Of a stretch of DNA of 64,000 bases, positions 1 to 64,000 are shown piece after piece; within the stretch, counting starts at the first letter, position 1; each line of letters begins with the position of its first letter. The notes under the pieces were generated by a model. That model had not been told where the DNA came from. It was given only the letters and a program-made list of their open reading frames with translations, and ran no database searches. Position numbers and translations under genes: made by a program. The DNA comes from Roseibacillus sp. (GTDB lineage Bacteria > Verrucomicrobiota > Verrucomicrobiia > Verrucomicrobiales > Akkermansiaceae). The stretch lies in NCBI GenBank assembly GCA_965242925.1, contig CBDEUM010000022.1, positions 64,001-128,000 of the forward strand, written 5' to 3'.

Positions 1-1205
1 TCTACGGCCAGGCTGAACGGGGGGCCATCTACTATACGCTGGGTATCACCGAGCACATCTGCGGCGTCGACAACGTCAAGAGCCTCTGCAACCTGGCACT
101 CATGACCGGCCACATTGGCCGGGAAGGCACCGGTATCAACCCCATGCGTGGGCAGAACAACATCCAGGGCGCCGGGGACTGCGGAGCCATCCCCAACAAC
201 TACCCTGGCTTCCAACCGGTGGATGATCCCGCCCATCAGGACAAATTCGAACGCCTGTGGGGAACCAGGGTCGACCTCGAACGCGGCATGACCAAGGTCA
301 CCGCCCTCGAACGGTGCGGGGAGAGCGTCTTTGGAATGGTGATCAATGGAGAGAATACGCTCCTGAGCGATCCCGATCGCGCCCACTGCCAGCACGCCCT
401 GGAGAGCCTGGACCACCTCATCGTCATTGACCTCTTCCTCACCGAGACCGCCAAGCTGGCCCACGTGGTCCTGCCCGCAACGGCGTGGGCGGAGACCGAC
501 GGCGTCTGCACCAACACCGAACGACGGGTCCAGAGGCTGCGCGCTGCCGTTCCAGCCCAGGGCGAGGCCATGCCGGACTGGTGGATCATCACTCAGATCG
601 CGAAACGGCTCGGCTTCGAGGGCTTCGATTACGAATCGGCAGAGGACGTGTTCAACGAGCTGTGCCAGGTCTCGCCACTCTACAACGGCCTCGACTGGGA
701 CCGTATCGACAATAGTGAATATCACTGGCCGGTGCCCGACAAGGACCACCCCGGGACACCACGCCTGCACGAGGATGGTTTCGTGAACGGGCGCGGTATC
801 TTCTCGTGCACCACCTACCGGGACCCGGCCGAGACCATCAACGACGAATATCCCCTCTGGCTCACCACGGGGCGGCGCCTGCAAAGCTACCACACCCATA
901 CCCAGACCGGTCGCGCCGGCGGGATGGAATACTTCCTTCCCGGTGAGTCCCTGGAGATTCATCCCGACGACGTCACCCGCCTCGGTCTCACCGACGGCGA
1001 AGCGTGTCGTATGTCGAGCCCCCGCGGAACCGTCGACATCATCGTGAAGGCGACGACCAAGTCTCCCCCGGGCACGGTCTTCACGAGCTTCAGCTTCGAG
1101 GACACCCCCGTGAACGCCCTGACCGGATCGGGCTACGACCCAACGACGCACACGGCGGAGCTCAAGGTGTGTCCGGTCCGCGTCGAACCCATCGCGGCCG
1201 GGTGA
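1..1205 (+). CDS. fdhF: Formate dehydrogenase alpha subunit (FdhF-like molybdopterin oxidoreductase), 5'-truncated by the window edge
   Basis: The frame is open from position 3 (YGQAERGAIYYTLGITEHICGVDNVKSLCNLALMTG). It carries the motifs NPMRGQNNIQGAGDCGA, DLFLTETAKLAHVVLPA and TNTERRVQ, and a C-terminal molydopterin-binding domain (LTTGR...ELKVCPVRVE). Confidence 0.88.
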   Translation, partial: YGQAERGAIYYTLGITEHICGVDNVKSLCNLALMTGHIGREGTGINPMRGQNNIQGAGDCGAIPNNYPGFQPVDDPAHQDKFERLWGTRVDLERGMTKVTALERCGESVFGMVINGENTLLSDPDRAHCQHALESLDHLIVIDLFLTETAKLAHVVLPATAWAETDGVCTNTERRVQRLRAAVPAQGEAMPDWWIITQIAKRLGFEGFDYESAEDVFNELCQVSPLYNGLDWDRIDNSEYHWPVPDKDHPGTPRLHEDGFVNGRGIFSCTTYRDPAETINDEYPLWLTTGRRLQSYHTHTQTGRAGGMEYFLPGESLEIHPDDVTRLGLTDGEACRMSSPRGTVDIIVKATTKSPPGTVFTSFSFEDTPVNALTGSGYDPTTHTAELKVCPVRVEPIAAG

Positions 1206-1224
1206 GTCCCGGCCCCGGGAACGC

Positions 1225-3069
1225 TCAGTTGAGGGTAATCTTGCGGGGATCGCTGCCGACCTTGGCCTTCTTCAGGATGACGGTGTCAGCCGCATCTTTC
1301 CCGGCCTTGACGATGAACGCCTTCCCCTTCGGCGCACCCGGGGTGAACGTTTTCCCGTTGGCGCGCACCGTGTAAAGAATATCACTGGTGGTCGCATCTA
1401 CGAGTTGGACCACGGGATCTTCCACGTCAAAGGTCAGTTCTCCGAGCTCTCCCCAGGCCGGGGGATCATAGTTATCGAACTGGGAGATGGTCCGGGGCCA
1501 TCCCGGATATTGTTTGGTCGCAGGATTGGTGATGTCGACATTGCGCGGCCAGCATTCCATCGTGATCTCACGCTTTTTCGTATTGAGACGCACGATCCCG
1601 AAACCAGCTGATCGTGTATTGAGGATATTGCCGGCCGGTTTCTTCTCAGGATTGGCGGCGGCATAGTTGGTCACCTTGTTGTGAAACCCGTCCAGATGAT
1701 CGCCGGTATACCCGGGCGCTCCCGCTTCGCGGTTGGCCCCGGGCTTGAGGGGTTCCCACCAGCGCAGGTAGAGATTGGCGATGGAGGGGACACAGAAGGA
1801 CCAGATCGCATCGCGGTAGTCATCGAGGCCCTGGTGGAAGATGGTGGCGAGATGCTGGTCCCCGGCGCAGTGGAAGGCAAATCCCTTGCGCAAAGCCCCG
1901 AGGGCGCGGCTCCGGCCGGACTGGGGCCAGCCGTTGGAATCCATGTCGGCATGGAGTCTCCCGTTGGCGCCCCCGTGAATGTGCGCTCCTCCGCAGAAGA
2001 TGGTGGCCGAAAGGGCGACCTTCATATCGGCGTGCCGCCAGTCCTGGGCCCACTGGTCGAGGAACTTGAGCTGGCGCTTGCCGAGCAGGACGGCCCCTTC
2101 GACGTCCACGCTGTCGGGATCGTACTCGGGATTGCGGATATGATCTGGCCTTGGTCCCTGCTTGGGAACCCGGCCGGCCGGACCGGTCTTGAACTTGCGA
2201 TCTTCCAGAATGGCAAAATCGACGTTGCCCCAGTTGAGATTGGTGAACCAGACCCCTATCCCCTGGCCAATCTTGTGTGGGTCCGCAGGATCGGGAAAGT
2301 GACTGGTCTGCGCACGCTCAACCTCCTGGACGTAGACCCCGGGCCGGGAGTAGCCGCCGTCGGAAGCGCCACCCAGGGTCGAGATCTTGCCGCTTTCACC
2401 CCAGAGGTTCGGCTGGCCGGCGTCATGGTCATCGGGCAGGCAGAGGGTCGGCCGGTCCCTGATGATCTCACCGAAATCGCGGCCGAACTTGAGCCAGGCG
2501 GCGTAGTGCCTGTGGTGGTCGTAGACCTGGTCCCCCGAGAAGAAGAGGACGTCGGCATCGATCTTCTTCACGTTCGCGATGATGTCTTCACGGGAGATAT
2601 CGCCCCCGTGCGCGGGATGGATGGAGTTCCCGGTGAAAGCGGCCATGACGATTTCGTCCCTGTCCACCGGATTCCTGCGGATCGTTCCTCCGTAAGCAGC
2701 CCCGGCCTCGTGGGTCACGCGATACTTGTGTGCCTTGGAGTCATCCCAGTTTTCAACCCGGAAGGGAGCAGTCCAGCCCTTCTCGATTGCCTTGGTCCTC
2801 GCTACTTCAACCCACTTCCCCTCCTTTTCGACCTCAAGACGCACCGTCCTGCTGTCGCCCGCGGCAAGGGGGTAGAGCTGGGCCGTCAGTTTGAGGATCT
2901 TGTCGTGAACAGTATAAAGGGCGAAGCAGATGAGATCCTTTTTCGCCACTTCCGGGATAGTCAGGACGGCGCGACCCTTCCTCTTCTTCTGATTCTTCTG
3001 CTGGGAGACGGCGACACCGGCGACGAGAAGCGCGGCGCCGCAGATGATGAGCCATTTCTGGAGCTTCAT
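1225..3069 (-). CDS. Secreted PhoD-like (alkaline phosphatase D family) metallophosphatase
   Basis: Signal peptide; metal-ligand motifs FSGDQVY, LPDDHDAGQPNLWG, DMDSNGWPQ and AGDQH; AAGGAA RBS upstream. Confidence 0.75.
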   Translation of the reverse strand: MKLQKWLIICGAALLVAGVAVSQQKNQKKRKGRAVLTIPEVAKKDLICFALYTVHDKILKLTAQLYPLAAGDSRTVRLEVEKEGKWVEVARTKAIEKGWTAPFRVENWDDSKAHKYRVTHEAGAAYGGTIRRNPVDRDEIVMAAFTGNSIHPAHGGDISREDIIANVKKIDADVLFFSGDQVYDHHRHYAAWLKFGRDFGEIIRDRPTLCLPDDHDAGQPNLWGESGKISTLGGASDGGYSRPGVYVQEVERAQTSHFPDPADPHKIGQGIGVWFTNLNWGNVDFAILEDRKFKTGPAGRVPKQGPRPDHIRNPEYDPDSVDVEGAVLLGKRQLKFLDQWAQDWRHADMKVALSATIFCGGAHIHGGANGRLHADMDSNGWPQSGRSRALGALRKGFAFHCAGDQHLATIFHQGLDDYRDAIWSFCVPSIANLYLRWWEPLKPGANREAGAPGYTGDHLDGFHNKVTNYAAANPEKKPAGNILNTRSAGFGIVRLNTKKREITMECWPRNVDITNPATKQYPGWPRTISQFDNYDPPAWGELGELTFDVEDPVVQLVDATTSDILYTVRANGKTFTPGAPKGKAFIVKAGKDAADTVILKKAKVGSDPRKITLN

Positions 3070-3100
3070 GGGGTTCCTTGGTAGCTGTTGGATTTATCGG

Positions 3101-4027
3101 TTAAACGGCACGATCACCAGACCGCACGTTCGCGGCGTCGGCTGACTCTGGCGTGGATTCGGGTAGTGAGGCAAGGGTTTCAGTCTGCCGTGACGGACGC
3201 CAGAGGACAAAAAGATACAGGGGAATCAGGAAATGCGGGGCGCGGAGCACTGCTTCGTGGAGAAATTGGTCAGCTCCCCAGTAGTTCAGGCCCAGGGACA
3301 TCCCGGCGACCGGACGGGCCATGGCGGTCAGGAATCCCCAGATCGCAGCATAGAGGGCGCAGGCACGACGGAGGGTGGGTATGCAAATCCCGAGGCAGAC
3401 CACGAAGTCGAGGATCCCGGCAATCCGGAGGATGCTCCGGGCTGTTTCGAATTCCACCTCGAGAATGACCGAGATCATGGCCGGGAAACTCGCGGGCATG
3501 GGCCAGAGATCCAGCGCATAGAAGCCGTGCCCGGCAAAGGTTGCTACCAGTGCAACAATAGCCGTGACAACAGTAACTTTATGGCGCGCGCCCAGCGCAA
3601 GCGCCATGACTAGAAGGACCGGGATGAGGATCTGGCCCCCGTACTCAATCAACATCGGGAGTTGGCGCTGGGCGGCGAGATACTGGGTGTAAGCTACAAT
3701 CGCGAGCAGACCGCTGCCCCCTGCCAGCGCTGCCATCTGGATCCACGATTTCCTTCGAACCGTGATGGCAAGGATCGTGCAGCCAAGGTAGAGCCAACCA
3801 ATCCAGGCGATCCATTTCTGGATCAGGCCATCATCCGCCCCCGTGCCGACAAAGGTATCCCAACTGACACCGAGTCTTTCTGCAAATGCGTAGGTCGCGT
3901 CTTGCCAGAGGAGAATACCATAAGGACCCTCCCAGTAGAAATGAACCCAGGTCCAGCCGGCAAAACAGAGGAAGGTGCCGAGGCGAAGCAAGAAAATGGG
4001 ATTACTGTCGGGCTTCGGTTTGTTCAC
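3101..4027 (-). CDS. Multi-pass membrane protein, function unknown
   Basis: 308-aa ORF with about 8 hydrophobic segments and a TFAGHG motif; GTG start. Confidence 0.7.
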   Translation of the reverse strand: MNKPKPDSNPIFLLRLGTFLCFAGWTWVHFYWEGPYGILLWQDATYAFAERLGVSWDTFVGTGADDGLIQKWIAWIGWLYLGCTILAITVRRKSWIQMAALAGGSGLLAIVAYTQYLAAQRQLPMLIEYGGQILIPVLLVMALALGARHKVTVVTAIVALVATFAGHGFYALDLWPMPASFPAMISVILEVEFETARSILRIAGILDFVVCLGICIPTLRRACALYAAIWGFLTAMARPVAGMSLGLNYWGADQFLHEAVLRAPHFLIPLYLFVLWRPSRQTETLASLPESTPESADAANVRSGDRAV

Positions 4028-4242
4028 GGTTCTACCCGGGGCAAACCTCTACCTTACTCATTACCTTTCCGTAATCAGAAAAACCCCGGGAGGGCAAAAA
4101 AGAGAAGCCCCTTGCGACGAGAATAGAAATATACGATCCGTCCTGCCAGGGACGATGATCCCCATAGAGAAAAAGCAATCCGAATTTAGTCAAAATGATG
4201 GACTACTCCTCTCATTTGCGCTGTGTTTCCGCGGTCCTGATC

Positions 4243-5571
4243 ATGAGTATTCACCCTGCCTTCCTCCTTGCTGTGCTCCTCCCTGCCACTCTTGGCGCCC
4301 ATCCCGGACACAAACTGCGCCACTGGGAGCAGGCCAGCCCCGATCCCGACCGCATCATCCTGACCTGGACGGGAGACCCCTCAACCACCCAGGCTGTAAC
4401 CTGGCGCACAGACACTTCCATCAAAGAGGCGGCCGCAGAAATTGCACTCGCTCTCCCCAAGGCCCGTTTCGACGAGGGTGCGAAAAGCTTCAAGGCGCGG
4501 ACGGAGGAACTGGAGCTTTCAGATCCCGCCAAGGTCGTTGTGCATTACCACTCAGTAGACTTTTCCGGGCTCAAGCCCGACACGCTGTACGCCTACCGAG
4601 TTGGCAGCGGGGACCGGTGGAGCGAGTGGATTCAGTTTCGCACTGCCAAGGCCAAGCCCGAACCCTTCTCCTTCCTCTACTTCGGCGACGCCCAGAACTC
4701 GATTCTTTCCTTCTGGTCCCGCATCATCCGCGCCGCCTACAAGAAAGCCCCCCACGCCGCCTTCTCCATCCACGCGGGCGACCTTGTGAATTCCGCCCAC
4801 AAGGACCGGGAGTGGGCCGAGTGGTTCAAGGCCGGAGGATGGATTCACTCCTCAGTCCCTTCCATCCCCGTCTCCGGGAATCACGAATACTCCGGCCTCA
4901 AGATCAACGGGAAGGACAAGGGCAATCAACTCGCCATCCAGTGGCGCTCGCAGTTCACCCTTCCGGAAGCAGCCGGCCTCCCCGCCTCCCTCGCCGAAAC
5001 CGTCTACACCCTCGACTACCAGGGAGTGCGGATCATCGCCCTGAACTCCAACCGCGAGGTGGAGGCCCAGGCCAAGTGGCTTGATACCGTGCTGGCGAAG
5101 AATCCGTGTAAATGGACCGTTGTGACCATGCACCATCCCATGTTCTCGTCCGGATCGGGACGGGACAACGCCAAGAACCGGAAGGCCCTCAAGCCCGTCA
5201 TCGACAAGTATCAGGTCGACCTCCTCCTGCAGGGGCATGATCACACCTACGCCCGTGGGCACACCCCCCTGCGGATGGCCGACACCAAGAGCAACCAGAT
5301 CAAGTCCCTCTATGTCAACTCGGTCAGTGGGCCGAAGATGTACCAGTTCCGCAAGGACGGCTGGAACACCTACAAGCCCGAGGGCGTCCTTCTCGACCGC
5401 AAGGCCATCAACACACCGTTCTTCCAGGTGATCGACGTGGAGGGCGAGTGGCTGACCTACCGCGCCTTCATGGCTAATGGGGATCTCTACGACGCGGTCC
5501 GGCTGCGGAAGCTCGCCGACGGCAGCAAGGAGCTGCACCCCTGGAAGGAAGACCTGGGAGACGAACGGTAG
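4243..5571 (+). CDS. Purple acid phosphatase-like metallophosphoesterase with an N-terminal FN3-like domain
   Basis: Signal peptide from ATG 4243; calcineurin-like motifs FGDAQ, HAGDLV, SGNHE, HHP and QGHDHTY; FN3-like segment LKPDTLYAYRVG. Confidence 0.85.
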   Translation: MSIHPAFLLAVLLPATLGAHPGHKLRHWEQASPDPDRIILTWTGDPSTTQAVTWRTDTSIKEAAAEIALALPKARFDEGAKSFKARTEELELSDPAKVVVHYHSVDFSGLKPDTLYAYRVGSGDRWSEWIQFRTAKAKPEPFSFLYFGDAQNSILSFWSRIIRAAYKKAPHAAFSIHAGDLVNSAHKDREWAEWFKAGGWIHSSVPSIPVSGNHEYSGLKINGKDKGNQLAIQWRSQFTLPEAAGLPASLAETVYTLDYQGVRIIALNSNREVEAQAKWLDTVLAKNPCKWTVVTMHHPMFSSGSGRDNAKNRKALKPVIDKYQVDLLLQGHDHTYARGHTPLRMADTKSNQIKSLYVNSVSGPKMYQFRKDGWNTYKPEGVLLDRKAINTPFFQVIDVEGEWLTYRAFMANGDLYDAVRLRKLADGSKELHPWKEDLGDER

Positions 5572-5610
5572 ATCCCGGAATCGGCCTCCATGAAAGACGC
5601 TGGAGCGCCT

Positions 5611-6693
5611 TCACTTGTCCTTGAGAAGTTCAACCATGGCCTTGCCCATGCCCAGCCCCACGTTCATGTAAGTCTTGGCGTTTCCCCCGTAGTGACCGTT
5701 GGAGGCTCCGCCCATGGAGAGCGGATGCGTATAGACCACGGTGACTTCTCCCTTATGGGCCTCGCCAAAGGCAACCATCCCATCGATGATCATTTTCTCA
5801 TTACCAGAGGCAGTGTCCTTGTTGGTCTGCCCAAGCGTGGCAACGACCATCTTGGCCTTGGGCGCGTTGAATTCCTTGCGGAGAGCTTTGAAGAGCTGGG
5901 TGAGATTCTTTTCATACATGGCCGCATGGGCTGCGTTGTAGCGGTCCTTGTCTCCCTGCCACCAGAGGAAGCCCGCCACCTCAGAACCCTTGCCTCCGGG
6001 ATAGTGCTTTTCAAGATCCTTGAGCACGGCTTTGGCCCGGGCCACATCGCCGGCGTATTGCAGGCCCGCATGCCAGTTATGCTTGGGAGGCTCGGGCACC
6101 TCGCCCTTCGTCCAACTCGGATACCGAACCTCATCGTTATAGGCCGGGGTCACCAGGGTCACCTTCTTCCCCGCCTTATCGGTCGTCTCGACTTCATGCC
6201 TCGGGCTGCCGGGAGGAAGGAGGTCCCAACCAAGTGAACGATTGCCGATGGAGCTCTTGAGAATGAGGACCGGTTCATCGAGCGCGTTACCCAGATGATG
6301 ACCGATACCAATCTCGATGCCAATCTTGCCGCCGGAAACAGTCAGCCAGTCATTACGACGGACTCCGCCCCGCCCCCCCGGACCGCCGCTGCCCTGCGTG
6401 TGAACGTTGCGCACGTCCTGGCGCTTGGTCCAGTTGCCCTCGTCATCCACCATGAACGGGTAAAGGTTTTCCTTCTGAACAGCGTGTTCAAGGGTGCCCT
6501 CCTTGTCGCCCTTGACCCTCCCCATCTCGAGCGTGTTTGACTGGCCCATGATGATGAAGACCTTGACCGGCTTATTTATATCGGCCGGTTTGCCGTCCGG
6601 ATCAGGCAACTCCCTGGCTGAGATCGGATAGGCCGAGGCCGTCAACAGGGCGAAAACAGACAGCGGTTGAATGAGATTCTTCTTTAGTTTCAT
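5611..6693 (-). CDS. Sialate O-acetylesterase / SASA (SGNH) family carbohydrate esterase
   Basis: Signal peptide; GQSN block (FIIMGQSNT), WWQGDKD and C-terminal SNGHY. Confidence 0.8.
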   Translation of the reverse strand: MKLKKNLIQPLSVFALLTASAYPISARELPDPDGKPADINKPVKVFIIMGQSNTLEMGRVKGDKEGTLEHAVQKENLYPFMVDDEGNWTKRQDVRNVHTQGSGGPGGRGGVRRNDWLTVSGGKIGIEIGIGHHLGNALDEPVLILKSSIGNRSLGWDLLPPGSPRHEVETTDKAGKKVTLVTPAYNDEVRYPSWTKGEVPEPPKHNWHAGLQYAGDVARAKAVLKDLEKHYPGGKGSEVAGFLWWQGDKDRYNAAHAAMYEKNLTQLFKALRKEFNAPKAKMVVATLGQTNKDTASGNEKMIIDGMVAFGEAHKGEVTVVYTHPLSMGGASNGHYGGNAKTYMNVGLGMGKAMVELLKDK

Positions 6694-6837
6694 GATTCTT
6701 TTTATTTCTAGCGCGAATGATGCCCTTTGCTCGATCGCTGAAACAGATTGCCCCGATCAGCCCAGGTCAACAAAGACAGAGAATCGTTCTTTTGCGTTTT
6801 TTTGATGCCTATTTGCGACACTCCAGATAGGGCCCCT

Positions 6838-7425
6838 TCATCTTGTCTTCTCTGTGTTTCGTAGATTTGAAAACACGTCCCCTGTGGGCTTGACCGGCAA
6901 AGTGCCCTGCCATTGGGCCAGCATCTTCCTGAGTTGGTTTGTCTTGCCCGGATGTTTCGCTTTGAGATCGGTCTTCCCCAACGGGTCAGCGATCAGGTCA
7001 TCGAGTTCGGCATGTTTGGCATCCTGGTTCGTCTCCAGTTTCCAGTTCTCACTGACCACCGCATAGGACACCCTGTGGTCGGGCTTGGATTTCCGGGCCG
7101 GCCATGGGGCCACCGTCTTCCAGAAAAGCGGTTTTTTTCGCCGTGCTGTGCCCTTGCCTTTGAGAGTCGCCACCTGGCTGATTCCATCAGGCTGATACGA
7201 TGCTGGAAGTGGACTCCCGCAATCTCGCAAAAGGCAGGCAGGAGATCCACTGCTGAAACAATGGAGGCCCTGTCGACCTTTCCGATCCCGCATTCCTGCG
7301 CCAGGGCAATCACCTCATTTTCCTGCTCCCCCAGTGAGGATGGCCCGATCCACGTAGTCCTGTTCTACTCCAAATGAGGGAAGGGCCAGGCCAAGCATGA
7401 ACAAGCTCAGCAGTTTCGTTTTCAT
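6838..7425 (-). pseudogene. Degraded chimeric relic: signal-peptide N-terminus joined to a sulfatase C-terminal fragment
   Basis: ATG 7425 reads MKTKLLSLFMLGLALPSFG... and stops after 36 codons unless frameshifted at the G5 run near 7330. SAVDLLPAFCEIAGV and PDGISQ...PLFWK...WKL...ELDDLIADP are sulfatase C-terminal motifs in two different frames. No CxPxR catalytic motif is present. Confidence 0.65.
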
Positions 7426-7519
7426 TCTGATTCGCATCTTATCTTCGATTGGCATCCTTGTTGAATCATTTTAACCAGTTACCTTTGGGCATACAGAAAC
7501 TCCAGACGCAAGAATCTTG

Positions 7520-7539
7520 GGACTTTTTGACAAAAGTCC
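7520..7539. promoter_or_regulatory. Perfect 8-bp inverted repeat GGACTTTT-tgac-AAAAGTCC, candidate operator
   Basis: Seen directly in the AT-richer divergent intergenic region, about 40 bp upstream of a putative -35 box. Confidence 0.35.
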
Positions 7540-7580
7540 TGTTCCGGTTGATCGCCAGCCGTGACGCTCCGGAAATACGC

Positions 7581-7610
7581 TTGCCCTCGAAACTACTGCC
7601 TCCATACGAT
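7581..7610 (+). promoter_or_regulatory. Putative sigma70-type promoter TTGCCC-N18-TACGAT for the giant CotH gene
   Basis: Near-consensus hexamers, with the -10 about 75 bp before ATG 7686. The same TTGCCC -35 recurs upstream of two other genes. Confidence 0.4.
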
Positions 7611-7685
7611 GAAGCGCCCGAAAAGCATCACCCCATAACGATCACTGGCAAGGTTCCCGGTCAACGCGAACCGACTCCCCCGCCC

Positions 7686-10600
7686 ATGCAACAGTTCGCC
7701 GCCCTGCGCCTGCCCCAGCGCCGCGCTTCCTCCCTCTTCCCGGTTGCGCTCCTCGCACTCATCCTGCCGGTCGTAGCCGATCCCGTCATCAACGAGATCT
7801 TCTATCACGAGGATCATGGAATCAATCCGGAGAACCTGTTGACGGAATGGATCGAACTGCACAATCCCACTCCGGCCGCCCTCGACCTCTCCAACTGGAC
7901 TCTCAGTCGCGGCGTGTCCTATGCCTTTCCGCCCGGGACCAGCCTCCCTGCCAACGGCTATCTTGTGGTGGCGGCCGACACCCCGGCCTTTAATGCCGCC
8001 CACCCCGGGATCGACAACGGAACCAACGTCTTTGGCCCATGGATCGGGCGTCTCCAGAATTCAGGTGAAACCATTGAACTTGAGGATGCCGCCGGGAGAC
8101 GGGCTGACCGGGTGCACTTTGCCGATGAGGGCGACTGGGCCATCAGAGCCCGTGGTCCCCTTGACAATGGTCACCAGGGCTGGACCTGGTTGGCCACCCA
8201 CGATGGAGGCGGATCATCCCTTGAACTGATCAACCCGGCCCTCTCCAACAAACGGGGGCAGAACTGGGCCTCCAGTGCGGTCGCGGGAGGCTCGCCAGGA
8301 GCAGTGAACTCGGTTGCCTCCGGCACTGGGGCGCCCCTGATCCTGAACGTCCGGCACGATCCTGTCATTCCGCGTTCCAGCGACACGGTGGTGATCAGCG
8401 CCGAACTGGAACACGCCACCATCACCGGATCCGCCACTCTCCACTGGCGGGTGGACGACCAGGAGAGCTGGTCCTCCCAGGATCTCGTAGACAATGGCAG
8501 GGGTGAACTGAACTCGGAAATCCCCGGACATCCCGACGGCACCGTCATCGAGTTCTACCTCTCGACCTCCAACGGCGTCGCTGAACGCACCTGGCCCGGC
8601 CCGGTCCAGCCGAGTGGAGAACAGGAAGCCAATGCCCTGATCCAATTCGACAACTCCTACGATCCAACCGCTCCCTGGGTGCCCGGTGCCCAGCCGAAGT
8701 ACCGCATCATCATGACGGAAGACGAACGTGCCGAACTGGCTGACATCGGCGATAACAACGAGTCACCCCGGAACGAGGAGGACAGCAACGCGGAAATGAA
8801 CTGCACCTTCATCGTCGAGGACGGCACAGGCCTCGCGCTGCGCTACCTCTCCAGTGTCCGTAACCGCGGGGCCAGCTCCCGCAATCCCCCCCCCAACAAT
8901 TTCCTCGTCAAGTTTCGCAGTGATGAAGACTGGAACGGCCAGCCTTCCATCAAGTTCAATGCCCGGTATCCCCATTCCCAGGTCTTTGGGAGCTGGTACT
9001 TCCGACATGGCGGGGTGGAAACAGCCAATGCCTCCGCCGCGCTGCTGCGGATCAACGGTGAGGATCTCGCCCGGAGCGGATCCAACATGTACGGTTCTTA
9101 TGCACGGTTGGAGAGCTTCGGCAGCGCATACACCGAAAATCACTGGCCCCTGGACCCGGACGGCAACTTCTACCAGGTGCGGGACGATGAGGATGCCAAC
9201 GAGGAGGGGGATCTCCGCTACGAGGGGGCCGACCCGGATAGCTACCGCAACACCTACTTCAAGAAGACCAACCAGAGCGAGGATGACTGGAGTGACCTCA
9301 TCGCCCTGACCAATGCCCTGAACAATGCCCCGGAGGAAACCTACCTGCAGGAGGTCGGTCAGGTCCTCAATATCGACCAGTGGCTCACTTACTTCGCCCT
9401 CGACACCCTTGCCGGCAACCGGGAAGGAGGGTTGATCACCTCCAAGGGAGACGACTATGGACTCTACCGCGGCGTGAAGGATCCGCGCTTCCTCCTCGTT
9501 CCTCACGACCTCGACACGGTGTTCAACCTGGGAAGCATCACCGTGGACACCAACAGGTCCCTCTGGAGTTTTGACGACCTGCCGGGGCTGACCAGGTTTT
9601 TCCAGAACGACGAAATCGTTTATCGTTACTACGCCAGGTTGCTGGAACTCCTTAACGGAGCATTCGACCCCGCCATCCTGCACCCGATGATCGACGAACT
9701 GCTCGACGACTGGGTATCGGAAGACGAAATCGAGGATGCCGGGGACTGGGTCACTGGACGACTGGATGGTGCGCGCAACCGGATTCCCGACAGCTTCTCC
9801 GCCGACTGCACCCTGCCATTGGATGACGGATTTTTCCGGACTACCGACGGAACGGCGCAATTCAGTGGTGAATTCCGGGCCGGCCGGGTCCTCTCCGTCC
9901 TGCTCAATGGTGTGGAAGCAAACCGAACCCAGCGATCCGGGGCCTGGCAATTTGAGGTGAACCCCGGGGACACCTTCTTCAATCCGGGACTCAACCGGGT
10001 TGTCGTGCAGTGTTTCAGTGGACCCGCTGGCACTGGATCCGTAATCGATCAGACCTTCCTCGACGTCTGGAATGATACCGGCACCACCACTGATGTTTCA
10101 GGCACCCTGATCGGGGAAATTCCCGTCGGGAGCCTCAAGATCGTCACCCGGGATTCCTATCTTCCGTCCCATCCCATTCTGGTCCGGCTTGAGTTCCGTG
10201 ATCCCGACGGAAGTTTCAACCGGAACCTCTGGGAGACCACCGCCACCCTGACCAGTGATGTCCAGGGGGTCACCCTCACGCCTGACACGGTCACCATCCG
10301 CAACGGACTGGGCTCGGCCCTGGTGAAGATTGCAGGAGGCGCGGGTGGCATTCAGACCAATCTGATCAATACCGGCGAGATCTGGAACTACCTCGACAAC
10401 GGATCGGACCAGGGAACCAGCTGGCGTGACCAGGAATTCAACGATGACTCCTGGAGGAGCGGACCTGCGGAACTCGGTTACGGAGACAACGACGAGGCCA
10501 CCGAAGTGCGGTTCGGTTCCGACGAAGACAACGACCGGAACGACGAGGACAACAAGTACATCACAACCTACTTCCGGAAGGATTTCACCATCGCCGACGC

Positions 10601-13600
10601 CTCCCAGGTGATCGCCCTGGACTACCGTATCAAACGCGATGACGGAATGGTGCTCTACCTCAATGGAACCGTCATCGGCCGCGACAACGTGGAGGCGGAT
10701 CCCGACTACCTCACCGAGGCAAGCAACGGATCGAGCCGGGAGGATGACTTCCTTGATCCCGATGATCTCGATTTCGCCGCCGAAGACATACACTCCCTGC
10801 TCGTCGATGGCACCAATACCATCGCGGTCGAGATGCACCAGGACGACGACGAGAGTTCGGACATCAGCTTTGACTTTGAACTGACCGCCGCCTGGCCGGC
10901 AACCAATCCCGGGAACCTCACCATCACCGCCACCGCGGCTCAGCAGCAGGCCCGCAAGACTCTCACCAGCCTTCACGACCAGGCCGTTACTCCTGTAAGC
11001 GGCACCTTGCCCGGCGCCTCTACTGCCTGGGAGGGAATCGTGCATCTTACAGATGACACCACCGTCCCGGTCGGACACGTCCTCACCATTCATCCCGGCA
11101 CCCTCATCCTCGTCGACGGTGATCCCACCAGCGAAGGCACCGGGGGACGCGACCTCATCGTGCAGGGACATATCGAGGCGGCGGGAACAGATACCCGCCC
11201 CATCACCTTCACCTCCTCCGCCGACAATGCGCCCTGGGGCCAGATCCTCTTCGACAATTCCCAGTCTGCCCGGTTCAGTTTCAGCAACATCCACCGGGCC
11301 GGTCATTCCCCCCGCGGAGGACACACCGACCACGGCCGGGTCCTGCGCATCATGGGATCAGACGTCACCTTCGAGAACTGCACCATCTCCGATAACCGCG
11401 GCAAGGTGGGACAAACCGACAGGCAGGGAGGTTCCGACTCGGTGATGATCTTCCGGGAGTGTCACTGGGCACGCTCCGTGATGGGAATCGAAACGTTCGA
11501 CACGGGCGTCCTCATGGAGGACTGCTGGATCACCGACATGCTGGGTCAGTACCGTGAGGACGGGGTAACCGATGACAACGATGCCATCTACCTGCACGGC
11601 GCCGGACCCGGCCAGTCCATCACGCTTCGCCGACTGGTCGTCGCCAACTGCGAAGACGATGGCATCGACACCCTGGATGCCGACCTCCTGGTGGAGGATT
11701 CCATCAGTCGCAATATCACTGACAAGGGCATGAGCATGCTGGGGGGAACAGCCACCGTAACGCATTGCCTTTTCACGTCCTGTGACATCGGGTTCTCCGC
11801 CAAGAACGATGCCAGCGCCACTCTCCGGTTTTGCACCATCACCGATAACGGCGCCATGGGCCTGCAGGCCGAGAACAAGAACGGCAACGACGATCCCAGC
11901 TTCTACGATATCACGAATTCCATCATCTGGAACAACGGGGACGACATCCGGACGGACTACGATCCCTCCGACATCACCGTGGGGCACACCCTGATCGGCC
12001 AACCCTGGCCCGATGCTGCCGGCCAGGACCCGGGCAACCTCAATGTCGATCCGCTCTTTGTTAGTCCGGAAACCAATAACTACCATCTCACCGCCTCTTC
12101 CCCTGCCAGGAATACCGCAGATCCAGCCCTTCCCCCCGATCCGGACGGCACCAGCCGGGACCTCGGCCGCCATCCCTATGACAACGTCTTCGACGGGGCG
12201 GGATCCGAGATCCGCTGGCTGACCGCCAACGGCCCCTATCGAATAACGTCCGATGCCACTGTGCCCGCCGGAAACAACCTCGTCATCGAGGCCGGTGCCA
12301 ACGTCTACTTTGAACCCGGGACCCGCCTCACCGTCAACGGCACGATCCGCCTGGAGGGCAGCCCCACCAGCCGAGTGCAGCTCACCAGCGTTCCGGGAGC
12401 CCCCTTTGAGAACGACTCCGCCAGCGATGACCTTCCCCCGGGGCCACCCAAGTGGGACGGAATCAAGATTGTGGACTCGATGGATCCCGCCAACCGCATT
12501 GCCCATGTCGACATCCGCAACGCCCAGCACCGGGAAGGATCGATCGGGATCCTCCGTTCACAATGCGTGATCGATGACGTGCGTTTCAGTGGCACCCACA
12601 TCCGCATGATCTACACCGATGACGCCTCCGTCATCATTGAGAACTGTATCTTCCCCGACATGTTCGCCCCAGATGAGCAGGCTGCCGCACTGGGCCTGGA
12701 CAACATCAGCGAACACGTCAAGGGCGAAGGCGACATCCCCGCGGGCGGTCGCTACATCATCCGCAACAACAGGTTCGGAACCAACAAGGGCCACAATGAC
12801 GTGGTTGACGTGGAGAGCGGAAGTCGGCCTGGCCCCATCGTCCAGATTCTCAACAACTATTTTGCAGGATCGCGCTGCGAGGAACTGGATCTTGGCGGCG
12901 ATCTTTACATCGCCGGAAACATCTTCACCAACATCTTCAAGGATAATGAGACCTCCGACCGCGGCTATGCCAGCGCCATCTCCACCGGAGACAGGTCCAA
13001 CACCACGACAATGCTTGCCCGCAACATCTTCTGGGACGTCGACCACGCCATCAGCCTGAAGGGCGAATCGGATACCATCTTTGAAAGCAACACCATCTAC
13101 AAGATCCACCCCGACTTCGTGGACACCTTCGACAACAACAACATCGGATCCGCCATCAACCTCTTCGTCCCCGGCGACAGCTCGCCCACTCCTGCGGCAG
13201 CAGCCTACGCCAGTTCCAATATCTTCCTTGATATCCCCCGGGTATTCGGCAACGCCGACATGCTTACCGAGGACTCCACCTTCCGGACCCCCCTGGAGTT
13301 CTTCCATAACCTCGTCGACCCCGCCATCATCGACACCAGCGTGGGGATCGAACATACGGGAGAGACGATTTACGACCTCGGCACTGGAAGTTTCACCGGG
13401 CTGCCCCTTTTCGCCGATCCCGACAACGGCGACTTCAGCCTCCTGCCAGGATCTCCCGCGCTCAACGCCGGACCACTCGGAGATGACCTCGGCGCCCTCG
13501 TATCCGATCAAATCCGGATCACCGGGGAACCACCCGCCTTTACCACTTCAACCAGCGTCACCCTCACGGTGGGTGGGCCGGGACTCTTCGGTTATCGCTA

Positions 13601-15623
13601 CCGGGTCAACGACGGCCCCTGGAGCGCAGATCTCGACATTGGCAACGCGAACGGCCTGGTTCCGGGTGATCCCGCCGTGCGAACGGCGCAAATCGAACTC
13701 CCTGAACTGGCTGACGGCACCTACACCGTCTTCGCGGAAGGGCGCACCTTTGCCGGGGTCTGGCACTCCACCCCGACCGCATCCCGGAGCTGGACGGTCG
13801 ATTCAACCCTCTCCCGTCTCGTCATCAACGAGGTTCTCGCCGACAACGACGGAGCAATCGCGCACGAGGGCACCTTCCCCGACATCATCGAACTCTGCAA
13901 TTCAGGCTCATCTCCCGTGGATCTTGCCGGAATGAGCCTCTCTGACAACCCCGACTCTCCCGACGAGTTCACCTTCCCCGCGGGAACTACCCTCGCCCCC
14001 GGCGATTTCCTTGTCCTCTTCGCCGACGATCCCAACGGCACCTCGGGCATCCATCTTCAATTTTCGCTCAGCGCTTCTGGAGAAGGTGTCTATCTGTTTG
14101 ATGCCCAGGCCCGCGACCGGGTCCTGCTCGACTCCATCGAATTCGGTCCGCAGGTCCCCGGTCTCTCCATCGGCCGAAATCGTAGCGGTGACCAGTGGAC
14201 CCTCGACATCCCCACCCCTGGTGCCCCGAACGTCGCGCAACCTGCCGGGAATCCCGCCACTCTGGTTATTAACGAATGGATGACCGAAGGCGATGTCCTT
14301 TACCGGGACGACTGGTTTGAAATCCACAACCCTGACCCGCTCCCGGTAGCCCTGGCAGGATTCAGTGTGAGTGATCATCCTGATAACCCCCAGCACCACG
14401 CCTTCCCGCCCCTCAGCTTCATCGCCGGAAACGGCTTCCTTAAGCTCATTGCGGACCGCGATGTGTCCGCCGGTCCTGATCATGTCCCCTTCGCCCTCGA
14501 CGCGGATGAAGACCGTCTTTCCCTCTTCGATCCCGATGGCAGAATGATCGACCAGGTCATCTTCGGACCACAGGCATCGGACATCTCACAGGGACGCTGG
14601 GATCCCTCCGTCACGGGACTTGGTTACTTCACCCTTCCTACCGGTGGACTCGAAAACAGCCGCGAAGGGCAGTCGGGCATCCCCGGTTTCGACAATGCTC
14701 TCGCCCTCCTGCGGCACCTCCGCATTTCCGAGATCATGTACGAGCCCCAGAGCGGCATACCATACGAATTCATTGAACTCAGAAACACCGGACCGGTGAT
14801 CCTCGATCTCACCGGATTGCGCTTCACCGACGGGATCTCCTTCACCTTCCCTTCCCTGACCCTTGACCCGGGCGAAGAGGTTCTCGTGGTCGGGGATCTC
14901 TCCGCCTTCGAGTCCCGCTACGGAACGGCGCTCAATGTGGCCGGGGTCTTCGGCGGAAATCTGGACAACGACGGCGAAAGGATTATCCTCTCCCTGCCCC
15001 TTCCCTTTGACGCAGCCATCCTGCGCTTCACCTTCGATCCCATCTGGTGGCCCTCCACCGCTGGCTCCGGCCGCTCGCTGGAACTGCGCGAGGCGCTCCC
15101 CGCCGCCCGTGACTTCGACTTGAGATCCAGCTGGGAGCCCAGTGCCCAGGTGGATGGAACCCCCAACGGGGGCGCCATTCTCATCCCCACCGAATTCCAG
15201 GCCTGGCTCGCTTTCTACGGGCTGACTCCTCTTGAGGATGGTGACCATGACAGCCTTGTGGCCCTCATGGAATTCAGCCTCGGCCTGGATCCGCTCCTCG
15301 ATCTGGGAATCCATGGTCCCGTCTCCCTCCCGGCGGTCACCCGTTCCATCGACGATCGCACGGTCATCTCCTTCGCTCTTCCCGTAAACACAACCGCCAC
15401 CGACGGCTACGGGGCAACTGACATCGTTTACACGGTGGAGACCTCCAGCGATCTCTTGAACTGGAACGCCCTGCTCACCAAGACTGATGAGACCTCCTTT
15501 ACCGGTCCCGGTACGCTAATCGAGAATCCGCCCTTCAATGGAGGCGTGCGGGTGAGCATTACCGATGACCAAGCCGACCTCCTTCAACACTTCATCCGGC
15601 TGAAGGTAGACTATGCCCCCTGA
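7686..15623 (+). CDS. Giant secreted protein (~2645 aa): lamin-tail domains, CotH kinase domain and parallel beta-helix repeats
   Basis: Signal peptide from ATG 7686. There are four LTD-like starts (VINEIFYH, LVINEVLA, LVINEWM, LRISEIMY, each followed by a WIEL/FIEL-like motif). The CotH-like segment includes YFALDTLAGN, DDYGLY and LVPHDLD. Two beta-helix regions follow, and the C-terminus is the verrucomicrobial-type YTVETSSDLLNW...FIRLKV. Confidence 0.85.
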   Translation: MQQFAALRLPQRRASSLFPVALLALILPVVADPVINEIFYHEDHGINPENLLTEWIELHNPTPAALDLSNWTLSRGVSYAFPPGTSLPANGYLVVAADTPAFNAAHPGIDNGTNVFGPWIGRLQNSGETIELEDAAGRRADRVHFADEGDWAIRARGPLDNGHQGWTWLATHDGGGSSLELINPALSNKRGQNWASSAVAGGSPGAVNSVASGTGAPLILNVRHDPVIPRSSDTVVISAELEHATITGSATLHWRVDDQESWSSQDLVDNGRGELNSEIPGHPDGTVIEFYLSTSNGVAERTWPGPVQPSGEQEANALIQFDNSYDPTAPWVPGAQPKYRIIMTEDERAELADIGDNNESPRNEEDSNAEMNCTFIVEDGTGLALRYLSSVRNRGASSRNPPPNNFLVKFRSDEDWNGQPSIKFNARYPHSQVFGSWYFRHGGVETANASAALLRINGEDLARSGSNMYGSYARLESFGSAYTENHWPLDPDGNFYQVRDDEDANEEGDLRYEGADPDSYRNTYFKKTNQSEDDWSDLIALTNALNNAPEETYLQEVGQVLNIDQWLTYFALDTLAGNREGGLITSKGDDYGLYRGVKDPRFLLVPHDLDTVFNLGSITVDTNRSLWSFDDLPGLTRFFQNDEIVYRYYARLLELLNGAFDPAILHPMIDELLDDWVSEDEIEDAGDWVTGRLDGARNRIPDSFSADCTLPLDDGFFRTTDGTAQFSGEFRAGRVLSVLLNGVEANRTQRSGAWQFEVNPGDTFFNPGLNRVVVQCFSGPAGTGSVIDQTFLDVWNDTGTTTDVSGTLIGEIPVGSLKIVTRDSYLPSHPILVRLEFRDPDGSFNRNLWETTATLTSDVQGVTLTPDTVTIRNGLGSALVKIAGGAGGIQTNLINTGEIWNYLDNGSDQGTSWRDQEFNDDSWRSGPAELGYGDNDEATEVRFGSDEDNDRNDEDNKYITTYFRKDFTIADASQVIALDYRIKRDDGMVLYLNGTVIGRDNVEADPDYLTEASNGSSREDDFLDPDDLDFAAEDIHSLLVDGTNTIAVEMHQDDDESSDISFDFELTAAWPATNPGNLTITATAAQQQARKTLTSLHDQAVTPVSGTLPGASTAWEGIVHLTDDTTVPVGHVLTIHPGTLILVDGDPTSEGTGGRDLIVQGHIEAAGTDTRPITFTSSADNAPWGQILFDNSQSARFSFSNIHRAGHSPRGGHTDHGRVLRIMGSDVTFENCTISDNRGKVGQTDRQGGSDSVMIFRECHWARSVMGIETFDTGVLMEDCWITDMLGQYREDGVTDDNDAIYLHGAGPGQSITLRRLVVANCEDDGIDTLDADLLVEDSISRNITDKGMSMLGGTATVTHCLFTSCDIGFSAKNDASATLRFCTITDNGAMGLQAENKNGNDDPSFYDITNSIIWNNGDDIRTDYDPSDITVGHTLIGQPWPDAAGQDPGNLNVDPLFVSPETNNYHLTASSPARNTADPALPPDPDGTSRDLGRHPYDNVFDGAGSEIRWLTANGPYRITSDATVPAGNNLVIEAGANVYFEPGTRLTVNGTIRLEGSPTSRVQLTSVPGAPFENDSASDDLPPGPPKWDGIKIVDSMDPANRIAHVDIRNAQHREGSIGILRSQCVIDDVRFSGTHIRMIYTDDASVIIENCIFPDMFAPDEQAAALGLDNISEHVKGEGDIPAGGRYIIRNNRFGTNKGHNDVVDVESGSRPGPIVQILNNYFAGSRCEELDLGGDLYIAGNIFTNIFKDNETSDRGYASAISTGDRSNTTTMLARNIFWDVDHAISLKGESDTIFESNTIYKIHPDFVDTFDNNNIGSAINLFVPGDSSPTPAAAAYASSNIFLDIPRVFGNADMLTEDSTFRTPLEFFHNLVDPAIIDTSVGIEHTGETIYDLGTGSFTGLPLFADPDNGDFSLLPGSPALNAGPLGDDLGALVSDQIRITGEPPAFTTSTSVTLTVGGPGLFGYRYRVNDGPWSADLDIGNANGLVPGDPAVRTAQIELPELADGTYTVFAEGRTFAGVWHSTPTASRSWTVDSTLSRLVINEVLADNDGAIAHEGTFPDIIELCNSGSSPVDLAGMSLSDNPDSPDEFTFPAGTTLAPGDFLVLFADDPNGTSGIHLQFSLSASGEGVYLFDAQARDRVLLDSIEFGPQVPGLSIGRNRSGDQWTLDIPTPGAPNVAQPAGNPATLVINEWMTEGDVLYRDDWFEIHNPDPLPVALAGFSVSDHPDNPQHHAFPPLSFIAGNGFLKLIADRDVSAGPDHVPFALDADEDRLSLFDPDGRMIDQVIFGPQASDISQGRWDPSVTGLGYFTLPTGGLENSREGQSGIPGFDNALALLRHLRISEIMYEPQSGIPYEFIELRNTGPVILDLTGLRFTDGISFTFPSLTLDPGEEVLVVGDLSAFESRYGTALNVAGVFGGNLDNDGERIILSLPLPFDAAILRFTFDPIWWPSTAGSGRSLELREALPAARDFDLRSSWEPSAQVDGTPNGGAILIPTEFQAWLAFYGLTPLEDGDHDSLVALMEFSLGLDPLLDLGIHGPVSLPAVTRSIDDRTVISFALPVNTTATDGYGATDIVYTVETSSDLLNWNALLTKTDETSFTGPGTLIENPPFNGGVRVSITDDQADLLQHFIRLKVDYAP

Positions 15624-15626
15624 GCC

Positions 15627-16070
15627 CTACCGCCGGTTGCGATTCTGGTTGTAGCGCCGGTTCAATTCACGAGCGCGCTCAGCCTGCTTCTTATTGAACT
15701 CCCGGCGCTTCTCCTCCAGCTTGTTGTCGGCCTTGGCCGTGATCCGGCTCGCCTTGTAGACCGTGTCAGCCTCGCTCTTGCCGTAGCGGAGGACTCCCCC
15801 GGCAACCGACGCCTGCATCCCCGCCTTGAGATCACCCAGGGAGGCCTTCCTGCCGTTCACCAGGATTCTGGTGAAACTCGTGATCTTGTAGGTCTTCTTG
15901 CCCACTGTGACGCTGTCACCTCCCACTTTCCTGATGGTGGGCAACTCGGAGGCCGCTCCCTTGCGGGTCGGGGGCACGATCCTCCGTTTGTTCTTGTTGT
16001 CGCCAAAGGATGGGGCCGGAAGGAGAATGGCACCTGCCAGGATCAGCACGGAGGCACGGAACATCTTCAT
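15627..16070 (-). CDS. Small basic secreted hypothetical protein (DUF5666/OB-like beta domain plus helical tail)
   Basis: Signal peptide; TRILVNGRKASLGDLKAGMQASV resembles OB-like DUF5666 repeats. Confidence 0.65.
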   Translation of the reverse strand: MKMFRASVLILAGAILLPAPSFGDNKNKRRIVPPTRKGAASELPTIRKVGGDSVTVGKKTYKITSFTRILVNGRKASLGDLKAGMQASVAGGVLRYGKSEADTVYKASRITAKADNKLEEKRREFNKKQAERARELNRRYNQNRNRR

Positions 16071-16189
16071 TTGGATCCTTAGTAGCGTCCTCCCTCCCTC
16101 CTTTCAACCTCGGATTCCAGAATCCACCGCAGCCCACCAGTCATAACCGACTGCAGGCAAATGCCCGGAGAGCTCCTGAAACGCTGGCG

Positions 16190-17224
16190 CTAGGGTCTGG
16201 TTGCCATGATCGCGCTGCGGTCTCCCCCGGTCTCAAATTGCTGCACATCTGCAAACCCCACGCCCTCCATGACTGCACGGATTTCAGCAACTCCGTAACA
16301 ACGTCCCCGCGTAATGGCAACCAGGACGGTCGAATATTCCGCCACCGCACGCGGACCACTCTTGTCCTCGTTGAGGAAGGCCTCGTGGGCCACCACTAGT
16401 CCACCACTCGGCAGGGAGTTGTATGACTTGCGCAGAAGGGCCTCTACTTCCGGCAGATCCCAGTCGTGCAGCACGTTTGAAAGCAGGTGGACATCATGAT
16501 TGTCCGGATAGGCATCCCGGAACATGTCACCCTCCACCACTTCAATACGGTGATTCAGCTCTCTCTCGGAGATTGCGCTTTCCGCGATCTTGTCCACCGG
16601 GATTTTTTCGAACACGGTGGCATTCAGCCCCTCGTTCGCTGCAACCAGGCAACAGGCATAAATTCCCGACCCCCCTCCTATATCGAGCAATCGAGTTCGC
16701 CCTGACAGATCCAGTTCCCCGGCCAGTTTCTGCCCGAGAAATACACCCCGGCAATCCATCGCAGCAGTGAACATCCGGGCGAATTCCGCGGACTCCATGG
16801 CCTCGTGCCAATCTGCTTCGGCCATTTCACTCTCCCAGTTGCCCGGCTTGCCCGTTCGCATCACGGTCAACACCTCCTTCACCACCGGGCGATCTTCCAG
16901 CGACGCGTAGTAGGATCCCAGTGCCCAGGGAGAATTGCGGCCCAGGTGCTCCCTGCACAGTTCAGTGGCTGAAAACCGATCCCCCTCTCTCTCCACCAGA
17001 CCATTCGCACAGGCCAGCGTCATAAGCACGTCTGCAGGCCGTTCGTGAATCCCGCAATGCTCACAGATCTCCTCCAGACTCGCCGGGGATTCCGCCAACC
17101 AGCTGAACAGATCGAGGTGCACGATCGCACAGGCCAGAAAATCCGCCGCATAAATTCCGTCGCGATAACGCAGGAGCGGAGTGGGATCTGACTTGGGGAG
17201 CTCAGTGAGATCAAAGGATGCCAT
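16190..17224 (-). CDS. SAM-dependent O-methyltransferase (Methyltransf_2 family with dimerisation domain)
   Basis: LLDIGGGSG, VEGDMF and SNVLHDW motifs; N-terminal winged-helix dimerisation region; start taken at ATG 17224. Confidence 0.88.
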   Translation of the reverse strand: MASFDLTELPKSDPTPLLRYRDGIYAADFLACAIVHLDLFSWLAESPASLEEICEHCGIHERPADVLMTLACANGLVEREGDRFSATELCREHLGRNSPWALGSYYASLEDRPVVKEVLTVMRTGKPGNWESEMAEADWHEAMESAEFARMFTAAMDCRGVFLGQKLAGELDLSGRTRLLDIGGGSGIYACCLVAANEGLNATVFEKIPVDKIAESAISERELNHRIEVVEGDMFRDAYPDNHDVHLLSNVLHDWDLPEVEALLRKSYNSLPSGGLVVAHEAFLNEDKSGPRAVAEYSTVLVAITRGRCYGVAEIRAVMEGVGFADVQQFETGGDRSAIMATRP

Positions 17225-17372
17225 CTCGCCGGAGACTAGAGCCCAGGGTGCCACTACTTGGCAAGAACTGGCTCCTCGGAGTCATCCCGCAAAGCCTGAG
17301 CTTCCCCCTCCTGCAGTCTGACACAGGGAACCGGTCCATGCATCACCCGGCATGATCGGAAGTTCCACCGCC

Positions 17373-18035
17373 TCACTCCCTGGAATCACCAACCGAAGCG
17401 GCCCTTCGGCGCATTACAGCCGGTCCAATGACAGCCCACAGCAGCGGGGGTAGTCCCGCGCTCAAAACAAGAGCAACTGCAGGATTCTCGTGCCCCCAAT
17501 CCCCGATTGTCGCAAAGGTGAATCCCAGGGGCAGGCTTCCGCAACCCAGCGCCATGAGAAACCGGCGGCAGGGCATCCGCACCAACCCGGCAAGACAGGC
17601 AATCACCTCAGGCATGATCGGAAGCCAGCGTGAAAGGGCCACCATCCAACCACCGGCCTTCCCCCCGAACAGTGCTTCGCCCCTGGCCAGATCCTCCTTG
17701 CCCGCAATCCACTCCGCCGCCGGTCGCCCCAGCTTCCAGCAGAGCCAGTAGGCCAGAATTCCGGACAACATCGATCCCGTTACCGCAAAGATCCCTCCCA
17801 GCCATGGCCCATAGACGTAGCCCAGTGCCGACATCACGACCGTCCCAGGAATGGGGAGGACCAGATCCGAGAGCAGCAGTCCGATTCCACCCAGCCATGC
17901 CCAGGCTCTCCCCAGCTCCATCAGCCAGGTGTTCGTCTTCTCCACGTCAAAACGCTCAGCGAACTGGTCACCCCAGAGCACGAAAGGCACCAGCACAAGC
18001 ACAGCCAGGATCAGGAAGAGCCAGAAAAGACGCAC
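17373..18035 (-). CDS. DedA/VTT (SNARE-associated, TVP38) family membrane protein
   Basis: DLVLPIPGTVVMSALGYVYG and LSRWLPIMPEVIACLAG motifs; hydrophobic. Confidence 0.82.
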   Translation of the reverse strand: MRLFWLFLILAVLVLVPFVLWGDQFAERFDVEKTNTWLMELGRAWAWLGGIGLLLSDLVLPIPGTVVMSALGYVYGPWLGGIFAVTGSMLSGILAYWLCWKLGRPAAEWIAGKEDLARGEALFGGKAGGWMVALSRWLPIMPEVIACLAGLVRMPCRRFLMALGCGSLPLGFTFATIGDWGHENPAVALVLSAGLPPLLWAVIGPAVMRRRAASVGDSRE

Positions 18036-18139
18036 GGAGGAACGCGGTTGGTCGCCACCAGCCTAGCGCTATTCCCCGAGGAAGTCACGGATTGCGCTCG
18101 CGATCTCTTTCTACCCGACGATAAACTCCCCTGCAAACG

Positions 18140-18604
18140 ATGTCCAAGCCCAGTCCCGAACCCTTTGAGCTGTCCGATCTTCCCGTTCTCGCACGCAGGG
18201 TCATCAAGGAGGCCAAGTTCCCCATGCTGGCCAGCATGGATGGCGATCAACCCCGCCTGCGCCCCATCTCTCCCGTGCGCACGGATGGCTACAACATCTA
18301 TGTAGCCAACCTGCGCAGCTACCACAAGACGGGCGAGATCGAGATCAACTCCAAGGTGGAGCTATGCTATCTCTCCCCTGATCATGACCAGCTCCGAATC
18401 ACCGGAGTGGCCCATCCGCTCGGCGAAAGTGAGCAATCCCTCATCAATGAAATATGGGAAGAGAATCCCCTCCTTCGCCAGTACCTCGGCATGAGTGACA
18501 ACCCCGAGCTGATCATCTACCGCATCGTGGCCCACCGCGTGCGCTTCATGCGTGAATGGGCTCTGAACTACCACGATGTGCCCCTGCCCATCGACGTCGG
18601 CTAG
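18140..18604 (+). CDS. Pyridoxamine 5'-phosphate oxidase-like FMN-binding split-barrel protein
   Basis: LASMDGDQPRLRP, KTGEIEINSKVELCY and QLRITG pattern. Confidence 0.8.
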   Translation: MSKPSPEPFELSDLPVLARRVIKEAKFPMLASMDGDQPRLRPISPVRTDGYNIYVANLRSYHKTGEIEINSKVELCYLSPDHDQLRITGVAHPLGESEQSLINEIWEENPLLRQYLGMSDNPELIIYRIVAHRVRFMREWALNYHDVPLPIDVG

Positions 18605-18641
18605 GGAAACGGGGCGGCAGGGAAGACTCCGGGCCGGGGAT

Positions 18642-19646
18642 CTACACCCACCCCTGGCTCGTGTCCCCGAGCGCAACCAGCTTCTCCTGCCTGATCCGCA
18701 GGGCTTCCTCGATGACCTCCAGTTCTTCCTCCGTCAGAACCCAGTCCCCCCCGCCCGCGGTCTGCTCGATCTGTGACGGCTTGCGCACGCCCACGATGGC
18801 CGAGGTCACTTCCCGCCGACGCAGCACCCAGGCCAGCGGCAACTGAGCCATGGGACGACCCGCTCCCTCCGCAATCGGGCGAATGGTTTCCACCACTTCC
18901 AGGTTGAGGTCCAGTTGCGGCGGCGTGAACTTGGGATCGCGGCTGCGGTGGTCCTTGTCCGAGAGGGCCCGTGCCCGTTCCCGGGTGAAAGCCCCGGTCA
19001 GCAGACCCTTCATCATTGGGCTGTAGCACACCACTCCCACTCCCTTTTCTCTACAGTAGGGGAGACGATCCTCCTCAATCTCCCGGTTCAACATGCTGTA
19101 GGGAGGTTGCAGGGAAGCAACGGGATGGATCGGCTGCAGACGCTCCATCTGCTCCACGCCGTGATTGGACACCCCGATCTCACGGATCTTGCCCGCCTTC
19201 TTCAGTTCGGTAATGGCAGTCCAGGCCTCCTCGATGTCTCCATCGGGATCGGGCCAGTGAACCTGGTAGAGATCGATGCAGTCCACACTCAGGCGACGCA
19301 GGCTGGCCTCACATTCCGCCACCACACTTTCACTCTTCAATCGTCCCAGGACCGTCCCGTCCTCCTGCATGATCCGTCCGCACTTGGTCGCCACGAGGGG
19401 ACGCTCTGATTCCGGGATCTCCCGCAAGGCCTTCCCCACCAGCACTTCGCTGGCTCCATCCCCGTAGATCGCCGCGGTATCAATCCAGTTCACCCCCAGT
19501 TCCACCCCCTTCCGGATGCCCACGATCGCCTCGCGCTCATCCTGGTCACCCCACCCGAAGGCCCAGTCGCCCCCTCCGATGGCCCACGTCCCGATCCCGA
19601 TTGTGGTCAACTCCAGTTCACTGCTGCCCAAGCGTCGTTTCTGCAT
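18642..19646 (-). CDS. Aldo/keto reductase
   Basis: IGIGTWAIGG, WIDTAAIYG, ATKCG, DLYQVHWP, IGVSN and LQPPYS motifs; start at ATG 19646 (MQKRRLG). Confidence 0.92.
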   Translation of the reverse strand: MQKRRLGSSELELTTIGIGTWAIGGGDWAFGWGDQDEREAIVGIRKGVELGVNWIDTAAIYGDGASEVLVGKALREIPESERPLVATKCGRIMQEDGTVLGRLKSESVVAECEASLRRLSVDCIDLYQVHWPDPDGDIEEAWTAITELKKAGKIREIGVSNHGVEQMERLQPIHPVASLQPPYSMLNREIEEDRLPYCREKGVGVVCYSPMMKGLLTGAFTRERARALSDKDHRSRDPKFTPPQLDLNLEVVETIRPIAEGAGRPMAQLPLAWVLRRREVTSAIVGVRKPSQIEQTAGGGDWVLTEEELEVIEEALRIRQEKLVALGDTSQGWV

Positions 19647-19779
19647 GCTGTGAAAGAACTGTCCCGGGTCCCTGCTGTCAACGATTTCACTTTTCTCCTC
19701 CTCCAAATGCCGGACCTCAGATCCTGGCAACCTGAAATTCGATCTTGGACTGGTCACAGGGACCAGGCCAAGATCGATC

Positions 19780-20697
19780 ATGCTCACCTTCTTCACCCAT
19801 CCTGCCTACAATGAGCATAGGATGCACGAGGGCCATCCCGAGCGCCCCGAGCGCACCCAGTCGATCCTCTCTCATCTCAAGGAGACCGGACAACTGACTG
19901 AATTCGAGCAACGCAATCCGGAGACAGTAAGCGAAGAGGCCCTCAAGCGTGTCCACGAACCGCTCTACCTCAAGAACCTCGCGGCAAGCGCTCCCGCTTC
20001 CGGACTCGTCACAGTCGATCCCGACACCCACCTCTCACCCGGTTCTCTTCCTGCCGCCCGCCTCGCCGCCGGCGCCCTGGAGGAGGCAGTCGCTCTCGTC
20101 CTATCCGGGAAAAACAAACGCGTCTTCTCCTGTGCCCGGCCTCCCGGTCACCACGCCGAACACGACGCCGGGATGGGCTTCTGCTTTTACAACAACGTGG
20201 CGGTGGGTGCCGCTGCCGCGCTCGCGCACGAGGACATCGACCGGGTGGCGATCCTCGACTTCGACGTTCATCACGGAAACGGAACCGTGGACATCTTCAA
20301 GGACAAGCCCGGGGTTCTCGTCGCCTCCAGTTTCCAGCACCCCCACTATCCCCACCGCTACTACGACCTCAAGCGCCCGAATATCGTCAACACCCCGCTG
20401 GTAGCCGGCACGGATGGCCCGGGGTTCCGCAAGGCCATCGAGCGCGATTGGCTGCCCGCCCTCGAGAAATTCAAACCCCAGCTCATCTTCATCTCCGCCG
20501 GATTCGACGCCCACACCGCCGACCCCCTCGGCGACATCCATCTCAAGGAGGCGGACTTCACCTGGGTGACCGATCTGATCGTGGCGGCTGCCCGACAACA
20601 CTGCGGGGGACGCATCATTTCCACCCTGGAGGGTGGCTACAACCTCGAGGCGCTGGCCAGGTCGGTGGCCGCCCACCTGCAGGCCCTCGCCTCCTGA
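19780..20697 (+). CDS. Histone deacetylase-family amidohydrolase
   Basis: HPERPER, RPPGHHA, GFCFYNN, DFDVHHGNGT, SAGFDAH and LEGGY motifs. Confidence 0.93.
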   Translation: MLTFFTHPAYNEHRMHEGHPERPERTQSILSHLKETGQLTEFEQRNPETVSEEALKRVHEPLYLKNLAASAPASGLVTVDPDTHLSPGSLPAARLAAGALEEAVALVLSGKNKRVFSCARPPGHHAEHDAGMGFCFYNNVAVGAAAALAHEDIDRVAILDFDVHHGNGTVDIFKDKPGVLVASSFQHPHYPHRYYDLKRPNIVNTPLVAGTDGPGFRKAIERDWLPALEKFKPQLIFISAGFDAHTADPLGDIHLKEADFTWVTDLIVAAARQHCGGRIISTLEGGYNLEALARSVAAHLQALAS

Positions 20698-20809
20698 GGA
20701 GACCCTCACTTCCTGGTCCGCCGGATCCTGGATCGATCGCCGCTTCCGTCCACCCGTGGTGAGGCAAGGTCGTCCCGCCCCACTCGTCCGGGTGCTCTGC
20801 CCCGTTATC

Positions 20810-21820
20810 CTACTCCTCTCCCTCTCCTATGGGATCGCCCTGCGGCAGCGGATCAGGGTGCACCTGCTTCAAGTACTTGAACAGGTCACTATCGGTAGAC
20901 AGGACCACCGTGCTTTTTCCCCCGATGATCAACGGGTAAAGTTCCATCGTCCGGGAGAACTCATAAAACTCTGCGGCCTGTGGACTCTGGTTGTAGGCGG
21001 CGGCGTAAATCCCGGTCGCCCTGGCGTCCGCTTCCCCCTTGATCTCCTGGACCTTTCGGTAGGCCTCCGATTCAATCACATTAAGATCCTTCTCCATCTG
21101 CCCGGTGATCTTGGCCGCCTCCCCGGCACCCTCCGAGCGGAACCGCTCCGCGATCTGTTTCCGCTCTGACATCATCCGCTGATAGATCTGTCTCTCCACG
21201 CTTTGATTATAGTTCACCCGCTTGAAACGGACATCCAGCAACTCAATCCCAAACTCCTCCAACTTCACACGGCTCTTTTCAAAGATATCCTTTTCCAGCT
21301 CTGTGCGTCCACGGGAGATCTCGGGCAGGACCCCTACCTCACCGCCCAGATCGGCCTTCGCCAACTCATCAACCTGGGTCGGAACGCGATCCTTGGTCGT
21401 CCGAATCACTTCAATCAACTCATGCTTGGCAATGGTATTCCGTGTTTCCGAACCGAGGATATCGTTCAGGCGGGACTGGGCACTGCGCTCATCCCTGAGG
21501 CGTTGAAAATACTTGAGAGGATCCGTGATCTGCCATCGCCCGAAGGTGTCGACCATGATCAGGGTCTTCTCCTTGGTAGGCATCTGGTCGCTCGGTCCAT
21601 CCCATTCAAGAATCCTTTTTTCGATGATGTTGATCTTCTGGATGAAAGGCACCTTGAAATGGAGACCCGCTTCCGTGACAGGTTTCCCTTTCGGGTCCCC
21701 GAACTGGGTGATGATCACCTGCTCGCGCATGTTCACCGTGTAAGCCGCACTGCTGAGCACCACAATCCCCGCCATGACCAGGATCGCGGTAAGACACCCT
21801 GAAAATACCTTCTTGTTCAT
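20810..21820 (-). CDS. hflC: FtsH protease modulator HflC (SPFH domain)
   Basis: N-terminal TM; GLHFKVPFIQ and RMMSERKQIAERFRSEG; 4-bp overlap with the upstream hflK. Confidence 0.9.
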   Translation of the reverse strand: MNKKVFSGCLTAILVMAGIVVLSSAAYTVNMREQVIITQFGDPKGKPVTEAGLHFKVPFIQKINIIEKRILEWDGPSDQMPTKEKTLIMVDTFGRWQITDPLKYFQRLRDERSAQSRLNDILGSETRNTIAKHELIEVIRTTKDRVPTQVDELAKADLGGEVGVLPEISRGRTELEKDIFEKSRVKLEEFGIELLDVRFKRVNYNQSVERQIYQRMMSERKQIAERFRSEGAGEAAKITGQMEKDLNVIESEAYRKVQEIKGEADARATGIYAAAYNQSPQAAEFYEFSRTMELYPLIIGGKSTVVLSTDSDLFKYLKQVHPDPLPQGDPIGEGEE

Positions 21821-22806
21821 CGTTGGACTCCTCCCTGGTTCAACTGCAGCAGAGGAAGGATCTGCTGCCCTGCCTCATCCATGATAATCTTCCGCTCCAG
21901 CAGCGGCATCACCTCCTGCATCGTCTCCAGATACATGCGCCGTCGCGTGACCTCCGGGGCCTCCTTGTAGGCTTTCAAGAGAGCTTCAAACCGGGTCGCG
22001 TCTCCCTCTGCTTCATTGACCCGCTTGGTGGCGTAACCCTCGGCCACACTGACCGCTCTTTCTGCCTCTCCTCTCGCCTTCGGGATCTTCTTATTATACT
22101 CCCCGTTGGCAACATTGACGGCGGTGGCACGTTCCTGTTCCGCCCGGTTGACCTCATTGAAGGATTCTTCCACCTCCCGCGGGGGTTTGACGTTCTTGAG
22201 CTGGACCTGGTCGATACTGATACCCATTTCGTAATCGTTGACCAGACTCTGCAGTTTCCGAGAGCTTTCACTTTCAATCTCCTGGCGTCCAATCGTGATA
22301 ACCTCATCCACCGTCCGGTCCCCCACCACTTCACGCATCACGGACTCGGATGCATGTCGCAGGGTCTCATCCGCATTACGCACGTTGAAGAGGTATTCCT
22401 GTGGCTTATCGATGCGATACTGCACCACCCATTCAACGCGCGCGGCATTCAGATCACCGGTCACCATCTCCTTCTCCTGCTCCTGTTCCGTATCCCCGGA
22501 ATACTGGTTGGGATTGGTGTTTCCCCTCGTTCCAAATCCGAATTCCTGCTTCATCTGGCGCAGGACTTCCACCTTCTCCACCCTGTCGATGAAGAACGGC
22601 AGTTTGAAATGAAGCCCTGGAGATTCTGTTTTTTCATACCTCCCGAAGCGCAGGACCACACCTTCCTCATCTGCCTTCACCGTATAAAAGGAGGTCAGCA
22701 ATCCAACTGCGATGAACACGACCACAATTCCCGTCACCACAAAGCGCGCCTTGATCTCAGGGAAGTCCAGCTGAACCTTTTTCCCTCCGATGTCGATCTC
22801 TAACAT
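21817..22806 (-). CDS. hflK: FtsH protease modulator HflK (SPFH domain)
   Basis: EEGVVLRFG, MVTGDLN, IPKARGEA, AEGDATRF and APEVTRRRMYLETM motifs. Confidence 0.9.
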   Translation of the reverse strand: MLEIDIGGKKVQLDFPEIKARFVVTGIVVVFIAVGLLTSFYTVKADEEGVVLRFGRYEKTESPGLHFKLPFFIDRVEKVEVLRQMKQEFGFGTRGNTNPNQYSGDTEQEQEKEMVTGDLNAARVEWVVQYRIDKPQEYLFNVRNADETLRHASESVMREVVGDRTVDEVITIGRQEIESESSRKLQSLVNDYEMGISIDQVQLKNVKPPREVEESFNEVNRAEQERATAVNVANGEYNKKIPKARGEAERAVSVAEGYATKRVNEAEGDATRFEALLKAYKEAPEVTRRRMYLETMQEVMPLLERKIIMDEAGQQILPLLQLNQGGVQR

Positions 22807-22931
22807 GATCGGGAGGATACAGCCTCAGCACCTCGCAGCCACTACAAAACTCAGCGATTTATGTAACAAGAGATGGCGATAGCCGTGGTCAGAAGATCTC
22901 ACCTCTGGAAATCGTCCTCGCCAAGCCCCCT

Positions 22932-24407
22932 TCAATCCTCTTTTTCACCCTCTGTTTTCGCCTTTCCAGCTCCCGGGTCCGCTTCTCCACCCGGATCCTT
23001 CTTGCTGCCCTCTCCCTCTCCGGCCTGCACGCTCCCCTGCTGTCCCGCGACACATCTCGCAAAACCCTTCATCACGATAGCAGCTGCCTCTGGTCCACAG
23101 GAGTTTGCCTCTCCGTACTGCGACTTCTTCCTGCCATAAGCAAACGGCTTCCTGGCATCCCACTGCCGCTTCGGAATAAGATAACCCACCTCGTCATTGG
23201 CCAACCCGAAGAGCATCCACTTTTCTTCACCCAGCGTCTCTGCGATGGTTGGCTCGAGAGCGGCCTCAGGAAAGTCCGCCGCTGGATCGGCCGGCTCCTG
23301 GAATTTCCCGTATACCAGCTCAGGGTACAGTTCTCCCGGGATCGCTGCCAGCGAGAGCTCTCCGAGTTGCAGGAGAGCCACCTCGGTCTCGATGGTCAGG
23401 AGCTGATCCGGGGACTTCGCACTCATCGCCTGCCCTTTCCGGTAGGGATCCCCCGTGGAGACAAATCCCGCCCGCCGCAGCACCCCCATCGAGAGTCCCA
23501 GGCGATAGAGCCGGTTGGTGACCGGGACGTAAATCAACTGCGCCTGCACCTTCATGGGCGTCAGCTCGAGTGGTTTCGCGGCCTCAACCGCCCGCGCCGC
23601 CAACCCCGCCACTTCGATGCCATGCCTCTCGGTATACTCGAAGGTCGTCGGCCCAGCCGGAGGTGCCATCAACCCACCAACTGTTCCGGTAAAGTAAGCC
23701 ACCGGACACTCGTAGTTCTTCTTCAACTCGCGCACTGTGGCCCACGGAAAATCCGCGGTGATCAGCTTGTTCTTCGAGCCCATCGCCTCCGGATGTGAAT
23801 TCCACTGCACGAGCAGACCCGCCTTCTCCCCGTTCTTCCTCGAAAAAACCAGCACCCGCAGGACCGCGTCAAACACGGTGGGTTGACGGGAATCCTTCAA
23901 CAGGTTCCTGTCCTCTGCCGTCCCATAGGACACCCGCACATCCTTGACCGTCGCCCGTGCCGTGCTCTTTACCAGCTCCCTGCACCTGCGCACCACCTCG
24001 GCCACGTAGTCGTCATTCACTCCGTAGGAAACCTGATTGCGCCCCCACATTCCAACCACATCGGGCCCCTCGTGATTGTGGGTTGAGGAAACGAGCACAT
24101 AGGTGAATTCCGGGAGCTGCTTGCGGATTTCCTGGACTGCGGGAAACTGCAGGCCCACCAGGTCCACCGACACCAGCGCAATCCTCGTCCTGCCCTCTTC
24201 CAGCACCACGCACCTCGCCATCAGGGGATCATGCACCCCCGCCGCCTGCCGGCCCGTCCCGTAACCCGCGAGCCAGACCTTCTCCTTGCCACCCAGCTTC
24301 GGGGTGATGTCCACCTCCCCGAAACCCACGTCAAGAGCCTGGACAGGCCCTGCCAGCACGACCGCCAGAGCCACGAACCGCAGTCTCCTTCGAAAACCAG
24401 CACTCAT
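22932..24407 (-). CDS. Neutral/alkaline ceramidase-like metal-dependent amidohydrolase, secreted
   Basis: DITP, GVHDPLMAR, SSTHNHEGPD, WNSHPE, IPGELYPE and LANDEVGY motifs; signal peptide from ATG 24407. Confidence 0.75.
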   Translation of the reverse strand: MSAGFRRRLRFVALAVVLAGPVQALDVGFGEVDITPKLGGKEKVWLAGYGTGRQAAGVHDPLMARCVVLEEGRTRIALVSVDLVGLQFPAVQEIRKQLPEFTYVLVSSTHNHEGPDVVGMWGRNQVSYGVNDDYVAEVVRRCRELVKSTARATVKDVRVSYGTAEDRNLLKDSRQPTVFDAVLRVLVFSRKNGEKAGLLVQWNSHPEAMGSKNKLITADFPWATVRELKKNYECPVAYFTGTVGGLMAPPAGPTTFEYTERHGIEVAGLAARAVEAAKPLELTPMKVQAQLIYVPVTNRLYRLGLSMGVLRRAGFVSTGDPYRKGQAMSAKSPDQLLTIETEVALLQLGELSLAAIPGELYPELVYGKFQEPADPAADFPEAALEPTIAETLGEEKWMLFGLANDEVGYLIPKRQWDARKPFAYGRKKSQYGEANSCGPEAAAIVMKGFARCVAGQQGSVQAGEGEGSKKDPGGEADPGAGKAKTEGEKED

Positions 24408-24424
24408 CACTCCGCCAGCATCAA

Positions 24425-26740
24425 TTATCTCGCGGGACCCGGCCACCTCAAATGCCGGTGCAAAAACTCGTAGGTTTTCCTCCCGTTGATGGTATGCGGT
24501 CCCACGAACCACTCGATCTCCGCCCGGTCTCCAAGGCCCAGTCGTGCGGCATAGAGAAAGCGCACCTTGGCAAACTCATAGGCCACCGTCTTGTCCGGTG
24601 CCACCCCGTCAAAGTGACCCCGCTCCACCATGAAGGGCCGTGGGCAGATGAGCGCCGCCATTTCAAAGTAGTTGAAGGTCCCTCCCAGATCGAACTCGAA
24701 AATTTCGTATTCCCCCTTGTTGGCGTAGCTGTGGCGCAGGGCAAGAGGATCGGTAGCCGCGTTCTTCCAGACCCACTCGTTGAAGTCGGCCGAGCAGATC
24801 GAGAGGCAATAGCGATCCACCAGGGGAGGAATCCGCATGGCGGACTTGCCTCCATAGCTCAGGCCGTAGAAACCAATCCGGTCGGCATCAACGAAGGGCA
24901 GGTCCGCCAGCCAGTCGGTGATCTGGCGATGCTGGGGAACCATCACCGAAAACAGGGTGCAGCCCACGGCATTGGCCTTGAACTGCAGGATACGGAACAG
25001 GTCCTGGCCCAGGTAGAGGTTCTGCGGGGCAAAGGTTACGAATCCGCGCTCCGCCAGCCGGGTCGCAAAGGCCTTGTAGTAATGGTGGTCCTGCTCGCCC
25101 ACCGTCGACTGCGGGCGCCCCTCCAACCCGTGCTGGCACACCACCACCGGTCGCTTCTCCGAACCATCAAGCTTCATCCCCTTGGGCAAGGTCAGGATTC
25201 CGTAAGCCTTTACCTCTCCCTGCACGTCGAGCATCACTTCGTAACTGATCGTCTTCGGACCCTCCTGAAAGGTTCTCGTGTGCGGATTAGCCACGGCCAG
25301 CTTCTGCAGACTCTCAAACTCACCGATCACCTCCTTGCTGAATTTCTCCCGGAGAGTGGCGATACTCCCTTCGTAATTCCGCACGCTGTCCAGCTTTACC
25401 CCCCTGAACAACCCGTTACGCACACCCTCCGAATCGATCAGGGCTCGTTGGTTGTGCCGTTCGATGGCCTGGACCTGTTGCATGTGGCGCCTGCCGATCA
25501 GCTCCGGAGTCTGCAGCGGCTTGACCGGCACCCAGCCAGGACCGGAAGTTGAAAGGTTGCCGGGGGGAATCTTCACTTCCATCTTCTCCAGGAGCCCCAG
25601 CCAGCTCTTTCGCTCGCCGGCACGCTGGGTGGCTTGAATTGTCACTCCCTCACCCCCGATGCGCGCGACTTCTGACCGCACCGCTTCCAGTGAGTGGCTC
25701 AGCAACTTCCCCGGCTTCCCCCGCTTGCCCGCCCCGGTGCGGAGACGTTGTGGAACACCCCCGGCATCAAGCCGGAAGCCGTAGTCAGGAAAGTGGCCGG
25801 TTTCGATCACCAGTGCCCTCGGCAGGATCAGGCGGGCAATTCCGGCATCCGGGTGCCCCCGCAGCAATCCGAATACCGTTCGATCGGCGGGCTCATCCCA
25901 GACGCGGCCGCGGGGTCCGAAATACCCGCTCACCAATGCGCCATCGAGACGCTCGTCGAGGGCTGCGGCATAAAGGGCAAGCCGTCCGCCCTCCCCCCAG
26001 CCGACCACCGCGACCTTTCCGCTCGTGCTCCGGCCCGACAGGCCCGGATTGCCATTTCGGAAGCAATCGACTGCGGCCAGGATCTTGTGCACCTCGTATC
26101 CCACCAGGGTCCGGCCCAGTTCCCACGCCACCCGGTGCAACCACTCCCGCATTGGCATGGCATGGTGCTCGCTCCGCTTGATCAGGACCGGAACCAGGAC
26201 CCGGCAACCGGCCAGGGCCATCTCGACCGCATAGGGATGAGTGCGCTGGCTCTTGTCCCAGGGCTCGATGCCTCCGAGTTCTTCCGGATCCTGGTCGGCA
26301 TCAGGAAGAGCGATAATGTCAACAAGCGGTTGGGCCCCATCCGGTTCAAACAGCAGACCTGTCGCCTCGGTTCCGCCGATGGTTTTCCATCGCACATTCC
26401 GGACCGTGTAGTTGCGTCCTTTTCCAATTGGCCCCCACCGTTGGCCGGTGTGCTCAAAACCGTTCTCCGTGGGATTCCCATCCCGTGGCATTCCCAGAAT
26501 CCGTGCCAGCTCCTTCCGCGTTCCCGGTCCCCTCTCCTGCATGACTTTCGCGATCTCCCCATCGAGGAAGCTGTCAACCCCCTCCACCATCGCAATGGAC
26601 AGGTCACCCCCGGCTTCCAGAAGTTTCGTCCCCGGCAGAGCCTTTTTCTCGGTCACGGCCTTGAGCAGTGGCCAAGCCGGATTTTCCTGCGCCGAAACCG
26701 TGGCGCACATGCAGATCCAGGCCATCAGCAATCGTTTCAT
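24425..26740 (-). CDS. Secreted tandem alpha/beta-hydrolase (dienelactone hydrolase / acetyl xylan esterase-like)
   Basis: Two hydrolase modules: GWGEGG (degenerate) and GLSYGG (intact); CQHGLEG; PRPFMVERG. Confidence 0.78.
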   Translation of the reverse strand: MKRLLMAWICMCATVSAQENPAWPLLKAVTEKKALPGTKLLEAGGDLSIAMVEGVDSFLDGEIAKVMQERGPGTRKELARILGMPRDGNPTENGFEHTGQRWGPIGKGRNYTVRNVRWKTIGGTEATGLLFEPDGAQPLVDIIALPDADQDPEELGGIEPWDKSQRTHPYAVEMALAGCRVLVPVLIKRSEHHAMPMREWLHRVAWELGRTLVGYEVHKILAAVDCFRNGNPGLSGRSTSGKVAVVGWGEGGRLALYAAALDERLDGALVSGYFGPRGRVWDEPADRTVFGLLRGHPDAGIARLILPRALVIETGHFPDYGFRLDAGGVPQRLRTGAGKRGKPGKLLSHSLEAVRSEVARIGGEGVTIQATQRAGERKSWLGLLEKMEVKIPPGNLSTSGPGWVPVKPLQTPELIGRRHMQQVQAIERHNQRALIDSEGVRNGLFRGVKLDSVRNYEGSIATLREKFSKEVIGEFESLQKLAVANPHTRTFQEGPKTISYEVMLDVQGEVKAYGILTLPKGMKLDGSEKRPVVVCQHGLEGRPQSTVGEQDHHYYKAFATRLAERGFVTFAPQNLYLGQDLFRILQFKANAVGCTLFSVMVPQHRQITDWLADLPFVDADRIGFYGLSYGGKSAMRIPPLVDRYCLSICSADFNEWVWKNAATDPLALRHSYANKGEYEIFEFDLGGTFNYFEMAALICPRPFMVERGHFDGVAPDKTVAYEFAKVRFLYAARLGLGDRAEIEWFVGPHTINGRKTYEFLHRHLRWPGPAR

Positions 26741-26861
26741 CCAGGCACGCTAGAATGACGAGCCCGGGATTGGGAGAGGAATCTACCCGGACGGATAACG
26801 GAAAGCTCAATCCGTAGAGCAGGGCTCCCCCATGCCTACAACCCGCCACTTCCCCCGGAAC

Positions 26862-28796
26862 TCACTTCCCATTCAGGAAGGCAGCCCACCGGGTTTCCGC
26901 GAGGCATGGAGTCAGGCACAGCGCCCCCGGAGGCCCCTGGCCCACCGGTGCAATGGTGAGAGAGGTCTGCGCATGAGAAGGCGTAAAGCGGGCCAGTTCC
27001 AGGGCCACCCGCCCCATGGTGTAACGCGGATTAATCTCCACCACCGGTTTCCACCGCACCGCCCCGTCGCGGTCCTGGTAGAGAAAGGCATCCAGACCCA
27101 CTGGCCCGGTGTAGTGATGCTTCTCCAACAGGGTCACCAGGGCCGGTTCCAGGACACCCTCCAGAAAATCGATGAGATGTCCGTTCCGGGAGGCCCCTTC
27201 GAAGAGGAGACGACACACCTCCTCCTCCAGAAAATCGGTGAATCGATCGGCCACGGTGGCACGACGAAACTGTCCCCGGTCCGTGTTTTCCACCACCACC
27301 AGTCCTCTTTTCCTCAATTCACCATCGGCCATATCGTAGTGCACCGAAAAATCGATGAGACGCGGTAGCCAGGGCTCGATGACCAGTTCCCCCTGCCGGG
27401 CGATCAGGTTTTCGATGCGCGCGTGCAACCCGGCCGAGACTCCCTCCGCGACCCTGCAGACCACCCGGTCCCGTCCCGCCGTGCTGAAGGGCGCCTTCAC
27501 CACACACTCAGGAAATGATGAGGACTCCATCCAGGTCTCTACTGCACCCGCCGAGCAGACCGTTTCTCCGACACACTCGGGGGGGCAGAGCATCGGGTTG
27601 GAGGCACTTTCCAGCAGGCTCCGCAGAAACCCTGCATGCAGCGACTTGGAAAACAATTCCCGCGGCGCCTGGGGACAATCCATCCCCAGTTTGTCGATCA
27701 TGGGCTGGGCATCCGGAGTCCGCGCCCAGGGACGCAACTCGTGCAGCTTGCGCTCCCCGATCTCGGAAACGCGGTCGGCAGAGACAATCTCCGGCAACTC
27801 AATCCCGGCATCCAGCAAGTGGGCGAGAAACGCGGTGGGGGGCATCTCGGGCACGATCACGACATCTTCATGACGGGCCAGGTAGGCCGGCAGCAGTGCC
27901 AGATCGCACTCCACCTGCCGGGCTGCCCCGGTGGATGCAGCCCCTGACGAAACCAGGCTCTCCTCCGCCCCGGGGTTGAACCAGAAGACATTCGGCGTTC
28001 GCCCTTTCGATTGCGCATAGACCTGCAGCTTCCGAATGAATTCCTCGTCGAGTCCAGCCTCCCGGCGTCCCCGCTCGTTGAATGAGAATGCTCCCTTGGC
28101 TCGTGCCGCCGAAAGGGGCAGATGCAGACCGGTCACGAACCTCCGCCAGTCCGACCCTTCCCTCTTCCACCTGCGGAACCACTTCAATCCGTATCTCACG
28201 TGTTCGATCTCGTCACGATAGATCCGCTCCAGGATCGCTGCGGTCTCCAGATCTCCCGCCTCGCCAAACACTTCGGCGTAGCCCCGTGCATAATCGAGAT
28301 TGGCCTGTTCAAAAGTCAGCGAAAGCCGGGTGACGTAGTCGAGCGGGGCAGCCATGGTGGAGACCGTATTCCAGACAAACCCGTTGACCGGAAGATCCCC
28401 GAACTTCACTCCGCAATCGGCCATCCGCTTCAGGTAGAGCTTGGTGTGCATCTGTTCCTCTTTCATGGTCTGCAGCACCCCGGCGCGGAACTCAGCCGGG
28501 GCCTCGGGAAACTTCAGCAGCACCAGAGCCATCAGTTCGGTTGCCAGCAATTCGTGATTGGCAAAGAAATGCAGCAACCTTCCCCGCTGCTCCTCGTTCT
28601 CAAGTCCCACCGTTCCGGGAAACTCGGCCCGGACGCCATCACGCCGCAACCTCAGTTCCTCCGGCCTGCCTGGCGCTTCCGGAGTAGTGATCGGATCTCC
28701 GCGATTCTCATCGCTCACCCCCGGGGGTGGTGGGGCGAGCTTCTCCTCCAGGGTAGTCCCGAAGAGGATGCGTTCCGCAATCTCCCGCACCATCAT
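26862..28796 (-). CDS. DUF455 ferritin-like di-iron domain fused to an ATP-grasp-like domain
   Basis: N-terminal FFANHELLA, EEQMH, FEQANLD and DEIEHV; C-terminal VVKAPFSTAGR, IEPWL, GPVGLDA and VEINPRYTMG. Confidence 0.75.
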   Translation of the reverse strand: MMVREIAERILFGTTLEEKLAPPPPGVSDENRGDPITTPEAPGRPEELRLRRDGVRAEFPGTVGLENEEQRGRLLHFFANHELLATELMALVLLKFPEAPAEFRAGVLQTMKEEQMHTKLYLKRMADCGVKFGDLPVNGFVWNTVSTMAAPLDYVTRLSLTFEQANLDYARGYAEVFGEAGDLETAAILERIYRDEIEHVRYGLKWFRRWKREGSDWRRFVTGLHLPLSAARAKGAFSFNERGRREAGLDEEFIRKLQVYAQSKGRTPNVFWFNPGAEESLVSSGAASTGAARQVECDLALLPAYLARHEDVVIVPEMPPTAFLAHLLDAGIELPEIVSADRVSEIGERKLHELRPWARTPDAQPMIDKLGMDCPQAPRELFSKSLHAGFLRSLLESASNPMLCPPECVGETVCSAGAVETWMESSSFPECVVKAPFSTAGRDRVVCRVAEGVSAGLHARIENLIARQGELVIEPWLPRLIDFSVHYDMADGELRKRGLVVVENTDRGQFRRATVADRFTDFLEEEVCRLLFEGASRNGHLIDFLEGVLEPALVTLLEKHHYTGPVGLDAFLYQDRDGAVRWKPVVEINPRYTMGRVALELARFTPSHAQTSLTIAPVGQGPPGALCLTPCLAETRWAAFLNGK

Positions 28797-28923
28797 GATG
28801 TCTCAACCTGCAAGGGAAGCAGGCACTTATCAAGACTTCGTGACAGAGGTGCGACGCGACAGCCCGCCCCTTCAGGGATCCCCCGGTCTGCGGTAACCAC
28901 AGCCTCAAAACCGACACCCTCCA

Positions 28924-29700
28924 CTACTCACCGAACACCACCTCACCCCACCGCGCCGGCAGGTGCATGTTGACCGCACCCTGGGGACTCCACACCCAGT
29001 TGTCCTCCGGGTGCTCCTGCTCTTCCGGATTGAGGCTCTCGGCGAGCGGCGTGCCATGCGGCGGAATGCGCACGTAGCGGCCCTCCACCACCTCGTGTCG
29101 CCACTGCACGCGCGAGAAGTTCACCTTCCAGATGTCTCCCACTTGCGGCGGGGTGGCACCTTCCCTGTTGAACTGTGCCAGACCAGCCCAGGGAAAGGCC
29201 ACTTCCACCGACCACCCCTCGTCCTCATCACCGGGGTCATTCAGCGTACCCCGGACCTGCACCGCACTCTGCAGGCCAGGCAGATTGCATCCCAGGATCG
29301 GAACTCCTCCCTCTCCGTAGGGTCTGGGCAGGCTCAGTTCCCAGATACTTCCCAGGGCATTGATCTCGAATTCGTAATAATCGAGCCCGTCGCCGTCCGG
29401 ATCGATGAAGACCTCGAAGTCGTTGTCCTCGAACATGACCGCGTTCTTCTCCGTGATCGTTCCCCACACATGGGGCTCCTCCAGTTCCGCCCCCACGTAA
29501 AGGAAGCCGTCATCCCATGCCATTTTCAAGCGGGTGCGGAATCGCGGTCGCAACTCCGGAGCCCCCGTGATATCGACGAAGTCTTCGGTCCACGCCAGAT
29601 CCGACCAGCCCGGGTCGGACAGTGAACCATCAATGGCAATGGAACGATTCACCCGTCGGCAGAGATATCTCCGCGGCACCCTCTCTTTTGCCGTGCTCAC
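28924..29700 (-). CDS. Carbohydrate-binding family 9-like (DOMON-like) protein
   Basis: IDGSL, KMAWDD..LYV, DNDFEVFIDPDGD, YYEFEIN, WSVEVAFPW and MHLPARWG motifs. Confidence 0.8.
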   Translation of the reverse strand: MSTAKERVPRRYLCRRVNRSIAIDGSLSDPGWSDLAWTEDFVDITGAPELRPRFRTRLKMAWDDGFLYVGAELEEPHVWGTITEKNAVMFEDNDFEVFIDPDGDGLDYYEFEINALGSIWELSLPRPYGEGGVPILGCNLPGLQSAVQVRGTLNDPGDEDEGWSVEVAFPWAGLAQFNREGATPPQVGDIWKVNFSRVQWRHEVVEGRYVRIPPHGTPLAESLNPEEQEHPEDNWVWSPQGAVNMHLPARWGEVVFGE

Positions 29701-29710
29701 CGATTTACCC

Positions 29711-32020
29711 CTAAAACTTCAGCTGTAACTCGGCCGTAGCCACCGATGTCACATCCGGTCGTTCCTGCAGCGAGTTCCAGATGGCCTGCACACCCCGCTC
29801 CACCTTGCCCCGAAAGACCTCCCGGCCATCCGCCTTCACCACCACCGGCTGGTCCAGATCCAGCAACTGGTCGCTCAGGCGCAACTTGAGCTCCTTCCGG
29901 CCGCCCGCACTAAGGGTGATCTCCTGTCCCTTCACTTCCGCTTCCACCGTCTGCCCGCCCTTCGCCGTTCCCCTGGCTACAGCGAGCCAGTAAAACCGCT
30001 CGTGCGTGCGCCCACTCTGGTGCCACACGATTTTCTTCGGCCACGGATTGCGCGTCCTGGTGATCATCCACGGCAGAGCCTCACGATCATCACGATTCAT
30101 CCAGTGCCCATGCTGGGGATAGATCGTAACCTTGTGCTCGTAGCCCCCGGGATCCCCCTTGCGCAGGGCACCGAGTTTCTTTCCCCATTCGGCGGCCACC
30201 CTGTTCCGCCCGTAGGCCCCATCCTTGCCACCCATGAAGATCATGAAGGGCAGATTCCGCAGCCCAAGCGGGTTGGCATTGTTGGGATGCCCCGCCATCA
30301 TGGCGGCCGAGGCGAAGCGGTCCGCCATTCGCGGCGCAAGCTGGTAGACACCATCGCCACCGGCCGAGTAGCCCATGAGGTAGACCCGGTTCGCGTCGAC
30401 ACCGCGGGTTATCACGAAATTCTCGATCAAGCGGTCGAACAGGTCGTCAATATGCCCCTGGTGCCAGAGGTTCCAGGTATTGGTCGGCGCTCGCGGGGCC
30501 ACCACGACTCCCTCCTTTGGTTCGTAGAGTCGGATCTGGTTCTGCCACTGCTGCTCGTTGACCCGGGCCGGGGCTCCGCCGCCACCATGCATCGAGATCC
30601 AGAGGGAACGCTTCCCCTCAGGAACCTTTCCGAAGCTGCGCTCCAGGATCTTCATCTCCTTCCCGGCGGCCTTCACCACCTGGCCCTCCATCTCTGCCTT
30701 GCGCTCTTCCGCAAGTTCCTTGCGCAAAGTCTGCCAGATCAGAGTCCTCGCCTCCCCCGCATCCTTCCTGGAAAGGGCCCCTCCCGGGACCGAGAGATGA
30801 CGCTCCTCCGGCAGGAGCGCCAGCCACTGCCTGACCGCCTTGAGAGGCAAACTGTCCTTTCCCAGTTCGGACCAGACCAGGTCGATCGTTCCCTCCCCCT
30901 CCTTCACCGCCTTGAAGATTTCCCAGCGAACTTCCTCGCCGTACTTCACCCGCAGACGATACTCTGCCCCCGTTCTGATCCTGACTGCGGGCATGTCGTT
31001 GAGGTCAGTGGTCCCAGCCTTCGTGGTCACCATCTCCAGGACCTTCCCACTGCTGTTGAGCAGTTCCACCGTAGCCACCAGGCGCTCACCGCCCTGCTTC
31101 TCCCGCAACCGGAGGTAGACGGTGGCCTCCTTCGCCTTCTTTCCCTGGTCCTTTGCATACCGCCCGGTCACGTTGACAGCGGCCACCTCCTGGTTCTGGA
31201 GATCCCACACCATCGGGAAGTGCGCACCCGTCTTCTTCCACGAGGTGGCCCAGATCGCATGACGCCAGTCCTCCGCGATGGCCTTGGAAGCATCCCCCAC
31301 GAACCAGGCACGGTTCAACCCGGCATTGCTGTACTCGTCCGCCCCGGTGAAGTGCCAGGTCCCGGAATCGTAAACCTCAACCCAGGTGTGATTGCCTCGC
31401 TTGTTACTCCACAGGGCGGTCCCGGCCACCCGGGCGGGCACGCCCACCGAACGACAGGCGTCCACCATGATGATCGAGAGTCCGGTACAGGTGGCCTTAC
31501 CCAGTTCAATCGACTCGGAGGGACTCTGGTTGGGCTCCTTCCGGCCCGTGTTGTAATGCACCTTGATGAGCTTGAAGAAGTCCTTGTTGATGGCCTGGGC
31601 TGCTTCCGTGGTCGTCCTGCAGTCCTTCACCAGCTCTGCGCACTTCCCGTAGAAGTCCGCCCGCCACGCCTCGCGGGTCTCATCGAGAGAAGCGTAGGGC
31701 ACCACATCGTTGAAGAAGACCTCCTCCGGCAATCCCTTCACCCACGGGAATTCCTCCCGCGCCTTGAGCGCCAGGCCCAGGTTATCCAGCAGGAATTCGC
31801 TCTTAAGCCCCTTCAGGTCCACCGCCGACATGCCTTCCACGAGGTAAACCGCCGCTTTCTCACCAAACTCGCCATGCTTCTCACGGGCCGTTTTCACGAA
31901 ACCCGAGATTTCCGCCGCGTTGCCTTCTGCAACCGCGAGGCGTTTCTCCCACTCTGCTTCCCCCCAGCCGGGCCCAATCGAGAGAAACCCCGCCAGAACG
32001 AAGATTGCCAGATTCTTCAT
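29711..32020 (-). CDS. Secreted transglutaminase-like domain plus C-terminal alpha/beta-hydrolase (esterase/depolymerase-like)
   Basis: ATCTGLSI...RSVGVPAR...NHTWVEV...GAD (Cys-His-Asp); MHGGGG and GYSAGG; signal peptide. Confidence 0.78.
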   Translation of the reverse strand: MKNLAIFVLAGFLSIGPGWGEAEWEKRLAVAEGNAAEISGFVKTAREKHGEFGEKAAVYLVEGMSAVDLKGLKSEFLLDNLGLALKAREEFPWVKGLPEEVFFNDVVPYASLDETREAWRADFYGKCAELVKDCRTTTEAAQAINKDFFKLIKVHYNTGRKEPNQSPSESIELGKATCTGLSIIMVDACRSVGVPARVAGTALWSNKRGNHTWVEVYDSGTWHFTGADEYSNAGLNRAWFVGDASKAIAEDWRHAIWATSWKKTGAHFPMVWDLQNQEVAAVNVTGRYAKDQGKKAKEATVYLRLREKQGGERLVATVELLNSSGKVLEMVTTKAGTTDLNDMPAVRIRTGAEYRLRVKYGEEVRWEIFKAVKEGEGTIDLVWSELGKDSLPLKAVRQWLALLPEERHLSVPGGALSRKDAGEARTLIWQTLRKELAEERKAEMEGQVVKAAGKEMKILERSFGKVPEGKRSLWISMHGGGGAPARVNEQQWQNQIRLYEPKEGVVVAPRAPTNTWNLWHQGHIDDLFDRLIENFVITRGVDANRVYLMGYSAGGDGVYQLAPRMADRFASAAMMAGHPNNANPLGLRNLPFMIFMGGKDGAYGRNRVAAEWGKKLGALRKGDPGGYEHKVTIYPQHGHWMNRDDREALPWMITRTRNPWPKKIVWHQSGRTHERFYWLAVARGTAKGGQTVEAEVKGQEITLSAGGRKELKLRLSDQLLDLDQPVVVKADGREVFRGKVERGVQAIWNSLQERPDVTSVATAELQLKF

Positions 32021-32026
32021 GGTGCG

Positions 32027-32054
32027 AACCTAGCGGCTGGGAGGACGCGGGCAA
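32027..32054 (-). promoter_or_regulatory. Putative leaderless-type promoter TTGCCC-N16-TAGGTT-N6-ATG(32020)
   Basis: Hexamers read directly from the minus strand; no SD motif before the ATG. Confidence 0.5.
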
Positions 32055-32095
32055 GAACCTAAGGATCCCGTCTCCCCGTCAGACCTCAGTCAACT

Positions 32096-33583
32096 TCACT
32101 CCTTCCCCGCATCCTTCCGCTGCTGGATGAGGAACTCAAGCCGTCGAAGTTCCTCTCCCACCTCGCGCAGGTCGGCGGTGGCAAGATCATAGGAAGCCTT
32201 GGCCGCCCCAAGGGCCTCCACGGCTTTCCTGGAGGCCGCGTCGTCCTTCTCCTTCTGGACCTTCGCCTGGACAACTCGTTCTTCCGCCGTGCGCACCAGG
32301 CGCTGGGTGGCCTTGACGCGCCCCTCATGACGCCGCTGGATGGCACGCGCCTGGTTGACAATGCGCTCCGCATTCTGCTTTAGCCGTTCCGCATTGCGGA
32401 CCTGCTGTTCCCAGTTCCGCCGCTGGGCCGCATCCTCGCGTGGAATGGCATCTCCCCTCTTCCTTGTTTCCTCGATCTTCTGCTCCGCCTGCTTTACCGC
32501 CTCCAATTTTTTCTCGATGTCCTCGGCGGCCCGCTGGACCATCCTTTCATCCTGCTCCACCCGCCGGGACTTCTCCTTCACCTGTGCCTGCATGCGGGCC
32601 ACGTTGCCCACCCCACGGGCGGCACCAGCCTTCAAGCGGGTGGCAATCTGCTGGGCCCGGATCCATTCCGCCTTGGCCTCGTTCATGGCTGCTTCCCGTC
32701 GGGTCCGTTCCTCGCTCATCCCGGCAAGAGCCCCGGCAAACTCTGCGGGGGTGGCCTTCTCGCCCAGGGCTGCCGCAGCCAGTGGCCGTTCCGGCTCAAG
32801 GGAGAGCCAGCGGGAACGGAATAATTCCATCAGGGGCTGCGCGCTCTCCTTCCGGATTCCCGAGAGCTCGTCCCTTCCTATGCGAAAATCGCGATAGGGC
32901 GAGTGCGGCAGGATCACGCCACCCTCTGCAAGAAGGATCTCCCTGCACCGCAGTCGCGACCCATCGGCCAGAAAGAGCGACCAACCCTCCAACACTCCGG
33001 TCACGGGCGCCCGCAGGACCACTGCCATCGCTTCCGTCCGCACCGAAAAGGACTTCCGCCCCAGGAGGAGGGACTCGACAGTCACCCGCCCCTCTGCCAA
33101 TCCGACCACGCGACCTTCCATGAAATCGCCGTCACGCAGGAAAACGCCCTGCCGGTCGAAACGCAGCGCCGCGGCGTCCCGCGATCGCAGGGGCTGAAAG
33201 AAAAGGGCGGTGGTATTCTGCCTGGTCAGCAGCAGGGTTTCATCCTGCGGTGCGAAGGTCACTACCTTCCCGTCCATCTTCACCGCCGCCCGGGCCAGGA
33301 AACTGCCATTGGTGGTAAGCACTCCGGTTCCACCGATGCGCCACTGCTGGTCCTCGCCCTTGAGATCCAGGGAGGCAAGGTCTGTCAGCGCAATACGCGC
33401 CCTTTCACCAACCTCGCTCACCACCTCGACGGCATCGCCGCCCTGAAAAATAACCGTCCCTTTTCTCGTCTCCCCCTTGGTGGTGGTCACCACATCAGCC
33501 CATGCCCCGGCGGACAGCCCCAACAGCGCCACCACCACGGAAGCGAACCTCACCCTCGCTGGCGCTTTCTGGGACAAGCTCAT
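32096..33583 (-). CDS. Secreted hypothetical protein with repeated small beta modules and a long C-terminal coiled coil
   Basis: Signal peptide; modules such as LRDGDFMEGRVVG; an R/E/Q/A-rich helical C-terminal region of about 200 aa. Confidence 0.7.
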   Translation of the reverse strand: MSLSQKAPARVRFASVVVALLGLSAGAWADVVTTTKGETRKGTVIFQGGDAVEVVSEVGERARIALTDLASLDLKGEDQQWRIGGTGVLTTNGSFLARAAVKMDGKVVTFAPQDETLLLTRQNTTALFFQPLRSRDAAALRFDRQGVFLRDGDFMEGRVVGLAEGRVTVESLLLGRKSFSVRTEAMAVVLRAPVTGVLEGWSLFLADGSRLRCREILLAEGGVILPHSPYRDFRIGRDELSGIRKESAQPLMELFRSRWLSLEPERPLAAAALGEKATPAEFAGALAGMSEERTRREAAMNEAKAEWIRAQQIATRLKAGAARGVGNVARMQAQVKEKSRRVEQDERMVQRAAEDIEKKLEAVKQAEQKIEETRKRGDAIPREDAAQRRNWEQQVRNAERLKQNAERIVNQARAIQRRHEGRVKATQRLVRTAEERVVQAKVQKEKDDAASRKAVEALGAAKASYDLATADLREVGEELRRLEFLIQQRKDAGKE

Positions 33584-34017
33584 TTTTGTTCCTTCTCAAT
33601 CAAGACAATATACTGCCTGCCCTCCTGCTCAAGCTGTTCAGCCGATTTTGATCTCTGCCGCCGGGACCAGGACCACCAGAGATTCATGTAGTAGAGCATC
33701 ATGAATCCGATCAATCCGGAAAAGGCGGCAAAAAGCAGGGAAGGTGCCACGAAGTCACCTCCAATTACAATCCCGACGATTAGCGCCACCAAGGTGAGCC
33801 CCAGAAGACCAACCATCACCGGTTTGGTCCTGGCTGGATTGAACATCGAAGACTGACAACGCACACAACTCATCTTCTCATACGTATCATCACTGTTGGC
33901 CCTGTAGGTTCTCCAAGTGAGGTGATCAAATTCATTATGGGCCTTGCACCGGTAGCACCAGTATCTCTTGGAGTCCGGCACAAGCGGGCTCCTCTCGAGT
34001 GGCTCCTCTCCGGTCAT
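33580..34017 (-). CDS. Small membrane protein with a zinc-ribbon-like N-terminus
   Basis: CYRC...CVRC, then two TM helices; 4-bp overlap with the downstream gene; start at ATG 34017 supported by an adjacent promoter motif. Confidence 0.65.
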   Translation of the reverse strand: MTGEEPLERSPLVPDSKRYWCYRCKAHNEFDHLTWRTYRANSDDTYEKMSCVRCQSSMFNPARTKPVMVGLLGLTLVALIVGIVIGGDFVAPSLLFAAFSGLIGFMMLYYMNLWWSWSRRQRSKSAEQLEQEGRQYIVLIEKEQK

Positions 34018-34025
34018 TCCAACCC

Positions 34026-34054
34026 ACTCTAACGAACCGCCCCCCACGGGGCAA
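34026..34054 (-). promoter_or_regulatory. Putative leaderless-type promoter TTGCCC-N17-TAGAGT-N8-ATG(34017)
   Basis: Canonical 17-nt spacing, read directly from the minus strand. Confidence 0.55.
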
Positions 34055-34094
34055 CTCCCAGCCTCCATTTCCATCAGCAGGTCCCGGGAGACCG

Positions 34095-37000
34095 CTACCT
34101 GCCCTCCGCCTGCAGCTTCTGCACCATTTCAAGGGCCTTGCGAGCCGGTTCGAGATCCGGTTCCAGCTTCAGCGCCTCCTCCAGCATGCCCGCCGCCGCT
34201 CCCAGGTTCCCGTAACTCGCCAGCATGGTCCCGTAATCAAGATAGAACTCCGCCTGCGGTTCGAGGGCGAGGGCGCGCTCGAAGTGTGCCGCCGCCCGTT
34301 CCGCCTGCCGTTGCGCCTTGTATTTTTTCCCCCTCTCGTGGTGTCGGCGGGCGATCCCAGATTCGAGAGCCACCCGCCGACTGCCACTCGCCTGCTCATG
34401 GGCGGCTTCCAGGAAATAGAGCGCCTCTTCCGGAAGGCGCTCCTCGAATTGCCGTGCCATGAATTCCAACGCGTAGACCGGATCCACCGGCTTGGTAAAC
34501 CATCGCCCTGCCAGCGGAGGGGCCCAGGTGTGCCACCTCTCTCCATCCGCCGCACGAAGCGCCTTCAAATCCGCCTCGATGACAGCCGCCTCGAGCGATC
34601 CGCGGTAGATTCCCATCACTTCCCCCCCGCCCCCGCAGAGGAAGGCCATCGGAACGGTCATGGGAACGCTCACATCAAAGAGGGCCCGCTGAAATTCGTG
34701 CAGAGAGGCCAGCGAGGAACCCTCGAGGCTTCCCCACTCAAAGGGCCAACGCACTTCCTCCATCACGCCTGCTGCCTTCTCGCGTAATTCTTCTCCGTCC
34801 ACGTTGAGAGCGACAACCAGCGGCAACCCCATCACCCGATACATCCCAGCCGCCCGGGCCATGAGTCCCAACTCGCGCCTCGAAACCGGACAGTCCGCCG
34901 ACCAGAGCACAACCAGCTGGGGCGCCCCCTGGCCCATGAGCAGTCCCGGCTCTCCATCCGCACTCCTGAAGTCCAAAGGCGGGAGCAGAATCCTGGCCGG
35001 AGGGTTGATTCGGGCGGTGTCATCCCGACCTGCCAGAGACGGCGTCGCCGGAGTGGTCGCAATCGATCGGGGCGCTCTCTCTACCGGCACAGCCCCGCCA
35101 CTACCCTGCTTCAGGCGAAAGGCTCCCCCTGCCCCCAATCCTCCAAATTCCTCCACCTTGCCTCCCGGCCAGATCACCCGTGCCCTGCTCACCTTCCCGG
35201 GCTGTCCCAGTCCGAAATGCAGCCAGCGACTCGACTGCGACAGGAACAGATCCCCCGCCCGGACGGACCTGACGGATCGCACAGTCCCCGCCGCTCCCCC
35301 CGCCATCAGTTCGACCACCGCGCCAATGGCATTACGGTTGCACTCGCTGCCCTCAAGAAGCAGGGCCACAGAATCCCCCGTGTGTGTCGAGTTGTGTGAA
35401 TTCAGCATCAATCGCAGGCGGGGCGCGGTCCGGTCACGATACCAGAGGTCCAGATCGCCGTCCTGGTCCCAGTCCACCACCGCAAGCGCCCGTCCGTCGC
35501 CATCCTGATCCAGTCCGATTACCGAAGACACATCGGCAAATCCCCCCACCCGGTCGTTGAGAAGGCACCGGTTGCGTTCGCGTCCGCTCCACGAGCGCCC
35601 GTCCCGCACCATCTGCAGGAGAGCCGTCCAGGCATTGCCATAGATTCGAGGGTCGGCCTGCTGCTTCGGCGACACGACCTGCCGCCAGAAGAAACTTCAC
35701 AGATCATCAGGCTCCCGACCGGTGAGGAACCCGTTTGAAATCACCAGGTCCTCCCATCCATCGTTGTTGAGATCCCCGAAACCCGAACTCCAGGCCCACT
35801 GGCCCAGATGACTCCGGGTCGCTTCACTCACATCCTGGAATTTAGTTCCCTTCTCGCCCTGACCTCCCGCAAAGAGCGAATTTCCCCGGGCCATCCTCCG
35901 CAGATCTCCCACCAGCGCGGCATCGGCACCCTCCTTGAAGAACTCCTGCCGGCTCACCCGGTTCCCCGCCGCCGAAAACATGTTTCCCACGTAAAGGTCC
36001 GGGGCTCCGTCCCGGTTATAGTCGCCCCACGCCACCGACATTCCGGACGCCATATCCTCCAACTGCAACGCACCCGCAATTTGCCGGAAGTGCCCCCCCT
36101 CATTCCGGTAGAAGCAATTCCGACCGAAATCGTTGGCCACATAGAGATCCGGGTCGCCATCCCGGTCGTAGTCCTCCCAGGCCGCTCCAAAACTCCACCG
36201 GGTATTGTCGACGCCCAGGCCCACTGCTTCCGTGGCATCCGCAAACCCGAACATCCCGAGGTTTTTCAACAGGACGTTGCGCCCACCGTTCTCAGCATCA
36301 TTAAAGGGGAGAGGGGCTCTCACCTCGAATCCCCGCCGTTCCGCGTTGTCCCCCGCACTGTAGACACAGACATAAATATCCAGCAATCCGTCACTGTCGA
36401 AATCGGCCGCGCTCAGGGAGAAGGGATAACGCGCGCCCGGATGGCCACCCCGCAGGCTGAAAATTCCAGTGCCGTCGTTCTCCAGGAAGACGACCATTGC
36501 GATGGTTGCTACCACCAGGTCCTCGTCCCCGTCATTGTCGAGATCGACCAGCAGCGCGCTTCGTGAATCTTCCAGCCAGTTCACTCCCGCTTCGGCCGAG
36601 GTCTCCTCCACCGTGCCATCGGGCTGCTGGACATACAGCCGGTTCGGCAGACTTCCCGCGTCACAGACGTAGAGGTCCTCAAGTCCATCCCCATTGACGT
36701 CTCCCACCGCCAGTCCGTGATGCCCTGTCAGCGAAAAATCTCCCAGTCGTGTCAGCCTGGTGGCCCAGTCCCCGGTTCCCCGCAGAACCTGCTCACGGTA
36801 ATGGGGCGTCCCGCCCAGCACGACCGGCCCAACATCGACGAATCCCTGTCCCGGCTTTCTAACCAGGGACTCTTCATAGTGCCGCACCTGGAGAGATGCC
36901 AGCCGCGGAGGATCCTCCAGGGTCCAGCGAGTATACCACGAGGTAGTGACCTGGCGACGGAAGACTCCATCCGCTTCCCCGCTTCTCAACTCCACCATCA

Positions 37001-37619
37001 CCTCCGCGGAAAACCCTGAATCAAGTTCCTGCCCCGCCAGCACCTTGACCGACATGTCGGGAACCACGTCCGGAGCCCCCTTCCCCAACCAGTCAGCGCG
37101 GGTTGCCGCAAAGCCCTCCCACCCGTGATGGCTCTCCGCGTCGACAAGGGACTCCTCCGGGCGCAGGAACTGAATACCCCCGTGATTCTCCACCTCTTTG
37201 AGTCTGGCGGGACGCAGATCCGAACAGACGAAACTCTCCGCCAGCATTCCTGCCTCACCTGAAGCAAATAAGGCGTGCAACCTCCGGACCACCGCCGCGC
37301 TTCGGTTCTCGGATTCCCATTCCCTCCCCGGTTCCAGCTTCTCCAGCTCGGCCTCGATTCCCCCGGGTTCCGGGCGCCGCGAGCTCTGAACGGGGGTCCC
37401 CGCCACCACCCGCAGCACTCCCGATTCCTTGCCTCCCGGGCTTTCCCCCCGAACCTGGAGGGCCACCAACTCATCATCAAGGTCCAATGGCAGAGGCCTG
37501 GAATCACTCACCCCCGACTCCTGCAGAGGATCCCGGCCGGACGCCTCCTTCCTGTCACACCCCCCCAGACCCCACCCCAGCACACTTGTGGCGAAGACGA
37601 GAAAGAGACGAGCCGACAT
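34095..37619 (-). CDS. FG-GAP/VCBS (CRTAC1-like) + ASPIC/UnbV + redoxin-like + TPR lipoprotein with an in-frame TGA at 35697-35699 (candidate selenoprotein, ~1174 aa)
   Basis: ORFs 35697-37673 and 34095-35675 share a frame and are separated by one TGA (DDL*SFFWRQVVSP). FG-GAP repeats occur on both sides (GDLNNDGWEDL before, VDWDQDGDLDL after). Lipobox-like LGGC; LSQSSRWLHFGLG (UnbV); LWSADCPVS; C-terminal TPRs; SECIS-like hairpin directly after the TGA. Confidence 0.75.
35664..35699 (-). promoter_or_regulatory. UGA followed by a bacterial SECIS-like stem-loop
   Basis: mRNA reads UGA-AGUUU-CUUC-U-GGCGGCA-GGUCG-UGUCGCC-GAAG: a 4-bp lower stem, a bulged U, a 7-bp upper stem and a 5-nt loop beginning GG, with 17 nt between the UGA and the loop. 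Confidence 0.7.
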
Positions 37620-37641
37620 CGGACGGAACAATCGTTTTTTC

Positions 37642-38982
37642 CTACAACGCGAGTGCCTCCCTGGCCTCTGCAAAAGCCCCGGCTGGAACTCCCATCCGCT
37701 GCATCATGGCGAGGTGGAGGCGCGACATGGACGTAGCACGCCAGGGCTTGAGATAACGTCCGGTCCTGAGCGTTCCATCTCCTCCACCTGCGAGCAGCAC
37801 AGGCAGATCCTTTTCCGCATGCTCATCTCCGTCAGCAATGCTCGACCCGTAGACAATCATCGAGCGCTCCAGCACACTCACCCCGTCTCCATCCTTGAGC
37901 TCCTTGAGCCGATCCAGGAACCAGGCCAATTGGGCGTGATGCCAACTGGTCACCTCGTTATACTGTTCCTTCTTGCTACGGACGCTGTCCCACTCCGTGA
38001 TCCCGTCGTCGTCTTCCGTCCGCCCACTGGCATTCTTCCAGTGTGAAAGGGCATGCCAGGTCCCCTTTACACCGGGCAGAAAGTTGAAGTAGCGGTTGCT
38101 CTGCCCGTGATCCAGCATGCAGGTCGAGACCCGCGTCGCCCCGGACCAGAATGCCAGGGCCATCAAGTCGAGCAATTGCCGCACATACTCCTCATGGCTG
38201 GCCGGGATTCCCGGCTTGGGACGTCTCAGGGTATCGGTCAGCGCATTATCCGCTCCGAGGCGTCTGCTCTGTTCCTCCGCAAAGGCAAGGCGCTTTTCGA
38301 TCGCCCGCACCGCCTCGAGATACTCGTCTATCTTCCGTTGGTCAGCCCCGCTGGCACGGCGTTTGAGATCCTTCGACTGGGCCAGGACCTGATCGATTAC
38401 GCTCTTGTCCACGAACCCTTCCTTCGCCTTCCGGAAAAGCTTGTCAAAGATGGCTCGCGGAACCGTCTCACGCACCGCAGGCACGTCGCGTGCCGTCCAC
38501 GACAGGCAGTTGCGGGAAAGACTTCCAGAAAAACTACCCTCTCCTGCAGTGCTCATTTCGAGAGACGGGAGGGGCGAACCGTCAGACAGGTGACGCGCCA
38601 CCAGTTGATCAACCGAGGGCCCACCCACGTCATTCCTCCGCCGGTCATAGGACCCGCCGGTGAGCCAGGTCGCCGTCCCCGCTCCATGCCCGTTGCCCCG
38701 GGGAGTCCACAGGTTCCGGGTCACGATCAGATCTTCCTTGTGATCCTCCAACGGGGCCATCCATTCATTAAGTTGCTCGAGTTTACCGTCGGATCCGACC
38801 TTGCGGGGAGTCCAGGAACCCTTGGACGAGCCGTTGGGAAAGTAGAGGTAGGCCAACCGCGTGGCCGAATCAGATCCGCCTGCCGCTGCCGGGACGGGCG
38901 CTCCCAGACTCTCCAGAGTGGGCAGGAATAGACAGGCTCCAGCTCCCCGCAGGAAGGCGCGCCGGTTGGAGGGCAGATTCAT
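37642..38982 (-). CDS. DUF1552 (HXXSHH) family protein with Tat signal
   Basis: NRRAFLRGAGACLFLPTLESL, YLYFPNG, SVDQLVA, KIDEYLEAVRAIEKR, WHALSHW and LPVLLAG motifs. Confidence 0.88.
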   Translation of the reverse strand: MNLPSNRRAFLRGAGACLFLPTLESLGAPVPAAAGGSDSATRLAYLYFPNGSSKGSWTPRKVGSDGKLEQLNEWMAPLEDHKEDLIVTRNLWTPRGNGHGAGTATWLTGGSYDRRRNDVGGPSVDQLVARHLSDGSPLPSLEMSTAGEGSFSGSLSRNCLSWTARDVPAVRETVPRAIFDKLFRKAKEGFVDKSVIDQVLAQSKDLKRRASGADQRKIDEYLEAVRAIEKRLAFAEEQSRRLGADNALTDTLRRPKPGIPASHEEYVRQLLDLMALAFWSGATRVSTCMLDHGQSNRYFNFLPGVKGTWHALSHWKNASGRTEDDDGITEWDSVRSKKEQYNEVTSWHHAQLAWFLDRLKELKDGDGVSVLERSMIVYGSSIADGDEHAEKDLPVLLAGGGDGTLRTGRYLKPWRATSMSRLHLAMMQRMGVPAGAFAEAREALAL

Positions 38983-41465
38983 TCTTTGCTGGAAGGCGAT
39001 GAGGCGTTCAGACTTGTGGGCAGCCGCCGTGTGGCAAACGGGTAACTCCCTGCAATTTCCCTTAGCATGGCACCCATCGGATAACCAGCGGGTTTCAACG
39101 TGGCCGCAATCGCGCGCACGGTCGCTTCATCATAATACTCCAGTTGACGGCCCAGCGCGTAAGCCAGCATCTTACGGATGACCTGGGTTCCCAGATCGTC
39201 GAGACGCCACTCCCGGAGCGCAATCTTCAAGCCTTCGGGACCACGGAACTTCGCGCCATTTGGCAGCGTTCCCCGGTTGTCCACCCCTGAGCGCCACTGC
39301 CCGAACTCCGCATAGTTCTCCAGGGCAAACCCCAGCGGGTCTATCCGGGAGTGACACCCAGCACAGCGGGCCGACCGGCGATGACCCTCCAGCTGCTGCC
39401 GCAGGTTGCGAACGCCCTCCCGGCCTCTCTCCTCCACATCAATCTCCGGCACGTCCGGCGGAGGCGGAGGCGGAGGCGTTCCCAGCAGGGTGGTGAGGAT
39501 CCATGTTCCCCGCACCACCGGACTGGTGCGATCAGGAAAGGAGGTGGCAGCCAGAACGCTGGCATGCCCCAGGACACCTCCACGACGGGAGGTCTCCAGT
39601 CGGACCCTCCGCATCGCTTCACCCTTTACGCCCGGGATGCGATAGAAACGCGCCAGTTCCTCATTGAGGAAGGTGTAATCAGTATCGATCAGACCCACCA
39701 CCGGGGCATTTTCCACAATGAGCGAGTGCACGAACCAGGCCGTCTCATCACGCATGGCTTTCATCAGGGATTCCGTGCACCAGGGATTGTCGATGGGATC
39801 CTTGCGGATGCGCGGACCGACATTGTGGGTCCCCAGCCACTCCCCCGCAAAAATCTCGCCAAGAGCCAGGCTGCGAGAATCCGCGAGCATGCGCACGACC
39901 TGCTCCTCGCGGCCGTCCCGGCGAACCAACTGCCCTGCCTCTGCCGCGGCCAACAGTGCCCCATCCGGCGTGGAGGCCCAGAGGAAGTACGACAGACGTG
40001 AGGCCAGATCGCGGGCCGACACCGTCCCATCCTCACCGGGTGGCCCCGCCTCTTCGACCCGCAGGAGAAAGCGGGGTGAGATGAGGACAAACTTGAACGC
40101 AGCCGCGAGGGCATCGTCCTCCGAACAACCCGCCCTTCGAGCCTGTTCGAATTGATCAACCACCTCGGTAAACTCCGCTTTGCCGGGCTCCCATCGGTAA
40201 GCCAGGCGCACGAACTTCCGGAGGGTCTCCTCACTATCGGCTCCGCCTCGCAGGGCAGCCCAGGCAGTGGGGTTTCCGCGCACCGCCTCAATGACCAGTT
40301 CCGCCGAGGTCAGGTAGCGATCAAGATGTGCGGTTGCCAGGAACAGGGTGTTGGTACTATTGGAGAATCCACTCGTCCCACTGAAGTCGGCCGGAAACTG
40401 GTCGGCGGGACGCAGGTCGAGGCCAACCAGATCGCGGATCGTCCGGTTGTATTCCTCCCGGGTGAGCCGCCGCGCCTGCAGGTATCCAGGATTGCGCACC
40501 TGATCGTATGGGAATTGCTCGATTTCCTGGCGCAGCCAGGCGCGCAGACGCAGCCTGTCCTCCCCGGACGGCTGCGGCTTCTTCCGAGGGGGCATGTCCC
40601 CGTTCCGGATTCGTTCCGCCACATTCTCCCAGAGCAGCCGGTTACGCACGAGCGGCTTCTGCGAGAGCGCCTTCTCCAGGTCGAGATCTCCCTTGGCACT
40701 GGCTGTGTCATGACAATCAAAACAGTAGGTCTCCAGGGTTGTGACCACGTGCTTGTCGAACTGGAACGTCACCCCTTCCAGCTCATCCGGACGCTCCTTC
40801 CCTTGCGCTGGAGGTGGCGTATAGATTGCCCCCCCCTGATCGGGCTCTCCTTCCGGGTCCGGATCCTCCCCCCCTTCTTCGAGCTCCCCGAGAAACTCCG
40901 CGATCATTTCATTAACCGCCCGGCGAGGGTTGGCGATGCGCCACTCCAGCTCCTCCGCAAGCTCTTCGGTCTGCTCCTCATCACCCTCTTCCCGGGCCCA
41001 TTCCAACTCCTGCTTCGTGATTTCGTTTACAATCTTCCAGCGCTCCTCCATGAGGGCACGCAAGGACTCCTCGGCTATCCCTTCGGTGATTTTTTTCTCT
41101 TCATACTTCCAGGCCAGATACTCAAGAGCTGCATCATTGGCCATTTCCCCCACCATCAGGCTGGCCCACTCAACACCGTCCTCCTTCGCTTCTTCCCACT
41201 CCTCACGCATTCGCTCCACGCGCCCGTAGGCTTCCTCCAGGACTTCCTCATATCCCTTTTCCCGGGCCTCCTCAATGACCTGCCATAATCGCCCGGCATG
41301 CGCCTTGAGAAACTTCTCGTCGTCCCCCGCAAGCTCCCCGGTTGCCCATTGCGCAGTTCCTGCCAGCACCCCAAGGAGCCCGGTCAGCAGAAAACGCAAG
41401 GAGGTCACGGAAAGAACCTGACGTCTTTTGGCTCCGAGAACAACGTCAAGAACAGGGGAAGCCAT
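38979..41465 (-). CDS. Planctomycete-type cytochrome c plus DUF1587/1592/1588/1585 domain protein
   Basis: YCFDCH, MPP, RRLTREEYNRTIRDL, LASRLSYFLW, RTSPVVRGTW, CAGCHSRIDPLGFALE and YALGR motifs; start position uncertain. Confidence 0.88.
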   Translation of the reverse strand: MASPVLDVVLGAKRRQVLSVTSLRFLLTGLLGVLAGTAQWATGELAGDDEKFLKAHAGRLWQVIEEAREKGYEEVLEEAYGRVERMREEWEEAKEDGVEWASLMVGEMANDAALEYLAWKYEEKKITEGIAEESLRALMEERWKIVNEITKQELEWAREEGDEEQTEELAEELEWRIANPRRAVNEMIAEFLGELEEGGEDPDPEGEPDQGGAIYTPPPAQGKERPDELEGVTFQFDKHVVTTLETYCFDCHDTASAKGDLDLEKALSQKPLVRNRLLWENVAERIRNGDMPPRKKPQPSGEDRLRLRAWLRQEIEQFPYDQVRNPGYLQARRLTREEYNRTIRDLVGLDLRPADQFPADFSGTSGFSNSTNTLFLATAHLDRYLTSAELVIEAVRGNPTAWAALRGGADSEETLRKFVRLAYRWEPGKAEFTEVVDQFEQARRAGCSEDDALAAAFKFVLISPRFLLRVEEAGPPGEDGTVSARDLASRLSYFLWASTPDGALLAAAEAGQLVRRDGREEQVVRMLADSRSLALGEIFAGEWLGTHNVGPRIRKDPIDNPWCTESLMKAMRDETAWFVHSLIVENAPVVGLIDTDYTFLNEELARFYRIPGVKGEAMRRVRLETSRRGGVLGHASVLAATSFPDRTSPVVRGTWILTTLLGTPPPPPPPDVPEIDVEERGREGVRNLRQQLEGHRRSARCAGCHSRIDPLGFALENYAEFGQWRSGVDNRGTLPNGAKFRGPEGLKIALREWRLDDLGTQVIRKMLAYALGRQLEYYDEATVRAIAATLKPAGYPMGAMLREIAGSYPFATRRLPTSLNASSPSSKE

Positions 41466-41545
41466 GCCTCGAACGGGTCCCACGCCGTAATATTGAAGAG
41501 GGCAGGTCCGCCTTTCCACCCATCCTCCCCGGTTTGAGAGAGTGC

Positions 41546-42967
41546 TTACCTCACCTTCCAGTTCGGGTCGGGCTCGTGAGCGACTTCCAACAGCTTGGCG
41601 GCATGTCTGGCGAGATCAGGGCGGCGCTCACTGAAGTCATCCTTCTCACCCGGATCATTCGACATGTCGTAGAGTTCGATCGTTCCGGTGAACATCGGCC
41701 TGCGAATGGCCTTCCACTTGCCGAAGCGCACGGCCTGGGCCGACCCGCGCTCGTAGAACTCCCAGTACATGCGGGACTTCCGGTTCCAACGCTTCTCGCG
41801 CGGTTGTCCGCGCAAGGATCCTGCAAAGCTGTCACTGTCAATGTTCCCCGGCGGCTCTACCCCTGCAAGTTCTGCTGCCGTCGCCATCAGATCCCCGAAA
41901 TACCAGTGGGCATCGTCCTCCGTTCCCGGTGCGATGGCGCCTGGCCACCAGGCGATGGTGGGCACCCGGATTCCCCCTTCGGTGAGATCCCGCTTCGTCC
42001 CACGCAAGGGGCCGTTCGAATCAAAAAAGTCGGCCTTGTGTCCACCTTCCTGATGCGGTCCGTTATCTGAGGTGAAGATCACGAGGGTGTCCTTCTCAAT
42101 TCCAAGTTCCGTCAGCAAATCCAGGACGCACCCGGTGTCGCGATCAATGTTCCGGATCATGGAGGCGAAGCCCTTTTCGGGCTCGGGCCAATCCTTATCC
42201 GCGAACTCTCCCAGGTCCGGCACTTCCATTCCCTTGTGGCCTGCCTCGTTGTTGGCATGCGGCACGTTCAGCGAAAAGAAGAGAAAAAACGGATGCCTGT
42301 GTTCGTCGCGAATGAATTTCTCCGCCTCGGCAATGAAGAGATCCGGGGCGTAGTCCACTCGCTTGACCGCCACCCCGCGGCCCGCCTGGGGCCGGCCCGG
42401 ATTCTGGAAGGCCTTCCACCGCGGGCTCACCTCGTTCCGCAGTTTCTGCACCTGGCCGTTTCGAATGAGGAACTCGGGGTAGAAGTTGTGAGCGTGCCAC
42501 ATGTCCACGTAGCCGAAAAAGTGATCGAATCCCACGTCGTTGGGATTACTCAACTTGTCCGGGGTCCCCAGTCCCCACTTCCCGATGCAGGCCGTCCTGT
42601 AGCCCGCCTTCTTCAGGAGCGAGGCCACGGTGGGATGCTTGGGCCGGAGAACAATCGGCTTGGTCGAATTGCCCCGCACGACAGTCCGCCCCATATGGCG
42701 GCCGGTCATGAGAACGCTTCGCGAGGGGGCGCAAACGGTGCACCCGGCGTAGAACTGCGTAAAGCGCATGCCCTGCGCTGCCATTGCATCCAGTCGCGGT
42801 GTCTCCAGGATCTTCTGGCCAAAGCACCCGAGGTCACCGTAGCCGAGATCATCGGCCAGGATGAAGACGATATTCGGAGGGCGGTACTCCCCAATCGCCC
42901 GGGCCTTAACCAGACAAGTCGCGGCGATGGCCGCGACGACAAGAACAAAAGGGTGCAATGGACTCAC
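41546..42967 (-). CDS. Arylsulfatase (formylglycine-dependent S1 sulfatase)
   Basis: PNIVFILADDLGYGD, CAPSRSVLMTG, GKWGLG, FTSDNG and EGGIRVP; signal peptide. Confidence 0.93.
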   Translation of the reverse strand: MSPLHPFVLVVAAIAATCLVKARAIGEYRPPNIVFILADDLGYGDLGCFGQKILETPRLDAMAAQGMRFTQFYAGCTVCAPSRSVLMTGRHMGRTVVRGNSTKPIVLRPKHPTVASLLKKAGYRTACIGKWGLGTPDKLSNPNDVGFDHFFGYVDMWHAHNFYPEFLIRNGQVQKLRNEVSPRWKAFQNPGRPQAGRGVAVKRVDYAPDLFIAEAEKFIRDEHRHPFFLFFSLNVPHANNEAGHKGMEVPDLGEFADKDWPEPEKGFASMIRNIDRDTGCVLDLLTELGIEKDTLVIFTSDNGPHQEGGHKADFFDSNGPLRGTKRDLTEGGIRVPTIAWWPGAIAPGTEDDAHWYFGDLMATAAELAGVEPPGNIDSDSFAGSLRGQPREKRWNRKSRMYWEFYERGSAQAVRFGKWKAIRRPMFTGTIELYDMSNDPGEKDDFSERRPDLARHAAKLLEVAHEPDPNWKVR

Positions 42968-43169
42968 CCATGCAATCCTTCAGCCCCTCCCGGTGAAGGC
43001 AAGCAAAAGGAGAGTCCCGGCAGGATGATGGAATATCCTCCGGATGCCGGGCATACCTCCTCTTCCACGCACTCCCTTGAGCGTGGCATCAAGGAAAGTT
43101 TCATCCATCGCCCAACCCTCTCACTGACAAGTTGCCAAATCGTCAGAATCACTCACACTGCCTGCCATC

Positions 43170-44480
43170 ATGACACCTCGCCTCACTCTCCCGACCCTCT
43201 CCCTCTTCCTTGGCCTGAGTATCCTCGCGGACGCCAGGGATCTTCCAGCCGTCAACTATGTGAAGTTCGCTACCGAATTTGTCTCGCCTCTCTCCATGAT
43301 TCCATACGGAAAGGGGGACCAAGCCTATCTGATAGTGGACCAGGCGGGCGTCATTCACTTCCTCGACGAGAAGGGCGGCAAGCCCGGCAGGGCGTTCCTC
43401 GATTTGCGCAAGTCCATCGTGACCCTGAAGAAGGGCTTTGATGAACGCGGCTCCCTGGGAGTAGCCCTTCACCCGAAGTTCGCCTCCAACAAGAAGGTCT
43501 ACGTCTACTACAGCGCCCCGCTCGCCGGGAAAGGCAGGAAGGGATTTGACCACACCGCCCACCTCTCCGAGTTCAAGGTGAAGTCTGACGGCACTGCGGA
43601 CACCACCAGCGAGCAGGTCCTTTTCACCGTCGATCAACCGCAGTGGAACCACGATGGCGGGAACCTCGTCTTCGGAAAGGACGGCTACCTCTACCTCGGT
43701 CTCGGAGATGGCGGCAATGCCAATGACCTGGATTCCAAGGGCAAGCCAGACGGTGGACACGAGAAGGGCGGTAACGGACAATCCCTCCGCCGGCACCTTG
43801 GCAAGATCCTGCGCTTTGACGTTGACTCGGGCGATCCCTACGCCATTCCCGAGGGCAATCCCTTCAAGAGCAGGGACGGTGGACTGAAGGAAATATATGC
43901 CTGGGGCATCCGCAACCCCTGGGGCATCACGGTGGATTCCAAGAACGGGGACATCATCGTGGCCGACGTGGGCCAGAACCGCTTTGAGGAGATCAATCTG
44001 CTTTCCGCCGGCAACTTCGGTTGGCCCCGCTATGAGGGATACGCTGCCTTCGACCAGCAGAAACCAAGTGAACCCGCCACCTTGAAGGTTACGGCCGCAC
44101 CCAAGGGCTATATCGCTCCGATTATCGCCTACCCACATCACGACGGCTTCGGAAAAGCTCCCGGCTACGGAATCAGTGTGACCGGTGGCCATGTCTACCG
44201 TGGCAAAGCCATCCCCGGGCTCGACGGGGTCTATCTCTTCGCTGACTGGGCCCAGAGCTGGGCCGGCAGCAAGTATGGACTCTACGGTGGTATTCGCCAA
44301 ACCAAGACGACCTGGTCCATGCAGGTCCTCCCCGGAGCCAAGACGCCGGCGGGTCCGATCTCACGCATGATCGTGGGTTTCGGATATGACCACGACGGTG
44401 AGGTCTACGTCCTCACCAACACCGGCAAGGGCCCTTCCGGAAAGAACGGCGAGATCTGGAAAATCGTGCCGGGGAAGTAA
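43170..44480 (+). CDS. PQQ-dependent glucose/sorbosone dehydrogenase (GSDH) family beta-propeller
   Basis: ERGSLGVALHP, NHDGGNLVFG, LGDGG, GKILR, AWGIRNPW, DVGQ..EEIN and SVTGG.VYRG motifs; signal peptide. Confidence 0.88.
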   Translation: MTPRLTLPTLSLFLGLSILADARDLPAVNYVKFATEFVSPLSMIPYGKGDQAYLIVDQAGVIHFLDEKGGKPGRAFLDLRKSIVTLKKGFDERGSLGVALHPKFASNKKVYVYYSAPLAGKGRKGFDHTAHLSEFKVKSDGTADTTSEQVLFTVDQPQWNHDGGNLVFGKDGYLYLGLGDGGNANDLDSKGKPDGGHEKGGNGQSLRRHLGKILRFDVDSGDPYAIPEGNPFKSRDGGLKEIYAWGIRNPWGITVDSKNGDIIVADVGQNRFEEINLLSAGNFGWPRYEGYAAFDQQKPSEPATLKVTAAPKGYIAPIIAYPHHDGFGKAPGYGISVTGGHVYRGKAIPGLDGVYLFADWAQSWAGSKYGLYGGIRQTKTTWSMQVLPGAKTPAGPISRMIVGFGYDHDGEVYVLTNTGKGPSGKNGEIWKIVPGK

Positions 44481-44621
44481 AGCGAGATCCTTCAGTCACG
44501 GCCCGGCAGCAGAAACACCGGATCTCAATTGAGGGAATATCGCATGCCATCGCAGAATCTCCAGAAGGTTCTTCTTTCCCCCGATATGACCCGACGTTAG
44601 GGTCCAACGATTTCCGGTTTC

Positions 44622-47510
44622 ATGCAAAGCAACTTTCTTCCTATCACAGCCTTCGTCCTCTTTGCCGCTTTGGGACCCGGCAAGGGCCAGGCTGCCGAAA
44701 AAGCCGAAGCGGTGTTCCCACAGTCCGCGACTTATTTCAGCGAAGACTTCGACTCCCTTGCCACCAAGCCGGGCCTGCTCCCGTTTCCCTCCGAACCCAA
44801 CGGAGATGGAACGGACTGGATCGACCTGCCCACCGCCCAGGCAGGCAAATCCCTGGCCGGATGGACGATGACCAGAAACACCGATCACGGAAAGGGCGGG
44901 GTGATCGAATGGTCGGGGTGGACCTTTGCCACCCCTGCCGCCTGGGCGGCGGCTGCCCCCGACCAGGACCGGGACAAGTTTGCGCTCGGAACGAATGTGA
45001 TCGCGGTGGCAGACAGTGACGAGTTTGACGATGTGGCGGGTGGGCGCCCGTTTGACGCAACCTTGAGCACGCCATCGATTGATATTTCAGGTGCAACTGC
45101 CGGCAGCCTCACCCTCAAGTTTGACTCCGGATGGCGGACTGTAGCCCAGGTGGGCACCATCACGGTATCCTACGACGGGGCAGAGGCAATCGAGGTGCTT
45201 CGTTTGGACGCCGAGGGCAACGCGAAGGCCTACAGCGAAACGGTCCGGGTGCCGCTGCGCAACCCGCCCGGAGCGAAGAAGATGAAAATCTCGTGGAGGA
45301 AAGTGGGCACCAACGACTGGTGGTGGGTCATCGACAACATTGAAGTGAATGACCAGCAACCTGCCACCTTCTCGGTGCAACCCCGGGTTGCCTTTCCAGC
45401 TCCGGATTCTGCAACCATCTCCTGGCAGGCTACCGCACAGCGGGCCGTTCTCTACTACGGTGAGGGGAAGGAAAAGACCCTCAAGGAGAAGCGGGAACTG
45501 CAGGTTCAGGACGGCCGCTTTGAGGCAACCCTGACCGGACTGGAGGCGGCAACCACCTACCGCTATCGCATCGCGCTCCTGGAAAACGGCAAGCCCCGCC
45601 TCAGCGAGATGTTCGATTTCGATACTCGTTTCAATCTCTCCCCCGCTCCAGTGGTCGCTCCGGCTGATCTCTCCTCCGATATCCGCACGGTTTGCGACAT
45701 AGCTCTCGAGGTGGCCGCCGAGCAAAATGGCTACCTCCTGATCCTCGGACTCGAGGATGGAACGCTCGCCGCTGCCCTGGCCGCCAAATCGCGCTTCCAC
45801 ATCGTCGCGGCCGACTCCGATCCCACCGTCCTCGCCGCTGTCCGCAAAACCCTTCACGCCGCGGGCATACTGGGTCACCGCGTATCGGTCGTGTCCCTGG
45901 GCAATCCCGAACGCACCTCCTGGACCGACGGATTCGCCGACCTGATTCTCTCCGAGAAGAATTCGCCACCTGTATCCGACGAGGAATGCCTGCGCCTCCT
46001 GCGTCCCGATGGCGGAGCGCTTCTTCTGGCCTCTCCACGCAACAGTTCCACCTTTCAAAAGGCGGAAGGACGGTGGGAAAAAGCGGGTGCGCTTGCCATC
46101 TTCCGCCGCAGGGAACTTGATGGGGCGAAGGACTGGACCCATCAGTATGGCACCGCCGGCAACGCAGCCTACACCGGGGAGGCCCTCGGAGATGTGAGCG
46201 CTACTTCCGGCATGGCTGTCCAGTGGATCGGGCGTCCAGGCGGTGACTTTGGCATCGATCGCCAACCGCGCATGCCCGCTCCCCTTGCCGCCAAGGGCCG
46301 ACTCTTCCACCAGGGCATGAACCGCCTTGTGGCCCTCAATGCCTTCAACGGAGCAGTGCTCTGGTCCTACGAAATCCCATCCCTGCGCCGCCTGAATGTG
46401 GCCCACGACTGCTCCAACTGGTGTGTCGACGACGGGCATGTCTATCTCGCCATCCGCGACCGACTCTGGATGCTCGATGCAAAGACCGGAGAACTGCGTC
46501 ACGCCCTGCTGCTGCCCGCCAAGGAACGCAAATCCCATGATTGGGGCTTCGTGGCACAGGAGGATGATCTCATCGTGGGGTCTGCCGTCCGGGCAAACTC
46601 AGCCTATCGCAAATTCTGGGGTGGTGAGGCCTGGTACGACAAGGTCGGTGTGGCCGTTACGCAGGTGTGCAGCAACCGCCTCTTCGGCTACCGCAAATCC
46701 ACCGCCAAGGGCATCTGGGCCTACGGCCGCGGATTGATCCTGAATCCCACCCTGTCTCTCCATGACGGCAAGATCTACTTCCTTGAGAACCGATCCCTGA
46801 AACTACCGGCCGAATCCAACTCACGAGTCTCCGACCGCAAGCTCTGGCTCGATCTGACTGCGGTGTGCCTTGATGCAAAGACCGGCAAGGTCATCTGGGA
46901 AAAACCCGGCCCAGAACCAGCCCACCTCACCGAGAAGGTCGGATTCATCCAAGCCGCCTATGGCATCGCCACTGCTCACGGTTACCTTGCGGTATTATCG
47001 GAGGGAACAGTCAACGAGAGCGGCGCCTACCAGAAGAAGGGCGCTTTCCGCTGCACCAGCTACCAAAAAGACGGAGACGTGAAGTGGACAACGGAAAGTC
47101 CCTGGAGTGCCGACCACCACGGAACTCACATCACTCACCCCGTCGTCACCGAGGACCGTCTCTACTTCTCGCCGCAGATCCACGATCTCAAGACGGGGCA
47201 GCCTCTCGGCAAGGCCTACGGTCCGCGTCGCGGTTGCTCGACCGTGGTCGCCACCAAGAACGCCCTCATGTTCCGCATTCTCGGCGAGGGAAGCTCACCG
47301 CTGGGCCTCTGGAATAAGGATACGGGATCGGTATCGCGCTTCATGCGTCTCAGACCCAGTTGCTGGCTCAACACCATCCCTACTCAGGGCATGCTTCTTA
47401 TCCCCGAGGGTGGCGCAGGATGTTCCTGCGGAGGTTGGATGGAAACCTCCATCGGGCTGATTCCCCGCCGACCGGTCAGCTCCCCGCTCCCATCCCCAAG
47501 CTCCAAATAA
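44622..47510 (+). CDS. Secreted multidomain protein: jelly-roll-like domain, FN3, methyltransferase-like domain and PQQ-like beta-propeller
   Basis: FSEDFD...WWWVIDNIEV; LTGLEAATTYRYRI; ADLILS..RLLRPDGG; WTHQYG; ALNAFNGAVLW; C-terminal RPSCW and GCSC. Confidence 0.75.
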   Translation: MQSNFLPITAFVLFAALGPGKGQAAEKAEAVFPQSATYFSEDFDSLATKPGLLPFPSEPNGDGTDWIDLPTAQAGKSLAGWTMTRNTDHGKGGVIEWSGWTFATPAAWAAAAPDQDRDKFALGTNVIAVADSDEFDDVAGGRPFDATLSTPSIDISGATAGSLTLKFDSGWRTVAQVGTITVSYDGAEAIEVLRLDAEGNAKAYSETVRVPLRNPPGAKKMKISWRKVGTNDWWWVIDNIEVNDQQPATFSVQPRVAFPAPDSATISWQATAQRAVLYYGEGKEKTLKEKRELQVQDGRFEATLTGLEAATTYRYRIALLENGKPRLSEMFDFDTRFNLSPAPVVAPADLSSDIRTVCDIALEVAAEQNGYLLILGLEDGTLAAALAAKSRFHIVAADSDPTVLAAVRKTLHAAGILGHRVSVVSLGNPERTSWTDGFADLILSEKNSPPVSDEECLRLLRPDGGALLLASPRNSSTFQKAEGRWEKAGALAIFRRRELDGAKDWTHQYGTAGNAAYTGEALGDVSATSGMAVQWIGRPGGDFGIDRQPRMPAPLAAKGRLFHQGMNRLVALNAFNGAVLWSYEIPSLRRLNVAHDCSNWCVDDGHVYLAIRDRLWMLDAKTGELRHALLLPAKERKSHDWGFVAQEDDLIVGSAVRANSAYRKFWGGEAWYDKVGVAVTQVCSNRLFGYRKSTAKGIWAYGRGLILNPTLSLHDGKIYFLENRSLKLPAESNSRVSDRKLWLDLTAVCLDAKTGKVIWEKPGPEPAHLTEKVGFIQAAYGIATAHGYLAVLSEGTVNESGAYQKKGAFRCTSYQKDGDVKWTTESPWSADHHGTHITHPVVTEDRLYFSPQIHDLKTGQPLGKAYGPRRGCSTVVATKNALMFRILGEGSSPLGLWNKDTGSVSRFMRLRPSCWLNTIPTQGMLLIPEGGAGCSCGGWMETSIGLIPRRPVSSPLPSPSSK

Positions 47511-47517
47511 TCCCGGC

Positions 47518-48801
47518 ATGACACACCCGACTCCCAAACTTCCAGGCAGGATCTCCCTCCAGAATAATCGGAGGTTGAATTCTCTCTGGAGCCTGTGGAT
47601 TGGCGCTTTGCTCCTCCCCACCACGCTCCCCGCCGAGGACTGGCCCACCTACCGTCACGACTCACGGCGTAGTGGCGTAACCGAGGAAGCTCTGACCTTT
47701 CCGCTCAAGCCGGCCTGGCAACACCGGGGCGGCACCCCGCGACAGGCCTGGAGCGGACCAGCCAAGTGGGATGCCTTCTCCGCCAACACCGGCCTGCAGT
47801 CCCTGCGGAACTTCGACCCCTGCTACTTTGTCACGGTGGCGGGCGGACTGGTCTACTACGGATCTTCCCATGACAACGCCATCCATGCCCTCGACATTGC
47901 CACCGGCAGGGAGAGCTGGGTCTACTTTGCCGAGGCACCGGTACGCCTTCCCCCCACCATCCACGACGGCCGTGCCTTCGCCGGTTCCGATGACGGCTTT
48001 CTCTACGCCCTTGAGGCCAGGGAAGGAAAACTCCTCTGGAAGGACCAGGGAGCCCCGGAAGATCGTCGAATCCCCAGCAACGCCAGCATGATTTCGCTCT
48101 GGCCCATTCGCACCGCTCCCCTCGTCGTCAACAATGCCCTCTTTTATACCGCTTCCCTCACCCCCTGGGAATCCAGTTGGCTCATCTCCCTGGACCCGGC
48201 AACAGGCAAACGACGCTTTGCCCAGGAGGCCGCCGACGTGACGTTCCAGGGTGCGCTCCTCGCCACCGTGAACACCCTCATTGCCCCGCAGGGACGTTCC
48301 GCCCCCCTCCTCTATGACATCGCGACCGGCCGATCGACCGGGACGATCGGACACGGCGGCGGCGTCTTCTGCCTGGTCACTGAAGACAACGAACTGATCT
48401 CCGGTCCCAAGTCACAGAAGGCAAAAGACAACCAGCTCTTTCTGACCAATGCGGAGGGGGCCCGCATTGCCACCTTCAATGATACCACGCGAGCGGTGAT
48501 CGCGGAGGGAGTGGCCTATCACCACACTCGCGGTGTGCTCAAGGCTCTCGCCCTGGACGCCGGAAACAAGGAGGTCTCCCAGTGGAACGTGGAAGCCCCC
48601 GCGCCCAACGAGTTGATCACATGCGCCAATGCCGTATTGCTCGGACACTCCTCCGAAGTCCACGCTTACTCGCGAAAGGACGGATCCCTTCTCTGGAAAA
48701 CTGTCATTCCTGGAGGAGGACTGGTCCACGGACTCGCCATCTCCAACCGGATGCTATTTGTTTCCGACAGCCTTGGTGGAATCCACGCCTTTCGTCCTTG
48801 A
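47518..48801 (+). CDS. PQQ-like (BamB-type) beta-propeller protein
   Basis: EDWPTYRHDSRRSG, ALDIATGRESW, GSDDGFLYALEAREGKLLW and SLWPIR motifs. Confidence 0.8.
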   Translation: MTHPTPKLPGRISLQNNRRLNSLWSLWIGALLLPTTLPAEDWPTYRHDSRRSGVTEEALTFPLKPAWQHRGGTPRQAWSGPAKWDAFSANTGLQSLRNFDPCYFVTVAGGLVYYGSSHDNAIHALDIATGRESWVYFAEAPVRLPPTIHDGRAFAGSDDGFLYALEAREGKLLWKDQGAPEDRRIPSNASMISLWPIRTAPLVVNNALFYTASLTPWESSWLISLDPATGKRRFAQEAADVTFQGALLATVNTLIAPQGRSAPLLYDIATGRSTGTIGHGGGVFCLVTEDNELISGPKSQKAKDNQLFLTNAEGARIATFNDTTRAVIAEGVAYHHTRGVLKALALDAGNKEVSQWNVEAPAPNELITCANAVLLGHSSEVHAYSRKDGSLLWKTVIPGGGLVHGLAISNRMLFVSDSLGGIHAFRP

Positions 48802-48822
48802 GGACAACAGCCTTCCCTCAAC

Positions 48823-49872
48823 ATGATCCGTTTCCTGTTCCTGCTCACGCCGCTGACCGTTGCTCTCTGGGCCGCCGAACCCGCCGTGACTCTGGAGAAC
48901 CACATTCCCCCGGAGGCCAACACCGCCACGGAATCGCTCCGCAAGGAATTCTCCTACGAATCCGCCGCTCGCGCTGCCGACCACGCCGCAATGGACTGGC
49001 AGGAGTCCCACAGTTGCATCACCTGCCACACCAACGGGTTTTACCTCGTGGGGCGGGCAGCCCCCGGCACCAGGGCCCCGGCCTACCTTGAGGCACGGAA
49101 GTTCGCCCGGGGATTCCTCGCTCCGCACGTCGACCCGGATGGCTCGAAGCCCAAGCGCCGGACCCCTGGTACCGAAGCAATGGTCGCTACCACCGCCTTT
49201 CTTGCCATCAGCGACATGAAAACTGACGGCAAGCTGGCAAAGCCCACCAGGCAAGCCCTCGACTACATCTGGGGACAACAGGCAGAGTCCGGAGCGTGGG
49301 AACGGTGGGCCAAGTGCAATTGGGGACCCTACGAATCAGATGATCACTTCGGAGTGTCCCTCGTTGCCCTCGCCATGGGCGTGGCAAACGGGGACGAATA
49401 CCTGGAATCGCCGGCAGCGAGGGAGGGAAACCGTCGCCTGAAGAAATTCCTCCGCGAGCATCCGCCCGTTTCGCTCCACCAGAAAGGCATGCTCCTGTGG
49501 GCGGCAGGCTATCGCGATGACCTCACCGACAAAATGACGGTAAAGAAGTGGCAGAAGGAACTCTTCGCCGCCCAGAAGGAGAACGGAGCCTGGGTTCTGC
49601 CCGAGTTGGGGGACCAGCACTGGAAGCGTTCGGACGGCAAGAAGCAGTCTGCTGAGACCGATGCCTATGCAACCGCCTTCGCCATCCACGTCCTCGCGCA
49701 GTCCGGAGTCCTCGACGACGACCCGCGCCTCACCAAGGCCCGTCAATGGCTGAAGTCGCAGCAGCGTGCGAGCGGTCGCTGGTACACCCGCTCACCCCGC
49801 AGGGACAACAAACACTACATCTCCAACGCTGCCACCAGTTTTGCCCTTCTGGCCCTGCAACCGCAGGAATAG
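48823..49872 (+). CDS. Secreted prenyltransferase / squalene-hopene cyclase-like alpha/alpha barrel protein
   Basis: QW-like repeats QQAESGAW, AQKENGAW and QQRASGRW; DAYATAFA; N-terminal CITCH; signal peptide. Confidence 0.72.
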   Translation: MIRFLFLLTPLTVALWAAEPAVTLENHIPPEANTATESLRKEFSYESAARAADHAAMDWQESHSCITCHTNGFYLVGRAAPGTRAPAYLEARKFARGFLAPHVDPDGSKPKRRTPGTEAMVATTAFLAISDMKTDGKLAKPTRQALDYIWGQQAESGAWERWAKCNWGPYESDDHFGVSLVALAMGVANGDEYLESPAAREGNRRLKKFLREHPPVSLHQKGMLLWAAGYRDDLTDKMTVKKWQKELFAAQKENGAWVLPELGDQHWKRSDGKKQSAETDAYATAFAIHVLAQSGVLDDDPRLTKARQWLKSQQRASGRWYTRSPRRDNKHYISNAATSFALLALQPQE

Positions 49873-49906
49873 TTTCCAGGAGCATGCTTCATCCGCACGG
49901 GCGGAC

Positions 49907-51268
49907 CTAGGCCAGGATCTCCCGCACCACCCGACCGTATACATCGGTGAGTCGAAAGTCCCGCCCCGCATAGCGGTAGGTGAGTCGTTCGTGGTCAAGG
50001 CCCAGAAGATGCAGGATCGTGGCATGGAGGTCGTGCACGTGCACTTTGTCCTCTACCGCGCGAAATCCAAACTCGTCCGTCTCGCCATGGGTCATGCCGC
50101 CGCGCACCCCGCCTCCTGCCAGAAACATGCTGAATCCGTAGTGATTGTGATCACGGCCATTCCCGTTCTCTGAAACCGGCGTGCGTCCAAACTCTCCGCC
50201 CCAGATCACGAGAGTATCTTCCAGCAGTCCTCGCCGCTTCAGGTCGGTGAGAAGGGCTGCAATGGGCCGGTCGATGTTCCGACAGTGCTTCTTCCCCAGT
50301 TCATTATGATTGCGATGAGTGTCCCAGGGCTGACCGTCGCCGTAATAAACCTGCGTGAAGCGCACCCCTCGCTCTGCCAGCCGCCGGGCCAGAAGGCAAC
50401 CATTGGCAAAGTGCCCCTCGCCATACTCTTCCCGCACGGATTCGGATTCGCGGCTCAGATCAAAGGCTTCGCTGGCCTCAAACTGCATGCGAAAGGCCGT
50501 TTCCATGGAAGCCAGGCGGGCTTCCAATGCGGCATCGGGCCCCCGCCCTGCCAGATGCCTTTGATTGAGCTTCCTCATCAATGCCAGTTGCCGCAACTGC
50601 GCTTCTGGTCCCAGATGAGCATTGTTCAGGTTGGGAATCATCCCGTGCGGATCGAGCTTTGAGTGATTGACATAGGTTCCCTGGTACTGCGCCGGCAGAA
50701 AGGCACTGTTCCACAGGACCGAGAAGCGCACCGGCCTTCCCGGACATAGCACGACGTAACCCGGCAGATTGGCATTTTCCGTGCCCAGCCCGTAAAGCGT
50801 CCAGGCCCCCATGCTCGGAACGGTCGGAGTGATGGTTCCGTTATTCATCATGAGGAGGGCCGGGCCATGATTGGGGTTGTCCGAGTGAAGGGAGCGCAGC
50901 ACACAGATGTCGTCGATAACCTTGCCCACCCGCGGCAGAAGTTCGCTCACCGGCACACCACTCTGTCCCTGCGGAGTAAACTTGAAGGGCGAAGGCATGA
51001 TCCCTGCCGTCTTGCGCTCGGTGCGTAATTCAACCTCCCTGGGCCGGTCACCCGCATGCCTGGTGAGAACCGGCTTGGGGTCAAAGAGATCACCCTGGTA
51101 GGGGCCCCCGTTCATGAAAAGCTGTATGACCCGCTTAGCGCGCGCTCCATTATGTGGCTGTGCACTCGACGCAGATCCCAGCAGGCTGGCCAATCCAACC
51201 GCTCCCAGGCCACCACCGGTCTTCTGCAGCCAGCGGCGTCGCGAAAGATTCTGGAGAGACTCATTCAT
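49907..51268 (-). CDS. DUF1501 family protein with Tat signal
   Basis: SRRRWL, AKRVIQLFMNGGP, LLARRLAERGVRF, WDTH, GEFGRTP, GRDH and HVHDLHAT motifs. Confidence 0.92.
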   Translation of the reverse strand: MNESLQNLSRRRWLQKTGGGLGAVGLASLLGSASSAQPHNGARAKRVIQLFMNGGPYQGDLFDPKPVLTRHAGDRPREVELRTERKTAGIMPSPFKFTPQGQSGVPVSELLPRVGKVIDDICVLRSLHSDNPNHGPALLMMNNGTITPTVPSMGAWTLYGLGTENANLPGYVVLCPGRPVRFSVLWNSAFLPAQYQGTYVNHSKLDPHGMIPNLNNAHLGPEAQLRQLALMRKLNQRHLAGRGPDAALEARLASMETAFRMQFEASEAFDLSRESESVREEYGEGHFANGCLLARRLAERGVRFTQVYYGDGQPWDTHRNHNELGKKHCRNIDRPIAALLTDLKRRGLLEDTLVIWGGEFGRTPVSENGNGRDHNHYGFSMFLAGGGVRGGMTHGETDEFGFRAVEDKVHVHDLHATILHLLGLDHERLTYRYAGRDFRLTDVYGRVVREILA

Positions 51269-51271
51269 GAC

Positions 51272-53302
51272 CTAATCGACGAAGAGGAACTCGTTACTTC
51301 CGAACAAAGCCTGAGCATAGCGCTGCCAATTCTCATGATCCGAGGCCTCCTCCCCAGCAAGAAACGACCGAGCCATGGCGATCTCATCCTTCGTGACCGG
51401 ACGACCATATAGCAATTTGTATGCGAGTCCGATGCGGGACTCCTCACTCTCCGGCGCCTCACGATAAAGCCGTGCCGTCAACGCCTCCGCCTGCCGCCGG
51501 AAGAACTCCCCATTCAGCACGAATAACTGCTGCAGAGGCGTAATGGTTTTTTCGCGCACCGGGCTGTGCGAACCGGGATCGGGAAAGTCGTACATCTGTA
51601 ACACCGGTTCGAGGTCACGACGGTCGATCCGGCCGTAGATCGTACGCCGACAATTGTCCGCCCTGGACAGATCCAGAGGCGCCCCGCCCACCTCCAGAAC
51701 GAGCTGCCCCGTCACCTCCAGCATGGCATCACGCCAGGCCTCTACTTCCAGACGTCGTCGATTCATGCGCCAGAGCCACTTGTTGTCCGGGTCCCGGAGG
51801 GCCATCTCCGATCGATGGTCGACACTCTGCCGGTAGGTGGCCGAGGTCACAATCTCGCGGTGGAGCCATTTCAGAGACCATCCCTCCTCGATGAAGCGCG
51901 CGGCGAGATCATCAAGAAGTCCGGGATGGGACGGCCGTTCTCCCTGGGCTCCGAAATCGCTGGGCGTAGTCACCAACCCCCGCCCGAAGTGTTGCAGCCA
52001 GACACGATTCACCATCACACGGGCGCTCAGGGAAGCTCCCTCGTCAAAAATGCAGTTCGCCAACTCAAGCCGACCACTTCCCTGTGAGAAAGCCCTGGGC
52101 TCGCCCCGGGAAAGAACGCGTAGAAACCGCCGCTTCACCACCGGCCCCAGGTTTCCCGGATTTCCACGGATTTGCAACCGGAGGTCCCGGGGCACACCCG
52201 GTTTGTAGTCGAGTTTGGTTCCGAAGTCCTCCTTGGCCACCACGTGGATACTCGACTCGATGACAGCCGGGACGAGGTGATCGTAGTCGGGGGTCGATTC
52301 CTTCAGGTGGCGGATCTTCTCCTCGATCCTGCCGAGCTGTTCATCGCGATCGGGCGGGGGAGATTTCGCATCTCTCAGGCCCTTGGTCTCCTTAACGAAC
52401 TTCTCGATCTCCTTGCGTGCCTTATCAGCAACCTTCGCCCGCTCTTCAGGAATACTCGCCCGGTCGGAGCGCCGCACACTTGCGAACACTCCTGCCAGGG
52501 CGTAATAGTCGCGACTGTCGATCGGATCGAACTTATGATCGTGACAACGGGCACAGGAGATCGTCAGACCCAGAAAGGTTCGCCCCACTGCATCGATACG
52601 CTCCTCCCACTCTTCCGCCACAATCATGCGGATAACCTGTGGGGCAAGCAGCAGTTCCTTGTGATACACCGGACTGATTCCGAGAAAGCCCAGGGCCGGC
52701 ATATCCTCCAACCCTGTTTCGTCCATGAGATCAGTAGCCAGCTGCCGCTTCGCAAACTGGTCGTAGGGCATATCCCCGTTCAGGGCCCGCACGACCCAGT
52801 CGCGATAGTGGTAAGGACTACCGTGCGTAACAACCCACCGCTCCCGGACATCGGCGTAGCGGGCCACGTCAAGCCACGCTCTTCCCCAACGCTCTCCGTA
52901 GTGCGGGGAGGCCAGAAGGCGATCCACCAGTCTCGAATAGGCCTCCGGAGATTGATCGCCGAGAAAGGACTCCACCTCATCCGGCGAGGGCGGCAGACCA
53001 ATCAGGTCATAGCTTAACCTGCGAATGAGAACGCGGCGATCCGCAGCCGGGGAAGGCTGCAATCCCTCCGCTCTCATCCGGGCCTGAACAAAGCGGTCGA
53101 CACGGTTTTTCACCCAGTCGTCCGGCACAGGCGGCAGCTCCAACTTCTTCACGGGCTGGAACGACCAGAATTTCCGCCCCTTCTCAAAGTCAATGGACCC
53201 GACACTCGATTCCTCCTCCGAAAAAACCGGAACGGTGGCCCAGACGGACACAACCACTGACGCCATTACGGTCATCACAGTCTTTTGAGCGAGAATTGGC
53301 AT
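51272..53302 (-). CDS. DUF1549/DUF1553 (PSCyt2/PSD1) domain protein
   Basis: WSFQP, LIRRLSYDLIGLPP, YGERWGRAWLDVARY, CARCHDHKFDP, RVMVNRVW, PSHPGLLD and SNEFLFVD motifs; start uncertain. Confidence 0.9.
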   Translation of the reverse strand: MPILAQKTVMTVMASVVVSVWATVPVFSEEESSVGSIDFEKGRKFWSFQPVKKLELPPVPDDWVKNRVDRFVQARMRAEGLQPSPAADRRVLIRRLSYDLIGLPPSPDEVESFLGDQSPEAYSRLVDRLLASPHYGERWGRAWLDVARYADVRERWVVTHGSPYHYRDWVVRALNGDMPYDQFAKRQLATDLMDETGLEDMPALGFLGISPVYHKELLLAPQVIRMIVAEEWEERIDAVGRTFLGLTISCARCHDHKFDPIDSRDYYALAGVFASVRRSDRASIPEERAKVADKARKEIEKFVKETKGLRDAKSPPPDRDEQLGRIEEKIRHLKESTPDYDHLVPAVIESSIHVVAKEDFGTKLDYKPGVPRDLRLQIRGNPGNLGPVVKRRFLRVLSRGEPRAFSQGSGRLELANCIFDEGASLSARVMVNRVWLQHFGRGLVTTPSDFGAQGERPSHPGLLDDLAARFIEEGWSLKWLHREIVTSATYRQSVDHRSEMALRDPDNKWLWRMNRRRLEVEAWRDAMLEVTGQLVLEVGGAPLDLSRADNCRRTIYGRIDRRDLEPVLQMYDFPDPGSHSPVREKTITPLQQLFVLNGEFFRRQAEALTARLYREAPESEESRIGLAYKLLYGRPVTKDEIAMARSFLAGEEASDHENWQRYAQALFGSNEFLFVD

Positions 53303-53568
53303 TGGAAAGGAGGCGCCAAGGCAAAATGCCAGACCACCGCCATGGGTGCAAGGATCCCGCTCCGGCGTTGGTATTTCCAATCGGCCTCTCCTCCCATTTG
53401 CGTTCTCCATAAAATACTGTCTTTAAGATGCTTGTGTAGAATGAAAATCGTCCGCGCACCTCCCCTGCCTCTCCGATTCAGGGTTGGCAGACAAAAATCC
53501 ATGCCTAGACTCCCCTCCCCCACCTTCCGGAACCGATGAGCCGGTCATCTCGCACGGGAGAAGGCAAT

Positions 53569-54681
53569 ATGAAAGCAGTAGGCGTCACTCCCGATCAGAA
53601 AGAAGTTGGAATCATCGACCACTCGGCTCCCGAACTTCAGCAAGATGACGAGGTCAAAATCCGCACCCTTGATGTTGGCATCTGCGGTACGGACCGCGAA
53701 ATCTGCACCTTCGTTTACGGAGATCCTCCGGCGGGCTCCAACTATCTCGTCCTTGGGCACGAAGCGATGGGCGAAGTCGTGGAGGTAGGCTCTGAAGTAG
53801 AACACCTCAAGGTCGGGGATTTCGTGGTTCCCTCCGTGCGCCGTCCCTGCAGCGATGAGAACTGCCTGCCCTGCCGGGAAGATCTGCAGGATTTCTGTTC
53901 GACGGGCGCCTATGTCGAGCGTGGCATCAAGGAATGCCACGGATTCATGACTGAGTCATTCGTGGAGCGGGAAAGATTTCTCACCCATGTACCCCCCGAA
54001 CTCAGGAATCTCGCGGTCCTGATGGAGCCCCTCACCATCGCGGAAAAGGGCCTCGCTCAGGCCTGGGATGCACAGAGCCGTCTCCCATGGGTGCGGCATC
54101 ATGCCAACGGCAAACCCACCGGAAAGGGTCTCAATGCCGTCATTCTCGGGGCCGGGCCGATCGGAATTCTCGGAGCCATGACGATGAAAGCTGCTGGCTT
54201 TGAAACCTATGTCTACAACCGCTCTCCTCTCCCCAATCCCAAGGCCGAGATCGTAGAGGCCATCGGCGCGAAGTACATCTCCTCGAATGATGTGGCCTTC
54301 AGGGATCTTCCCGGCCTGATCGGTTCCATCGATCTGGTCTACGAGGCCATTGGCATTTCCTCGGTAGCCTTCGAGGTATTGAGTATCCTTGGAGTCAATG
54401 GGGTTTACATCTTTACCGGTATCCCGGCACCTGGAGATTCCATTCCAGTCGATGCCAATCAACTGATGCGCAGCGTCGTGCTGGGAAACCAGGCCGTGAT
54501 TGGAACAGTCAATGCCGACGACGCCTCCTTCAAGGCCGCAATCAAAGATCTCGCCTACTTCAAGAAGCATTGGCCCGAGGCAATCGAGGCCGTCATTACC
54601 AAGCGTTATGCCATCGATTCCTGTCGCGAACTTCTTCTCGACCGGGCTACCGGGATCAAGAACGTCATTTCGTTCGACTAA
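53569..54681 (+). CDS. Zn-dependent glucose 1-dehydrogenase-like MDR oxidoreductase
   Basis: GICGTD, LGHE, four-Cys structural Zn site, LMEPL, GAGPIG and GTVNA; GGAGAAGG RBS before ATG 53569. Confidence 0.88.
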   Translation: MKAVGVTPDQKEVGIIDHSAPELQQDDEVKIRTLDVGICGTDREICTFVYGDPPAGSNYLVLGHEAMGEVVEVGSEVEHLKVGDFVVPSVRRPCSDENCLPCREDLQDFCSTGAYVERGIKECHGFMTESFVERERFLTHVPPELRNLAVLMEPLTIAEKGLAQAWDAQSRLPWVRHHANGKPTGKGLNAVILGAGPIGILGAMTMKAAGFETYVYNRSPLPNPKAEIVEAIGAKYISSNDVAFRDLPGLIGSIDLVYEAIGISSVAFEVLSILGVNGVYIFTGIPAPGDSIPVDANQLMRSVVLGNQAVIGTVNADDASFKAAIKDLAYFKKHWPEAIEAVITKRYAIDSCRELLLDRATGIKNVISFD

Positions 54682-57099
54682 CGCAACGACCGCAACTGTT
54701 CTCCCGCCGGTGCATTTTCGATATAGCTGATCAGAGAACCAATCTCCTCAATATGCGGAGCGAGGAGCTTCTTCTCCCGATGCTCCCGGAGTTGGATCTC
54801 TACTTCACGTAACCGGGGCAGGAGCGGCTTGGCAGCGCCACCGTAGTTGCGGAGAATCCTGAGGCAACGCATTACACGGTTGCGCTTGCCCCAGGAATTG
54901 AGATCCAGGATGTCCAGAGAGAGCGCCATTCCTTCCTCTATCCGGTGCCGGGCCAGAAGGTCCAGGCCTTCCAGCCGGATCCCGTTTGAAAACATCACCC
55001 CGCTTGGCGCGCGTTCCACGATGGCCTTGTGAACTGCCGGGAGAAAGGGCTTCACCTCCTCGTAGCTGAGCTGGCGATAAAGAGAACCCACCGCTGCCCG
55101 GGCCCGGGCATCCGGATTGTCCAGGAGCTTCTCGACCGCAGGCCGTAGTTCTCCAAGATCAACTCCTTCCGTCGAGTGCGCCAGGAGCCCTTCCATCCCG
55201 AGAACCCCTCCCCGACAGAAAAGGCAGAAGGCCAGGTAGCGCCGGGTCATATCACGGACATCGGCCTGATCCTCCCTGGAGATCATCTTAACGAAGTCCG
55301 GAACAACCTCAACCACCGGTGCTCCAATAGCAGCCAGCGCCTGCGCAGCCTGGATCCGCAACCAGAGATCCTCACTCCACAGCAGATCCCGCAAGGGATC
55401 GAGCAGCCGGCAAACCACGTTCGCCGAGAGCGGCGATCGCCTGGCAGGCCCCATAGCGCGACTCGTATTCCACCGCGTCAAGGCGATCAATCAGTCACCT
55501 CCAGAGGCAGGTTCTCGTGCTCGGCCAGAATCTTCGCGGCCCGTCTCACGCACCACCGGCGACCAGCTCTGGAGCGCGCGGAGCAGCTGTCTGGGCGGGA
55601 GCGCCCGATAGGGCGCAAGGCCGTGGTCCCAGGAACTGAAAGCCTCGTCCTGCCATAATGGTTTCGCTGAGTTCCGTTCCCTTCAGGGCATTCTGCGCCT
55701 TTACGCCCCGACCGGTCATGAACAACCGGCCCTCCGGGAGAAGATAGGAGAGCAGAAAGGCGCCAGTGCAATCCCAGCTCGGGTACTTGTGCTCCGCTCC
55801 CGAACTGCCCGCTCCACCCTGGTAAGGAAAGCGGCCATCGTGGCTACGGTTCAGGTCCAGAACCCAGCGTTGCTCCTTTAGATAAGCCGCGACTGCCTCG
55901 GGACCGGCCCGCATGGCCCCCAACGCCCCCCAGAGGTAACTGAAGTAGTTTCCTGTGTGACCCCGCTCGCGTTCACCGTAGGAAGCCACCGTCATTCGCG
56001 AGAAGAACTTTGCTCCCAGCTCGTGGTCCTGAGCATCAAAGAGAAGAGCTGCGATCCCGTTCTTGCCATTGTCGTCGTGAAAGCGTGCCTCAGGATGATG
56101 GTCTCCATAGGGAATCGAGCCTTTTCCAATATAGAACCCGAAGAAGGTATTGCCCCGTTCGATCGCCTCATCGACTACCACCTCCTCCACTCCACACTTC
56201 TTGCCTAGAATGAGCGATAGCTGACAAACCAGTCCCGCCTGGTTGAGCGCACCATATCCACCCAGACGACCATGTTCCCTCCCATCGTTCCACTGGGGCC
56301 AGGCCATGGCATGACCCCAGGTGCCTACCCCGCTTTGACCCTGGGCCAGGCGGATGGTATACTGGTGGATGGCGGGAAGAACCTCTCGATCACCTGTGGC
56401 AAGATAATATTCAGTCAGGAGAAGGTTGGTATAACCCCAGTGCCATGATGCCATGGCGCTGGCCGGAGACATCTCCAGCTGGAGATCGGTCGGAGCCAGG
56501 CGCCGGACGTAGTCTTTCACGATCGGCAGATACTCCTCCTTCCCCGAGGCCAACAACGCCAGGACATTGATCTTGCCATCAACGCCCTCCTTCAAATTGT
56601 TCACGATGTGGATGCACCCAGCCTCTACAATCCTGGCTGACTTCTGGCAGTCCCACGGAGAGCGATCGTGGTAGTTTCCCAGAGTGCGAAGTTGGATCCT
56701 CACGGACTCCGTCTCTCCCCCGCGCCAACGCAGGAGAGCCAGTTTACCCCCCTTTTGAACCGTCTCCGCCGCGGTGACCGCCGCCCCAAAACTCTTGCGC
56801 GCATCGCCCGTAAACAATCTTCCTTCCACTCCCACCACCACATCCCCCTCCTGCAGGATTCCTGCCGCCGGGGAGTTGGGAGCCACGGAGGTGATCAGAA
56901 TCTGCCGGCTATCGGTGGTTTCCAGGTTCCAGCCCCAGATCCATCCCCGCGCCCCGGTAGGTCCCAGGTTCCAGTCGTGGGCCCCATCGGGGCGGTCACC
57001 TTGCGTCAAGTCCGGGACCGGCCCCTTGGCGGCCAAGTCACCCAAGCCCCATCCCACAATGAGGAGGCTAATCAGGATCTGGAAAGATGGGTTTCGCAT
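54678..57099 (-). pseudogene. DUF6288-like protein (PDZ-like, alpha-barrel, HEAT repeats), interrupted by four +1 frameshifts (pseudogene or sequencing error)
   Basis: WNLGPTGARGW, HDDNGKN and GHTGNYFSYLW in 55546-57099; HEAT repeats and APSGVMFSNGIRL in 54678-55490; frame switches near 55640, 55544, 55495 and 55404. Confidence 0.72.
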
Positions 57100-57333
57100 T
57101 CTCTAGAGACGAATCCTTTTATGTCCTACGTTCGTATTAGTGCAAGCGTTTCAAAACCGAACCATAAAAATCAAGTCTTTAACCTTTATTCACAATGAGG
57201 ACAGATCCGGATGGGTCCCAAGCATCAGATAACCAGATATTCATACCATGTGAGATGAATTTCTCCTCAATGGTTACAATCCTCGGTTCGTTCCTCTCGT
57301 GATTCTGCCTCAACTTCGATTAACCTCTTTTTG

Positions 57334-59343
57334 ATGCCACGCTCCACCCTGACCGTTCTGCTTGCGTTGGCGACTGCGCTCCCAAGCGCATTTGCCACCG
57401 AAACGAAGGCACGGTCCCTGGGAGACCGCCTCGCCCGTCTGGTGAGTCCCGGAATACGCCGGATCGACAAACACGTGGCCCGCATCGAACGGACACTCCC
57501 CTCTCTTCCCGCACTCTACAACGGGCCACGGGGATCACGATTTGGGTTCCATAGCGAAACAATAGCCAATCAGGACGAGCCGCACCATTTCCAGATCGAT
57601 CTGGGCGAGTCCCGTCCGCTTGATGCGGTAGTTCTGGTCCCGGTGCTCCTGCCTACCCGTGGGATAGAGGGCGAAGGCTACGGATTTCCCCTGCGCTTCA
57701 AAATAGAAGTCTCCGACTCTGCCGGTTCCGGGTTCCAACCCGTTGCGGATCACACCGATTCCGACTACCAGAACCCGGGACGCTATCCCATCAAGTTCCC
57801 CGCCGAAGGACTGAGCGGACGCTATGTCAGGGTGACTTCCACCAAGCATCTGGCCGCCAAGGAAGGGTTCATCTGGGCCATGGAGGAAATCATGGTCCTC
57901 GCGGGGAACTATAACATCGCCTCCTACAAGCCACGCTCCGCCACCAGCAATCAGGAGCTTTTCCCCAACTGGTCGCTGCAACGGGTCAATGATGGTATCA
58001 GTCGTCTGAGTCATCCCCACAACACCACCCCAAGCCCCTCCAACGGGTTCCTGAGCGCGCCCTCGGAATCGGGGCAGGATCCCAAGTGGATCGTCATCGA
58101 CCTGGGAGAATCCCTTCCTGTTGAAGAAATCCGCATCATTCCAACCTCATCCGAAGATCCTGAAGTAGTTGGAGGACGCGGCTTCCCTGAGGCGCTTGCC
58201 CTGGAGCTCTCCAATGATCCGGATTTCGAAACCACCGTGTGGCGAACGACCAAGTACCGGCATCCTCTGGGCTATCCATGGAACTCCGCTTTCGTTCGTC
58301 CCTGCAACGGTGAGTCAGGGCGATACATCCGAGTCATATCCAACGAACTCTTTGCACGGGGCAACCTCCATAGCCTTGCGATCGCGGAAATCCAGGCCTA
58401 CCTCGGGGGAACCAACGTGGCCCTCTGGCGAGACGTCAAAGTGAGCGACCAGACTTCCAGGAACGACACCGATCGCTGGGCTCCCAAGTATCTGGTAGAT
58501 GGCTGTTCCAGCACCCACAGGATGATCGAAATCCCCGACCACATTGCTCTCATCATCGAACGGGGAATACTGGAGCGCGAGCGGGTGCAACTCCTCCGGC
58601 GACAGGAGGAAGACATCGAGTTTGCTTTGGCCAGCGTGACCACCGGGGCAGGAACTATCAGCGGAGTGGCTCTTTTCGGCTGGATCTGGATGATCTTCCG
58701 CCAGCGGACGGTGCGCTTGAGAGATTCCGAAAAACTACGCAAACAGATTGCCCGGGACCTGCATGACGATATCGGAAGTAACCTCGCAGGCATCGTTCTC
58801 ATCAGCGAGGTTGGGCGCAGCAATCAGGAGGCCAGCACGGAAATCCGTGACGACTTTCGCGAGATCCACGAAACGGCCGAACACACTTCTGACGCCATGC
58901 GTGACATCGTATGGCTCATCCACGCGGGCGAGGCCACCACCCGAGATCTCTTCATGAAGATGCGGGAATCCGTAGGCCTGATTGTCGGTAATCTTGAAAC
59001 GTCGATCCGGTCCAGTCCTCCTTCATTCAAGAGCCGTCCCATCGGCCTGGAGGCCCGACGGCACTTTTTCTTCGCCTTCAAGGAGGCCCTTAACAACGTG
59101 CGGAAGCATGCTCAGGCGACTACCGTCGAGGTCCTTTTCGAATTGACCCCTCATCAGGTGACCTTCGAGGTGGCAGATAACGGCGTCGGGTTTGAACCTG
59201 ACAAAGTAGACCGTTCAGGTCACGGACTGGAAAATTTTCGCCGCCGGGCAGATCGAGTGAATGGACAATGTGAAATCAAGAGTATCCCAAAACAAGGGAC
59301 TACGGTAAGATTCTCTGCACCCTTAAAGTATAAGAACCAATGA
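57334..59343 (+). CDS. Sensor histidine kinase (HisKA_3) with extracytoplasmic discoidin/F5-8 type C-like domains
   Basis: Signal peptide; repeated IDLGES...RYVRV/RYIRV modules; one TM; ARDLHDDIGSNL, EALNNVRKHA, DNGVGF and GHGL motifs. Confidence 0.9.
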   Translation: MPRSTLTVLLALATALPSAFATETKARSLGDRLARLVSPGIRRIDKHVARIERTLPSLPALYNGPRGSRFGFHSETIANQDEPHHFQIDLGESRPLDAVVLVPVLLPTRGIEGEGYGFPLRFKIEVSDSAGSGFQPVADHTDSDYQNPGRYPIKFPAEGLSGRYVRVTSTKHLAAKEGFIWAMEEIMVLAGNYNIASYKPRSATSNQELFPNWSLQRVNDGISRLSHPHNTTPSPSNGFLSAPSESGQDPKWIVIDLGESLPVEEIRIIPTSSEDPEVVGGRGFPEALALELSNDPDFETTVWRTTKYRHPLGYPWNSAFVRPCNGESGRYIRVISNELFARGNLHSLAIAEIQAYLGGTNVALWRDVKVSDQTSRNDTDRWAPKYLVDGCSSTHRMIEIPDHIALIIERGILERERVQLLRRQEEDIEFALASVTTGAGTISGVALFGWIWMIFRQRTVRLRDSEKLRKQIARDLHDDIGSNLAGIVLISEVGRSNQEASTEIRDDFREIHETAEHTSDAMRDIVWLIHAGEATTRDLFMKMRESVGLIVGNLETSIRSSPPSFKSRPIGLEARRHFFFAFKEALNNVRKHAQATTVEVLFELTPHQVTFEVADNGVGFEPDKVDRSGHGLENFRRRADRVNGQCEIKSIPKQGTTVRFSAPLKYKNQ

Positions 59344-60002
59344 CCGAATCGAATACTGAGCAAATCCGGGTCTGGCTGGTTGAAGACAACGAGGTCTTCC
59401 GCCGCAATGTCCAGCGCGTCGTAAACGGTCTGGACGGAATGGTCTGCGATGGGAGTTTTGACTCCGCCGAGAGTGCTTTTGCTGCCCTCCATAGCAACCC
59501 TGCCCCTGATGTCATGCTGCTCGACGTGCAACTCCCTGGGATCGACGGCATCGTCGCCCTCGGCAAGTTCAAGGAGATTATCCCCGACACCCGGATCATC
59601 ATCCTTACCGTCTTTGATGATGCCTCCAAAATCTTCCGGGCGGTTTGCGCCGGTGCCTCGGGCTACGTTCTCAAGGCCTCCGGCACAGACAAGATTGGCG
59701 AGTCCATCCGCCAGGTCATGCGTGGCGGCGCACCCATGACTCCCGAGGTGGCTAAGAAAGTGCTGGATGCCTTCGCTCATTCGGATCTCATGCCCGGGAC
59801 GGAAGGCGATTATGGCCTGACTGCACGCGAACAGGAAATCCTGCGTCTTCTCGCCGAGGGACTGCTCAAGAAGGAAATTGCCGATGCGCTCAGCATCAGT
59901 GTGAACACCGTCTCCACCCACCTGCGACGCGTCTATGACAAACTCCACGTCAATACCAACACTGGTGCAGTGGCAAAGGCGCTCAGGGAGGGTATTATCT
60001 AG
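59340..60002 (+). CDS. NarL/FixJ family response regulator (REC + LuxR HTH)
   Basis: LVEDN, LLDVQLPGIDG, GASGYVLK and LTAREQEIL...VSTHLRRVYDKL; 4-bp overlap with the kinase. Confidence 0.95.
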   Translation: MTESNTEQIRVWLVEDNEVFRRNVQRVVNGLDGMVCDGSFDSAESAFAALHSNPAPDVMLLDVQLPGIDGIVALGKFKEIIPDTRIIILTVFDDASKIFRAVCAGASGYVLKASGTDKIGESIRQVMRGGAPMTPEVAKKVLDAFAHSDLMPGTEGDYGLTAREQEILRLLAEGLLKKEIADALSISVNTVSTHLRRVYDKLHVNTNTGAVAKALREGII

Positions 60003-60074
60003 GCCCACGTGTTCCGCCTGCGGAAAGCCGCAGGTTACAGAGGGCAATCTCCGCACAGCCGTCCCAGAGAGGAA

Positions 60075-60395
60075 TCAGGACTCCCCTTGCCCGGGGGAAG
60101 ATGCTCCCAACTCGCGCAGGAACGAGAAGGAATAGATCCCTGTCCCGTGTCCGTCCGCAAAGTGGATCTGCAGAGCGTATCCCCCGACAGGTTGGTAACT
60201 ACCCAGCAGGAAACTTCGCTCGCTGTAGTTCACCTGCGGCCTGACCACGCGACCGGTGGCATCGGGCTCGCCCTGACAGCTCGCACAGGGACAGGCCCGG
60301 CGCAGGGCCTCAAGCTCCAGGTAGCTCTCCTTGCCATCTGCCCATGCAATGGCCAGTTCATTCTCCATCACCACGATGTTTTCGATCGCCAGCAT
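60075..60395 (-). CDS. DUF971 / GBBH-like N-terminal domain protein
   Basis: LAIAWADG, LRRACPCASC, VGGYAL and DGHGTGIYSF motifs. Confidence 0.88.
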   Translation of the reverse strand: MLAIENIVVMENELAIAWADGKESYLELEALRRACPCASCQGEPDATGRVVRPQVNYSERSFLLGSYQPVGGYALQIHFADGHGTGIYSFSFLRELGASSPGQGES

Positions 60396-60404
60396 GATCA
60401 GCGT

Positions 60405-61109
60405 CTATGAATCAGTGGACCCCACCACCCCGCGGGGTCCGAAGATGGAGGACCCCACCCGCACTATGGTTGCTCCCTCCTCGATCGCAACCTCGAAGTC
60501 CTGGCTCATCCCCATGCTGAGGCCCGGCAAGGATACCTCGAATTCCTCCTCCAGATCATCCCGAAGCTCCCGTAACTTGCGGAAGGAAGACCTGCCAACC
60601 TCAGGATCTTCCCCTGCCGGAGGGATGCTCATCAAGCCTGCCAACTCGACCTTCTCCAGGGAGAGCAGCTCCGGCAACGCCTCCCGCAACTCCACAACAG
60701 CAAAACCACTCTTGCTCTCCTCCTCGGCAGCATTGACCTGGAGATAGATCCGTGGCCGCTTCCCCAGTTCCCCTGCAACACGATCGAGATGATGCGCCAG
60801 ACGCAGGGAATCAACACTGTGGATGGCCTCGAACAGGCCAAGGGCCTTGCGTGCCTTGTTTCGTTGGAGATGACCGATGAAGTGCCACCGGGCGGATGCA
60901 GGCAGCTCCGGGATCTTGCCCCATGCTTCCTGGAGTTTGTTCTCTCCAAGGAGTTCGTGACCGGCCTCCAGCACTTCTGCGATCACCTCAGGCGGCCAGG
61001 TCTTGGTCACCACCAGAAGCTCTACCGCCGAATGATCCCGGCCGGATCGTCCGGCAGCCCGGTCCACACGCTCCCGGACGGCACGCAGGTTGGCGGCGAT
61101 TTCCGCCAT
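60405..61109 (-). CDS. yggS: YggS/PLPBP pyridoxal phosphate homeostasis protein
   Basis: VTKT, GENKLQE, WHFIGHLQRNK, SKSGF, LSMGMSQDF and VRVGSSIFG motifs. Confidence 0.95.
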   Translation of the reverse strand: MAEIAANLRAVRERVDRAAGRSGRDHSAVELLVVTKTWPPEVIAEVLEAGHELLGENKLQEAWGKIPELPASARWHFIGHLQRNKARKALGLFEAIHSVDSLRLAHHLDRVAGELGKRPRIYLQVNAAEEESKSGFAVVELREALPELLSLEKVELAGLMSIPPAGEDPEVGRSSFRKLRELRDDLEEEFEVSLPGLSMGMSQDFEVAIEEGATIVRVGSSIFGPRGVVGSTDS

Positions 61110-61135
61110 ATCAAGGAAGTCCCACAGGTCCTACT

Positions 61136-63370
61136 CTACTCCTCTGCCGGTAGTATTCCAGCGGTGCGCGCCTTGTCCCGTTGATCCACCAGATCCCCAA
61201 TGATCTCAAGAGTCTCCCGCTTGACCGGATCTAGTCCACTAGGCCAGAGAGGAGTGTCGTCGAGCGCATCCTCCTTGTCCTTGGCGCGGCGCATAAAGGC
61301 CTCCGCATCCTTCTCGCGATCCACTTCCGGGAGTTTTTCCGCCTTCAAATCATCAAGAGTGAGGCGGAAGAACTTGAACTGTTTCTTGTCTCTGGTCTCC
61401 ATCTCCGCAAATCGCTTGCGGCGCTCCACGTTGCGCGTCTTTCGGCGCTTTTCAGATTCAGCCAACTTCGTCTCTCGTTTGCCACGATTGAGTGATACGG
61501 CATTTTGCTTGATCCGATTCTTGGTCCGGTCCACATCCTCGACAATGTACTGGAAGTCCTTTACCGCCTTCACTCGACCCTCGTTGCGCTCCCTGAGAAC
61601 GGGCAGAAAGAGCCCCTTCTGGTCAAGAGGACGCAAGTCGGGAGCCTTCCGGATCAGATCGTGATCAAGTGGGTGCTTGAGGTAGGCTTCGCCTATTTCC
61701 AGGGCATCGGTGAGGGATGGAAGCACGATATCGGGTTGGACTCCGAGCTTCTGGGTGGAACTACCCGAGACCCGGTAAAACTTCTGAATGGTGACTTTCA
61801 GGTATCCCGCGCGGCTATTGTCTTCAAAGAACCGGAAGTAACGCCCGATCTCCATGGGTTGTTGAACCGTGCCCTTTCCGAAGGTAGAGCTGTCGCCCAC
61901 GATGACGGCCCGATTATAGTCCTGCAGGGCACCTGCAAGAATCTCACTCGCCGAGGCACTGGATTTGTCGGTGACCACCACCAGCGGTCCATCGTAAAGC
62001 GGCCGGCGGAAGAGCGCCTCCTTCGACTCAATGCGCCCGATGGTATCCTTGATCTGCACGACTGGCCCACGTCCCACGAAAAATCCGGTGATCCGGCGCA
62101 CTTCCTCCAGGGACCCTCCTCCATTGCGCCGAAGATCGAGGACCACCCCGTCCACCTGAGCCTTGTTGAGTCTGGTCAAGAGCTTATGAACATCCGCGGA
62201 GACACTGGGATCGCCATCTTCAAAGTCCAAATAGAAGGACGGGAGCTGGAGCCAGCCGATCCGACGTCTGCCGGTTTCATGCATCATTTCGATGACTTCC
62301 GCGCTGGCCAACTCGTCCTTCAGTTCAACCCGTCCGCGTTTGATCGTGATGAACTTCACCTCCCCGGGAGCGCCGCCGGAGGGCTCCACCTTGAGGCGCA
62401 CTTCGGTGTCAACCTTTCCCCGGATCATTTCCACCACGTGATCGATTTTCATGTACATGATGTCGGTTACATCTCCCTTGTTGAGTGAATCAACTCCCAC
62501 AATGCGGTCATTGAGCTTGAGCTCGGCCTGCTTGTCGGCCGGTCCACTCACCACGATCCCCATGATCTTGGTGGCTCCATCGTCCTCGGCCTGTAGCAAT
62601 GCGCCGATGCCTACCAGCGAATTGGACATCCCCGAACGAAACCGCTCCATCTCGCGGGTGCTCATGTAGTCCGTGTGCGGATCGTGGGACGCCGCCACAG
62701 CGCTCAGGAAATAATTTGCGATATCTTCCTCATCCGCTTCTCCGATGCTGCGATGAAAGCGATCATAGCGTTGGATGATCTTCTCCTCCGGGCTCTTCTC
62801 GTTGGCAAGCGGGTCGTTCTTTCCCTGTTCCGCAGCGAGGCGTTTGACAGCGGTACGGCGGAGAATCTCAGAAAGCAGGGCTTCTTCGATCTGGCGATTC
62901 CAGATCTCCTCCGCAGCCTGCTGACTGGTCGGCCAGTCAGCATCCTTGCGGGTGCGCATCACGACCTGGTCGGATTCAAAACCGAATTTCTCAGTCTTCA
63001 GCAGCTTCTTGGCATAATCCACCCGCTCCTTCACGCGCTGAGAAAAAACCTTGTAGATCTCGTTGGCCGGTTCCATGCAGCGCCCCTTGATGAGTAGTTC
63101 ATGAAGGCGGCGCCCGTACTTCTTCTTGAAGGCATCGATATCCTGTTGTGTGAAGTAGAGTCGAGCCGGATCGAGATCGGTAAGGTAATCCGAGAGAATC
63201 TTGGCACTGAGGTCAGCATTGAACTGAATGCGGGCGTAGTGGCTGTTCTGCAACATCCCCGCCATTTCGCGCCCAACGACATTGAAGTCCGTCTTGGCAT
63301 GGAGAGGTAAGCAGGCACAGCCCATCACCACACCCAGAACAACCGCAAGTGGGGAAGAATTACGAACCAT
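61136..63370 (-). CDS. prc: Carboxy-terminal processing (tail-specific) protease, S41 family
   Basis: DPHTDY, GIGA, PDZ domain, DLRRNGGGSL, SASASEILAGALQDY, TFGKGTVQ and KFYRVSGSSTQ; signal peptide from ATG 63370. Confidence 0.92.
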   Translation of the reverse strand: MVRNSSPLAVVLGVVMGCACLPLHAKTDFNVVGREMAGMLQNSHYARIQFNADLSAKILSDYLTDLDPARLYFTQQDIDAFKKKYGRRLHELLIKGRCMEPANEIYKVFSQRVKERVDYAKKLLKTEKFGFESDQVVMRTRKDADWPTSQQAAEEIWNRQIEEALLSEILRRTAVKRLAAEQGKNDPLANEKSPEEKIIQRYDRFHRSIGEADEEDIANYFLSAVAASHDPHTDYMSTREMERFRSGMSNSLVGIGALLQAEDDGATKIMGIVVSGPADKQAELKLNDRIVGVDSLNKGDVTDIMYMKIDHVVEMIRGKVDTEVRLKVEPSGGAPGEVKFITIKRGRVELKDELASAEVIEMMHETGRRRIGWLQLPSFYLDFEDGDPSVSADVHKLLTRLNKAQVDGVVLDLRRNGGGSLEEVRRITGFFVGRGPVVQIKDTIGRIESKEALFRRPLYDGPLVVVTDKSSASASEILAGALQDYNRAVIVGDSSTFGKGTVQQPMEIGRYFRFFEDNSRAGYLKVTIQKFYRVSGSSTQKLGVQPDIVLPSLTDALEIGEAYLKHPLDHDLIRKAPDLRPLDQKGLFLPVLRERNEGRVKAVKDFQYIVEDVDRTKNRIKQNAVSLNRGKRETKLAESEKRRKTRNVERRKRFAEMETRDKKQFKFFRLTLDDLKAEKLPEVDREKDAEAFMRRAKDKEDALDDTPLWPSGLDPVKRETLEIIGDLVDQRDKARTAGILPAEE

Positions 63371-63485
63371 GATAAAGAATACCGTTATAAGGGAAGCGGG
63401 CGAGAAGATCTCCGTCAGCCTCGACGATTTGGGGAGATTTGTCGAATTCTTTCCCCAACCCCATGAAGCCTGAATCCCGTAACTA

Positions 63486-64000
63486 CTAACCCTTGTTGTT
63501 CTTTCTCTCCTTCGCTGTCCGTTCCCGGAGCCATTCCTGGAAATAGTCCTCATCCATCTTCGATTCCTGAGGAAGAACCGGAAAAAGTCCCCACTGATTG
63601 ATTTCGTCAAGAGCGGCCGGGCGCCGCCGGAGAGAAGCGGTCAACTCAAGTCGTTCCATTCCGCGGCGCACCTTGAGAGTGATCTCGTCTCCCGGTTTCT
63701 TCGATCTGATGTAGTCAGCAAACCTGCGGGTCGGGGCCAGATCATCGAAGACCACCTGATCCACTCCGATGATCAGATCATCCGCTTTCAACTTGGCCAC
63801 GGCGGCGGCCGTTCCCTCCCTGACATCCGTGATCAGGACAGCCGGCTGTATCACACCCTCACCGTTCTTCCATCGGGCGGTATCCATCTGGATACCGAGG
63901 TAGCCCTGCCCCGGCAGGGGCTGTTGGATGATGACAAGCGACTTCAGCACCTCCCGGCTGCGCAACCGTACCTCCGGATTTTCCGCTTTTCGATAAAGCC
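63486..64000 (-). CDS. PDZ domain-containing protein, probably 5'-truncated by the window edge
   Basis: GYLGIQM, VREGTAA..LKADDLIIGVD and KPGDEITLKVRR; the frame stays open to the window end. Confidence 0.75.
   Translation of the reverse strand, partial: LYRKAENPEVRLRSREVLKSLVIIQQPLPGQGYLGIQMDTARWKNGEGVIQPAVLITDVREGTAAAVAKLKADDLIIGVDQVVFDDLAPTRRFADYIRSKKPGDEITLKVRRGMERLELTASLRRRPAALDEINQWGLFPVLPQESKMDEDYFQEWLRERTAKERKNNKG

Follow-up and report, generated by a model that had tools for sequence, protein, structure and literature searches.

Evidence that an in-frame UGA followed by a conserved hairpin encodes selenocysteine in a CRTAC1-like propeller protein of a marine verrucomicrobium

The window, that is, the whole 64,000-nucleotide stretch of Roseibacillus DNA that was analyzed, carries on its minus strand a gene of 1174 codons (34095..37619), which runs from an ATG at 37619-37617 to a TAG at 34097-34095 and contains one internal TGA (35697..35699, minus strand). 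This TGA separates two ORFs, 35697-37673(-) and 34095-35675(-), both in the same frame. An earlier, sequence-only reading had claimed that the two form a single frame without a second stop, and translation through the TGA agrees: it gives ...NGFLTGREPDDL-U-SFFWRQVVSPKQQADPRIY..., with no further stop. The same reading had noted that the sole start listed for the downstream ORF, a GTG at 35675-35673, lies inside a hairpin, and this is indeed its position. Counting from the ATG at 37619, we obtained a protein of 1174 aa with the UGA at residue 641, as had been roughly estimated; the same position is residue 659 in P0001. Gene callers do split the gene, as foreseen: the 678-aa NCBI protein P0002 (99% identical) corresponds to the N-terminal part alone.

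The protein starts with a probable lipoprotein signal peptide (37557..37619, minus strand), read by eye from the sequence as MSARLFLVFATSVLGWGLGG cut before C, with the lipobox L-G-G-C. A Cys after a hydrophobic stretch is also found at the N-termini of paralogues and orthologues, and the protein is probably exported and lipid-anchored. There follows an FG-GAP beta-propeller of the integrin-alpha/CRTAC1 type with DxDxDG motifs (35394..36719, minus strand, boundaries approximate), seen by Pfam (FG-GAP_3, 1.6e-39; FG-GAP, 6.5e-22), by Foldseek, and in the structural model. The top Foldseek match is murine CRTAC1, 9etn_A (E 4.4e-25, TMt 0.69). Next comes a UnbV_ASPIC domain (35130..35330, minus strand; PF07593, 48 bits versus a cut-off of 23.4, P0001 residues 782-848). 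The FG-GAP and UnbV_ASPIC matches over their Pfam cut-offs, together with the CRTAC1-like fold, place the protein in the CRTAC1/ASPIC-UnbV family. Further downstream is a TlpA/ResA-like thioredoxin-fold domain (34494..35015, minus strand) with a C-P-V-S motif at 34892-34881. It was recognized by Foldseek, through matches to chains of ResA, TlpA, StoA, and DsbE (TMt 0.66-0.83, probability 1.00), and by phmmer, which connects it to TlpA 4txo_C (E 2.6e-4). Pfam applied to this stretch alone gave nothing at E <= 0.1, and NCBIfam gave sub-threshold TPR and DsbE matches only. The C terminus consists of TPR repeats (34119..34367, minus strand; Pfam TPR_9, E 1.4e-4, below the gathering score), which are also matched by SPINDLY TPR chains (E about 5e-4).

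An AF2 model of a fragment (mean pLDDT 93.2, pTM 0.94) has a chain that is continuous through the position of the UGA. That position, fragment residue 370, is the first of a helix (370-378) that comes after a strand (365-368), and in the model this helix sits between propeller blades. The thioredoxin Cys, fragment residue 639, is placed just ahead of another helix (640-651).

To see how far the TGA is conserved, we searched 60 related genomes and the Roseibacillus source genome; homologues were found in 33 of these 61. Among the matches listed, 149 of 150 homologues (35-100% identity) have exactly one TGA, and the single exception covers residues 11-596 only, ending before the Sec site. We also checked the frames of 36 homologous ranges. 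A single in-frame stop, a TGA, was present in 32 and no stop in three; the 36th, L079, has a length that is not a multiple of three and contains five stops. At the Sec column itself, the TGA is present in 87 of 93 fetched sources, which come from Verrucomicrobiota, Planctomycetota, and Acidobacteriota. The question raised by the sequence-only reading, whether the TGA is private to this genome, can thus be answered in the negative.

This conservation bears on the alternative that the TGA is a true stop, so that the locus would make an N-terminal propeller fragment of ~640 aa and a separate C-terminal protein started from the GTG inside the hairpin. The division made by the gene callers, with P0002 spanning the N-terminal part only, agrees with such an arrangement; moreover, a truncated product is plausible in its own right, because general knowledge of UGA recoding suggests that termination probably competes with Sec insertion. 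Against it stand the recurrence of a single TGA in the same frame and column in nearly all of the listed homologues and the fact that the sense-codon homologues are continuous proteins. The supposed restart codon is the conserved Val codon of a WRQVV motif, and the AF2 model crosses the site at high confidence. We therefore consider a true stop very unlikely.

A protein search returned 713 full-length sense-codon relatives, and the genome searches returned well over a hundred TGA carriers. In 83 sense-codon homologues, the residue at the Sec column is Asn in 28, Ser in 15, Ala in 14, and Cys in nine; L107, with TGC at this column, provides a Cys codon. Homologues with Cys had been named beforehand as a sign of recoding and do exist, but they form a minority (9/83) that is outnumbered by those with Asn, Ser, and Ala. 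A selenoprotein would usually have more Cys homologues than this, which counts against reading the UGA as Sec.

The sequence-only reading had proposed a hairpin directly 3' of the UGA. This structure, GGCGGCA-[GGUCG]-UGUCGCC, was recovered in the MFE and centroid folds alike. Its energy is ordinary (-19.1 kcal/mol for the folded stretch, z = -0.09; 95 of 200 shuffles fold equally well), so the hairpin alone is no evidence, and it is the comparative data that carry the case. Alignment defines a conserved SECIS core (35669..35685, minus strand), made of a stem of 6 bp, in which A1 columns 21-26 pair with 32-37, and of an apical GGUCG loop at 35679-35675. Over 87 distinct TGA-carrying sequences, drawn from three phyla, this core stem is 95.6% paired, as against 17-67% when the partner columns are shifted by 1-3 positions. 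None of 500 shuffles equaled the covariation score observed for the 87 sequences, and core-stem cells changed on both sides number 16, versus 2.6 expected. Pair 24-34, for example, is AU in 36 sequences, GU in 36, CG in nine, GC in two, and UG in one. Synonymous sites within the hairpin are near-frozen (Val GTC in 81/87, Val GTG in 76/76, Ser TCG in 70/72), and the Ser codon after the frozen stretch shows mixed usage.

In a Terriglobia sample with three other loci added, all six pairs and the GGTC loop are present in five of six TGA carriers; among the 25 sense-codon homologues of this set, none has the six pairs and one has GGTC. The pattern that had been put forward as a mark of recoding, a covarying hairpin confined to TGA carriers, is therefore what the fully paired stems display. 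The longer hairpin originally described (35664..35691, minus strand), with a lower CUUC/GAAG stem and a bulged U, fared differently. It occurs here and in near orthologues only, and at its four positions 21, 23, 44, and 25 of 87 sequences pair, so this extension is lineage-specific rather than part of the conserved element. A search of the interval 35400-35900 against Rfam gave no relevant match at E <= 10.

The element resembles that of E. coli fdhF. In both genes the UGA is followed directly by a hairpin that lies within the coding sequence, and both apical loops open with GGUC, which begins 18 nt downstream of the UGA in the present gene and 19 nt downstream in fdhF. The heptamer GCAGGUC, already pointed out as common to the two, was confirmed on NC_000913.3. 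There are also differences: the A-U pair closes a loop of 5 nt (GGUCG) here, versus one of 4 nt in fdhF, and the conserved stem of the present element is an uninterrupted 6 bp that encloses no conserved bulged U. The present protein is unrelated to formate dehydrogenase.

A search for selA, selB, selC, and selD had been proposed, and most of this machinery is present in the source genome. It encodes a tRNA-Sec (59 bits; ARAGORN anticodon tca), a SelB of 653 aa (287.5 bits versus a cut-off of 242), and a selD with its own in-frame TGA. In this assembly, which is 89.87% complete, selA was not found with PF03841 or TIGR00474; of 19 further genomes of the genus, 18 encode a SelA that scores above the cut-off. 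These findings weigh on another alternative, namely that the UGA is decoded as Trp, Gly, or Cys without selenium, through a reassigned code or near-cognate read-through. UGA-to-Trp reassignment has been reported for some Verrucomicrobiota (PMC13462651). Nevertheless, TGA terminates eight of the 12 correctly parsed paralogue genes in the source genome, which argues against a reassigned code. A standard amino acid would also leave little reason for one TGA per ~1200 codons, always in the same column, for a specific hairpin after it whose loop resembles that of fdhF, or for the tRNA-Sec, SelB, and SelD. Decoding without selenium is thus highly improbable.

Contigs from two other studies also carry the TGA: X4 record 15 has 0 differences, and X5 record 19 agrees at the codon and has 1 difference, far off at 36054. 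A base-call error is accordingly very unlikely, a point that the sequence-only reading had left to be confirmed. A pseudogene, or a TGA produced by sequencing or assembly error, deserves almost no credence: a lone nonsense codon interrupting a long gene in a metagenome-assembled genome would invite the suspicion, as would a relative, L106, with a second TGA in place of a Trp codon, but the independent contigs agree, the TGA is kept across three phyla, and the motif flanking it is under strong purifying selection.

The conservation of the TGA, the covarying hairpin, the presence of tRNA-Sec, selB, and selD, and the contigs of other studies together support the original proposal. Judging from these sequence data, the TGA at 35697-35699(-) is very probably a selenocysteine codon with a SECIS inside the coding sequence, so that one protein of 1174 aa, probably exported, would be made. 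The fdhF-like hairpin would recruit SelB carrying Sec-tRNA(Sec), and the ribosome would insert Sec and continue, yielding a single protein whose domains follow in the order CRTAC1-like FG-GAP propeller, UnbV/ASPIC, TlpA/ResA-like thioredoxin fold, and TPR. The present copy almost certainly belongs to a selenoprotein family that is widespread but hardly documented and whose members annotation breaks in two. Because each member is split into two "genes," databases misdescribe a large family.

The sequence-only reading knew of no ASPIC/UnbV/CRTAC1-like selenoproteins. The family is nevertheless not entirely new as a candidate: four such genes, with the same domain description, are listed as selenoprotein candidates in Table S9 of Kim et al. 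(2016, PLoS One, PMC4807772). All four were annotated as two genes, and bSECISearch found a SECIS in three of them. That paper gives a supplement list only and does not go into the family as a whole, its covariation, structure, or distribution; its genes, identified by IMG identifiers only, are likened to the present family by description. Our own set includes homologues from planctomycetes that share this TGA and hairpin. Unlike the Table S9 entries, the present copy belongs to a verrucomicrobium of marine origin (Akkermansiaceae/Roseibacillus-like), and its thioredoxin motif is CxxS. Literature searches linking selenoprotein or selenocysteine with FG-GAP, ASPIC, or UnbV found nothing relevant. 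The family was not found in the recent bacterial selenoprotein resources that we searched, although its absence from BSepDB proves little because the supplement of that resource appears to be a species list. This absence implies that selenium use by marine Verrucomicrobiota and Planctomycetota is probably underestimated.

Two groups of known proteins resemble parts of the molecule. Murine CRTAC1 (cartilage acidic protein 1, PDB 9etn) likewise has an FG-GAP beta-propeller and a following domain; its Foldseek alignment extends over 609 columns, the identity is 16%, and phmmer matches it as well (E 4.5e-8). This chain of 551 residues aligns with the propeller part alone, whereas the thioredoxin part matches ResA/TlpA instead. 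CRTAC1 is not known to be a selenoprotein. A PDB profile search with A2 was dominated by TPR proteins and did not reveal the CRTAC1 residue matching Sec. The TlpA/ResA/StoA/DsbE oxidoreductases have the same fold as the C-terminal domain, in which the Cys lies at a helix N-terminus, and the CxxC of the relatives (51/59), usually WCxPC, is as in these enzymes. In contrast to them, the domain is here fused to a propeller, and its motif is CPVS, with the second Cys missing.

The position of Sec at a helix N-terminus and the fused TlpA-like domain point to redox chemistry in CRTAC1/ASPIC-UnbV proteins. Sec would be a redox-active selenol outside the cytoplasm and may well pair with the first Cys of the TlpA-like domain in a selenenylsulfide relay. 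Each of the 59 TGA carriers whose motif could be aligned keeps the first thioredoxin Cys, 51 with CxxC and eight with CxxS; in a larger alignment, it accompanies U in 35 of 35 cases and Asn in 0 of 25. A test of Sec versus the TlpA Cys1 on phylogenetically independent pairs gave no significant result (7 pairs, median p 0.375; FastTree tree, 8 and 10 changes). Because the changes and pairs are so few, we keep the coupling as a hypothesis only. In the present copy, as in 7 near orthologues, CxxC is replaced by CxxS (CPVS), and the thioredoxin domain here could therefore not resolve a mixed bond alone. The source genome holds 13 loci of the Sec-propeller family, and four of its loci (three paralogue types: C12b/C17, C13b, and C34) keep the TGA without a thioredoxin or TPR part. 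These four count against a link between Sec and the TlpA Cys.

We therefore suggest only tentatively, as a doubtful possibility, that the propeller proteins are distinct extracytoplasmic selenoenzymes, in which Sec at the helix N-terminus and the TlpA-type Cys1 form a selenenylsulfide relay. If this were true, the family, with 13 loci in the source genome alone, would represent a major uncounted selenium demand of Verrucomicrobiota and Planctomycetota in the sea, the Asn-plus-SxxC forms that are common in Acidobacteriota would be descendants without redox activity, and the conserved site would offer a first catalytic clue to what the CRTAC1/ASPIC-UnbV family does. The conserved Sec offers a specific residue for functional testing of this family.

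In an oligo-dT RNA run, exact 151-nt contigs were found at 35299-35449 and 35497-35647; they are not counted as evidence of expression because DNA carry-over is possible. In seawater metagenomes, the 40-nt element comprising the TGA and the hairpin reaches a depth of 437 versus ~9 (X4) and of 1096 versus 0 (X7), and it is conserved enough for use as a probe.

The window gene is encoded on the minus strand, where an upstream ORF (35697-37673, the N-terminal part) and a downstream ORF (34095-35675, the C-terminal part) share one frame and are split by a single TGA at 35699-35697. Reading through this codon gives GREPDDL-U-SFFWRQVVSPK (U, selenocysteine, Sec) with no further stop in frame before the gene's terminal TAG. 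Translation from the ATG at 37619 yields 1174 residues with Sec at 641, as the sequence-only reading had estimated, and the sole listed start of the downstream ORF is indeed a GTG (35675-35673) within the hairpin that follows the TGA. A conserved TGA, a covarying hairpin and the presence of tRNA-Sec, SelB and SelD strongly support the view that this TGA, in an FG-GAP/ASPIC-UnbV protein, is a genuine Sec codon with an fdhF-like SECIS.

The TGA is not private to this genome. The joined protein was searched against 60 related genomes plus the window's own, with matches in 33 of the 61. Exactly one TGA occurred in 149 of the 150 homologue rows listed (93 additional matches fell outside the listing), and the only row without it covers just residues 11-596, upstream of the Sec site. 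By tblastn, the window's genome has 13 loci whose D-L-U-S-x-x-W-R motif places a TGA in the Sec column; where the motif is missing, in paralogues of about 27% identity, so is the TGA. With each species represented by a single genome, a further scan returned 80 loci, with record titles naming Verrucomicrobiota (Roseibacillus, Akkermansiaceae), Planctomycetota and Acidobacteriota. Among the fetched loci (L039-L130) and the window, 87 of 93 sources carry TGA at the Sec column; one falls short of the site, and the other five carry a sense codon there (Y, S, C, A, T), the motif being wholly missing in two of these five. When in-frame stops were counted in 36 homologue ranges, 32 had a single TGA and three had none; the 36th (L079), whose length is not divisible by three and which has five stops, was left out.

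Contigs of two further studies confirmed the TGA outside the source assembly. A 4147-nt contig from another study's run (X4) spans 35673-36200 with zero differences, and a 613-nt contig from a third study (X5) spans 35613-36200 with a single mismatch, at 36054; both agree with the window at the TGA codon. Depth at 35669-35708 was 437 versus about 9 around it in X4, and 1096 versus 0 in another run (X7), implying that many other seawater contigs share just this 40-nt element and giving independent evidence that its nucleotide sequence is conserved. In seawater metagenomes the organism's own contigs also break off at this stretch; for assemblers, the TGA-plus-hairpin element acts like a dispersed repeat.

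In the window, the MFE and centroid folds both contain a 7-bp stem (GGCGGCA/UGUCGCC) with the loop GGUCG. Dinucleotide shuffles of the stretch are about as stable as the stretch itself (z = -0.09), so the hairpin alone proves nothing. We therefore rely on an alignment of the 57 nt comprising TGA and hairpin, in which 107 places gave 88 distinct stretches and, once a row mis-registered on the second TGA of a planctomycete locus (L106) was dropped, 87 sequences. Conservation covers a 6-bp stem, in which columns 21-26 pair with 32-37, plus the loop GGUCG; the lower stem that had also been proposed is not conserved. Core stem cells were paired in 95.6% of cases, against 17-67% with the partner slid by 1-3 columns, and the covariation score was reached by none of 500 shuffles. 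Pair 24-34 is AU in 36 sequences, GU in 36, CG in 9, GC in 2, UG in 1 and otherwise in 3, and pair 26-32 is AU in 80 and GC in 3; the CG cases combine a synonymous Arg-codon change with a Ser-to-Ala replacement. Within the conserved element, synonymous sites hardly vary (Val GTC 81/87, Val GTG 76/76, Ser TCG 70/72). The following Ser codon is mixed (TCA 23, TCC 13, TCT 9, TCG 5, AGT 2), and the Asp and Leu codons before the TGA vary freely. These patterns mark the hairpin as selected at the RNA level.

The control set came from 81 genomes of the class to which a Terriglobia carrier belongs, 21 of which had matches, together with three other sense-codon loci. All six pairs and the GGTC loop were found in 5 of 6 TGA carriers, whereas none of 25 sense-codon homologues had the six pairs and one had GGTC; the hairpin was missing even where the peptide, SFFWRQVV, was identical. 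The conserved, covarying hairpin is therefore confined to TGA carriers. Rfam gave no relevant match over the TGA-hairpin stretch. The heptamer GCAGGTC, which the sequence-only reading linked to E. coli fdhF, is indeed common to the K-12 fdhF sequence and the window gene; the distance from TGA to the start of GGTC is 19 nt in the former and 18 nt in the latter. The SECIS is fdhF-like, and recoding uses an established mechanism.

The source assembly (42 contigs, 89.87% complete, 3.18% contaminated) contains tRNA-Sec, the selC product (59 bits, gathering score 47; SeC, anticodon tca, by ARAGORN), SelB (653 aa, 287.5 bits against a cut-off of 242) and selD (L009, C14:573853-574776, 366.6 bits). 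Because selD has one in-frame TGA of its own, SelD is probably itself a selenoprotein. Only selA, of the sel genes sought, was not found in this incomplete assembly (PF03841, TIGR00474); since it scores above cut-off in 18 of 19 other genomes of the genus, including a 95%-identical relative, we infer a probable assembly gap. Elsewhere in this genome TGA is an ordinary stop, terminating 8 of 12 correctly parsed paralogue genes.

Pfam assigned FG-GAP_3 (1.6e-39), FG-GAP, UnbV_ASPIC (48 bits) and a sub-threshold TPR to the protein. Its N-terminus, MSARLFLVFATSVLGWGLGG-C, resembles a lipoprotein signal, with similar N-termini in paralogues and orthologues, making it a candidate lipoprotein. An AF2 model of residues 290-1060 of the joined frame P0001, whose numbering makes Sec residue 659, was built from 89 aligned sequences (mean pLDDT 93.2, pTM 0.94) and had murine CRTAC1 as its top Foldseek match (9etn_A, E 4.4e-25, TMt 0.69); next-ranked were chains of ResA, TlpA, StoA and DsbE, which match the C-terminal domain at TMt 0.66-0.83. 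Numbered within the modelled fragment, helix 370-378 begins with Sec, directly after strand 365-368, and the thioredoxin-domain Cys (residue 639) lies just ahead of helix 640-651. The N-terminus of a helix that follows a strand is the usual setting of a redox-active Cys or Sec.

The first Cys of the thioredoxin motif is kept in all 59 TGA carriers with an alignable motif (51 CxxC; 8 CxxS, these being the window gene and its near orthologues); 28 carriers were not alignable there with this query. In a larger alignment (126 rows), this Cys is present with U in 35/35 and with Asn in 0/25, which suggests that Sec works with it in a Sec-Cys relay. This relay is a hypothesis: on a tree the two characters changed state only 8 and 10 times, giving 7 independent pairs (sign test, median p 0.375), and four loci of three paralogue types in the source genome keep the TGA without a thioredoxin or TPR part. 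These short paralogues (L128, C13:144600-149500; L129, C34:103600-109000; L122, C12:48300-53600; L130, C17:47300-52700) have about 815-855 aa and end after the UnbV part; two of the types have U-S-C, in which a Cys stands two positions past Sec, and in two of the paralogues the reading continues as U-S-C-L-W. Among 83 sense-codon homologues, the Sec column holds N 28, S 15, A 14, C 9, D 5, H 4, E 3, G 2 and Q, R and Y 1 each. Cys homologues thus exist, with N, S and A commoner. Their scarcity is unusual for a selenoprotein and fits a loss of redox function, rather than a swap of Sec for Cys, in lineages that gave up Sec.

The window gene belongs to a selenoprotein family that is widespread but barely documented. 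What draws interest is less the mechanism than the family itself, how large it is and where its redox site probably lies. The sequence-only reading did not count ASPIC/UnbV/CRTAC1-like proteins among known selenoproteins, and mentions of FG-GAP, ASPIC, UnbV, CRTAC, VCBS and Verrucomicrobi- are absent from the main texts of BSepDB (PMC13326102), deep-Sep (PMC12013277) and a 2026 review (PMC13188914), and from the accessible portions of the BSepDB and deep-Sep supplements. A full-text literature search for FG-GAP/ASPIC/UnbV with selenoproteins found nothing relevant. However, Table S9 of Kim et al. 2016 (PMC4807772) lists four candidate genes with this domain description, each annotated as two genes, with a SECIS in three and Gly as the homologous residue of the closest hit; the accessible sections of its main text do not discuss them.

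Several loci deserve separate mention. One record of the 80-locus scan is labelled Patescibacteria; L092 ('Patescibacteria group bacterium') is homologous over the full length, has AGC (Ser) in place of the Sec codon and lacks Cys in its thioredoxin motif (TDPRS); its label may be a binning error. In L106 (1462-1530), the second in-frame TGA replaces the conserved Trp codon four codons past Sec (IFF*RQVV) and may reflect a pseudogene or sequence error. The C28/C37 and C12b/C17 locus pairs of the source genome are identical or nearly so across the 120 nt compared, and the C37 copy ends 53 codons past the Sec codon, close to the contig end. Recent duplication or redundancy in the assembly, whose contamination is 3.18%, may account for both pairs.

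Directly upstream of the window gene, on the minus strand (37642-41519), lie two genes, one for a DUF1552 protein and one for a protein that combines DUF1592/DUF1588/DUF1587/DUF1585/DUF1595 with a planctomycete cytochrome c domain; downstream (32096-34074, minus) are two ORFs of 164 and 495 aa without an assigned family. By tblastn, none of DUF1552, the 164-aa ORF or the 495-aa ORF lies beside the paralogues in the source genome; at congeneric orthologous loci they were found in 10, 7 and 9 cases, respectively.
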